Shown: positions 1-64,000 of the stretch, piece after piece
Layout of the letters: the number at the start of each line of letters is the position of its first letter
Position numbering within the stretch: position 1 is the first letter of the stretch
NCBI GenBank assembly: GCA_951406725.2
Contig: OX597832.1
Span: 25,544,001 to 25,608,000 of the forward strand
Direction of reading: 5' to 3'
Origin: Octopus vulgaris
Lineage: Eukaryota
Length of the DNA stretch: 64,000 nucleotides
Position numbers and translations under genes: made by a program
Notes under the pieces: model-generated
What the model saw: the letters and a program-made list of their open reading frames with translations, nothing else
What the model was told of the DNA's origin: nothing
Databases searched by the model: none

Positions 1-139
1 ACATATAAATGTACACAGGCACGCGCGCGCACACACTTATGTATATACACACAGTCAAATTTCACCAACTCACGCGGAAGCATACATTTATCTCCGTTCG
101 TGTGCTTATGTATATATACCTGTGTGTGTATGTGTATCT

Positions 140-475
140 TTGTGTGTGTGTGTGTGTATGTGAGTGTTTGTGTGCGTTTGTGTGTTTGTTAGTGTGTGTA
201 TTTTTGTTTGTGTTTTTGTGTGTGTATGTGTTTGTGTATGTGTGTGTGTATGTGTGTCTGTCTGTTCGTCTGTATTTGTGAAACAGTCAAAAAACCAGGC
301 AGAAAATAAAAGAGTTCGCTAACGAGAAAGAAATACTTTGCAACCATTTTCTTCCCCTAAAAGTGTGTGTGTGTGTGTATGTGAGTGTTTGTGTGCGTTT
401 GTGCGTGTATTTATGTGTGTGTTTGTATATGTATGTTTGCTTGTGTTTTTGTGTGTGTATGTTTGTTTGTGTGTA

Positions 476-518
<43 letters not shown>

Positions 519-620
519 TTGTGAAACAGTCAAAAAACCAGGCAGAAAATAAAAGTTTTCGCTAACAAGAAAGAAATACTTGTGCAGCCATTTTTCTCCT
601 ACAAGTGTGTGTGTGTTTGT
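140..620. repeat. About 243-bp tandem duplication (TG-rich plus an approximately 90-bp unique core)
   Basis: GTGAAACAGTCAAAAAACCAGGCAGAAAATAAAAG..TTCGCTAAC..AGAAAGAAATACTT at 278-365 and 521-605. Confidence 0.8.
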
Positions 621-765
621 GCATGTTACATGCATGTGTATGTGTGTGTATGTGTGTGTGTGCATGTGTGTGTATGTTTATGCGTATGTTTGTGTGCAAA
701 TACGAGTATGCATCTATGTGTCTGTTTCCTCTCCTTACTATGTCTAACACAATATCCCTTCCTAA

Positions 766-797
<32 letters not shown>

Positions 798-815
798 CCT
801 TCTCTGAGAAATATA

Positions 816-1051
816 CAGGCGGCCCAACAGTAGGTTTACACTTATTCAACTATGTCTTTCGCATTCATATATTAACAGTTTAGATCTTAATTATAAAAAA
901 AAAATGAAACCATTATTCTATGCTAATATATTTAATTTTCTCAAGGCTCCTTCTTCAGTTTGTAAGATAGAAATTTAAATATAATAAAATGATTTAAAAG
1001 AAATTTAAAATGCCTACGTGATATCTGTAAACCTACTTTTGGGCCAACCTG
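816..1051. mobile_element. Tc1/mariner-type MITE
   Basis: Terminal inverted repeats CAGGCGGCCCAACAGTAGGTTTACA / TGTAAACCTACTTTTGGGCCAACCTG flanked by TA; AT-rich non-coding interior. Confidence 0.75.
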
Positions 1052-1407
1052 TATATATATACTCTCTCGTTGCTCACACGTGACCATCGTCCCTCTTTCT
1101 TCTCCTCACGTGATCATCTGCGGAGGGAGGCCTTGTTTTCGTTGTTGCCACTAGGAGAAATCAATTAATGAATATTACTTCGCAAAGAGTTAACTCTATT
1201 AAACACAATAGTCACCGTACAAGGTTTTTCTGACCGTCTGGCCCTAGAATCCCAACTACCTCATTACACCATATGTGAGAAATCTAAAGAGTGCAGACCC
1301 ATCTATGGAACATAAGTGATGTATATGCCAAGCGTGAAGGAAATTGGATGAAAAATATTGATTTTAAGTGGGATCAAGTAAATGGCCTGTCACACACACA
1401 CACGCAT

Positions 1408-1475
<68 letters not shown>

Positions 1476-1562
1476 ACATATACATATGCATATATATATA
1501 CATATACATATACATACACACACACACACACATATATATATATACATATATATGTGTGTGTG

Positions 1563-1766
1563 TGTGTCTGTTTGTTCCCCCAACACCGCTTGACATCCGA
1601 TGTGTTTATGTCTCCGTAACTTAGCGATTCAGCAAAAGAAACCGATAGAATAGGTATTTGGTTTACAAAGAATAAGTCCTGGGGTCGTTTTCTTCGACTA
1701 AAGGCGGTGCCCCAGCATGGCTGCATTCAAATGACGGAAACAAGTAAAAGAATAAAAAAGTAAAAG
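1563..1766 (+). mobile_element. SINE family A, 3' half
   Basis: Reverse-complement match to 6520-6730. Confidence 0.8.
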
Positions 1767-1798
1767 AATATACATACATGCTTATATGTATACATACA

Positions 1799-1846
<48 letters not shown>

Positions 1847-2796
1847 CGCGCGCACACACAGAAAAAGAGAAAAGAGCGCCGTGTGGGTGACATCTAAGTC
1901 TGGGTGTTTCTCTATATATTTATACTGTGTATTCCCACACTGAGTGGAACATAGCGAACCATACTGAATTCACAGCGCATGCGTGGGATACTAGCGGCTT
2001 TCATTTATGGGCAGACAACCACATGACAGAAGCTAAAAGTCTGAAACTCGAAAGTTAATGGCGACACATGTCAATTACCAAGCACCCCCGCTGCTTTTCG
2101 GCAATGGGCGGTACCTTGCCCCTTTGACACCTATTGCCTGCAAGATGGACTGGCCCATTGATTTTTATGCGTCGCAGGCTTGGACGCAGCAGGAAGCTGA
2201 CAACAGGATGCGAACTATCGACTCTTCGGTTGGAGTCCATACGTGCCATTCACTTGGTTAGATTCAGCTGTCAAACACTAATACACACAAACACACACAC
2301 ACATACAGACATGCATAAATACACACACACACACACAAATACACACACACAAATACACACACACAAATACACACACACACATATATACACACATATACGC
2401 ACACAAATTCATACGGTGGGATATATTTAACTAATTACACACACTGTTGAAGATTTCTATATATATGTTTGTGTGTGTCTGTGTGTGTCTGTGAGTCTGT
2501 CTGTGCGAGTGTGTATGTATGTATGGATGAATGTATGTATGTATATATGATCGCTTAAACACTTCCATCTAGCACTCTATATATCCAAATTATTTCACAC
2601 ATAGACACATATACATTTCCGCACAACGACACAAAACTATGCAAGCCTATAAACATACATACATACATACACACATACATACATATATACATACACACGC
2701 ACAGACACACACACGGACACACGCAAACACGCACACACGCACACACACACACACCAATATATGTCCCTATGAGCATATGCATCTTTCTCTCCCTCT

Positions 2797-2848
<52 letters not shown>

Positions 2849-2965
2849 GCACACACACATACGCACACAAACACATACATACATATCATTAATCTGACTT
2901 TTCTGACGACCAAGAGCAAAGTATTCTAGAGTTCCAACTTACACAAACCCAGTTTTACATGTATA

Positions 2966-3014
<49 letters not shown>

Positions 3015-3483
3015 GTAAAGGGTACCAAATACATTTACACATACACATGCCACATACGCACGCACAGCCCGCGCACCCGCCTATATATGCATGTATGTTT
3101 GAGCGTTTGTATTTGTGTATATATATATATACGCAAACACGCATACTCATGCAAGACTATCTATACAAAATGGCGCATTTGTGAGCATGCCTGTATTGGG
3201 GGAGGGTGTAACTGTAAAGCCGGCGTTATTGGCAGACGTTCGAGGTATTGGAGAATGGGGGGCGTGACTTATAATGGAGAATGCATGTATATATGTACAC
3301 ATAATGCACATATATGTATACATATATATGCATGTATATGTATGTATGTATGTATGTGTATGTATACCTATTCATATATTTGTATTTTTATTAATATATA
3401 CACACATACACATATATACATATATATTTACATACATATATATGCATATACAAAAACACATATACACACACACACATATATAT

Positions 3484-3540
<57 letters not shown>

Positions 3541-3622
3541 TATACCACACACATATATATATATATATATATATGCACACATATATATATATATATATGT
3601 ATATATAAACATATACACTCAC

Positions 3623-3656
<34 letters not shown>

Positions 3657-3785
3657 ATGCATATACAAACACATATGTATGTATATGTGTATATATACGC
3701 AATACAAATACTTATACACATAGTCATATTTATATATAACATATATGAACGATACAACAATGTGTTTGCATGTATGTATATATAC

Positions 3786-3820
<35 letters not shown>

Positions 3821-3954
3821 AGTGAGAGAGGAAGGCAGAGAGAAAGTGAGAGTGAGAGACATATTTGTACATATATGAATATGTACAAATATGTGTTTAT
3901 TTATAAATATACACATAGGTTCCTATATATACGTTTACCTATATATTTTTCTCT

Positions 3955-4320
3955 ACATGACACTAGAGTTCCAGTGATCCAATCACCGGAACAGCCTGCT
4001 CGTGAAATTAACTTGAAAGTGGCTGAGCATTCCACAGACACGTGTACCTTTACCATAATTCTTGGGCGAGATTCAACGTGACACAGAGTGTGAGGAGGTT
4101 GGCCCCTTTGAAATACAGGGGCAATAGAAACAGGAAGAAAGAGAGAGAGAAAGGTGTGGTGAAAGTGTATAGCAGGGTTCGCCACCATTCCCTGACGGAC
4201 CCTTGTGGAGCTTTGGGTGTTAGCGCTCAATAAACACTCACAATACCCAGTCTGGCAATCGAAACAACGATCCCACGACCGCGAGCCCGCTGGCCTAACC
4301 ACTGGTCCGCTGTCCTCCAC
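3955..4320 (-). mobile_element. SINE family B, diverged
   Basis: Reverse-complement match to 61148-61510. Confidence 0.8.
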
Positions 4321-4348
4321 ATTTCTCTCTCTCTCTCTTTCTCTCACG

Positions 4349-4421
<73 letters not shown>

Positions 4422-4437
4422 CATATACACCCGGATA

Positions 4438-4502
<65 letters not shown>

Positions 4503-4697
4503 ATATATATTCTGTTGTGTCTGGGGAGAGTCATTCTCTTTTAGTGCCTTATGATTTAATACACTCATAAAGAATTTTGCAAACCAAATCCAAACCAGAA
4601 ATATATATGTATATACATGTGCGACTCTCTGTGTGTATATATGTATATATATACACAAATATATATATATATATACGCACACACAGATATATATGTA

Positions 4698-4749
<52 letters not shown>

Positions 4750-4882
4750 CATATATACATATATGCATATATGCATATACATAGAAGTATGCATGTATAT
4801 ACCTATGTTTATATCTATACGTATATATGCATATATACATATATATTTTATATATATATGTATATATATTATATATATATGC

Positions 4883-4929
<47 letters not shown>

Positions 4930-4949
4930 TATATATATGTATGTGTGTA

Positions 4950-4997
<48 letters not shown>

Positions 4998-5575
4998 CAT
5001 ATTCTTTTGATTGCATGCATAAAGCTACATCAACTCAAAGTGACACCCACTCTCAAAACCTGACACTCATACCCTTACGCATCCATCCACCGATACACAT
5101 ACTCACGCACACACACACACACACACGCACACGCACACACACATACAGAAGCGGACACACGTACACGGTAATGGAGAGCAAGCGCCATTACTTGCTCGCG
5201 CGAAGCGAATCAATGCCGGAGTTGGGTTGTGAGGAAGCGCTTGCTTAATGTGCAAGTCAATATGACACTCATCTTAGATTCAAGTCAGTTAAAAACCACC
5301 TCCTCGTGTGGAGAGGATGTTTGTATAAGAACGACCACTGGCTGGTGAGAACCTTTCGCTCGGATTATATACATTAGACATCTGCTTACTACGGATAAAT
5401 GGAGATTATGTATGTATATATACCCCACCCGCGCTCTCTCTCGCTCTCCCTCTCTGCCCGCCTTTTTCTCATCTCTTTCGGATCCTTTCTCAATCTACGT
5501 CTCAGTTTATCTCTCTCTCTATTTATATCTCTCTCCCTGTCTATCTATCCATCCATCTATCTATCTATCTGTCTG

Positions 5576-5650
<75 letters not shown>

Positions 5651-5746
5651 GTCCCTGTCTCTCTTTCTCTATCTCCCATTCGGTCTCTTTCTGCTTCTGT
5701 TTCTACTTGTCTTTCTTTCTCTCTGTCTGACTGTCTCTCCCCCCCT

Positions 5747-5779
<33 letters not shown>

Positions 5780-6017
5780 TTCTCTCCCGTTGACAGTCAG
5801 CAGCTGATAATGGGATGATGCTGTGATGATTGCTGATAGTAATGTGGTGGGTCATTTTGTTGTTCTTGTTGTTGATTGTGTTGTTCGTGGTAGTGTTTGT
5901 GTGTGGATGTCATTGCTTCCAAATGACAGCAGAAGAGTGATACACACACACACACACGCACACACACACACATACATACACACACACACACACACATATA
6001 TATACATACACATATAT

Positions 6018-6271
6018 TCTTTTATTCTTTTACTTGTTTCCGTCATTTGACTGCGGCCATGCTAGAGCACAACCTTTAGTTGAACAAATCAATTCCAGGA
6101 CTTATTCTTTGTAAGCCTAGTACCTTATTCTATCGGTGCCTTTTGCCGAAACACTAAGTTACGGGGATGTATTCACACTAGCATCTGTTGTAAAGCGATG
6201 TTGGGGGTACGAACACAGACGCACAAACACGTACACACACACACATATACATATATATGTATGTGTGTATA

Positions 6272-6317
<46 letters not shown>

Positions 6318-6473
6318 GGGCTTCTTTCAGATTCCGTCTACCAAATCCACTCACGAGGCTTTGGTCGACCTGAGGCTATTGCAGAAGACATTTGGCAAAA
6401 TGCCACACAGTGGTACTGAACCCAGAACCATATGGTTGGTAAGCAAGCTACTTACTACAGACCCACTCCTGCG

Positions 6474-6520
<47 letters not shown>

Positions 6521-6954
6521 TCTTTACTCTCTCTTTTACTCTTTTACTTGTTTCAGTCATTTGACTGCGGCCATGCTGGAGCACCGCCTTTAGTCGAGCA
6601 ACTCGAACCCGGGACTTATTCTTTGTAAGCCTAGTACTTACTCTATCGGTTTCTTTTGCCGAACCGCTAAGTGACGGGGACATAAACACACCAGCATCGT
6701 TTGTCAAGCAATGCTAGGAGGACAAACACAGACACACAGACATACACGCATACACACACACACATATATACATATATATACATATATACGACGGGCCTCT
6801 TTCTGTTTCCGTCTACCAAATCCACTTACAAGGCTTTGGTCGGCCCGAGGCTATAGTAGAAGACACCTGCCCAAGGTTCCACGCAGTGGGACTGAACCCG
6901 GAACCATGTGGCTGGTAAGCAAGATACTTACCACACAGCCACTCCTGTGCCTAT
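6018..6954 (-). mobile_element. Two tandem copies of tRNA-derived CORE-type SINE family A (6018-6478, 6520-6954)
   Basis: Minus-strand head GGCGCAGGAGTGGCTGTGTGGTAAG..GGTTCAGTCCC, CORE-like CCTTGGGCAAGTGTCTT, internal (CA/TA)n spacer, tail ..GCTCCAGCATGGCCGCAGTCAAATGACTGAAACAAGTAAAAGA. Confidence 0.85.
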
Positions 6955-6956
6955 AT

Positions 6957-7095
<139 letters not shown>

Positions 7096-7274
7096 GGTAT
7101 GTATATATATGTATATGTATAGATACATATACATAAACATTTTATGAAGATGTGTAAAATCCAAGCTGTGTCCTCTCGAAGCACATTTGCGTATTCCAGT
7201 ATTACAATCTAGCATTTAGATGCTGTCGTTCTTCCATTGATATAAAGTGGCGAGCTGGCACAATCGTTAGCACG

Positions 7275-8190
7275 CATTAGTACTGCATTTAGTTTTGCAT
7301 GCTGATAGCACAAGGCTTGAAACTTTTCACGTTTAAACTGTGTGCTATTCTATTCTTCTCGGCCCACTTGTATGTTACAGCCAACTCACATTGTAGGTGC
7401 ATAGCGCCTTCAGGGTTCTGTATCACCTGTGAGACTTTTGTATCATCTGGATAACTTGCGAACGTGTCTCTCTCTATGGTCGAGAGCATATCTGAAAGGG
7501 TCATTATGAATAGCAGTAGTCTCAAAACAGTGCCTTGTGGAACACCTCTCACTATTTGCGTGCCATTTGAAGTGGCCCCATTGGCTACTACCACCTGGCT
7601 CCTATCTTTCAGAAAGTCATGCAGCCATTCTCACAATTCCCCAACTATACCAAGATCATGCAGTTTGTGACATATCATTCCATGATCGACTTTATCAAAG
7701 GCCTTTGCGAAGTCGAGATATATCATATCCACATTGGAGAGGTTGAGCAGCTGTTTCAACGCCCAGTCATAATGTGGCAAGAGCTGAGTCAGGCAGCTTC
7801 TTCCTGGTCGAAAACCATGTTGGGTGTCAGCCAGCAAATCATTTCCTCAAGGAAGGTGATTAGTTTTCTTCTGACTATTCGTTCCATAACTTTGCTGAGG
7901 TGCGAGGTCAGAGAAGATAGGTCTGTAGTTTTTGGCTTCTGCTCTGCTACCTCCTTTATGAATAGTGAATATTTTACCCTCCATCAGCTTGCTTGGAAGT
8001 TTGACAGTTGCAAGGGAACTCTGGAAGAGGGACTGCAGTGGTTTTCCTAGGACTCGCTTACAAGCTTTTAGAGGGATTGCTGGGAATCCTTCAGGGTGAC
8101 TAGCTGAGTTCGGATTCATTTCATCTATAGCCCTTATTACATCGTCTTCTTTTATATTGATGTAATCAGTCATCACTGCCTCTGTTTTTA
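7275..8190 (-). mobile_element. Decayed LINE reverse transcriptase fragment (CR1/L2-group)
   Basis: Motifs NYRPI, QHGFRPGRSCLTQLL, IYLDFAKAFDKVDH, GVPQGTVL, YPDDTK (degenerate YADD) spread over broken frames. Confidence 0.9.
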
Positions 8191-8205
8191 TATCTGCAAT
8201 GTCTA

Positions 8206-8347
<142 letters not shown>

Positions 8348-8635
8348 TCTACACATATACACGCACACACACTCATACATGGATCAAAGATGCGATATAC
8401 GGTCAATACATACGATAAATATAGGAATCAGGCAACGATTCGCTGAATGACTAATCAACAGTTTTATGTCTTTAAGATGGCTTTGAAGTTATTCCGTGAC
8501 CCGACTTCGTCAGGATGTTTGAGGAGGCCGCTTACGATCAATCCCACCACAAAACCGTATCAACCTTCTTCTTATATATGATATACGCGTATGCGTGTGT
8601 AAATTAACATACACATATAAATGAGAGTGCGTGTG

Positions 8636-8682
<47 letters not shown>

Positions 8683-8855
8683 GTATATGTATATGCAGTT
8701 TTATACGTCATAATATGCAATGTCTACATATGTGTGTGTGTATATCCATACACACACACATGCACATAATTTCTACGTGGAAGACGTTTATAAGCCATTT
8801 AACAAAACACAGAAAAAAACCATTAGATTCATTTCAACGTAAAAATTTTATTTGA

Positions 8856-8899
8856 GTCAAAATATTTTCGTCGCTTTGAAACCACGACCTGTTCAGTGA
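8856..8899 (-). ncRNA. Second copy of the 13671 hammerhead-like motif (C3/C8 mismatch, probably inactive)
   Basis: Minus strand reads TCA CTGAACA G GTCGT..GCGAC GAAA ATATTT TGA; flanks are homologous to 13655-13795. Confidence 0.45.
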
Positions 8900-8960
8900 A
8901 AAAACTTCGTGCTACATCTATATATATATATATACATACATACATACATGCATACATATA

Positions 8961-9024
<64 letters not shown>

Positions 9025-9067
9025 TATACATATACATACACACACACATATATATAAATACATACAC

Positions 9068-9133
<66 letters not shown>

Positions 9134-9269
9134 TTGGTGTCATTAAATATGAGAGGCTTGGCGCCGAATCCTATTTGTATCAATATGCAACTTTGACGAA
9201 GCAAAAAATACGCTAGAAATTATAATAAAATTCTAATTTTATTGCGCTATTGATATTCCATAGTCTATA

Positions 9270-9880
<611 letters not shown>

Positions 9881-9883
<3 letters not shown>

Positions 9884-10438
9884 GCCCTGATGCAGTACCA
9901 GGCAGTGGCTCTCATGGCTTCTGATCTTAACTGATTGGAAGTGTTATCATGTACATTGTTTTGTCTTGGTATAAAAGATGGGCTACAGCAAATATTCTGC
10001 TCAATACCACAGATTTGCTTGTCAGTTGTTTGACCTTAACCAGTTGAGCATGTCCCTTAGTGGCTGACGATATGTGCATCTCTGATCACGAGCAGAAGTA
10101 GTGGGGGAGCATCATGGCCATGTGTTGAGAGGGATTCTTTGGAGTTTGAATGGTTCACCTCTGGAAACATAGGTGTTTCGTTCAACATCCTAAAGCAACC
10201 CTTATTCAGGGACCGTTTGAGCAGGATGAGCTACTCAACCTGAAGAAAATTCTAACTGGGCCCCACCTGCAAGGTCATGTGCTGTTTATCTTGATATGAG
10301 ATCACCATGTCGCGCACATATGGCTGTGATGCATGTGCCTGGTGTACCTTTATCAGACGGGTAGTCATGATGGGTATATTGGGCTTCGTATATTTTAACC
10401 CAGTGTCACTTTGATGGCATGAACTGCTCTCTCACTCA
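9881..10438. mobile_element. Non-coding interspersed repeat inserted in a (TAA)n tract
   Basis: About 560 bp of complex sequence bounded exactly by (AAT)n on both sides; family not identified. Confidence 0.45.
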
Positions 10439-10474
10439 ATAATAATAATAATAATAATAGTAGTAGTAGTAGTA

Positions 10475-10517
<43 letters not shown>

Positions 10518-10939
10518 TAATGATAATAATAATGATAATCATGTTCTCTTATTCTATTCGCTTATCTATATCATTCTTTTATTCTGGTTATATGATGACT
10601 TCTCGAGGGGATGTGGTAAATTTTTCGGTTTACAATTGGGTGGGAAATTGGTTACGTGTAACAGCTTTCGACGATTTGAAGGGTGCGTGTTTGTGTGTGT
10701 GTACGTGTATGTGTACGTGTGTGTGTGTGTGTTACATATGCTGTTTTGTTTTATTGACCGGTTTGTATAAGGTTTATTAGTTTAAGATCGGCAAACACAT
10801 TACGAGGAAGGGTAACCTGTGTCCCACTACCGTAAAACTATACGAGATAATACACGTAAATGAATAAATATATGTAAGGTTATCTATCTACCTACCTGTT
10901 TGTCGGTCATTCTGTCTATCGATCGATCGATGTAACAAG

Positions 10940-10973
<34 letters not shown>

Positions 10974-11238
10974 GCCTATATACTTACATACTTACCTTCC
11001 TCCCTCCCTCCCTCCCTCCCTTCCTCTCTATCTATCTATTTATCTATCTATCTATCTCTGTATCTACCTATCTATCTATCCATCTATCTATCCATCTATC
11101 TATCTCTCTTTGTGTATGTATGTATGTATGTATGTATCTATCTATCTATCTATCTATCTGCCAATCTATCTACCAACCAACCAACCAACTTACATACGTA
11201 CCTATCAATCTCTCTCTCTCTCTCTCTCTCTTTATCTT

Positions 11239-11303
<65 letters not shown>

Positions 11304-11494
11304 TTATCTATCTACCTATCTATAAATCCATTGATTTATCTATCAATCTATGTATCTATTCACCTACCATTTACCTACCTATATATTTATCTGTCTATTT
11401 ATCTATCAACTTATCTCTCTATGTACCTATCTATCTGTCAATTTAATTATTTATGTGCCCGCTAGTCTATCTATCGCCCTTTCTGTCTGTTATA

Positions 11495-12722
11495 CAGGGT
11501 GTCCATAAAGTTTCTTTACAATTTTAAAATTTTATTACAAAGGCAGTTGACAAGATATCTTAACCAGATTTGTTTTATTGTAATCATTGTTTATTGAAGT
11601 TCTTTTAACTGTTATTTAATAGACCTCAATATGGGCACCATTAGTTGCGCGAAGCACATCAAGACGGTACTCGATTTCTTGCCATGTTCGTTGTAGGATA
11701 GCCTCATAAACTGTGGCAATGGTATTACGAATCCTTTGCTTCAAGTCAGCAATGTCCCGTATCTTTGTTTGATACACGATGTCTTTTACATAACCCCATA
11801 AAAAGAAGTCCAAGGGAATGATATTTGGCGAACATGATGGCCATGGAATTGGCCCATCCCTTCCAATCCATCGGTCTGGAAATGTTTGATTGAGGAACTA
11901 ACGAACATGCCGTCGCCAATGTGGTGGTGCACCATCTTGCTGGAGAATGATGGCTGGTTGTAAATCAATCAGTTGTGGTGCCACATATTCGGTCAGAAGG
12001 CCGAGGTAAACATTTGCAGTCAATGTTGCCTCGTTGAAGAAAAATGGACCAATTATTCGATTGCACACGATTCCATACCACACATTCACTTTTGGACTAT
12101 CCCGTTGAAGCTCCCTGGTGTAATCTCTCGAAAGAGCTGTTCTTCACTCCTGCTCCAGAGCGTCGGCTGCGGGGTCATTCCGAAAAGCTCTATCTGCGAC
12201 GATTTCATCTCAATCGAAGGAGAGGGGCTTTCTCCGCCCGGGTTGCTGATCCGTGGAATAAGGTGCCGGACGAGATGGTGAAGATACCGACGACCGCTCG
12301 GTTCAAAGTCTCCCTTGGCCTCAAGTGGCCTGAACTCTTTACACGAACACCACCCTGTACATAACTCCATGTCCCCCTACATGGCCTTGCTTCTTGCTTT
12401 TTGAGCCAAAAAATTAACTAACTAACTAACTAACATGGGGGTGTTCTGATCCCCAGATTCCCACATTGTGTCTGTTTAATTTCCCTGAAACATGAAAAGT
12501 CACCTCGTCACTAAAACAAACTCGCTTGAGGAATGCTTCGTCCTCATTTTATAGGGGTTCAGTGAATCAGTTCCCTTCCATCAACAGAGTATCTGAAACA
12601 CAAAAATTTAACATCGATATAAACTTTAATAAACAATTATTAAAATAAAACAAATCTGGTTAAAATATCTCATCAACTGCCTTTGTAATAATTTTTTTTT
12701 TAAATTGGACTCTATGGACAAC

Positions 12723-12725
<3 letters not shown>
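11495..12725 (-). mobile_element. Tc1/mariner DD41D (rosa/Visitor-type) transposon relic with about 110-bp TIRs
   Basis: Long TIRs starting CAGGGTGTCCATA and ending TATGGACAACCTG; minus-strand motifs FSDEVTFHVSG, QQDGAPPH, WPSCSPNIIPLDFFLWG; 41 residues counted between the 2nd and 3rd Asp; internal stop and deletion. Confidence 0.88.
12112..12433 (+). mobile_element. CR1-type LINE 3' end nested in the DD41D element
   Basis: LRGHSEKL...FSARVADPWNKVP...FKVSL C-terminal motif, a short 3' UTR and an (AACT)n tail. Confidence 0.8.
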
Positions 12726-12775
<50 letters not shown>

Positions 12776-12894
12776 CATTCACACTTTGAGTTTGGTGATA
12801 CTAGTTGCGGATTCTAGCTCGCTCTGATACTGAGTGGAGTTGGTGCCTTCTAGTATCTCAAAATTCAATATATAATCATTTATGATTATAGTAT

Positions 12895-12995
12895 TCTACG
12901 CTGAAGAGAAAAGAAGTTTTGGGTAAGGTAGAGTTATTTAATATTTAATTCTTATGCTTTCCTAAAAACTTGATTTCGAAACGTGCGTCCGTAGA
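12895..12995 (+). ncRNA. Type I hammerhead ribozyme, canonical core, extended helix II
   Basis: Helix I TCTACG/CGTAGA; CTGAAGA 12901-12907; long helix II 12908-12977 (GAAA/TTTC, AAGTTTT/AAAACTT); GAAA 12978-12981; minimal helix III AC-GTGC-GT; GUC cleavage triplet 12987-12989. Confidence 0.8.
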
Positions 12996-13404
12996 TAACT
13001 TAAAATTGTATGATAGATTGCCGTCTATTCATTCTCTCTTACCTGTTTGTGTATGCCTTCCAATTGCTGTTTTTACTGAGATCTCCTTTTTAGTAGAAGA
13101 AATAGCTATAACCCTTTGACTGCTATTTCTAAATTCGGTATGTGGTAAGGCAATTCGTTGCTAAACCCTTTATTGCTTAGTATTACTATATATATATATA
13201 TATATATATATTTGGTTTTTGGATTTGGTTTGCAAGATTCTTTATATGAGTTCGTGTGTTGAAGCATATTCTGTTGTGCCTGGGGAGAGTCATTCTCTTT
13301 TAGTGCCTTATTATTTAACACACTCACCGGTAAAATTTCCACTTATTTCTTATTTTTATTTTCTAAAATGCAAGTTATGAGTTTATTATTCAAATAATAT
13401 ATAT

Positions 13405-13535
13405 ACATATATATTATGTACGTACATACATACATATATATTATGTACGTACATACATACATATATATTATGTACGTACATACATACATATATATTATGT
13501 ACGTACATACATACATATATATTATGTATGTACAT
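13405..13535. repeat. 27-bp minisatellite, about 5 units
   Basis: ATATATATTATGTACGTACATACATAC repeated. Confidence 0.85.
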
Positions 13536-13670
13536 ACCAATACATACATACATACATACATACATACATACATACATACATACATACATACATACATACA
13601 TTCATACACGCGTGCATACGTACATATATATGACGAACTAACTGTTACTTTCTCAGATGCAGCACAGATT

Positions 13671-13720
13671 TTTGTCAGTGAACAGGTCGCGGGTTTTAGC
13701 GACGAAAATATTTTGACAAA
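13671..13720 (+). ncRNA. Minimal type I hammerhead-like motif with G3-C8 swapped core
   Basis: Helix I TTTGTCA/TGACAAA; core GTGAACA plus an extra G; helix II GTCGC/GCGAC; GAAA; palindromic AATATT helix III; UUU triplet. Confidence 0.6.
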
Positions 13721-13858
13721 TTAAACTTAAATGTTGAAGTGAATCGAACGGCTTTTGTGTGTTTCTTAAATGGCTTACAAACACCTTCCACGCTGCAATT
13801 GTTTTCGTTCCAGCACACGATCTCAGATCAAATCACTTGCTATGCGAGTACACCTCCG

Positions 13859-13926
<68 letters not shown>

Positions 13927-14282
13927 TGAATAATAAACTTATAACGTGCATGTTAAAGCTGCTTTACGGTTATGGGCAACCATGTGCCATCATACACCGA
14001 GGTTATTCTTTCCACTAGGTATACGCGTGGAACTCCGTTAGTGCAAACGAAGCTTATATGATATTTTCATAAACGAAGGAGATGGACCTGAGGACGTGCC
14101 GGCATACAAACGCTGCTAGATCATGTTTATTTATATAGTTATTTCGAAAATTCTTAATGTAAAAGTATGATATGGAAAGCTCAGCAACTAACAGCTGTTA
14201 CCACTGCACAAAAACAAATGTTGATTTCCGTAATTAAACCCTGTTCATTACATCTTTATCATTTTATAATATATATATGTAT

Positions 14283-14502
14283 ACTCTTTTACTCTTTTAC
14301 TTGTTTCAGTCATTTGACTGCGGCCATGCTGGAGCTCCGCCTTTAGTCGAGCAAATCGACCCCGGGACTTATTCTTTCTAAGCCCAGTACTTATTCTATC
14401 GGTCTCTTTTGCCGAATCGCTAAGTAACGGGGACGTAAACACACCAGCATTGGTTGTCAAGCAATGCTAGGGAGACAAACACAGACACACAAACACACAC
14501 AC

Positions 14503-14558
<56 letters not shown>

Positions 14559-14893
14559 GACAGGCTTCTTTCAGTTTCCCGTCTACCAAATCCACTCACA
14601 AGGCATTGGTCGGCTCGAGGCTATAGTAGAAGACACTTGCCCAAGGTGCCACGCAGTGGGACTGAACCCGGAACCATGTGGTTGGCTTGCAAGCTACTTA
14701 CCACACACCCACTCCTGCGCCTATATATATATATACACACACGACGGGTTTCTTTCAATTTCTGTCTACCAAATCAAGGCTTTAGTCGACTCCAGGCTAT
14801 AGTACAAGACACTTGCCCTAGATGCCACGCAGCGGGACTGAACTCGACACCTTGTGGATGAGAAGCAAACTTCTTACCACACAGCCACGCCTA
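14283..14893 (-). mobile_element. SINE family A, full copy plus an extra 5' half
   Basis: Near-identical to 6520-6954; second head at 14741-14893. Confidence 0.85.
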
Positions 14894-15652
14894 TATATAT
14901 ATATGTGTATGTACGTGGATTTGTATATACATATATGTATATATGTATATGTATATGTGTAAATATGTGTGTGTATGCGCGTATGCGTATATGTATACAC
15001 ACACACATATATAAATATATACACATATACATAAGTGCATACGTAGATCATTAATTGCATTACCATAATTCCCATAATCTACACCCTTCTTCTTCCCCCT
15101 CCCTTTCAACCTCCCCCCATCTTTCTACACCCGCAAACTTTTCCCCTTTCTTTCTCTCCTTTTGCCCTTACTTCCCCCACCCCGCCGTTTTGTTACCTTT
15201 CGACATTGATCGTAGCTTTATGATCAATGTTTGTCATTGTATTTACGATTCCATTTATGACTCTGTTTACCTCTGTCTCTGTCTCTATTGGTCTCTTCTT
15301 CTTTTATTCTCTCTTTCTCTCTTTCCTTCTCTCCCCCTCTCTCTCTTTCTCTCTCTTTCTCTTTCTCTCTCTTTCTTTCTTTCTCTCTTTCTTTCTCTCT
15401 TTCTTTCTGACAAATAAACACATGCTGTTTAACACACTTAATGTAATGTTCGCATCACACAACAATAATGGACTTACGTTTCACTTGCCATACTCAATTA
15501 CCTCCCCCTCTCTACAGGCCGGCTGACTGACTGGTAGGATGGATGAATGGATGGATGGATGGATGGGTGGATGGATGGATGGATGGATAGGTGGAGGGAA
15601 AGAGGCATGGCTGGAGCGTGGTTGCGTGGTGTTTGTATTTTTCATGTATTTT

Positions 15653-15895
15653 CCTTTTATTCTTTTATTCTTTTACTTGTTTCAGTCAATTGACTGCGGC
15701 CATGCTGGAGCACCGCCTTTAAGAGGGTTTTTTCTTCTTTTTAATCGAAGAAATCAACCCCCCAGGATTTATACTTTGTAAGCCTAGTACTGATTCTATC
15801 GGTGTCTTTTGCCGAACCACTAAGCTACGAAGGCGTAAACACACTAACATCGGTTGTCAAGCGATGATGGTGGGAGGACAAACACAGACACAAGG
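15653..15895 (-). mobile_element. SINE family A, 3' half
   Basis: Match to the family A tail. Confidence 0.75.
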
Positions 15896-16017
15896 ACATA
15901 CACAAATACACACACACACAGACATATGTGTGTGTGTGTGTGTATATATACACTTGTTAGACGACTGAACTCAACACGTTTTGTTTTCATTCTCTCTATA
16001 TATATCTCCTTTTATTC

Positions 16018-16053
16018 CTTTCTGTCGAAGAGCGTAGGCTCGAAACGTCAAAG
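16018..16053 (+). ncRNA. Minimal hammerhead-like motif (A6U core variant)
   Basis: CTTT/AAAG helix I; CTGTCGA plus A; GAGC-GTAG-GCTC helix II; GAAA; ACGT palindrome; GUC triplet. Confidence 0.5.
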
Positions 16054-16181
16054 ACTTTTCCATTTTTCCCAAGCGTCAAACTAAATACACTTGCTTGTTG
16101 TTCTTACACATGTCTCCGTCTTTGTTTTTCTATAACTATGAGCTATATATATATATATATGTACCTCGCTCAGAGATTTAT

Positions 16182-16228
<47 letters not shown>

Positions 16229-16232
16229 CAAA

Positions 16233-16553
16233 AGACTCCGCCGGTTACGACGACGAGGGTCCCAGCTGATACGATCAACGGAACAGCTTGCTCGTGAAAT
16301 TAACGTGCAAATGGCTGAGCATTCCACAGACACGTGTACCCTTAACGTAGTTCTCGGGGATAATCAGCGTGACACAGAGAGTGACAAGGCTGACCCTTTG
16401 AAATACAAGTACAACTCATTTTTGCCAGCTGAGTGGACTGGAGCAACGTGAAATAAAGTGTCTTGCTCAAGGACACAACGCGTCGCCGGGAATCGAACTC
16501 ACAACCTTACGATCATGAGCCGAATGCCCTAACCACTAAGCCACGCGCCCTCA
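16233..16553 (-). mobile_element. tRNA-derived SINE family C (own head, family B tail)
   Basis: Head GGGCGCGTGGCTTAGTGGTTAGGG..GAGTTCGATTCCC, then TGTGTCCTTGAGCAAGACACTT; 3' part shared with family B. Confidence 0.85.
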
Positions 16554-16554
16554 C

Positions 16555-16627
<73 letters not shown>

Positions 16628-16693
16628 ATATATATATATTAAACACTCACACGCACGCGCGCACACACGCACACACACGCACATATATATATA

Positions 16694-16830
16694 TACGACG
16701 GGCTTCTTTCAGTTTCCGTACACCAAATCCCTTCACAAGGCTTTAGTCGGCCTGAGGCTACAGCAGAAGACAGTTTCCCAAGGTGTCGCGCAGTGGGACT
16801 GAACCTGGAACTATGTATTTGGGAAGCAAG
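16694..16830 (-). mobile_element. SINE family A, 5' portion
   Basis: Match to the family A head/CORE segment. Confidence 0.7.
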
Positions 16831-16977
16831 GCATGCATAACGTAAATGGCTGTAGTTGCTGTTTCCCACCAGGCATTTCCATCCGTGGCCGTCCCACCCA
16901 TTCATAGAGGGCGGGAGACAGAAATGATCTGAGGGACACTTGGTTGCTCTTTCTAACGGGTCAACCAACCACATACA

Positions 16978-16991
16978 CCGCCCTCTGGTGG
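16978..16991 (-). promoter_or_regulatory. CTCF-like binding motif
   Basis: Minus strand CCACCAGAGGGCGG against the CTCF core CCACCAG(G/A)GGGCG(C/A); lies in non-repetitive sequence 3.6 kb upstream of the CCDC83-like ATG. Confidence 0.35.
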
Positions 16992-17189
16992 TAAAAATAA
17001 TAGAACGGGTGGCACTGAACGGGCATTGAACGGCATAGCACGGGTGGAATTGCAGATGGGAGCCATAGGGAGATGAGTATGGGCTGTGAGTATGAGTGGG
17101 GGTAAGTAGTTGAGTGTGAGAATGAGGGTGACTGTGAGTGGAGGACAGCGATCGCAATCACCAACACCGTCATCAGCATCGGCACCATC

Positions 17190-18056
<867 letters not shown>

Positions 18057-19302
18057 GCTTATCTTTGCTGAATGGTTTCGTATCATTGTGACGGTGAAAG
18101 TGTGAGAGAGGAGCAGCCGTCGCGTACGATATACGGGTGTCTATGGGACTCTTGCTGTTTCTGAATGGCATAACTGGGTGGATGATGAGAGGACGATGAG
18201 TAGATGTGGGTAGATGGGAATAAAAGAGGTGACAACGCGTTAGGTAACACTGGTGGGTAAGAGGTGGTGGTTTAGCTTTCGCAATAGCGGTCGCGGTAAG
18301 GGTGGTGGTCGTATGCACGTGCGTGTGCATGCATTGTCTGTTTGGAAGCCAACCACAAAAGAATGGGTCACTGAAAAAGTGGCAACACTTGCTGTGCTCC
18401 AGCAGGGCCACAGCCTTCGGGCTGAAACGCATCAGAGAAAGAAAGAATAAAAGAATGCGCGTGTGTGTGTGTGTTTACAAAATCTAGATAATACCAAACT
18501 GGTAAAGATAGTAGAGATATCTCTATCGCTACCAGTTTTGTATTATTATTATTGTTATAATTTTTTATTGTTACACTGTTTTTACACGTTTTTTTACACG
18601 TTTTTTCACGAACGGACAAAACCCTTTGTAACTTGTCGTCCTGTTTTGTCCCTTTTTTGTTATAATTAATTTTTGTCAGCCCTTGTGGCCAATAAAAGAA
18701 TTAATTATTATTATTTTCCATTATCACTAAATAAATTTTTCACCTTGGTTAATTTTTTTATGCATTTATTTATTTATTTTTAAGCATTTATTTATCTAGT
18801 TAATGCGGTAGCTAATTAGTTTGAATTACAGGTACAACTCATTTTTTTCTGCTGAGTTGACTGGATTGACGTGAAATAAAGTGTTTTGCTCAAGAACACC
18901 ACACGTTGCTGAGAGTCGAACTCATAACCTTAAGACTGTGAGCCGAAGACGCTAACCACTAAGCCAATGTGCCTTCACTTACCTTTTAATTAATTAATTG
19001 ATTCATTGATTTTTTTACATTTGTTTATTCATATAAATTCCATACTGAGAATGACCAACATTAAGAGAATCTTACATTGCTTATAAACTTTACATCTGGA
19101 TGGACTCATATTAAACTCTGTTTGACTTTTGGATGTTACTCAAAGGATATTGGAATATTACACATATATACCATTATGCCTATAAAACGGCTTTTACAAA
19201 TTCAACATCCATACATATCTTACATCTATTTTCTTTCCTCCACCTCACCCTCTATTTATCTCACATCGAAAATAACTATAACTTAATTTTTCCTCTCACA
19301 CC

Positions 19303-19354
19303 GTTTCCGATGAAGGGATATAATTAATAAATATCCTAGAAACAGCTGTAAGAC
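19303..19354 (+). ncRNA. Minimal type I hammerhead-like motif (U4C core, palindromic helix III)
   Basis: GTTT/AGAC helix I; CCGATGA; helix II GGGATAT/ATATCCT; GAAA; perfect palindrome ACAGCTGT; GUA triplet. Confidence 0.6.
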
Positions 19355-19613
19355 CTTCTATCTATAAATGCTCTAATATCTATACAGCCTTGGGTTTTTT
19401 TTTATCGCATTACGCAAAAAATTCATATATATTTATTTGTATATATTTGTTTTTCTATTTCATTTCCTACAGAAACTTTGATCTGGAAAGACCAATTCGG
19501 GATCCATATCCAAACTTTGGGACCCGACCGATTGTTCCAGCTGGAAGGAGAGTGAGGCACGGTTCCACAACGTTTCATATTGCTCGATATAAAAGCCGTG
19601 CGAGGACGCACAT

Positions 19614-19651
<38 letters not shown>

Positions 19652-19892
19652 GCGCTTATACAAAAACTTGACGTGAAACACAGGCCTCATTCGCACAAGA
19701 CATACAGACTAACATCTGGGCGCACGCATACATTGTCATACATACACATACAGACGCATACATTCATATTCATACATCTATACATACACACACACATATA
19801 AATACTTAGAAAATAGACAAACATATATTAATAACCCAGAAATACATAAATACATACACACATAAATTTATGCATTCATGCATACATACATA

Positions 19893-20170
19893 AAGTAATC
19901 CCTCGCCATATCACAGTTCACCTATCGAGGTTCACATATCGCGGTTCACATATCGCGGTTCACCTATCGCGGTTAACCTATCGCGGTTTACCTATCACGG
20001 TTTATTTTTAAAGCTTATGTTGAGTTCTTCGTGGAGTGGTTTTGCATTTATAATGAAGTAAATATATACAAAAAATATACAATACAGTACTGTTTCCACC
20101 TCGTGGATGTTCACCTAACACGGCGTTTTAGGTTAGGGACGTAACAACCGCGATAGTCGAGGGCATATTG
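19893..20170. mobile_element. pogo/Tigger-like MITE with internal 14-bp tandem repeat
   Basis: Ends AGTAATCCCTCG..ATATC(A/G)C(A/G)GTT and AACCGCGATAGTCGAGGG..TTG; about 6 copies of TTCACCTATCGCGG at 19907-20002. Confidence 0.6.
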
Positions 20171-20182
20171 AATTTATATATA

Positions 20183-20247
<65 letters not shown>

Positions 20248-20355
20248 GCGCGCACACATTATCAATTCAAATAAACAATCAATTTTTTAAAAAAAACACG
20301 AATAAGAAAATTAACGGACAACAAGAAGTCGTGCACAAGGAATGTGTTAGAGGGT

Positions 20356-20386
20356 GACGTTTCGAGCATAGCTCTTCGTCGGAAAA
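20356..20386 (-). ncRNA. Decayed hammerhead-like motif
   Basis: Minus strand reads CCGACGA A GAGC TAT GCTC GAAA CG TC; helix I no longer pairs. Confidence 0.35.
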
Positions 20387-20453
20387 GAGGAAGGGAAAAG
20401 TTCAAAGAAGGAAGAGAAATCAGCAACAGCAGGCATATGGTCACATTGCTGAA

Positions 20454-20554
<101 letters not shown>

Positions 20555-20615
20555 AGATATTAATACCCTTCCCCCATACATACACATAAACACATAAATT
20601 TATAAATTAATCACG

Positions 20616-20713
20616 ATGGACAAAAAGAAGAAGAAGAAGACAAAAGGAAGTAAGAAGAAAAAGAAGACCAAAGGTGCTTTGATGTCAGATAGGGAAGCCA
20701 TCTTGGTTTACAA
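20616..20713 (+). CDS. CCDC83: CCDC83-like coiled-coil protein, coding exon 1 (MDKKKKKKTKGSKKKKKTKGALMSDREAILVY)
   Basis: ATG at 20616; donor AA|GTAAGA at 20714, phase 2. EAILVYK resembles EALLDYQ of vertebrate CCDC83 (recalled from memory, not searched). Confidence 0.8.
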
Positions 20714-21010
20714 GTAAGATGGAGAATTTCACTTCTTTTATTACAACGATTAGTGCTGCCCCAGAATTGTGCTAAGTTCTTAGAATTGTCTCTTAGAATT
20801 GTGCTAAGTTCTAACCTGTTTACATATATATATTTGTGTATATATATATGTGTGTGTGTGTGTATTTGTGTATGTGTGTGTGTGTGTGTGTATGTCGGTG
20901 GGTGTACATGTGTACGAGTGTATATATGTATGTACATATCTATCTACCAATATCTTTCTCTGCTACTCTTTCTTTCTTTCTTTCTTGCTCTCTCTTTCCC
21001 TCCTTCTCTC

Positions 21011-21073
<63 letters not shown>

Positions 21074-21239
21074 GTCAGATTTGGTGCAGAGAAGAACTGC
21101 CGAAAGGTAATATTATTTATTTATTTAATTATTTTTTTATTTTTTGTAAATTCTCACTATATAGATAGATGGATAGATAGATAGAGACAGATAAAGAGAT
21201 TACTTTCTTTATTGGCTATTCCTTAGGCTGCTTCATATT

Positions 21240-21900
21240 GATGTACAGTCACCATTTTTCGTCACCAGTAACTATTCGGTAAAGAAATGTCCATGAGTTG
21301 AGCGGTGACGAGCAAGCAAACCAGCGGATATTGTGGCTCGTTGATTTTTGTTGTTGTCACTTAAAGCATGCGGAACCCATGCTCCATACTTCTGAACCTT
21401 TCTCATCGAGTGAAGATGCTTCTCTATAGCAGTGTGGGAGCATTCCATTTTCTCTGCCAGTTCCCTTGTCGTTTAACGAGAAATTTCGTGCAAAAGTTGG
21501 TTTAATCGCTCTTCATCGAACTCAACTCGACGGCCAGAACGAGGTGCATTTTGAGGTCAAAATTTCCATTTTTGAACTCGGCATACTATTCACGAGCGGT
21601 TCTTTCAGCCATGGTACCCTCTCGATACACAGTACAAATGTCGCGAGTAGCTTTTGAGGCCTTAGAACCTTGATTAAAAACTAAAAGAAGGTGTCGAAAA
21701 TGCTCGTTTTTCTTAAGTTGACATTCCATTTTAATGATCTGAAAATAATCAAAAATTAACTAAAAATAACTAAAAAAAAAAAAAAAAGAGATTCCAAAAT
21801 AATTCAAAAATAGAATTCTCGAAAAAAATAGATTCCAAAATTTAAAAACGCAATATATTCCAAAATTTAAAAAAACCGCTGGCACTTATTTGCCAACCCA

Positions 21901-21902
<2 letters not shown>
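21240..21902 (-). mobile_element. Mariner transposase relic, N-terminal half with 5' TIR
   Basis: ATG at 21729 gives MECQLKKNEHFRH...PRSGRRVEFD...TTRELAEKM...YGAWVPHAL (WVPHEL motif) with stops; TIR TATTGGGTTGGCAAATAAG near 21902. Confidence 0.85.
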
Positions 21903-21957
<55 letters not shown>

Positions 21958-21976
21958 CGCGTGCACATGCATATAT

Positions 21977-22320
21977 ACGAGGGTGAGTCAAAAAGTAATG
22001 CCATTTTGCTTAGGGCAGGTATAATTACCAACACAGGAACATGTATCATACATCAAAATGAAGCTGGTCCTCTGTGGATCACATCTCTACTTCTCAACAT
22101 AGTCACCGTTTCTCTCAATAGCAATGTTCCACTTTCGAATGAGAGCATGTATCCCTGCCCCGTAAAATTCTGTTGACTGTTCTTTGAGCCACTTCTTCAC
22201 TACAGTTTTCACTTCCTGGTCACTAGAATAATTTAGCGCTTCCGGTCTATCATCTCTTCGGCCCCATGAAAGAAAGTTTGAGAGGCAAACATCATTTCGG
22301 ATCCTGCAATCGGATTCGGA
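21977..22320 (-). mobile_element. Second mariner relic, C-terminus with 3' TIR
   Basis: YSSDQEVKTVVKKWLKEQSTEFYGAGIHALIRKWNIAIERNGDYVEK*; TA-CGAGGGTGAGTCAAAAAGT terminus. Confidence 0.85.
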
Positions 22321-22400
22321 GTGCAACGGAACCCTCAGTACTCATGTGTTTACTCTAAATTAAATTATTTTCATGTTTTTCTTTATATATATATTTCTAG

Positions 22401-22485
22401 ATTAAGTGTTGCCGAAGAGAAACTCCACGAAGCAAAACAAGAGGCACAAGCATGGAAGGAGAAGAATGAACGCCATATCAAAAGG
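22401..22485 (+). CDS. CCDC83: CCDC83-like exon 2 (KLSVAEEKLHEAKQEAQAWKEKNERHIKR)
   Basis: TTTCTAG acceptor, AGG|GTATCT donor; phase 2 in and phase 0 out, matching the neighbouring exons; coiled-coil composition. Confidence 0.85.
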
Positions 22486-22559
22486 GTATCTTTCGCATTT
22501 CTTCATCTATTATTGATGGGTTACTAGAATCGTTAGGATGTCCTAAAGAAATTAATAAA

Positions 22560-22784
22560 TAAATGGCTTTTGATATTTTCTCCGGCCCCTAGTTGTTCCA
22601 TGTACTTCTCAAGATTTTTACTCCTTGTTCCCAGGACTACTACCACTTTTTTCATGGACCACAACTGCTTAACCTCCCAAGCTAACCTGTTATATCTATC
22701 GACATTCTGTCTTCCTTATCGCATACCTTGTTGTCAGCTGGGCATGCTATATATATCATCCAGAATCGTTTGCTTTCTTTCTCA
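22560..22784 (-). mobile_element. R4/Dong-clade LINE fragment (restriction-like endonuclease), subfamily 2
   Basis: IACPADNKVCDKE...DRYNRLAWEVKQLWSMKKVVVV...KNLEKYMEQLG on the minus strand; near-identical to 59820-59935; abuts (TAA)n. Confidence 0.7.
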
Positions 22785-22859
<75 letters not shown>

Positions 22860-23425
22860 TTAATCTGCATGATTGTTACAATCACTTGCCGAGACACACC
22901 CAGCGTCCTAGGGCGAGTGACGGATAAGAGATGTTACAGTATGACTGAAAGCTCAGGGAGGAGATGTGGTAGAGGTAGTAGTGAAATATCTTCGTGTAAT
23001 ACAACACAGACATTTAAATTGATAGGGTTTTTCTAAGGATGTGGGCAGTACTTGTCAGCACAATCGTTTGGATTTCTCTGAGACATGGTTCTCCTGGGAT
23101 ATTATCTAGATGTTTTTGACATCCCTTTCTTATCATACCAAGGGTATCCACAATAGCAGAAACAGTTCTCGCTTTAAGATGCCACATCTTTAGTATTTCA
23201 ATTTCCATGTTCTTATATTTAGTTAATTTGTTAATTTCCTTTACTGATATATTTTTATCAATGGAAACACTTACATCTATTTGTCTACAAGTATTTTATT
23301 CCCTGTCTAAAATAATTATGTCTGGTCGATTAGCCTGGATCGATTTGTCAGTGTTGACTGGAAAATCCCAGAGGATAGTGACATGTTTACTTTCAACGAC
23401 TGGCTCAGGATGATGTTCATACCAG
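22860..23425 (-). mobile_element. R4/Dong-clade LINE 3' end, subfamily 1
   Basis: TILWDFPVNTDKSIQANRPDII...IDVSV...KLTKYKNMEIEILKMWHLK...TAHILRKTLSI* (PD-D/ExK RLE), then a 3' UTR and (TAA)n. Confidence 0.85.
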
Positions 23426-23506
23426 CAAGCAGGAGTGTTTACATATTTTCCAATGTAAATACTATCCTACCCTTTCGGGGGAAAATAATAATAATAATAA
23501 TAATGA

Positions 23507-23554
<48 letters not shown>

Positions 23555-23886
23555 AAAAATATATTATTATTATAATTTTAATATTATTATTGTCATTGAG
23601 AGGTGGGTAGAGTAGAAGAAGTGTTGAGGTTACTTTCTCGAGTCATACCGACTCATAAGGGCCGAATTCCCGGTTTCTCTGACGAATAAATTCCCCATCT
23701 GGATGGGACGTCGGTCTGTCCAACACCCTAACCCCTAAGCCACGCGCCTGAACGAGGTGGTGGGTGCATGGAGTGCATGAGTATATTACAGAAAAGAAGA
23801 AACGGACAAGACATATGTTTTATTTATTTTTTTAAACGTCCCCAGTTGAACAGAATGAAAGCTGAATATCCATTCTTTCATTCCAG

Positions 23887-24055
23887 AATCACAAGCTTCA
23901 TTCTGAGCAAAAGGTTCTCGTGGACCGTCTTTTGAACCAATTCCGAGAAACTGAAACCAAATGGAACAGTGAAGAAGTTGTCGGTAAAGATGTGGTCGTA
24001 GAAGCGCTCCAAGACAAATGGAATCGAGTCGAAGACCACAAGAAAGTTATTGCCG
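23887..24055 (+). CDS. CCDC83: CCDC83-like exon 3 (NHKLHSEQKVLVDRLLNQFRETETKWNSEEVVGKDVVVEALQDKWNRVEDHKKVIA)
   Basis: TTCATTCCAG acceptor, G|GTAAAA donor; 169 nt, phase 0 to 1; resembles the CCDC83 segment NSRLKEEQ...VVTREDVEEAMKEKW. Confidence 0.88.
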
Positions 24056-24162
24056 GTAAAACAGCTTTATTTGACTTGTTGTTGTTGATGCTGCTGCTGC
24101 AGCGACTGCTGTTGTTGATGTTGTTATTGATGCTATTGTTGATGTTGTTGTTGATGTTGTTG

Positions 24163-24845
<683 letters not shown>

Positions 24846-25226
24846 TATTAATTTATTATTCCCCACCTTAATGATTTTGTCAACCCTTAGCAACTTATGA
24901 AGAATACTTTATTATCATTATCGTTATTTCCAAACTCCGCTGGGCTCAACTCTGTCATTCAACTGTTCCTGAATCGATAAAATAGAATGGTTTTGACGGG
25001 GGTAGGATCGATTAAAAAAAACAAATAGATGATAACAATAAACGATCATCAGGGGAGAGAACTCTTTCTTAGTTAAGCATGGTTGTAGTCACTTGAGCCG
25101 AGGACAAAAAGTTCATAGAATAATACATTTGTATAAGGAAATGTCGGATTAAAGATTGACTGAGTGCAGTAAATGACTGATACTTAAAAAATATCAGAAT
25201 AGTCGATTTAATACTCGGCCTTGATA

Positions 25227-25437
25227 AGGCTGCGAGCTGGCAGAAACGTTAGCACGCTAGATGAAATGCTTACCGGTATTTCGTGTCTTTTAGTTCTGAG
25301 TTCAAATTCCGCCGAGGTCGACTTTGCCTTTCATCCTTTCGGGGTCGATAAATTAAGTACCAGTTGCGTACACGGGTCGATCTAATCGACTGGCCCCCCA
25401 CCCCCAAAATTTCGGGCCTTGTGCCTAGAATAGAAAA
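25227..25437 (+). mobile_element. SINE family D
   Basis: Full consensus match; further copies at 25940-26140 (-), 29480-29630 (+) and 43370-43495 (-). Confidence 0.85.
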
Positions 25438-25540
25438 AAATACCTAGCCATGATGGGAGAGAACTCTATCTCCGTGAAGTCATCGTTGTTTTAACCGCTT
25501 AAAACAAGGACAAAAGTATATGAGATAATATATTGGTATA

Positions 25541-25926
25541 CAGTGATACCTCGCAGTACGAGTTTAATTCGTTCCATGACCGAGCTCGTCTTACGATTTA
25601 CTCGTTTTACGAATCAGTTTTCCCTACTGAAATTAACTAAAATATAAATAACCCGTTCCAATGACCCCAAAACCACTCAATTTTTTTTTTTTTTAGTTTG
25701 AAAACAGAAAAGGTGTTGTTATAAGTAGAATGACAATTATAAAAAAGAGAATGCAAAAGAAATATGTAAACTGGTTTTATTAACTGAATTATATTAAAGA
25801 TGGGACGATTTGTGTACCCGTATTGGGGATTTCAGCCTGTACTTCAAGACAAAAATTCGTCCGAGTCTCGCCTCGTAACTGTAAATTACTCGTACAAAGA
25901 TGCACCCGTACTGCGAGATACTACTG
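25541..25926. mobile_element. pogo/Tigger-like MITE
   Basis: TIRs CAGTGATACCTCGCAGTACG / CGTACTGCGAGATACTACTG with TA target duplication. Confidence 0.8.
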
Positions 25927-27261
25927 TACAGTGGTTTCAAATGTTGGCACAGGGCCAGCAAGTTCTGGGATGGTGGGTAAGTTGGTTACATCTACCCCAG
26001 TATTCAACTGGTACTTATTTAATTGTCCCAGGAAGGATGAAATGCAAAGTCGACCTCGGTAGAATTCGAACGTGAAGACCGAAGAAATGTCGCCAAGCAT
26101 TTCCCCCCGCTGTGCTAACAATTCTGCTATCTCGCTGCCCTATACCAAAAGACTGATGACTAAAGACTAATTGTATCTAAGTATATTATTGATACCCAAG
26201 TTATAAGTCAACGATAAGATAAATGGCCATCATGTGAGAGAACTCTCTCTCTCTTAGCTAAGTCATTCTTACAACCGCTTAAGACAATGACAAAACCCTC
26301 GTGGATTAACGCGTATTAAAGAACAGTATGTTAAAGATTGATTAATCTGAGTATATTACTGGTATTTTAAAGTCATTGATCATCGATAATAAATTTATAT
26401 CATGGGAGAGAACTCTTTCCATCTTAAATAATATCGTTTCCGCTGCTTCAGTCAAGGATAGAAGTTGATACAACTGAACATTATATTAAAGTTTTACTTG
26501 ACCCAAATATATTACTGGTTCTTAGAAGTCACAGAATATACGATTGAATACATGGCTGTTATGGGAAGTAACACTTTCGCACCGTAACCAAGTGCTGTCA
26601 GAGTCGCTTCAGAGTTACCTAAAATCGTAACTCCATGCATGTATTATATTTTCCAGTCAGAAATATTTTTGCAAAACTATCGTATGTGGGACTTACTACA
26701 CTTTTGAAAAATGCTAAACCGTTGTACTACACTTTGACAATTTCATATCTTGGCATCTGAGGCAGCAGGAGATTCGATAGGCTGACCAAAAGAACCAGCT
26801 ATTGCAAGCAAAATTAGATATTGAAAAAAAAGTCAATTGGCCAAAATTGGACATACGACAGTTTAACATAATAGCAATGAATTTATTTTGGAAATAAGGA
26901 AGAAACAAATGTAATAACTTTGTCAAAATTAAGCTGGAGTTTGGGACATAATTTTACATAAATTTTTGATGGAAGATTTTAGTTTATTTTATTTCAAAAC
27001 AGGAAGTTCGTCCATGGATTATGAGCAGCCCCAAGGGGGTTGGCATCGAAAGGGAAAAAAAAGATAAAAAATGGGATAAAAAGCATAACTAGACATTTAT
27101 TCGGTTAAAGATTAGTTCCTTATTTCCGCACAAACGCAAACCCATGCTTTTATGCGTTCGCTGTTCACCCCTGACAATAAAACAGTTTCTTCACCTTTCA
27201 TTTTAAATCTCAACGGTTGTTAACGATAATCGTACAGATTTAAATATTAATCTTAATTCAG

Positions 27262-27429
27262 ATTTGAATGAGGAGATATCGTCGACCAATCGAGAAATCG
27301 AAGACGTTGAAAGACAAATGGAATATTGGAAGTTGTATGAGGAAAAAGGACAGTTCGAAGACAAGAAACAGATCGATCGTCTGGAAAAACAATTGAATGA
27401 TTTGGATCAATGCTACAGCTACTTACAAA
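27262..27429 (+). CDS. CCDC83: CCDC83-like exon 4 ([56 protein letters not shown])
   Basis: AATTCAG acceptor, A|GTAAGA donor; 168 nt, phase 1 to 1; [10 protein letters not shown] resembles CCDC83 EYWEEYKNVG. Confidence 0.9.
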
Positions 27430-27475
27430 GTAAGACGCCATTCTGTCTTTTTCTTGTGTTTTATACATTCATACA

Positions 27476-27539
<64 letters not shown>

Positions 27540-27609
27540 CACTATATACTATATATATATATGTATATATATGTATATATATATATATTTATGTATGTAT
27601 TTATGTATG

Positions 27610-27658
<49 letters not shown>

Positions 27659-27709
27659 CACTATATACTATATATATATATATATGTGTGTATATATATA
27701 TTTATGCAT

Positions 27710-27793
<84 letters not shown>

Positions 27794-27839
27794 AACGGGA
27801 AGTCTTTATACATCAACTTATACATCAATATATATATAT

Positions 27840-28035
27840 AGTCATTAGACTGCAGCAATGCTGAGGCGTCACTTTGTCGAATTTTAGTCGAAAGAATCGA
27901 CCCCAGTACATTTTCTGTTTTGTTTTTAGCCTAGTACTTATTCTATCGGATCTTTTACCGAACCACTAAGTTACGGAGGAGTAAACAAACCAACACCGGT
28001 TGTAAAGTGGTCGTGGCGGACAAACACAGACACAA
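27840..28035 (-). mobile_element. SINE family A, diverged 3' half
   Basis: Match to the family A tail. Confidence 0.7.
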
Positions 28036-28072
28036 AGCCTGACACATATAAAAACACATACATACATGCATG

Positions 28073-28108
<36 letters not shown>

Positions 28109-28664
28109 TGTATGTATGTATGTATGTATGTATGTATGTATGTACGTATGTATGTATGTATGTATGTATGTATGTATGTATGTATGTATGTATGTATGTA
28201 TGTATGTATGTATGTATGTATGTACGTATGTATGTATGTATGTACGTGTGTATGTATGTATGTATGTATGAATGTATGTATGTATGCATATATGTATGTG
28301 TGTATGTATGTATGTATGTATGTATGTATGTATGTATATATGTATGTGCACGTAAGTCTTTATACATCAATTTCCATTTATTTTACCAACGGTTATTTTC
28401 ATAGGGGAAGTTACTCTCCATCATTTATTAAAGAGTTATTTCCCTTAAATAATTTCTTTAAAAAAAGAAGACTATTTTCAATACCTTTGTTCTTGAATCA
28501 TAGCAGTGTAATTAACAGACGTACAAAAAGAAGCAGAACACATTGGCTTAATCGGCGCATCATCCAACAAGATCCCTTGCGATGTTTACTGGGTACTTGC
28601 CATTTAGGTTTAACTCCCACCAAGGACCTACTTCCTTTATTTCACACTCCCCGGTCGATAAAAT

Positions 28665-28997
28665 GATGTACATCTTACCTCCGAGTTCCGTTCCGACTGG
28701 ACATGTCGTAAGTCGATCTGGTCGTATGACGGATTTATATTTTTTCAACACTATTTTCATTCAAAAGCAACTGACGCTTGAAAGCTACTGAGCGAGAGAC
28801 AGTGGCAAGTAGTGGGATGCCGGAGTCTGAGGGAAGGGGCCTGCGTTGCCAAATGCTGCTATAGTTATCGCACGCGCAGCTGCCCAAAGTCCAAAAATCG
28901 ACTTTTTAATTAATTAATTTACTTTTGTTTATTTATTTCTTGTTTTTGGTCGTAAGTGCGGACGGTCATAAGTCGCATAAGTCGTAAGTCGAGGAGA
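28665..28997. mobile_element. Truncated pogo/Tigger-like MITE
   Basis: Repeated GTCGTAAGTCG subterminal motifs, ending GTCGTAAGTCGAGGAG. Confidence 0.45.
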
Positions 28998-29102
28998 AAA
29001 ATGTAGTTACAAAGTATCTTGTTAGCTTACTCACTTCTAACCTTTCACAAAATATGCCTCGTTGATCCAGCGTTAGAAATCATTGTAACAAAATATAGAA
29101 AG

Positions 29103-29427
29103 CGACACTGGTGGCAGTTCGGTAGAACATCGGTAAATTTCTCATGTGGAGGCGCTGCTCCGGTTTCGAATCACGCTGTGGTATATTTTGTGTCTTATTC
29201 TTCTGAAGTCCATTGTCGTAGCTAAAGTGTGTTTGCGCCGCTCGGGGCGGACCTTGAATTTTCCGCCCGCACCCAGTGGACTATACAAGCTCATACGGTA
29301 GGTCAAAAAATGCCGCTACAATAAAAGCATCACCCCGACCGGACCGAATCGGACAGGAACCCCCCTCGCGTCCTCCCGCTGCTTGGCAACGAGTGAGGTC
29401 GCTAAATTAAGCTTCATTTTTTTTTTT
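29103..29427 (+). mobile_element. Unclassified Pol III-type (tRNA-headed) element
   Basis: A-box-like TGGCAGTTCGG, B-box-like GGTTTCGAATC, GC-rich body and a terminal T run; single copy in this window. Confidence 0.4.
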
Positions 29428-30000
29428 CGGTGGGATTAGTGATTAGTAAAGAAGGCAGTGCAATATCCATGACTATTTTAAGCTGGTGAGCTGGCAGAAA
29501 TGTTAGCACGCCGAGCGAAATGCTTAGCGGTATTTCCGCCGAGGTCGACTTTGCCTTTCATCCTTTCGGTGTCGATATAATTGACTGGCTACCTCTCCAA
29601 AAATTTCTGGCCTTGTCCCTAGGCCAGAAAAAAATTTAATTGTTTCACTAATTGGACTACGGCCATGCTGGGGCATCATCTTGATGGATTTTGCTCGAAG
29701 AAATCGAAACCTTTACGTGGTTTATTTACGTCACCGTGACTTAGCAGTACGCCAAAAAGAATCCCTTAGCATAAGCAGCAAACTTAAAACAAACACTGGA
29801 CCCGACTTGTTCGACTAAATTGCGGACGGTGCTCCAGCATGGCAACAACCCAGTGACCGAAACAATTAAAAGAATACACACCAGCTTCTCTATTAACCAT
29901 TTCACTCTTCGCGTCTCATCTCTCTCTCTCTTTCTTGCTCTCTCTATCTCTCTCTCTCTCTCTCAGTCTCTCTATATCTCTCTCTCTCTCAGTCTCTCTA

Positions 30001-30089
<89 letters not shown>

Positions 30090-30108
30090 GTCTCTTTATA
30101 TATTTCAG

Positions 30109-30200
30109 CGGCTCTGACAGACCAGATGGTTCAGGAGAGAGACACAGTAGAAGGTACCATGACAGAGAAAGTCGAGAGTCAAAAGGAGAAGGCCAACAAG
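30109..30200 (+). CDS. CCDC83: CCDC83-like exon 5 ([31 protein letters not shown])
   Basis: TATTTCAG acceptor, AAG|GTATTT donor; 92 nt, phase 1 to 0; SQKEKANK resembles DQKKEWATQ. Confidence 0.85.
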
Positions 30201-30232
30201 GTATTTGATAGCATCGTTACATACATACATAC

Positions 30233-30305
<73 letters not shown>

Positions 30306-30518
30306 AACGCAAAACATCCAGACAGTTAGGTGATATAAAAAGGAACAACAAAACATCTAGATGGATGATACAAAGAAAACAAGGAAGGGTCATTCGGAGT
30401 TTTCTTTCCTCAGTCGAGTTCCAGATTATTTTTGCAATTTCGGTTGGTTACACACGAGATTGCTCCAATCTGGCCAGCCCCAAGAAAAAACTAAGCTAAG
30501 AGCATTAGATTATATATG

Positions 30519-30564
<46 letters not shown>

Positions 30565-30567
30565 AAC

Positions 30568-30604
<37 letters not shown>

Positions 30605-30636
30605 TACATACATACATACATACATACATACATACA

Positions 30637-30671
<35 letters not shown>

Positions 30672-31189
30672 TGATACATGTATATGAATGTGTGTGTATG
30701 CATGCGTGTATTTATGTGCACGACCGTGTGTGAGTCTGTGCGTGTGAGCCTATGCGTGTGTGCGCGCATGTGCTTGAATATCTGTGTATGTGTTGGTGAG
30801 AGAGCATGCATGCGTGTGTATGTGTATCTTTGAGTTTGTGTTGGTCCCCGCCCCGACGGCTGACAACCGGTGTTTGTTGGTTTGTTTATGTCCCCTTAAC
30901 ATAGTGGGTTCAGTAAAATAGACCAATAAAGTAAGTACAAAAACTTAAACAAAAAATTAAAAAATACTGAGCTGACCTTTCCAACTTAAACCATTCATGA
31001 CGATGCTCCATCTTGGCCGTGATCAAATGTCTAAAACAACCAAAAGAAATAAAAGAAAGTACTCTAAACCAATCAAAACCATTTATATAAGAAGACAATT
31101 TATGAATGTTACCGGAAGTTAAAATTTCGCATATGATGGTAGCCATTTTGATTATTTAGATTTTAATGGATTTCCATTTATTGTTGCAG

Positions 31190-31258
31190 AAAGTTGTGTC
31201 GTTAATGCCGAAGCACTGCTGCCGCCAGCTAAAAGATAATGGCTGCCTTAAACGCGAA
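31190..31258 (+). CDS. CCDC83: CCDC83-like exon 6 (KVVSLMPKHCCRQLKDNGCLKRE)
   Basis: TTGTTGCAG acceptor, GAA|GTGAGT donor; 69 nt, phase 0 to 0; DNGCLKRE resembles ENDWLKKE. Confidence 0.85.
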
Positions 31259-31438
31259 GTGAGTACCAAAATTTTTATACATACATAACTCATTTGTACT
31301 CTGTAGACTTTTAAAATATGGGCATTTAATTAAATACGCATATTATTCACAGAAACTTACGTACAAATATCTATTAAGTGAACTATATTTATATCTATCA
31401 ATCTATCTATCTATTCATCTATCCATCTATCTACCGGC

Positions 31439-31504
<66 letters not shown>

Positions 31505-31508
<4 letters not shown>

Positions 31509-32168
31509 CCCTGTTCATCTGTTCATCTACCAGAGACCGAAAGGTGACTTTGTTGCCCTGTTGTGCCTCCGCCACCCGGGCCTCTCGCACGGCTCCAACA
31601 CCGTTTTTAAAGCACGCATCCTAGCTCTGACAACACACCCTTCCTCTTTGGCGTTGAAGTGTTGGTCGAGAGCCAACCTCGCCACCAAAACGTCGGATGC
31701 GATGCCACTTCTAATGGCCTCTTCTAGCTTCTTAACTTGGTCACCCTCTACTCTGTTTCTATCTATCGCTAGTGCTTTGCTATACTTAATCGCTTCTGCC
31801 TTTATTGCTCTCTTGATGGCAAACCACCATTTGTTGTTGATGATGGCTCCCGTCAAAGTCCTCTTTACTAGCGTGCTAAGACGCTTTTAGTTTCCATTAA
31901 CCGGGACCTTGCCTGTATGTCTTACCGTACATGTCACAGTTTGTGATCCGTGTTGCTGACTATGTGGAATTGTGGACATCCTACGTTATCTCTATCTACC
32001 GTCCTACACAGTATCCTATCTAGATACGATCTCAACGGCCCGATGCGGTTGCTCCATGTCCACGCTGGCGCATTCGGGTGGTCGAGTCGGTACATGTCAG
32101 ACAGTTGAAAGCATCTGAGTAGGTCTCTGAGGCATTTGCACACCCGTCTATTCCTATCTCTGCCACGT
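31505..32168 (-). mobile_element. Tx1/L1-group LINE fragment (end of APE endonuclease and linker)
   Basis: WTWSNRIG..RSYLDRI...NTDHKL and WWFAIKRAIKAEAIKYSK; bounded by (GA)n tracts. Confidence 0.8.
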
Positions 32169-32349
32169 AGAGAGAGAGAGAGAGATAGGTAGGTAGGTAG
32201 GTAGGTAGGTAGGTAGGTAGGTAGGTAGGTAGATAGGTAGATAGGTAGGTAGGTAGGTAAGTAGGTAGGTAGGTAGGTAGATAAATAGATAGATAGACAT
32301 ATAGATAGATAGGTAGATAGGTAGGTAGGTAGGTAGGTCGGTAGGTAGG

Positions 32350-32401
<52 letters not shown>

Positions 32402-32484
32402 TAGATAGACAGATAGATAGTGAGAGAGAGAGAGAGAGAGAAAGAGATAGATAGATAGAGAGTGAGAGAGAGAGAGAGAGAGAG

Positions 32485-32593
<109 letters not shown>

Positions 32594-32594
32594 T

Positions 32595-33065
32595 GATATG
32601 TTTCTTTATTAGCCACACAGGGCTGCACACAGATAGAACAAATTACAAGGTAGAGCTTTTCTTTTGGGGGTAAAAAAGGAGAGTGGTGGTTTTCGATCAA
32701 AAGGGATCGTAAAAGGAAAGAAAAAGGACAAAAAAAAAGGTGGAGGGGTTAAAAAAGGGGGGGAGAGAAAAAAAATGAATAATAGGGATCGTTATCACAG
32801 AAATGTCAATATGAAGTGTAAAGGGGAGGACAGGTGAGGTTTACCCGTGGAAAGAAAAGCCTACGGAAAAGACCACGGTAACCTCGGTCAATGAAGTCAC
32901 ATGTTATATTTCTTTTTTTTTTTTTTTTGCAAATAAGCAACTCTCTGTATTAATTTTTATGGTTCATAGAATCATAGTCAAGGTGGCTTCGTCATTCATA
33001 CGTGCCATCCTTGCTACATTCACCCATCTTTTTTTAAAACATTCACTAGACAAAACTTGCCTCTC

Positions 33066-33066
<1 letters not shown>
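32595..33066 (-). mobile_element. Tx1-like LINE 3' end inside (GATA)n
   Basis: ERQVLSSECFKKRWVNVARMARMNDEATLTMIL*, a pyrimidine-rich 3' UTR and AATAAA; (GATA)n on both sides. Confidence 0.7.
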
Positions 33067-33146
<80 letters not shown>

Positions 33147-33534
33147 GAAAAGGAATTTGATAAACTTTAAGTGTGCATCAGGCAGAGAAGAGAGAGAGAG
33201 AGAGAGAGGGAATGTCAGAGAGAGAAAGAGTGGGAATGAGCGACGGTGTAAGGCGAGAGTGTTTGCTATCAATTGTCGTCCCACCTCCTCCAGCGTCGAG
33301 CAAGCTACGGCATTTAACAGCTGTTTACTTTGATACACCGACGATCGTCCGTTTCTATTCTACTTGCTAAAATTACTTCTCTTCGCTAATTATTTATTCT
33401 ATAAAGCTGGCTAGTGACTGTGTTTAATTAATCAATGATTCTGTTTACTTATCATTGGCTAAGATTAATCAGCTCTTTATTAATTTCGTTTCTTGACAAT
33501 GATTGTAAATAAATAAAGGCAGGAATGAACCAAA

Positions 33535-33577
<43 letters not shown>

Positions 33578-36276
33578 ATTATTATTATTATTATTGTTAC
33601 TCTTTAGGAAGACATCTACGAAAGATGTCGCAGAGATCGACAGACAGCATAAGAAACCATTCGTCCATATTTAGAATGTTTGTGTTTAAGGTTAAATGTC
33701 CCTCTTCCTGTGTCTGGTCTAACAAATGTGATTTGTAACCTTTGTAGCCGCTTCTCGTTTGGTGTATTTGCACCGAATGAAATATAATTTATAATTTACA
33801 TAGATGTCGGTGAACACGGCCAGTGGGCAGTATTCGTTCTGGTTTTGTGTGCTCTGCGGTCGAGATAAACTTAGCCTTTTCTCGTCTCGGAATCGATAAA
33901 TAAACTACCAGTGCTGTGCTGTTGTCGGTCGAATCTTTGCTTCCTCTCAGTATTTCTGGAAGAAGTCGTTGGTGGTTAGACCGGGATAGGAGTAGGCTCT
34001 GTTTGATAGGACCAAAACTGCCCAAGATACTTAGGATATCACGAAGGCGCCGCTTCAGCTCTTTCGAAGAACTGAGGATCTGAGGCAAAGATGCTGGTTG
34101 TAATAAATGTGAGTCACTTATGTAAATTTGCATCCCATTATACACCCCCTCCACACACCCTCATGTGCCTTTGTGTGTCGGTCTGTTTGTAGCGTTTATA
34201 TTTTTCATGCTGATACCATCCGGCTGAATGGTACCACCCAAGTGTCGAAATCATAAATGACCTATGATCGGTAGCTGAAGATGGGATGTCTGCGTTTATT
34301 TGCATATGTTTTTTGTTTTTTCGTGAACCTTTTGTATTTTGTTTCGAAGTTGTCCTCCACTGAGACTCATTTCGATGAAGGTTACACTTTTTCAGGCAAT
34401 TATAGTTTACGGTGGATTTCTTTCATATATATATGTGTGTGTGTGTGTGTGAATGCGTACAGTACTCCCTTGGCTACAACGAGGAGGGTTCAGGCTGATC
34501 CGATTAACGGATCAGCCTACTCGTGGGATTAACGTGAAAGTGGCTCAGCACTCCAGACAAGTGTACACTTAACGCGGTTATCATGGAGAATCAGCATGAC
34601 ACAGAATGTGACAAATTTTGGCTCTATTGAATTCCAGGTAAAATTCATTTTGGCCACCCGAAAAGCGTTGCCGTCAATCGCAAGCGAGCCCTGAGTGGTA
34701 GCATGAATCACGCTTTCAATAATTATTTAATTGTTTAAAGTGCATATTTAGTTGCTAACAGATACAAACACTCTCTCGGCTCTTCTACTCCTGACCTAGG
34801 AAAAAGCCGTAAACATGACTGCTGGAAAGAGAGAAAGCTCGGTTAGCCCTAAGCTGGTACGCATTTTCAATTGAGTAGAGCAGCGAGAAATGATGTGCTT
34901 TACTCAAAGAAACAAGGTGCCACCCGGCCCAAGAATCGAACTTAAGATATTGTAATCGTGACCCCAACACTCAAAAGCTATGACATGCATTTACATAACG
35001 AATACATATAAATTGTAATAACATGCACCCATAATGTATGTGAAAATATAAATATCAAATATTAAATATTGATTTTTATGCTTCATTCATATCTATGAGG
35101 TTTCATATGATACCGTGCAATCGTTAGCAAAGAAAAATATTTGGATTACACAATGTTTATATGATTTTTTTTCTTGTTTTGGTGGTGGGGTGATCCTAGA
35201 ATAAAGATATGCGGAGTTCAATTGTATTTTGCTTCGAATTTCATCAACGCGCAAAGAAATCTTTGTAGAAAGAAGGTTTCTTTTGGTCAATAGACAGACA
35301 ATAATATGATTCCGCTGTACCGGATGTAAGGTCTGAATACGCCATCTGAAAGGAAAAAAGTTAGCCATTGTATCTGGGCGATTTTATTTCTTTAATCCAC
35401 TGTTTTACATGTTCTCCATGAGTCATAATATCTTCATCTCATCCTCTCATCCTCTCTCTCTTCTCCTTTTCCCTTTTTTCTTTTTACTCTTTATTTGCCG
35501 CTCTTTCCCTATTTTTTATCCCTCTGTTTCCTTCTCTGTCATTTTGTTATTCTCACTCTTCATCTGTTAGAGTATCATTATGTCATTTCTCTCTTCATCT
35601 TTCTTTCTCTCTCTCTCTCTGCCTGTTTCTTCTTTTCTCGCTCGCTCTCTCTATTCTGTACATCATGTCTTTCTGTATACTCCCACCACTCTCTCTCCTT
35701 CTGTCTCTCTCTCCCTCTGTCTCTCTCGCTTTCTCTCTCCCTCTCTTTCTCTCTCTCTCTTACCCTCTCTCTATATTTATGTTTTTATTCCACTATATCT
35801 ACCCCCTCTGAACTCTATTCATTCTCACCCTGTTTGTCTCCACTCCTCCATCGCTGTCTATTCTACAATATAAAGATACATTCATATATATATATATATA
35901 TATATATATAAAGAATTGTATCTAATATTTTTCTAATTAGAAATATATTTAATATATGTAATATTAATTATAGCCCGAAATCGAAGGCATAACCAAGATT
36001 TTTTTAAATATAATGCAACGATTTCGAGCTTTTTCCTTTCAGCAATTTAAATATTGAACGACATTCAAGATGTAATCGTATTCTTTAAAATAATGAAATG
36101 TGTTCGAGTGTTGCGCTTTAAACAACTAAAAAAAAAACGGAACTAGAGACACAATCTAAATTGTTAACTAATGGCAACAAATTCGAATGTTACGGCTTTA
36201 AACTAGCTTAAATATGGAACAAAATCGGGACATAATCGACGTTTTTAAAATAATGAAACAATGTTCTTTTGTACTC

Positions 36277-36848
36277 GCGGCACAAGACCCGAAATTTTTG
36301 GGGAGAGGCCCAGTTGATTAGATCGACCTCAGTACGCAACTGGTACTTAATTTATCGACCCCGAGGGGATTAGAGACAAAGTCAACCTTGGAGGTATTTG
36401 AACTCAGAACATAAGGACAGACGAAATACCTATTTCTTTACTACCCACAAGGGGCTAAACATAGAGGGGACAAACAAGGACAGACAAACGGGTTAAGTCG
36501 ATTATATCGACCCCAGTGCGTAACTGGTACTTATTTAATCGACCTCGAAAAGATGAAAGGCAAAGTCGACCTCGGCGGAATTTGAACTCAGAACGTAGCG
36601 GTAGACGAAATACCTATTTCTTTACTACCCACAAGGGGCTAAACACAGAGAGGACAAACAAGGACATACAAAGGGAATAAGTCGATTATATCGACCCCAG
36701 TGCGTAACTGGTACTTATTTAATCGACCCCGAAAGGATGAAAGGCAAAGTCGACCTCGGCGGAATTTGAACTCACAACGTAACGGCAACCGAAATACCGC
36801 TAAGCATTTCGCCCAGCGTGCTAACGTTTCTGCCAGCTCGCCGCCTTA
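36277..36848 (-). mobile_element. Tandem trimer of SINE family D (184-bp period)
   Basis: Units at 36423-36606 and 36607-36790 are near-identical; a single head at about 36790-36848. Confidence 0.85.
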
Positions 36849-36972
36849 GCGCAATAAAATAATAAATAACAAAAACAAGCAAATACAAAGCAAAGATTGA
36901 TATATAATAAATTTACACATTATTACAAATATTTCAATCTGTCTGTCTCTTTCTCAGTCTCAATCATTGTCT

Positions 36973-37010
<38 letters not shown>

Positions 37011-37418
37011 ACAATACTATAAAAGCCAGCCGGCGTTAAAATAAAATACCAAAGGCGTTTTTACACAACATGAATATCAAACAATTTGTCAAACGAAGAA
37101 TGATTAATTAACTTTTTGTTTGTTTGAAAAACTTGTAAATTAAAAATTTCAACAACAAAATATGAATTAGTAATTGAAGAATCAGTCTCTCACCTAAGGG
37201 TTTTCGGGAAAATTTAAGGGCAACAGAATGAGCTACTTTGAAAATATCTTTTCAAAGGGATCATCAGATCTTCTCTCACTGAAGAAAAAACAGCTGGAGT
37301 AGACGGGTTTAGAGTCATTTTTTTTCATATAATCCGGAATGGATTACCGAGGCATTTCTTCTTGTTAATCCAAAAGTATTACAACACGTTATAAAAAAAT
37401 ATTGAACACCAAGTGTAA

Positions 37419-37499
<81 letters not shown>

Positions 37500-37638
37500 C
37501 GTAACAATATATGGATCCAAGTAATATAATCGAATACGGTAGTACGTATAAAAATATGGCCCTTAAAGTGTCATTCTACAAAACATATAGAATATATTGT
37601 ACGTACAAGAGGAAACGATTTACTGAACCTCTTTGCAA

Positions 37639-37691
<53 letters not shown>

Positions 37692-37739
37692 TGTGGGTGT
37701 TTGTTTGTCCCAATTTATATAAACACATATGTATTTTTC

Positions 37740-38275
37740 ATGATGGCAATGCGGAGCAAAATGATGGTTGAATGGCGTCCGAGTAATTCAGGACAACAGG
37801 AAGTAAATGTTTCGCTTGTGGGGAATATTTGTTCTCAGACACCTGGAATATTTCTTAATTTCATAATCACCAAACGGTGCTAAAGTAATTGTAGATCTAG
37901 AAGCATTCGAACGATGCTTCACGAAAAATATCACAAAATATCGCTGCTCAATTCAACATCTAAGAATGTATAAAAAATCTATTAACTTCAGGAAAGACGA
38001 CGAAGAATTGCACTGAACTATACTTGTAGATTGTTAAGCAGCTTGAGCCATATTAACCTCTGAACTTGTCTTCACAGCATTGACGACTCCTTGACCTCAC
38101 TCTCACCGTCGACAATCAGGAACACATACTGCAATATCTTTGGATTCAAAGGCCCCAGATTTTTAATATCTTGCCAAAGGGACCGCAAAATTTACCTGGA
38201 GTGTATGTACATTAGATGTATTTAAAAAGTATCTCTTGAATCCGCGATTCAAGACAAACCCAAGTAAAATGAACG
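37740..38275 (+). mobile_element. Highly decayed LINE ORF2 C-terminal region (CR1/L2-group)
   Basis: Frame-broken LWGIFVLRHLEY..SP..DLEAFERCFTKNI and YCNIFGFKGP..FNILPK..LDVFKK..IQDKP. Confidence 0.6.
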
Positions 38276-38728
38276 GAACATGAGAAAATAAGGATATGGC
38301 TCGTTCAAGGCTGATGTGGCACTCGACAACAACAGCAATAAGAACAACAATTACAACGATAATAGTTACCGTAGAGCACTCAACTTGAACGAGAATCACC
38401 GCTAAATCAACCTTCACAAGGATATTTGCCATCATTTCATAGAAAATATTCATTCATGCAAAACATTACCGTTAAGAAAGTTGTGCGTTTACTGTGTTTC
38501 AAAAGGAATAAATATCTTGAGAATAGCAGATAGGCATGTTTTTGTTCTGATCACGAGACAATAGAATCGGATACGTATCCACTCATATAAACGAATGGAT
38601 GCACATTCACAGGCAACACATAAGCGGTTCCAAGTAATGAAAGGTACTTAAGTAATTTATAAGTGTGTACATTCATATATATTATATATTATTTATTATA
38701 TATATATATATATATATGTATATATGTG

Positions 38729-38782
<54 letters not shown>

Positions 38783-39003
38783 CAGGCATACATACATACA
38801 TACACAGATGCATATACACATACACACTCAAACACATAAGAAACAGCTAAGCTAGATGCGTGGCAAAATAACCGTTTCGCTTGCACACACATATACATGA
38901 ATGTAGTTATGCATTAGTGTGTGTATGCGTGTGTGTGTGTATGTGTGTGTGAGAGTACATGCGCGTGTATGTGTATATGTGTAAATACAAAAATATAAGT
39001 GTG

Positions 39004-39049
<46 letters not shown>

Positions 39050-39055
39050 CGTTGT

Positions 39056-39126
39056 GCATCGATGATTCTGTGGTAGAATGCTCGCCTGTCACTCGGGTAG
39101 CCCGGGTTCGATTCCCGGTCGATGTA
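39056..39126 (+). tRNA. tRNA-Gly(GCC)-derived gene or pseudogene with GTC (Asp) anticodon
   Basis: 71-nt near-match to the invertebrate tRNA-Gly-GCC sequence GCATCGGTGGTTCAGTGGTAGAATGCTCGCCTGCCACGCGGG... (recalled); intact B box GGTTCGATTCC; anticodon 39088-39090 is GTC; TTTTT terminator follows; A14 lost and a C-T mismatch in the anticodon stem. Confidence 0.8.
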
Positions 39127-39137
39127 ATTTAATTTTT

Positions 39138-39281
39138 AGGCGCAAGAGTGACTGTGTGGTACGCAGCTTGCTTACCAACCACATGGCACTTTGGCTAAGT
39201 GTCTTCTACTATAGCCTCGGGCCGACCAAAGCCTTGTGAGTAGACGGAAACTGAAAGAAGCCCATCATGTATATGTAAGTG

Positions 39282-39314
<33 letters not shown>

Positions 39315-39570
39315 ATATGTATATATATATGTGTGTGTGTGTGCGTGTGTGTGTGTGTTTGTGTGTCTGTGTTTGTCCCCCAACATCGCTTGATAACGGA
39401 TGCTGGTGTGTTTACGTCCCGTTATGTAGCGGTTCGGCAAAAAGAGACGGTTGACTAAGTACTAGGCTTACAAAGAATATATCCTGAGGTCGATTTGCTC
39501 CACTAAAGGCGATGCTACAGCATGGCCGCAGTCATAATCTCTGAAACAAATACAAGAATGAAAAAGAATA
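39138..39570 (+). mobile_element. SINE family A, directly after the tRNA copy
   Basis: Head, microsatellite spacer and tail present, with internal deletions. Confidence 0.8.
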
Positions 39571-40184
39571 AGAAGAATAATGCGTATGTACGTATGCATG
39601 TATGTATAGATGGATGGATGCGTGTCGTGTGTAGCTTCGTACAGGCTGAGAGTGAGAGAGAGACAGAGAGAGAGTGAGAGAGAGACAAAGAAAGAGAGAG
39701 AGAGAGGGAGAGAGACAGAGAGACAGAGACAGACAGACAGACAGACAGATAGACAGACAGACAGATAGAGAGAGAGACAGAGAGAGGGACAGAGACAGAG
39801 AGAGACGGAGACAGAGAGAGACAGACAGAGAGACAGAGAGACAGAGAGACAGAGAGACAGAAAGAGAGAGAGAGGGACAAAGAGAGAGAGAGAGAGAGAA
39901 ATGATGTTTGGCCCCTGTCGTAAATGTGTTTACATTCACAATACAGAAGTAAAGAGGGTTTTTTCTTTCTCGATTTCTTTTGTATTATTTTGTCTTTTTC
40001 TTTTGAGGGTAGAAGGTCGGAGCATTGTAATAACAGCGGCATCTATCCTACTCATCCTTGCCACACACCCACTTGTACGCATATCGGCATTTCTCTACAA
40101 AACAGGCACGCGCACACAAACACACAGATATATACGCATATATACATATATATACATATATTTATATGTATATATATGTATATA

Positions 40185-40217
<33 letters not shown>

Positions 40218-40282
40218 GTAAAATCTCTCTATATATATAAATGTATATATATATATATATATATATATATGTAAAATCTCTC

Positions 40283-40328
<46 letters not shown>

Positions 40329-40391
40329 GATAGATAGGTATGTATGTATACATGCGCAAATGCATATCTATATGAACATATAATATATATA

Positions 40392-40466
<75 letters not shown>

Positions 40467-40730
40467 ATGTATATATATGCATATATATATATACGTCTAT
40501 ATGCACACAAATACATATGTGTATATGTGCCTATACGTATGCATGCTTGTATGCATGTATGTATAAACAATTAACACGAGTGTCCTTGGGGTTATAATAT
40601 ACCATCCATGCATAATGCGAATATTGGATTGTCCGCATGTACTTGTACACTCATTCTTTTGTGCACAAAAACTTATATGTGCACCCCCACCACACACATA
40701 CATATACAATACACTTTCGGTCTTTTTCTT

Positions 40731-40787
<57 letters not shown>

Positions 40788-40954
40788 GTATACATTCATG
40801 TATATATACACACATATATATATACTTATATATACATACATATATATATGTTATATACATATACACACACACATAATTGTATGTATGTTTATCTATTGAA
40901 ACATCTCTGTAAATCTACCCATATATGCGTGTATATATAATATATTTATGAATA

Positions 40955-41009
<55 letters not shown>

Positions 41010-41038
41010 GTGTGTGTATAAATATATATGCAGATATA

Positions 41039-41070
<32 letters not shown>

Positions 41071-41131
41071 CATACATATGTGTATACATAAGTATATAAT
41101 AGAAATATGTTACAAAAAGAAAATATATATA

Positions 41132-41170
<39 letters not shown>

Positions 41171-41732
41171 GTATATTTGTGTATACGTATATATGCATAC
41201 ATACATATATTGATCCATACATAAGTTGGTACGTATGTCCAAAGAATCCAGCATGGACACACATACAAAGGCAAGTGTGATCGTGTGTGTATATATATAT
41301 ATCATTACCACATCCGACTATACACATTGCATGCATGTATACAACTGTATACACACACACATACACACATACATGTATACATACTTATACACACACTCAC
41401 ACACACACACAAACAGACACATATATATATACATATTGTGGGGGGACACGGATACATGTATGTACAATCACATGCAATCATTTATTGGTATCTCTCTGGA
41501 AGCACAGCACACACTGAAACAAACTCTCACACACAAACGCATGTCATTTTTTGACGTTATATATATGCTTGCGTAAACAATTAAGACAAATTTTCTGAAG
41601 GTTACAAAGTATAATACACAAGCACACACACTCACACACACATATACACTTATATACACATGTGTGCATGTGTGTGTATTGCGTATGTGCCCATAAATAT
41701 CAGTTTATATCTCAGTGTAAATGTATATATAC

Positions 41733-41778
<46 letters not shown>

Positions 41779-42199
41779 CGATGTATAAAATGGTATATAA
41801 GTATATAATGACAGCAACAACGCGATATGTAACAATAATGACTATATACGAACTGATGTGCATGCTAGAGGAAGACACCACCAGCAACACCTGCTTCGCT
41901 GCTACCAGCAACAGCAGCAGAAACAGCAGCGCGATACACACTTGCCGTGTACGCTGTACTACAATATGATCTCGTGAACAATTTTACACACGCTATCCCT
42001 AATATAAAAATACGCTGCCATATTCCCTGGGTTGCAAATATGTGAAATTTCTCCAAGTCTTCATTATTACCATTATTTCATTTCTTCTGTTATTATATTT
42101 GTCGTATTTTATTCGATTCCTTATTGTTGAAGCTGTCATCATTTGCATTCTTGTTTTTATATTAGTTTCGTTTTAGTTATATTTCGTTATATCTGTAAT

Positions 42200-43330
<1,131 letters not shown>

Positions 43331-43619
43331 CTACTGCTGCTAGTTTTACTATTAATGATAGTGTTTTCTGATTTTCACAGAAGGTTAGTAGCGACCCCAG
43401 TGCATGACTGGTACTTTACTTTGTAGTCCTTGGATGGATCAAAGGGGCTAAATCACCATCGGCTGGATTTGAACTCTTAACGCTGGAAAAATCCTTCACA
43501 GGAGGAGGAGGACGACGACGACGAGGAGAAGAAGAAGAAAAAGAAGAAGAAGAAGAAGAAGAAGAAGAAGAAGAAGAAGAAGAAGAAGAAGAAGAAGATA
43601 TGATCAAGAAACAAAGGCA

Positions 43620-43915
43620 GCAGTTTTGAGGGGAGGGGGTTATTCGACCCTTCGTATCTGTTTCGTACTTCCATTGACAAGGCTGATCTGGATGCAGAAT
43701 TTCCTCTGACGAACTTTCTCTCTTAGTTCCAGACCACTTTATGCAATCTCGTCTGACTCCAAATTCAAAAGGTCTTCATCAAGAATTCTGTTGTGCTTCC
43801 ACAAACAAGGTCTTTCTACGGCTGAAGCTTCTTGCCTTGAACTGCCAAACTATGGAACTCTCCGTTTTTCTCCTTCTTATGACCTGAACTCTCTTCAGTC
43901 AAAAGTAAATTAAAT
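43620..43915 (+). mobile_element. Decayed LINE 3' end (Jockey/CR1-group)
   Basis: FLP*TAKLWNS..SYDLNSLQSKVN matches the typical ORF2 terminal motif. Confidence 0.5.
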
Positions 43916-44359
43916 TCTTTCGTCTTAATTTTTCTTTCTTCATAATTCCTTACATTAAATGGATTCTTCCCTTGTTTGGAACTTTATTATTAAAAAGAAA
44001 AATAATAATAATTTTAAAATGCATTTACCAAAGCCTCGTGGTGTTGCGTCTGGGCCCACTTTGCAAAGAAAGCGCACCATAAAATAAGAATCTATTGAAA
44101 CGATCGCATTTTTTTTATTGCCTCTAGGAATAAAACAGAAAAAAATGGTAGATGTTACCAGGTTTATGTTACAAGAATGACAGAGTTTTATTTTACATGA
44201 CTGAGTATAGAAAAACACAGACGTCGAATCCAAGAAGAAGAAAAGAAATATAAAGGAAACGGTGATGATGATGATGACGACGACGACGATGATGATGATG
44301 ATGATGAAGATGATGATAGCGATGATGATGATGATGATGATGATGAAGATGATGATAGC

Positions 44360-44453
<94 letters not shown>

Positions 44454-44796
44454 GTGATGATGGCGATGATGATGATGATGGCGATGATGATGATTATTGT
44501 GGTGGTGGTGGTGGTGGTGATGGTCATGGTGATGATGGTGACGGCGGTGATGGTGAAGACGTCGATGGTTTTTATTAGCAGCCATAAATGTTTATAAGCC
44601 AGAGGAGAAACTAAAATGCAATGAACAGCTTTGACTTTTAAAATAAAAACTGAAGGTGTGTGTGTATGCGTGTGTGTGTGTGTGCCTGTGTGTATGCATT
44701 GGTGTGTATCTATACATATATACATACACATATACATAGATACACATACATATGTATATATGTTTACACATAAATAAATCAATATATATACACGAG

Positions 44797-44863
<67 letters not shown>

Positions 44864-45148
44864 CTATAAACACGTTCATATATATACATATATATATATA
44901 TATTTATATTTATATATACGAGTGTGTGTGTGTATTGCGTGTGTGTATCTCTTTCTTTTTCTCTATCACTCTCTATATCTCTTTAAATAGTCACACACAC
45001 ACAGACATTTACATACACATACTAACACACACACACTCTTACGCACAAACACACATACACACACACGTATGCTTGTCTGTGTGTGTTATCTGTTTATGTG
45101 TGTTGCGTGTGTGTATGTATATGTATGTGTAGGTATATGTATGTGTAC

Positions 45149-45193
<45 letters not shown>

Positions 45194-45439
45194 TGTGTGT
45201 CTATATAACTGTAATATAAATGCAAACACGAGCATAACGTTTCAAAACATCTTTCGCCAGTAATAAAATCGAAATATTAGAGGTAAATAGCAAAATGAGA
45301 GAAACAAAAATTGGCAGCCTTACGCTCCCCCGCCAGAATTGCCCTCCACACATAAAACAAACCCAGTGAGACTCAATCTGGACTTATTTCTGTGCTAGCA
45401 ACAGCAGAAATGTAATACAACAACAACAACAACAACAGC

Positions 45440-45471
<32 letters not shown>

Positions 45472-45524
45472 AGGTGGTGGTGATGGTGTGAAGGTAATGG
45501 TTGCGGTGGTGGCGGTGTTGACGA

Positions 45525-45555
<31 letters not shown>

Positions 45556-45610
45556 GATGATGATGATGATGATGACGATGATGATGATGATGACGATGAT
45601 GATGATGATG

Positions 45611-46161
45611 ATTTCATTTATTTGCCACAAGGGCGAAGGACGAGAGGAGACAATACAGAGACAGGCATAAAGTGTCGGGGTTTACATATAATAATGAAAT
45701 GATAAAGAAAGCAAAGAAAGAAAGAAAGATAGAAAGAAAGAAAGAAAGAAAGAAAGAAAAAAGGAAAGAAAGAAGGAGGGAAAGAAAGAAAGAGGGAAAT
45801 AAAGAAAGAAAATATACACTGCATATACTTAGAAAGAAGGGACATATGCATAGCATACAAGGATTAAAAGAAAAAGTGGTGGGGAGGATGATAGATTTGT
45901 GGCCCTTCATTTACAGGGAAGGCTTCTCGAGATAATCGAGGAGTCCCACTGTTCGAGATTTCCCTGAAAACCTAGGAACAAGAGCCCCCTCCAATTCCTT
46001 CTCTCCGACTCACAGGTCTACACTTAAAAGAAGTACCACCCACACTTGTCATTTTCGCAGTTTTCATCCACCTTTCGATAAATTTACTTGAGGACAGGAC
46101 TTCACTCTCCACTCTCAATTTCCTTTTCAAGTGAAGCTTGAAGAAGTCAAGACCTCTACCA
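45611..46161 (-). mobile_element. Tx1-like LINE 3' end, diverged subfamily
   Basis: FFKLHLKRKLRVESEVLSSSKFIERWMKTAKM is similar to 32964-33066; same CCCTTGTGG..AATAAA tail. Confidence 0.6.
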
Positions 46162-46290
<129 letters not shown>

Positions 46291-46534
46291 AAGAAGAAGA
46301 AACCCGTACTTTACCAACATACCAAAGTCCAACATAGAAGCACACTGGGTCAACTGACATCCACATTTTATCCAAGCACCCGCAGGACCCAACACTCAGA
46401 CAAGTACAGGAGTACGACTTCAGTCGTCATAAATGAAACGCACCCCCATACTAAATAGGAGATACACATAGAAGGTTGTGGTACCCCAATACCCACAGTT
46501 TATATATACACAGTTGGATCTGTTAGTAGGCTGT

Positions 46535-46572
<38 letters not shown>

Positions 46573-47687
46573 TAGATAAATGGATATGTAGGCAAACAGA
46601 TAGATAAGTAGATAGATAGCTATATATGTATTGCGCACAGACAAGCACACACACATACCCAAAAGGAGACGGAAACACTTGACACACACACACACACATA
46701 CAAACACACAAATATACAAACATGAACTCACAAACATGCTGAATACATACATACAGACATACACACACGGATTCACACATTCACGCATACACACACATAT
46801 ATATATATATGCATATATATATATATATGTATACACATACATAATACATACATATGTGTATACACATGCTCTCTGAGGCACAAACAAACAAACAAACAAA
46901 CACAGCTCCGATAACGAACAGAGTCAACAACAAAAATTGAGTGGAAATTGAACCGGCGAGTGTGTTAATTAATAAGGCACTAAAACAAAATGACTCTCCC
47001 CAGACACAACAAAGTATAATTTTTCTTTATTCCTTTATTAGCTTCAGTCATCGAACAGTGGCCACGTCCAGCTAGGGGAAAACTTTTATTCGAACAATGG
47101 ACATGCTGAACACAGGACATATATTTTTTATTGTTGTATGGTTGTCTTGGGCTTTGTTAAACGACTAGAATCGATTGAGGTGGAAATATGTTTAAAAGCG
47201 TTTCAGTCGTGACCATACCGTTTGGTTTTTATCTCTCGGATATTGTATTATACATCGAAATCAGTTATCGAATATGTCCGTCCTTTATTATGACGATGGT
47301 CGGGTGGGGTCTGTTGGGGATCTGGACAGCGTTTTGGCTAAACAAGATGAACATACGTTTCTCGACTGGTGGTGGTGGTGGTGGTGGTGGTGGTGGTGAT
47401 GGTGGTGGTGGTGTGTCAGCAACTATAAGGATTTCATGTTTTCTGAACGGAAAACGACATAAACGTCTCTCTTACTCACTCTAACGTAGACACGAACATA
47501 CACACACACAAACACTCATTTACATACACACACACACATACATACATACGTACATACATACATACATACATACATACATACATACATACATACATACATA
47601 CACATAACACACAAACATACGCACGCACGTATATAGACACACGCACACATACGCACACACGTGTATATATATATATATGTTTGTGTG

Positions 47688-48050
47688 TATGTGTTTGTTC
47701 CCCCAACATCGCTTGACAACCGATGCTGATGTGTTTACGTCCCCGTAATCTAACGGTTCGACATTAGAGACCGATAGAATAAGTACTAGGCTTACAAAGA
47801 ATAAGTCCTGGGGTCGATTTGCTTGACTAAAGGCGGTGCTCCAGCATGGCCACAGTCAAATGACTGAAACAAGTAAAAGAGTAAATAGAGTATAGGCGCA
47901 GGCGTAGCTGTGTGGTAAGAAGCTCCCTTCCTAACCAGATGGCTTCCGGTTCAGTCCCACCACGTGCGTGACACATTGATCAAATGTCTTGGGGCCGACC
48001 AAAACCTTAAGAGTGGATTTGGTAGACAGAAATTGAAAGAAGCTCGTTGT
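47688..48050 (+). mobile_element. SINE family A tail followed by a new head (tandem junction)
   Basis: Tail 47688-47890, then TATAGGCGCAGG head 47891-48050. Confidence 0.8.
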
Positions 48051-48155
48051 ATTTGTATGTGGGTTTGTGCATGTGTTTGATATATATACATACATATATA
48101 TATTTATTTATATTATTTATTTATTTATTTATTTATTTCTATACCATTTTTGCAG

Positions 48156-48277
48156 ATAGAGCTCCATATTAAGGAACACGAGGAACTGTCCCAGTGTGTT
48201 TCTGAACTGGAAAAAACTAATTTAGAGAAAATGAAGCATTTATTCGAAATAAACGCGAATGACTTAAGAATATCAAG
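48156..48277 (+). CDS. CCDC83: CCDC83-like exon 7 (IELHIKEHEELSQCVSELEKTNLEKMKHLFEINANDLRIS)
   Basis: TTTTTGCAG acceptor, AG|GTGAGT donor; 122 nt, phase 0 to 2; resembles [23 protein letters not shown]...DLKIPR. Not present in the ORF track. Confidence 0.88.
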
Positions 48278-48644
48278 GTGAGTATATTAATATATCGCTG
48301 GTCACAGTGCGCTTTATATCGTTTTAGTCTTTTGTTAAACAAACCAGCCTTTCTGTCTGGGAAAGCAGACCACCTTTTTCCCTGATCGGAAGGCTTGTTC
48401 ATCCCAGGGACACTGGGATACGTAACACACTGCGTAAATACCAATCTTGAGAAATTAGGATTCTCAAAACCAGAAAGGAGGAAGCTGATTCGAAGACTAC
48501 AGATCCAATCCATCACTGGAACTGTAAAAATCTGTAAACCTTTACAGAGGTTTAGCATTTAAATATATATGTGCATGTCTAGATATGCAACTATATGCAT
48601 GAGAATACATACATAAAACAAAGCATTCAAATTTGCACAAATGC

Positions 48645-48675
<31 letters not shown>

Positions 48676-49021
48676 CATACATACATACATACATACAAAC
48701 AAACAAAAATACCCTGCTATTGATGTTGAAAATTCCAATGAAGGGGCCTTGGATCTAGGTTAGAAATCGACTCCCTCTCTATTGGCAAGAGATCTTGAAA
48801 TAAAACTGAATAATGACATACATACATACATACATACATACATACATACATACATACATACGTACGTACATACATACAATACATACATACATACATACAT
48901 ACATACATACATACATACATACATACGTACGTACGTACATATATACACACACACATGCATATATACACACATACATACACACACACATACATACATACTT
49001 ACATACATACATACCTTGGGC

Positions 49022-49402
49022 GGAAGCACTCCGTCGGTTACGACGACGAGGGTTCCGGTTGATCCGATCAACGGAACAGCCTGCTCGTGAAATTAACGTG
49101 TAAGTGGCTGAGCACTCCACAGACACGTGTACCCTTAACGTAGTTCTCGGTGATATTCAGCGTGACACAGAGAGTGAGAAGGCCGGCCCTTTGAAATACA
49201 GGTACAAGAGAGTCAGGAAGTAAGAGTGAGAGAAAGTTGTGGCGAAAGAGTACAGCAGGGATCACCACCATCCCCTGCCGGAGCCTCGTAGACCTTTAGG
49301 TGTTTTCGCTCAATAAACACTCACAACGCCCGGTCTGGGAATCGAAACCGCGATCCTACGACCGCGAGTCCGCTGCCCTAACCACTGGGCCATTGCGCCT
49401 CC
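49022..49402 (-). mobile_element. SINE family B
   Basis: Reverse-complement match to 61148-61531. Confidence 0.88.
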
Positions 49403-49672
49403 ACTCATACATACCTACATACCTACATACATACATACATACATACATACATACATACATACATACATACATACATACATACATACATACAAACAATACC
49501 CTGTTGATGTTGAAATTCCAATGAAGGAGCCTTGGATCTAGGTGAGAAACCGATTCTTTCTCTATTGAAAAGAAATCATGAAATAAAACTAAACAATGAT
49601 ATACATAAACACACACGTACCCACACAATCGTTTTATTCCAGTTTGTTATTTTTCTTTCCCCATCTGGACAG

Positions 49673-49800
49673 AACTGCAATTCTCAACCAATGCTCAGAA
49701 TCCGATGACATGGAAGCAAGTCCGAGTGCAATTGAGATTGATTTGGCAAACATAATCAATAATTGGTCAAAGAGAGTTGATATCAATACCAAAGCGATAG
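49673..49800 (+). CDS. CCDC83: CCDC83-like exon 8 (RTAILNQCSESDDMEASPSAIEIDLANIINNWSKRVDINTKAI)
   Basis: Pyrimidine tract plus GACAG acceptor, G|GTAGGT donor; 128 nt, phase 2 to 1, in frame with exon 7. Confidence 0.75.
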
Positions 49801-50209
49801 GTAGGTCTCATATTAAATGTCTCTTAATTGCAACGCATTCTATTTTGACATCTTGTCCTTCTTATTCTCACGACATAGTACTGTCGAGGTGTCTCTTATT
49901 TCTGAAATCATGGTTCTGCCTGGTGGTCCACCGATTCGGGTAAGTCGCATTGTGAGATAATTATACGGATGTAAGAACAGGATCCAACGGCAAATCTGCT
50001 AGAAATAGTAACTAAAATTACTAGAAGTATAAAAAGAAGATAAATTGCAAACGCTCGAGGGGAAGACATTGAACAAAGTGGATTGATTGCATCAAAGACT
50101 GGATTAAACTACCACACGGTAAATGTGTTAGAATGGCAGAGAAAAGACTCGAATGAGGATCCTTGATATTCAACCGGCTGAGCGCAGATGATATCTAATC
50201 AATCAAATG

Positions 50210-50821
50210 TTTTGTTTTGTTTGTTCGTTCTCGAGCCATGCCAGGCTCATAAGGGCCGGTTTCCCGGTTTCCTTGGCATATAGGTTCCCCATCTGGACGA
50301 TACGCCGGTCCGTTGCAGGTGAGCTGCAAGATGCAGGAGGAAAGAGTGAGAGAAAGTTGTGGCGAAAGAGTCAGCAGAAGTTCGCCATTACCTTCTGCCG
50401 GAGCCGCGTGGAGCTTAGGTGTTTCGCCCATAAACACACACATCGGCCGGTCTGAGATTCGAACCCGCGATCCCCCGACCGCGAGTCCGCTGCCCTAACC
50501 ACTAGGCCATGTTCCTCCACAAATGTTCCTTCTCGAGCCATGCCTGGCTCATAAGGGCCGGTTTCCCGGTTTCCTTGGCGTATAGGTTCCCCCACCGGGA
50601 CGGGACGCCGGTCCGTCGAAGGTGAGCTGCAAGATACAGGAGGAAAGAGTGAGAGAAAGTTGTGGCGAAAGAGTCAGCAGAAGTTCGCCATTACCTCCTG
50701 CCGGAGCCGCGTGGAGCTTAGGTGTTTCGCCCATAAACACACACATCGGCCGGTCTGAGATTCGAACCCGCGATCCCTCGACCGCGAGTCCGATGCTCTA
50801 ACCACTGGGCCATGTGCCTCC
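50210..50821 (-). mobile_element. Head-to-tail dimer of a SINE B variant with an alternative tail, 13-bp TSD
   Basis: Two roughly 300-bp monomers; AATCAATCAAATG at 50197-50209 and 50822-50834. Confidence 0.85.
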
Positions 50822-51444
50822 AATCAATCAAATGATAAATATGGAGACGGGTGAAAGACAAGGGAGTAAACTATTCCCGAACAGAGAATAAACATATTAC
50901 GTGTTGGACAAAATCTAAGCACAGCGAAATCTCTTACTCTGTGGCTTCTACCATTTCGTGGTACTCGGAGTGCAAGCAATGCTGCTAATGAATAAATATT
51001 GTAAGCGTCACTTCCAATTTTTGTAATAATTACATCGACATCACTGGAACATTTTCGATGCTTTCATTAATACTCATGAACAAATAGCTTTAGACATACG
51101 TAACTACATAGCATCCATTGTACATGCACAAAACCACATCACATACGTGTGGGTGTCGATGTATGTATGTATGTATGTATGTATGTATGTATGTATGTAT
51201 GTATGTATGTATGTATGTATGCATATATATATATATGCATATATATACATGTATAGAGAGAGGCAGAGATAGATAGCTAGATAGATACTTGATAGATAGA
51301 TAAATAAATGTGGGTATATATAAACATATAATATATATATATATATATATATGCGTAAATTTAAGCAAGCTATTATATGCACGTATATGTATTATACATA
51401 AATACGTATTATACATAAATATGTATTATACATAAATATATAGA

Positions 51445-51484
<40 letters not shown>

Positions 51485-51642
51485 CATATATATACATATA
51501 TATACATGTACATGTATATATAATATGTACATATGAACACACACACATTATCTATATATATGAATGCATATACAATTGCCCATATAAATGTGTATATATA
51601 TATGTATGTATATGCACAGATATACGTATATATATATATACT

Positions 51643-51678
<36 letters not shown>

Positions 51679-51964
51679 CACACATATATATTCATATACT
51701 TATGTATATATATATACAGATATATATACATATTCATATACATATACATACACATATATATATATATATGTATATGCACACACGTTTATACGTATATTGT
51801 GCAATACGGGCTCAATAATTGGTAATTAGACGACTAATATTTCCTCGCTGACACGATTTTACTATTTAGCATATGTGTACGACATTAATTGCCTTCATCT
51901 GAAATGATTAACACTTCAGAAATATCATCGTTATCATCATCATCATCATCATCATCATCACCAA

Positions 51965-52010
<46 letters not shown>

Positions 52011-52069
52011 GTCATCGTCATCATTATCATCATCATCATCATCGTCATCATCACCATCATCATCGTCAC

Positions 52070-52117
<48 letters not shown>

Positions 52118-52155
52118 TGTCAATATCACCATCGTCATCGTCATCATCATCATCG

Positions 52156-52208
<53 letters not shown>

Positions 52209-52509
52209 GTTTCTTCTTCAGCAGCGGTAGTGATTGCGTGATCTCTTTGATAGCAGGTCTGTACGATAAGCACTTGATGTTATACAATAACAACAACAAA
52301 GGCAACAGCAACAACAACAAAAATAACAATAACAATAACTGCAATAACATCAACAACAACGTCTTCGTGATTTCTCAGTTTGGTTCAAGGTCTTCAAAGT
52401 GTGGCATAAAATTAATTGGTAAATCTTTAGCTGTTGTCTAAATCATAAACTCAGCAGCAATTTCATCGCTTCATCTTTTTGTTCTGTCGCTCATTATTAT
52501 TATTATTAA

Positions 52510-52563
<54 letters not shown>

Positions 52564-52585
52564 CATTATTATTATTATTATCATC

Positions 52586-52798
52586 AAGGCGGCGAGCTGG
52601 TAGAATCGTTAGCGCGCTGGACGAAATGCTTAGCGGTATTTCACCCGTCACTACGTTCTGGGTTCAAATTCTGCCGAGGTCGACCTTGCCTTTCATCCTT
52701 TCGGGGTCGATACATTAAGTACCAGTGAAATACTGCAGTCGATGTAACCGAGTCATCCCCACCCCCAAAACTGCTGATCTTGGGGAAAAAATTGAAAC
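52586..52798 (+). mobile_element. SINE family D
   Basis: Consensus match, flanked by (TTA)n. Confidence 0.8.
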
Positions 52799-52814
52799 CA
52801 TTATTATTATTATT

Positions 52815-53024
52815 CAGTAGTTTTATTTTTATAGCGTGCTTTCACTTCACTGCCGAGCGCAGCTCTGTGTGCCTTGGGTATGTGCTGTGATTTGTTGTGA
52901 TGCTCTGATGGTTATTGTATGGAAAGTGTTCTGCGTAGGATGTGTGCAGTGCCTAGTAGTGCAATTTTCTGTATGTAATATGTGTTTGTAAGTCCTGGTG
53001 TTTTCTTATGTATTTGTCTGAATA

Positions 53025-53026
<2 letters not shown>
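52815..53026 (-). mobile_element. R4/Dong-clade LINE extreme 3' end in (TAA)n
   Basis: TPGLTNTYYIQKIALLGTAHILRRTLSIQ* plus 3' UTR, with (TAA)n on both sides. Confidence 0.8.
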
Positions 53027-53097
<71 letters not shown>

Positions 53098-53256
53098 GTT
53101 GTTGTTGCTGTTATTGTTATCGCATGAGATGCCGTAGCTCATAGTTTTTAAGAGCGTAAGATATATTTATAAGGGGTCTTAAACAATAACAGTTATTAGC
53201 AATAATAAAGCAACTAAGACTCACACAACGGTATTTAGCAGCAGCATCATCATCAT

Positions 53257-53297
<41 letters not shown>

Positions 53298-53636
53298 ATA
53301 GTAGTAGTAGTAGTAGTAGATGACAGTAAAAATTGTAATAAACACCGAGAAAGAAAAAATACATTAAACACACATCCACGCACAAATACACTCAAACACA
53401 CGCGCGCGTACACAAACATTAATATACACACATACACAACATCATCATCATCATCATCATCATCATCAACATCATCATCATCATCATCGTCGTCATCATC
53501 ATCTTCACCATCATCATCATCATCATCATCGTCATCATCATCATCGTCATCATCATCATCGTCGTCATCATCATCTTCACCATCATCATCATCATCATCA
53601 TCGTCATCATCATCATCGTCATCATCATCATCGTCG

Positions 53637-53677
<41 letters not shown>

Positions 53678-54126
53678 GTCATCATCATCATCATCGTCAT
53701 CATCATCAACATGATCGTCGTCGTCGTCGTCGTTGTCATCAGCGTGGTGGAGCTGCTGACACAGTTTATGAAACTTAATGACCATTTGGTCTGAAAGAAG
53801 CTGATAACAAATTTAAAAAAAAACAAAAAAAAACAAACAAACAGAAAGCAACAACAACAAAAAAAGCAAAAAAACAAAAAAGGCTAATCTAAACCTAAAC
53901 CATTTACCATTTCTCCCATTCCAGACTGAATTCGGTCGTTTCAGAGATCGTCTTTTTGCCAATTCTTACTCAGGGGACAACCAATTAGATTATAAGGAAT
54001 GTAATTAAGGATAATTAATTGGCAGTCTTCCCCCCTAATAACAGGTATTGCGTTCGACTACGAACCATTGTTAAAAAATTGTTACTGCACTTGTAGCTTT
54101 ACTCTTGAGGTTTATTGTTGTTGTCG

Positions 54127-54158
<32 letters not shown>

Positions 54159-54962
54159 GGTGGTGGTGGTGGTGGTGGTGGTGGTGGTGGTGGTGGTGCG
54201 GATGGTGAGGTTGTTGCTATTGTTGGTGATGGTGGCGGTGGTGGCAGTGGTGATTCTGGTGTTGATGTTCTTATTGTTGGTGGTGATGGTGGTGGTGGTG
54301 GTGGTGGTGGTGGTGGTGATGGTGATTTTGGCTAGTAATACTGATGGTGATAGTGGTAGTGATGGTGATGGTGATGGTGATGGTAATGGTGCCTCGTGAT
54401 GATGGTACAGATGGTGGTGGTGGTGGTGATGCTGATCTTGGTGATGTGATGGTAGTGATTGTGGTGGTGGTGGTGGTGGTTGCGGTGGTGGTGGCGGCTA
54501 GTGATACTCATGCTGATGGTGATAATGATTGTGATGGTGCCTGGTGATGGTAGTGGTAGTAGTGGTGGTTGTGGTGGTTGTGGTGGTGATGGTGATCTTG
54601 GTAGTGATGATGATGATGATGATGGTAGTGAAGGTGCCTGATGATTGTGCCTGGTGATGGTGGCTGGTTGTGGTGGTGAGCTTGTTGGTGATGATGATGA
54701 TAGTGATTGTGGTGGTGGCGATGGTACTAGTGGTGGTAGAGGTGGTGGTGATGGTGATGGCAATGATGGTAGCATTGATGGTAGCGCTGGTGACGATGGC
54801 TGTGGTAGCAATGGTGATGGTGAGGATGGTAGTAGGAGTGGGAGGCGGTGGTGGTGGTGGCGCTGGTGGTTGTATATCATATCGTAATTGCTCTTGTGGC
54901 AGTGGTTGTTGTGCGAATGGTAATCCTATAGTGCTTGCTGCTATTTCGATAGCAGCAGCAAC

Positions 54963-55031
<69 letters not shown>

Positions 55032-56029
55032 TTTGTATTGTTGTTGTTGTTGCTGTTGTTGTTATTGTTGTTCTGTTATTGCAAGGATTAGAACAGCTAC
55101 CAATTGTTTCAGGCCTAGTGCTGACATGGCTTTATCATGGAACTTGTTTTACTGTTGCAGTGATTGTTGTACTCAAACTGTAGATGTTGCAGTTGTTCTT
55201 GCTGTTGTTGTTGTTGCTGCTGTGCCTTTCCTCCTCTCCCAGCCTTCTTTGGTATCGCCAGCCCAAATCTTAAATATTTTGACCGACTCCACCTTACACA
55301 CCTACCTCTTCCTTTCCCCTCCTTACTCTTCCTCCCCCTTTCACATACTTCCTCGTTTCTTTTCCATCTCTCTCTTTGTCTCTCCTCCCCCTCTCTTTCT
55401 GTCACTTTGTCACTTATACACATACATCTTTCCTCCCTCTCTCTCTCTCTCTCTCTCTTACTCTCCATTTCAAACGTAGATTATTTTTCTTTCTCTCACT
55501 TCCTCATTCTTCTCTCTTTCTCTTTCTACTCTCTCATTCTCTCTATCTATCTCACTCTCTGTCTCTGTCTACTCCCTTCCTCTCCCTCTCTTCCACTCCC
55601 CCACTCTATCACTTTGACACACCCATTTCTCTCAATGCCTTTCTCACTACACTTCAAACATACCCTATTTCCCTCTCCTTCTCTCTCTCTCTCGCCTTCC
55701 ATCCCTACTTCTCTCTCTCTCTTTCTATCTCTCTCTCTCAGGCACGTCCCTCTTTCTTAATAAACACGAATACTCCCTCTTCCTAACACTCAAAAACACA
55801 TAGAACTCCCATCCTCTCCCTCTCTCTCTAACTCTTTCTCTCTTACTCTCTCCATCTCTCCTCCTCTCTTTGTGACTATCTGTTTCTCTCTCTCTCTTTC
55901 TCCCCCTCTTCTCACTCCTCTCTTTCCCACTGTTCGTATCTCAATAACATCAAGCTGTAGGATTTACATTTCAACAAGTGTATTTCAAGAAAATACAAGC
56001 ACACGCACATACGCACACGCACACACACG

Positions 56030-56084
<55 letters not shown>

Positions 56085-56283
56085 GCAAACGTATATATGC
56101 ATGCACGCACATTTGTATACACATGCACACACACAGATATATATATATATATATTGTAAAAATATTCTTTTATCTTTTTTACTTGTTTTAGTCATTTGAC
56201 TGCGGCCATGCTGGAGCCCCGCCTATTCATATACCTGTATATACTTCTATATGAATATATATATATATATACACACATTTGTA

Positions 56284-56453
<170 letters not shown>

Positions 56454-56480
56454 TATGTATGTGTGTGTATATTCATGGTT

Positions 56481-56800
56481 TGTGTGTCTGTCTTTGTCCC
56501 CCACACATCGCTTGTAAACTGTTGTTGATGTGTTTACGTCCCTGTAACTTAGCGGTTCAGCAAAATAGAACTTTGACGACAAATAACCGATTGGTTGTTT
56601 AACCTATGCATTAAACAAACAATCGATTACGTACTTGGTAAGATATTTAACCGTTTGATTAACAATGAAGACCGACAGAATAAGTACTAAGCTAACAAAA
56701 GCATAAGTCGTGGGGTCGATTTGCTCGTCTAAAGGCGGCGCTCCAGCATGGCCGCAGTCAAATAACTGAAACAAATAAATGAATAAAAGATTAAAAGAAT
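56481..56800 (+). mobile_element. SINE family A, 3' half with about 100-bp foreign insertion
   Basis: Consensus is interrupted between CAAAATAGA (56569) and AGACCGACAGAATAAG (56669). Confidence 0.75.
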
Positions 56801-57835
56801 AGCCTAATTTTTCTGTTTTTCATTGATTTTGGAAGAAATGTTCCTCTTCTGCTGCGTGGCTGATCTCTTTGACCGCCAATAATTATCGTTTCGATCTACA
56901 AAACGTATGTCGGGAGGTTTGTGTTTAGCGGGAGCTTTCATGAGAGCCTTCCACTAATATTCCACCAATTGAAATGTATGCATTCAATAACATGACTGTT
57001 GTCAAACTTCATCCCACATCTATGCATGTATGTATGTATACATGTATGTATGTATGTATGTATGTATGTATGTATGTATGTATGTATGTATGTATGTACG
57101 TATGTATACATGCATGTATGTATATATATGTATGAATGTATGTGGGCTAAGAAAGTCACATTCGATCACAGCACCAGTAACATGTTATATGTATCTATGC
57201 AATGGCCATACTGATAACGAGGGGCAGCCATAATGTATATGTATGTATGTATGCATGTATGTACATGTATGTATGTATGTATGTATGTATGTATGTATAT
57301 ATGCATGCATGTATGTATGTATGTATATGTATGTATGTATGTAAGTATGCATGTATGTATGTATACATGCATGTATGTATGTATGCATGAATGTATATAT
57401 GTATATGTATGCATGTATGTATGTACGTATGTAAGTATATATGTATGTATATGTATGTACGTATGTATGCATGTATGCATGCATGTACGTATGTATATAT
57501 GTATGTATATCTATGTAGTATGCATGTATGTGTGTATGAATGTATGAATGTATGTATGCTTGTGTAGATGTGTGCAAGTACGTATGTATCTATTTATGGA
57601 TTTGAGCTGATGTATATATATATATATATGTATATGTATATATATATATATGCATATATGCATTTGTTCTTATGTATGTATATACATGTGTTAATACATA
57701 CATGTGTGTACTTATATATTTATATATGTACGTATATGTATATATGTACCCATATACATTTATATGTATTATGTATGTATGTATGTATGCATGTATGTAT
57801 ACATATATGTGTATGTATACATATATGTGTATGTA

Positions 57836-57876
<41 letters not shown>

Positions 57877-59284
57877 CAGCGTCATCTTTCTACTGTTTCA
57901 TCCCCTAATTCATCATCATCATCGTCATCACCCTCATCAATAACACTCTTCTTATCTTCATCCTCTTCATCCTCAACTGCCGCCTCAAACCTACCACTAC
58001 CACCGCCACCACCACCACCACCACCATCATCATCATCTTCGTCTTTATTTCTTATCCTGTTTCTTTGTAAACCTCTTCCCACCATCATTTTTCCTTCTTC
58101 GAACCAAATTAACGTCCATCGTACATTTTAGTCAGGAATCAACTGACTTGTTGACCGACACCTGGACAGTTTGGACATTAACAATGGTCAATGGCCGACA
58201 GCCTTCTCTTTCTTTTTCTTTCTCTCTGTCTTTCTTCGACAAACAGACATAATTTCGTTAAGCTCTAACAGCATGTTGAACCGAGCTTCCTGACTGATAT
58301 GCGTTCTCGTGCACCTCCCCACCCCTCACCCTTCTATCTCCAACCATTACATTCCACCTCATTCCACCCCATCTTCACCCCGAACACCATTTTTCACCTG
58401 GAACCATCTTCTCCGAGACCACTGTCCTATCAGTCACATTCTTCGCATCAGAAAAATTTATTTTCCTCGCCCCTAACCCTTTTCTCTTTCATTCGCCTTC
58501 TCCTTCACTCTACCCTGTCTTTAAAATTTATTGCTCGTTCACACACTCTTACTTTCCTTCACTCCGCTTCTTCCTCCCCCACTCCTACTCCCTACGCCCT
58601 ACTGTTCTTTATTGTCTTTTGTCTTCCTTCACCTTTCCTTCAATGTTCTCATTCCTTGAAATATATTCTCAGTTCTTGCGTCAATATCCCACATTTCCCT
58701 TCCACACTTTTTCCTGATTTAATAACAGATAACCAATTCTCTAACTTCGATTTCCTTCTTTGAATGGAAAGCGTTCAAAGAAAAAGGCATTCTCAGACGA
58801 CCGTGTGGTTACGGTGCTGTACAATTATGCACAGCCATTTCAAACCACCGGCGGTTCGAATCTCACCACAGGAACCACAATTTATTCGTTGTCACACGAC
58901 TTAATGTAGTTATTTAATAGCACAAAACCCTCGCCTATGTATTGTGAAAAGAAATACGTTTCGCGGACTGACGAGCGGCAGCTTTCCCCATTGGTAAGCT
59001 AAGGAGGTGTCATTCTTTTTCACGTTGCCTTCGACCGTAATGGTTACGATTTTCTGAGGTCCTCGCTCTACCCCCCCCCTATATCTATAGTCCTTTAGTG
59101 AAGTTTTCATTTCTCCTTCGCGTTACCCACTTCTGTCTTGTCTTGCAGTCCCAAGGCTCTTTCTTGTATATATATTATTATCATTATTAATTACTGTCTT
59201 CGTGTTGCCCTAAGCTTCTAGCGACGAACGCCTGAACTACGACTGATTTGTCCCACAGAGAACGTTTCCGTTTGGATACCAAAC

Positions 59285-59700
59285 AGAAAAATTGTCTCAC
59301 CTTTCGCATCACCTTTAAGGTACTTAAAGTTACTTAGTAAACAAAAAACTCGTCAACAATGCACTTTAGGCTTGGACTATAATACGTCACATAAGCCAGG
59401 AGGATATTTGAACCTCCAAACGTTGGTTCATCGAGGCGAATAGAAAACATGCAATGTTGAAGCTCAGGTGCCAAGGTTCTCTCCACATCAACGGCCAATT
59501 GATCGATGTGTCGTTGCACTGTAATTGCACTCAACAGTATGCATTTTAGTGCAGGTTAAGTGTCTTTCTTCATAAAATTTTCAATCACATCTTTAATTGC
59601 GGGAATTACGATCTCTTCACCAATGGTATACGATGTTCCTTTCATGCTATATTAGGAGAGATACCGTAAGCTGTCTTCAGTCCTCCTTCATTATCAGCAC
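59285..59700 (-). mobile_element. hAT (Buster/Charlie, ZBED5-like) transposase fragment
   Basis: GLKTAYGIS..YTIGEEIVIPAIKDVI..LSAITVQRHIDQLAVDVE..FSIRLDEPT..LLAYV..DAKGETIF; contains stops and frameshifts. Confidence 0.85.
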
Positions 59701-59704
59701 TGGC

Positions 59705-59937
59705 AGATGCTTTAAAACGCTGCTTCTAGCGCTGGAGATGTACTGCGGTGTCCGCTGTCCACGAGCAGTGAACTAAGGTAACACCTCATATTCTTCGAGC
59801 ACATTCGGGAGTATATTGGTACTACTACCACTTTTTTCATCGACCACGACTGCCTAACCTCCCAAGCTAACCTGTCATATCTATCGACTTTTTCTTCCTT
59901 ATCGCATGCCTTGTTGTCAGCTGGGCATGCTATATTT
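59705..59937 (-). mobile_element. R4/Dong-clade LINE fragment, subfamily 2
   Basis: IACPADNKACDKEEKVDRYDRLAWEVRQSWSMKKVVVVPI followed by a deleted 3' end; homologous to 22635-22755. Confidence 0.7.
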
Positions 59938-60346
59938 GTATAATTATTATTACTCTTTTCTTCTGTTGTATATAGCCGTAAGGCTTTGATTTGTTATATA
60001 TACGTGATTCTTCGACTGTTGTATTTATATATTGACTTGTTTGTTTCTGTCTCAGTATACATTCCCCAGCTTTTTCCCGCTGGCACCTCTAAAATTCAGT
60101 GGTCTCAACGATAATGGTGCGAAACCACGATGATATATTGGTTAATCTGACTGACGCGGAAAACGCAGCTGCGAACATTCCATGTATCGTGTCTTTGTCT
60201 ATATTCTCGATCCTTTAAGCTTCCGTCTAGATTCCCGTTTGCTCTACTTTCATCTAACTTTTTCTCCTTGTTGTGTTCTACCTGTTCAATCCTTGATACA
60301 TACATACATACACTCACACACTTACACACAAACACATATACACGAA

Positions 60347-60727
60347 TGGCACTCCGTCGGGTACGATGAAGAGGGTTCCTGTTGATCTGATCAACGAAAC
60401 AGCCTGCTCGTGAAATTAGTGTGCATGTGGCTGAGCACTCCGCAGACACGTGTACCCTTAACGTAGTTCTCGGGGGAGATTCAGCGTGACACAGAGAGTG
60501 ACAAGGCCGGCCCTTTGAAATACAGGTACAACAGAAACAGGAAGACAAAGTGAGAGAAAGTTGTGGTGAAAGAGTACAGCAGGGTTTACCACCAACCCCT
60601 GCCGGAGCCTCGTGGAGCTTTAGGTGTTTTCGCTCAATAAACACTCACAACACCCGGTCTGGGAAATGAAATCGCGATCCGAAGACCGCGAGCCCGCTGC
60701 CCTAACCACTGGGCCATTGCGCCTCCG
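60347..60727 (-). mobile_element. SINE family B
   Basis: Reverse-complement match to 61148-61531. Confidence 0.85.
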
Positions 60728-60809
60728 CGCATATACATATACACACACACACACATATATGCATATACATAAAAACATATACAGGAATGAATGTATGTAT
60801 ATATGTATA

Positions 60810-61127
60810 AAGACCCCCTTCGGTCATGAATGACCATGGGATTGCACCTAGAAAGTTACCCTCCTAGACACAAGTCCGGGCAAGGTTGTTTATGGAAGAC
60901 CAGCAGTCGCCCATGCATACCAGCCTCCCTCTCCATGCCACCAGTGTTATCCAAGGGAAAGACAAAGGTCGTTACAGCTTGGCACCAGTGACGTCGCAAC
61001 TCATTTCTACAGCTGAGTGAACTGGAGCAACGTGAAATAAAGTGCCTTGCTCAAGAACACAACACGCAGCCCGGTTCCGGGATTCGAGCTCACAACCTCA
61101 CGATCGTAAGCTCGACGCTCTAACCAC
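60810..61127 (-). mobile_element. SINE family C head with a third type of tail
   Basis: 61000-61127 matches the family C head; 60810-61000 is a different tail ending in the hairpin GGTCATTCATGACC. Confidence 0.75.
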
Positions 61128-61147
61128 TATATATGTATATGTATTAT

Positions 61148-61531
61148 AGGAGGCACAATGGCCCAGTGGTTAGGGCAGCGGACTCGCGGTCGTAGGATCG
61201 CGGTTTCGATTCCCAGACCGGGCGTTGTGAGTGTTTATTGAGCGAAGACACCTAAAGCTCCACGAGGCTCTGGCAGGGGTGTGGTGGTGATCCCTGCTGT
61301 ACTCTTTCACCACAACTTTCTCTGACTCTTACTTCCTGTTTCTGTTGTACCTGTATTTCAAAGGGCCGGCCTTGTCACTCTTTGTGTCACGCTGAATATC
61401 CCCGAGAACTACGTTAAGGGTACACGTGTCTGTGGAATGCTCAGCCACTTACACGTTAATTTCACGAGCAGGCTGTTCCGTTGATTCGGATCAACCGGAA
61501 CCCTCGTCGTCGTAACCGACGGATTGCTTCC
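61148..61531 (+). mobile_element. tRNA-derived SINE family B, full copy
   Basis: A box TGGCCCAGTGG, B box GGTTTCGATTCC; tail ..GAACCCTCGTCGTCGTAACCGACGGA; other copies at 3955-4320, 49022-49402 and 60347-60727 (all minus) and a head at 63958-64000. Confidence 0.88.
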
Positions 61532-61933
61532 ACATATATACATATGTATTATAGTATTGTAGCTTTTTAACATTTAATTCGGGACGAAGTGTAGATTGGC
61601 TGCGCATTAACTCTTATGAAAATATACGTTATCTTTGATAGGGAATATTCAGTGAAATAAAGATCTTTCTTATCATAAAAGATGATATTTTCTATCATAA
61701 AATATAAACCCTGAATGATTCTCTGACAAGGAAAGGAAACTGTAAACCTTACTTATTATAAGTGTCACATTTTATGATATGATAAAATATAATATATAAA
61801 CACGCTCTCGCATACAGTCACGCACGTATATATGCACGCGCATTATATACGCACACATATAAATATGTATGTATAAGTATATAACTAACATATTTATATA
61901 AGATATATGTGCATATATTTATATATATATACT

Positions 61934-62005
<72 letters not shown>

Positions 62006-62158
62006 CATACACACACACACACATATATATATATGCGTGTATGTGTACATAAAATTGCATGAACGTATACGAACGTGTACGAACGTATAAATGACTGTGA
62101 ATATGCACACGCATATACACGTGTACGCCTATGCATGACACACGCATATGCCATATAT

Positions 62159-62203
<45 letters not shown>

Positions 62204-62206
<3 letters not shown>

Positions 62207-62598
62207 CTTGTTTCAGTCATTTGACTGCGGCCATGCTGGAGCACCGCCTTTAGTCGAGCAACTCGACCCCAGGACTTATTCTTTGTAAGCCCAGTACTTA
62301 TTCTATCGGCCTCTTTTGCCGAACCGCTAAGTGACGGGGACATAAACACACCAGCATCGGTTGTCAAGCGATGTTGGATGGGACAAACACAGACACACAA
62401 ACATACACGCACACATACATATATATACATATATACGACAGGCTTCTTTCAGTTTCCGTCTACCAAATCCACTCACAAGGCTTTGGTCGGCCCGAGGCTA
62501 TAGTAGAAGACACTTGCCCAAGGTGCCACGTAGTGGGACTGAACCCGGAACAATGTGGTTGGTAAACAAGCTACTTACCACACAGCCACTCCTGCGCC
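62204..62598 (-). mobile_element. SINE family A, full copy
   Basis: Near-identical to 14283-14724. Confidence 0.85.
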
Positions 62599-62678
62599 AT
62601 ATATATATACATCTATATATATATATATATATGTCTGTGTGTGTGTAAAATTATTGTTCCTTCTTCCGAAAAGTATAG

Positions 62679-62723
62679 AACTGCTTAAGAAGAGAAGTAC
62701 TCGGGTCGAACCCGAGACAAAGG
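62679..62723 (+). CDS. Candidate CCDC83-like exon 9 (ELLKKRSTRVEPETK)
   Basis: TTGTTCCTTCTTCC...TATAG acceptor, strong AGG|GTAAGA donor; 45 nt, symmetric phase 1, open in the expected frame. No homology recognised. Confidence 0.45.
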
Positions 62724-63404
62724 GTAAGAGTAAAGTTATAAACTCAAATTAGGCAATCATACTAATACAGTAATAAATTCGACTTAAAATGCACATGGTG
62801 TGTAAGACTTTTAATTAATTTTTCTACCAGGTCATGAACTCTGGAAACGGCCGTAGAATATATACACATACACATATACGCATTCACGCATACTAGTGTT
62901 TATATATGTAAGTTATGTTATTAAGTGTTGTGTATTTCTGTGTATACGAGAGCGCTTGCGTGTATGTGTGCGTGTGCTGTGCTTGACTGTGTGTATGAAT
63001 GTGTGTATGCGTGTGTGTATAAATAAGCCGCGATTCAGAAAATAGTACAAATATATTAATTCGAAGCATAAATATTTCAGTGCATTTGAACGTTCTGTAA
63101 TGAGTGTCAACTTGTTACGAATTCATGTGTGTACGCACGTGTGTGTGTGAGTGTGTGTATGTGTGTGTGTGTGTGTATGAGTGTGTGTGTGTGTGTATGA
63201 GTGTGTGTGTGTGTGTTGTCCGTGTCTTCTGTTACTTCACCTTCCGTGGACTCCTATTAAAAGGCCAAGCAGAACTTTTGATAAGATTCAAAATTTTATA
63301 TTTCAGAAATTGATTGCAGTGACCTATGATTTTTTCCCCAAAGGTCATATTGTCTTTTATATCTCCATCTCTGTCCCTCTCTAATACACACACACACACA
63401 CACA

Positions 63405-63465
<61 letters not shown>

Positions 63466-63506
63466 ACATACGTACACGTACACACGCACGCATCCTATCC
63501 CGCCCC

Positions 63507-63548
<42 letters not shown>

Positions 63549-63627
63549 CACACACATTCATTCGTATATCCATTCGTCTCCTACACAAATTTACCGAGCA
63601 CACAGTTGTTATTATGTATGTATGTTT

Positions 63628-63952
63628 TGTGAAGCCACGTGGTTTAATGGTTAGGGGCATTCGGCTCATAACTGTAAGGTCGTGAGTTCGATTCCCGGCG
63701 ACACGTTGTGTCCTTGAGCAAGACACTTTATTTCACGTTTCTCCAGTCCACTCAGCTGGCAAAGATGAGTTGTACCTGTATTTCAAAGGGTCAGCCTTGT
63801 CATGCTTTGTGTCACGCTGAATCTCCCTGAGAACTGAAGTAAAGTTACGTGTGTCTGTGGAGTACTCAGCCACTTGCACGTTAATTTCACGAGCAAGCTA
63901 TTCCGTTGATCGGATCAGCTGGGACCCACATCGTCGTAACCGACGGAGTGCT
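63628..63952 (+). mobile_element. SINE family C
   Basis: Reverse-complement match to 16233-16553; partial copies at 18825-18978, 34460-34650 and 34780-34975. Confidence 0.85.
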
Positions 63953-64000
63953 CATTTGTGGAGGCCCAATTTCCCAGTCGTTAGGGCAATGGACTCGCGA

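Follow-up and report, generated by a model that had tools for sequence, protein, structure and literature searches.

The stretch of DNA analysed in this work (the window, 64 kb from Octopus vulgaris) harbors, at positions 12895-12995 of the forward strand, a motif with the layout of a hammerhead ribozyme. From 5' to 3', it comprises the 5' strand of helix I (TCTACG, 12895-12900), the first half of the core (CUGAAGA, CTGAAGA in the DNA, 12901-12907), an extended helix II whose 70 nt separate the core halves (12908-12977; recognized from folds, covariation, and alignment), the second half of the core (GAAA, 12978-12981), the near-palindrome of helix III (ACGTGCGT, 12981-12988; recognized from the energy of its self-duplex and from its central pair in the 26-row alignment described below), and the 3' strand of helix I (CGTAGA, 12990-12995), which pairs and covaries with the 5' strand. 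According to the established hammerhead consensus, cleavage is predicted at GUC/C (12989-12990), that is, after C12989. The canonical core, the 6-bp helix I, the near-palindromic helix III, and the long helix II had all been described in the initial annotation, and each was found again at these positions; the cut that it proposed after C12989 of a type I hammerhead is backed by conservation and covariation in the relatives of the motif.

The motif contains the type I core (CUGANGA...GAAA...UH) with the pairs G10.1-C11.1 and A15.1-U16.1, surrounded by three helices, with an open-ended helix I and with support from covariation. A relaxed descriptor run on both strands of the 64-kb window retrieved two matches, namely this motif and a weak one at 10064 whose helix II is only 2 bp long. 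Furthermore, in a scan of 1.1 kb the Rfam model Hammerhead_1 (RF00163) aligned exactly with 12895-12995 (21.1 bits, E 0.035), the match spanning all 45 positions of the model. This score is below the gathering score of RF00163 (34 bits); in the Rfam scan of the window at gathering level the hammerhead was absent, and a tRNA was the sole match. This shortfall is likely due to the long insertion in helix II. MicroRNA matches appearing in the 1.1-kb scan were rejected as (TA)n artefacts. On sequence grounds, the motif is a real type I hammerhead motif and not a chance arrangement.

The motif is embedded in a 5'-truncated solo copy of a repeat (12772-13187, + strand) representing about 416 of 594 bp, with a 97% match to positions 175-589 of a natural unit (L011). 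The copy corresponds to these unit positions only; it is a single truncated unit lying between two (TA)n runs, with no tandem partner. The run at the 5' junction (12738-12772; TRF and sequence) is likely half of the insertion target, and the one at the 3' junction extends from 13187 to 13211 (TRF). At the 3' end of the copy (13160-13187, + strand), the clustering of family ends revealed the recurrent terminus of the family, an ACCCT-TTATT motif followed by the junction about 195 nt past the cleavage site. Being truncated and solo, the copy lacks a partner in cis and cannot yield an RNA of unit length; it is probably a dead end.

As for the surroundings, positions 11619-12720 hold fragments that, judged by their motifs, are presumed to come from a Tc1/mariner-like transposase; a presumed LINE-like 3' end with a (CTAA)n tail splits them at about 12120-12435. 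Positions 36312-36798 hold 2.6 tandem copies of a 184-bp unit, presumably an octopus SINE. A tRNA-like match (Rfam RF00005, 54 bits) at 39056-39126, beside (TA)n, may be a tRNA gene or a tRNA-derived repeat.

Genome-wide searches covered the 2.8-Gb assembly (227 contigs). The window segment yielded 2296 first-look candidates, and the best 40 of these 2296, which were scored, were 96-100% identical; the window copy shares 96-98% identity with the best 39 other copies scored. The intact core of the window copy would agree with a ribozyme domesticated by the host at this locus, for instance in an intron or a UTR. We assign this explanation a negligible probability: the copy is truncated, is this close to dispersed relatives, and lies among transposon fragments and microsatellites, and no host-gene-like frame is evident among the listed stop-free frames of the window.

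The complete unit of the family is 593-597 bp long and is arranged head to tail in arrays, the longest of at least five units, and each unit has one type I hammerhead. The arrays are dispersed, often with an inverted 5' piece and (TA)n at their ends, and the junctions fall inside (TA)n, where target-site duplications are unreadable. The six-frame translation of the unit disclosed no long ORF, and its GC content is 35%, under the 45-50% used as a criterion for non-LTR retrozymes. The pattern CTGANGAN{60,80}CGAAACGTGCGTC had 245 matches genome-wide versus 0 for the reversed control, and a second intact-core pattern had 721 versus 2, the two sets overlapping a little. The core conservation in homologs on which the initial annotation had made its proposal depend was observed in 53 of the 56 close copies covering the motif, a set biased to intact copies, being the best-scoring ones only (three duplicate loci and matches below 93% identity were excluded). 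The testable features of such elements are present at the level of the family, and the repeat is accordingly classed as a non-coding, tandem non-LTR retrozyme; the family is young and high-copy.

In the 26-row alignment, 97% of the cells are paired, compared to 18-40% in slid-structure controls, and 7 of the 17 pairs are changed on both sides: three (out of six) in helix I, two in the proximal part of helix II, one beyond its internal loop, and one at the centre of helix III. The rows are distinct but related and were chosen by the core pattern, so that the core, C11.1, and the outer pairs of helix III could not vary; the covariation thus supports the helices, not the core. The core is backed independently by two sister families, since these were located via 3' sequence outside the ribozyme and still carry intact cores. 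In the first, with a 545-bp unit and 58% unit identity, 15 of 20 loci retain the intact core, and the helix II region is only 25 nt long; the second, with a 473-bp unit (L211-L225) and 48% unit identity, has a helix II of 64-65 nt and an intact core in 10 of 15 loci, several of which come from one array. This 473-bp family has a 12-nt palindromic helix III. A third sister repeat of 561 bp (L196-L210) shares the 3' block; no canonical hammerhead of its own was found in its 15 loci, and it may hold a variant ribozyme. Moreover, other, unrelated hammerheads with a long helix II were observed on the minus strand at L068:1780-1865, at L195:2348 and 2883, and at L146:3708 (helix II of 49, 58, and >75 nt), which suggests that the genome contains more families of this kind.

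The helix II of the window copy forms a rod of -17.5 kcal/mol, a value equaled by none of 300 dinucleotide shuffles. It is built of 4 bp, a 2x2 purine internal loop, and then an imperfect AU-rich rod, near the tip of which lies a 7-nt tandem duplication. The length of the region differs among subfamilies (52-53, 60-61, and 69-70 nt); in the alignment, the step from about 60 to 70 nt largely corresponds to the 7-nt duplication, whose number also varies in contigs of sequencing runs. The long helix II is therefore a family-wide trait and no quirk of the window copy, although one sister family has only 25 nt there. Most families form a stable distal rod, through differing pairings (z from -1.6 to -6.6), and what is kept in the alignment is the purine-rich internal loop 4 bp into helix II, together with a U-R step immediately past the 6 bp of helix I. 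We infer that the proximal stem and the internal loop matter and that the distal length is tolerated: the first 4 bp and the adjoining internal loop would likely correspond to the usual stem II and loop 2, and the rest would be a tolerated structured extension. A GGTAA(G/A) word in helix II (12922-12928 of the window), resembling a 5' splice site, is kept in the aligned subfamilies; no splice-type joint was seen at this GGTAA in the run contigs, whose RNA nature is guessed.

Helix III comprises 2-3 bp in the monomer versus 8 bp (two of them G-U) between two copies, and its self-duplex has an energy of -8.8 kcal/mol. When the window copy is folded as a monomer, the pairing probability is 0.95-0.99 for helix II and about 0.01 for helix III, helix I being partially formed. 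The central pair of helix III is UG, UA, or CG in 26 of 26 rows, which makes the helix always self-complementary. The folding of natural two-unit stretches, based on nearest-neighbour predictions without tertiary contacts, gave the full double hammerhead as the unconstrained minimum fold in 7 of 8 cases from the closest subfamilies (2/2 and 5/6) and in none of three stretches from two distant families. The double-hammerhead folds of the natural stretches leave both cores unpaired, and the energies of two monomer folds lie 5.6 and 13.9 kcal/mol higher. These models lend support to the dimer that the initial annotation had suspected, and the hammerheads of tandem units are predicted to cleave mainly in pairs. 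It is established that amphibian and viroid motifs can act in the dimer mode (PMC6155905, PMC4209133, PMC3088659), and for Xenopus retrozymes one out of nine dimers is reported to be cleaved in vitro (10.64898/2026.07.22.740005).

The genome holds several young autonomous Penelope-like families. In the 984-aa frame of a Hydra-type family, the motifs RWK, DKT, CxCX5C, CxxC, and CxH are present, and DKG and GxKF are absent, in agreement with the Hydra signature given in PMC8557442. At Hydra-type loci, a type I hammerhead with a helix II of 53-60 nt follows the ORF in 15 of 30 and in 15 of 16 loci, and the loci end in (TA)n. One Hydra-type family shares the terminal word CTTTATTGCTT with the retrozyme repeat; the autonomous Penelope-like families compared do not share the ACCCT portion of the terminal motif. 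Pfam matched neither of the two Hydra-type proteins and neither of two fragments lying next to the element in the window, so the Hydra-type and window-fragment labels are assigned on motifs.

Some of these elements show features of their own. The young family with the 984-aa frame (L136:2089-6850, G000:C19 near 23.22 Mb; L135-L150) carries a hammerhead with a 60-nt helix II in both terminal repeats and exceeds the length of the Hydra elements described (<3 kb). A second young Hydra-type family (L256:4234-4674; 717-aa frame, tandem unit of about 2590 bp) shows a motif resembling a hammerhead, in which CCGAAGA replaces CUGAAGA and the helix II region is 31 nt long. Finally, a young Neptune-like Penelope element (L099-L104) has a unit of about 4.5 kb, a 784-aa frame with RT and GIY-YIG, a 472-aa upstream frame, a possible intron, many identical copies, and (TA)n targets. 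It lies beside one copy of the repeat and was rejected as its partner, having no hammerhead by descriptor and no similarity to the unit; the adjacency is best read as a sharing of (TA)n targets.

The 5' truncation, the inverted 5' pieces, and the (TA)n targets of the retrozyme family reproduce the anatomy described for Penelope-like elements. This is what would be expected if the unit were the terminal repeat (pLTR) of an autonomous Penelope-like element yet to be located, the window copy being an ordinary 5'-truncated insert, and the similar long-helix-II hammerheads of the Hydra-type elements point in the same direction. Moreover, the flanks of the loci extend for 1.5 kb only, one Hydra family has its hammerhead 1.5 kb past the stop codon, and the proteins scored are only part of thousands of candidates. 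In the arrays, however, what adjoins a unit on its 5' side is a further unit (in rows of up to at least five), an inverted piece, or (TA)n, and the pieces of Penelope-like ORFs found near copies (L002, L029, L037, L065, and L170) are either on the opposite strand or separated from the copy by (TA)n and downstream of it; in the loci read, with their 1.5-kb flanks, no RT-endonuclease ORF was found directly upstream on the same strand. Nor does the unit have DNA similarity to any of the four autonomous Penelope-like families compared, and a BLAST comparison with three Hydra-type families gave no match to their own repeats. We thus regard the terminal-repeat explanation as very improbable. Since the four autonomous families are not homologous to the unit, the partner of the retrozyme is one that we infer rather than identify.

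The reading that we prefer, with a probability of roughly 0.75, is that a non-LTR retrozyme of about 594 bp, likely spread by a Penelope-like RT and endonuclease, has this motif as its type I hammerhead, which is predicted to cleave mainly in pairs. In a transcript of at least two units, the palindromic helix III halves of two copies would pair and form a double hammerhead, each core of which would cut after GUC, giving monomers of 593-597 nt; these, by analogy with the retrozymes of coral, mussel, and axolotl, would be ligated into circles. A Penelope-like enzyme, most likely of Hydra type, would then nick (TA)n, and priming at a point some 190-200 or 285-300 nt past the cut, followed by copying round the circle, would produce inserts longer than one unit. 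Most 3' ends of the family cluster 185-206 or 285-304 nt past the cut, not at the cut, and each cluster is preceded by an ACCCT-WWATT-like word. For a natural monomer folded in circular form, 66% pairing is predicted (z -5.1, 60 shuffles).

This pattern of 3' ends fits the copying round a circle and the copying of an uncut multimer equally. The repeat might be mobilised from uncleaved linear multimer transcripts, with a hammerhead that is kept, cuts rarely, and gives no circle: the inserts span intact cleavage sites and have their 3' ends 190-300 nt from the cut, and Penelope-type hammerheads cleave poorly in vitro according to PMC4209133. Contigs of three sequencing runs guessed to be RNA, which cross the cleavage site, would agree with this too; together with those of one large run of unrecorded kind, they cover all 30 bins of one unit. 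These contigs, which cannot show ends, strand, or level and none of whose runs is recorded as RNA, contained neither a splice-type joint nor any sign of a start or an end, and they carry no weight on either side of the question of expression. On the other hand, the core and the helices are kept across families that are 48-58% identical, which argues for selection for a working fold, abundant circles are described for the related mussel retrozymes in PMC7229834, and a circle accounts for the same junctions. Mobilisation from uncut multimers appears quite improbable to us, and cleavage in pairs followed by circularization is retained as the preferred reading.

The octopus retrozyme can be compared with known systems. 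It shares with the metazoan non-LTR retrozymes (PMC7229834; 10.64898/2026.07.22.740005) the low GC content, the non-coding tandem units with one type I hammerhead each, the short palindromic helix III, the many solo copies, and the coexistence with Penelope-like elements. The unit is longer (593-597 bp) than the 150-450 bp of PMC7229834 and falls inside the 51-972 bp range of 10.64898/2026.07.22.740005, whose sampling comprised 31 vertebrates, three insects, and one anthozoan. The main difference resides in the helix II region, which spans 52-70 nt here versus a 4-bp stem with a small loop in the metazoan elements.

The terminal repeats of the Hydra clade of Penelope-like elements (PMC8557442) have the same type I topology, palindromic helix III, and (TA)n targets; the same source lists a Hydra family from Octopus bimaculoides, and Hydra and Naiad elements for Octopus. 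In the published Hydra motifs the core halves are about 11-26 nt apart (PMC8557442, supplementary file S2), in contrast to the 53-60 nt of the Hydra-type elements and the 52-70 nt of the retrozymes found here. Among the motifs listed there, a similar length (about 54 nt) occurs only in the spike-moss element PLE-X1_sMoe, flagged as deviating, and Naiads, one of them from octopus, have long-spaced "half cores" of 35-50 nt. The newt and axolotl satellite-2 and the Schistosoma Sm-alpha hammerheads (PMC6155905, PMC7229834) share the 6-bp helix I, the 4-bp proximal helix II, and an unstable helix III rescued by the double-hammerhead fold; their loop 2 is a terminal loop, whereas here an internal loop takes its place and runs on into a long rod. 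In the hammerheads of fungal viruses, a "long" helix II is one of 6-8 bp (PMC13725137). The mostly open-access literature searched gave no account of octopus retrozymes or of such a helix II; an earlier listing, for instance in a repeat database, is possible. What is new here is a structural variant of the non-LTR retrozyme hammerhead having a long helix II, the retrozyme type itself being known.

A bolder proposal would treat the hammerheads with a long helix II as a subtype of their own, with an internal loop standing where loop 2 was and with the rod serving as a functional handle, either for the Penelope-like enzyme or for activation at the level of the monomer. This subtype would be common to the Hydra-type elements and to a guild of parasitic retrozymes, and abundant ribozyme circles of 470-600 nt would arise from about a thousand or more motifs missed by Rfam-level searches. 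We consider it rather unlikely.

In conclusion, these data extend the non-LTR retrozymes to a cephalopod genome and indicate that a genome can hold many hammerheads whose helix II comprises 50-70 nt and which lie under the Rfam cut-off; this, in turn, would imply that the "half-core" and "no hammerhead" calls made for Penelope-like elements may be undercounts. The genome of O. vulgaris offers a natural series of helix II regions (25, 52, 60, 65, and 70 nt) and several young autonomous families sharing the (TA)n target, and is therefore suited to two questions, that is, the role of the hammerhead for Penelope-like elements and the enzyme moving the retrozymes.
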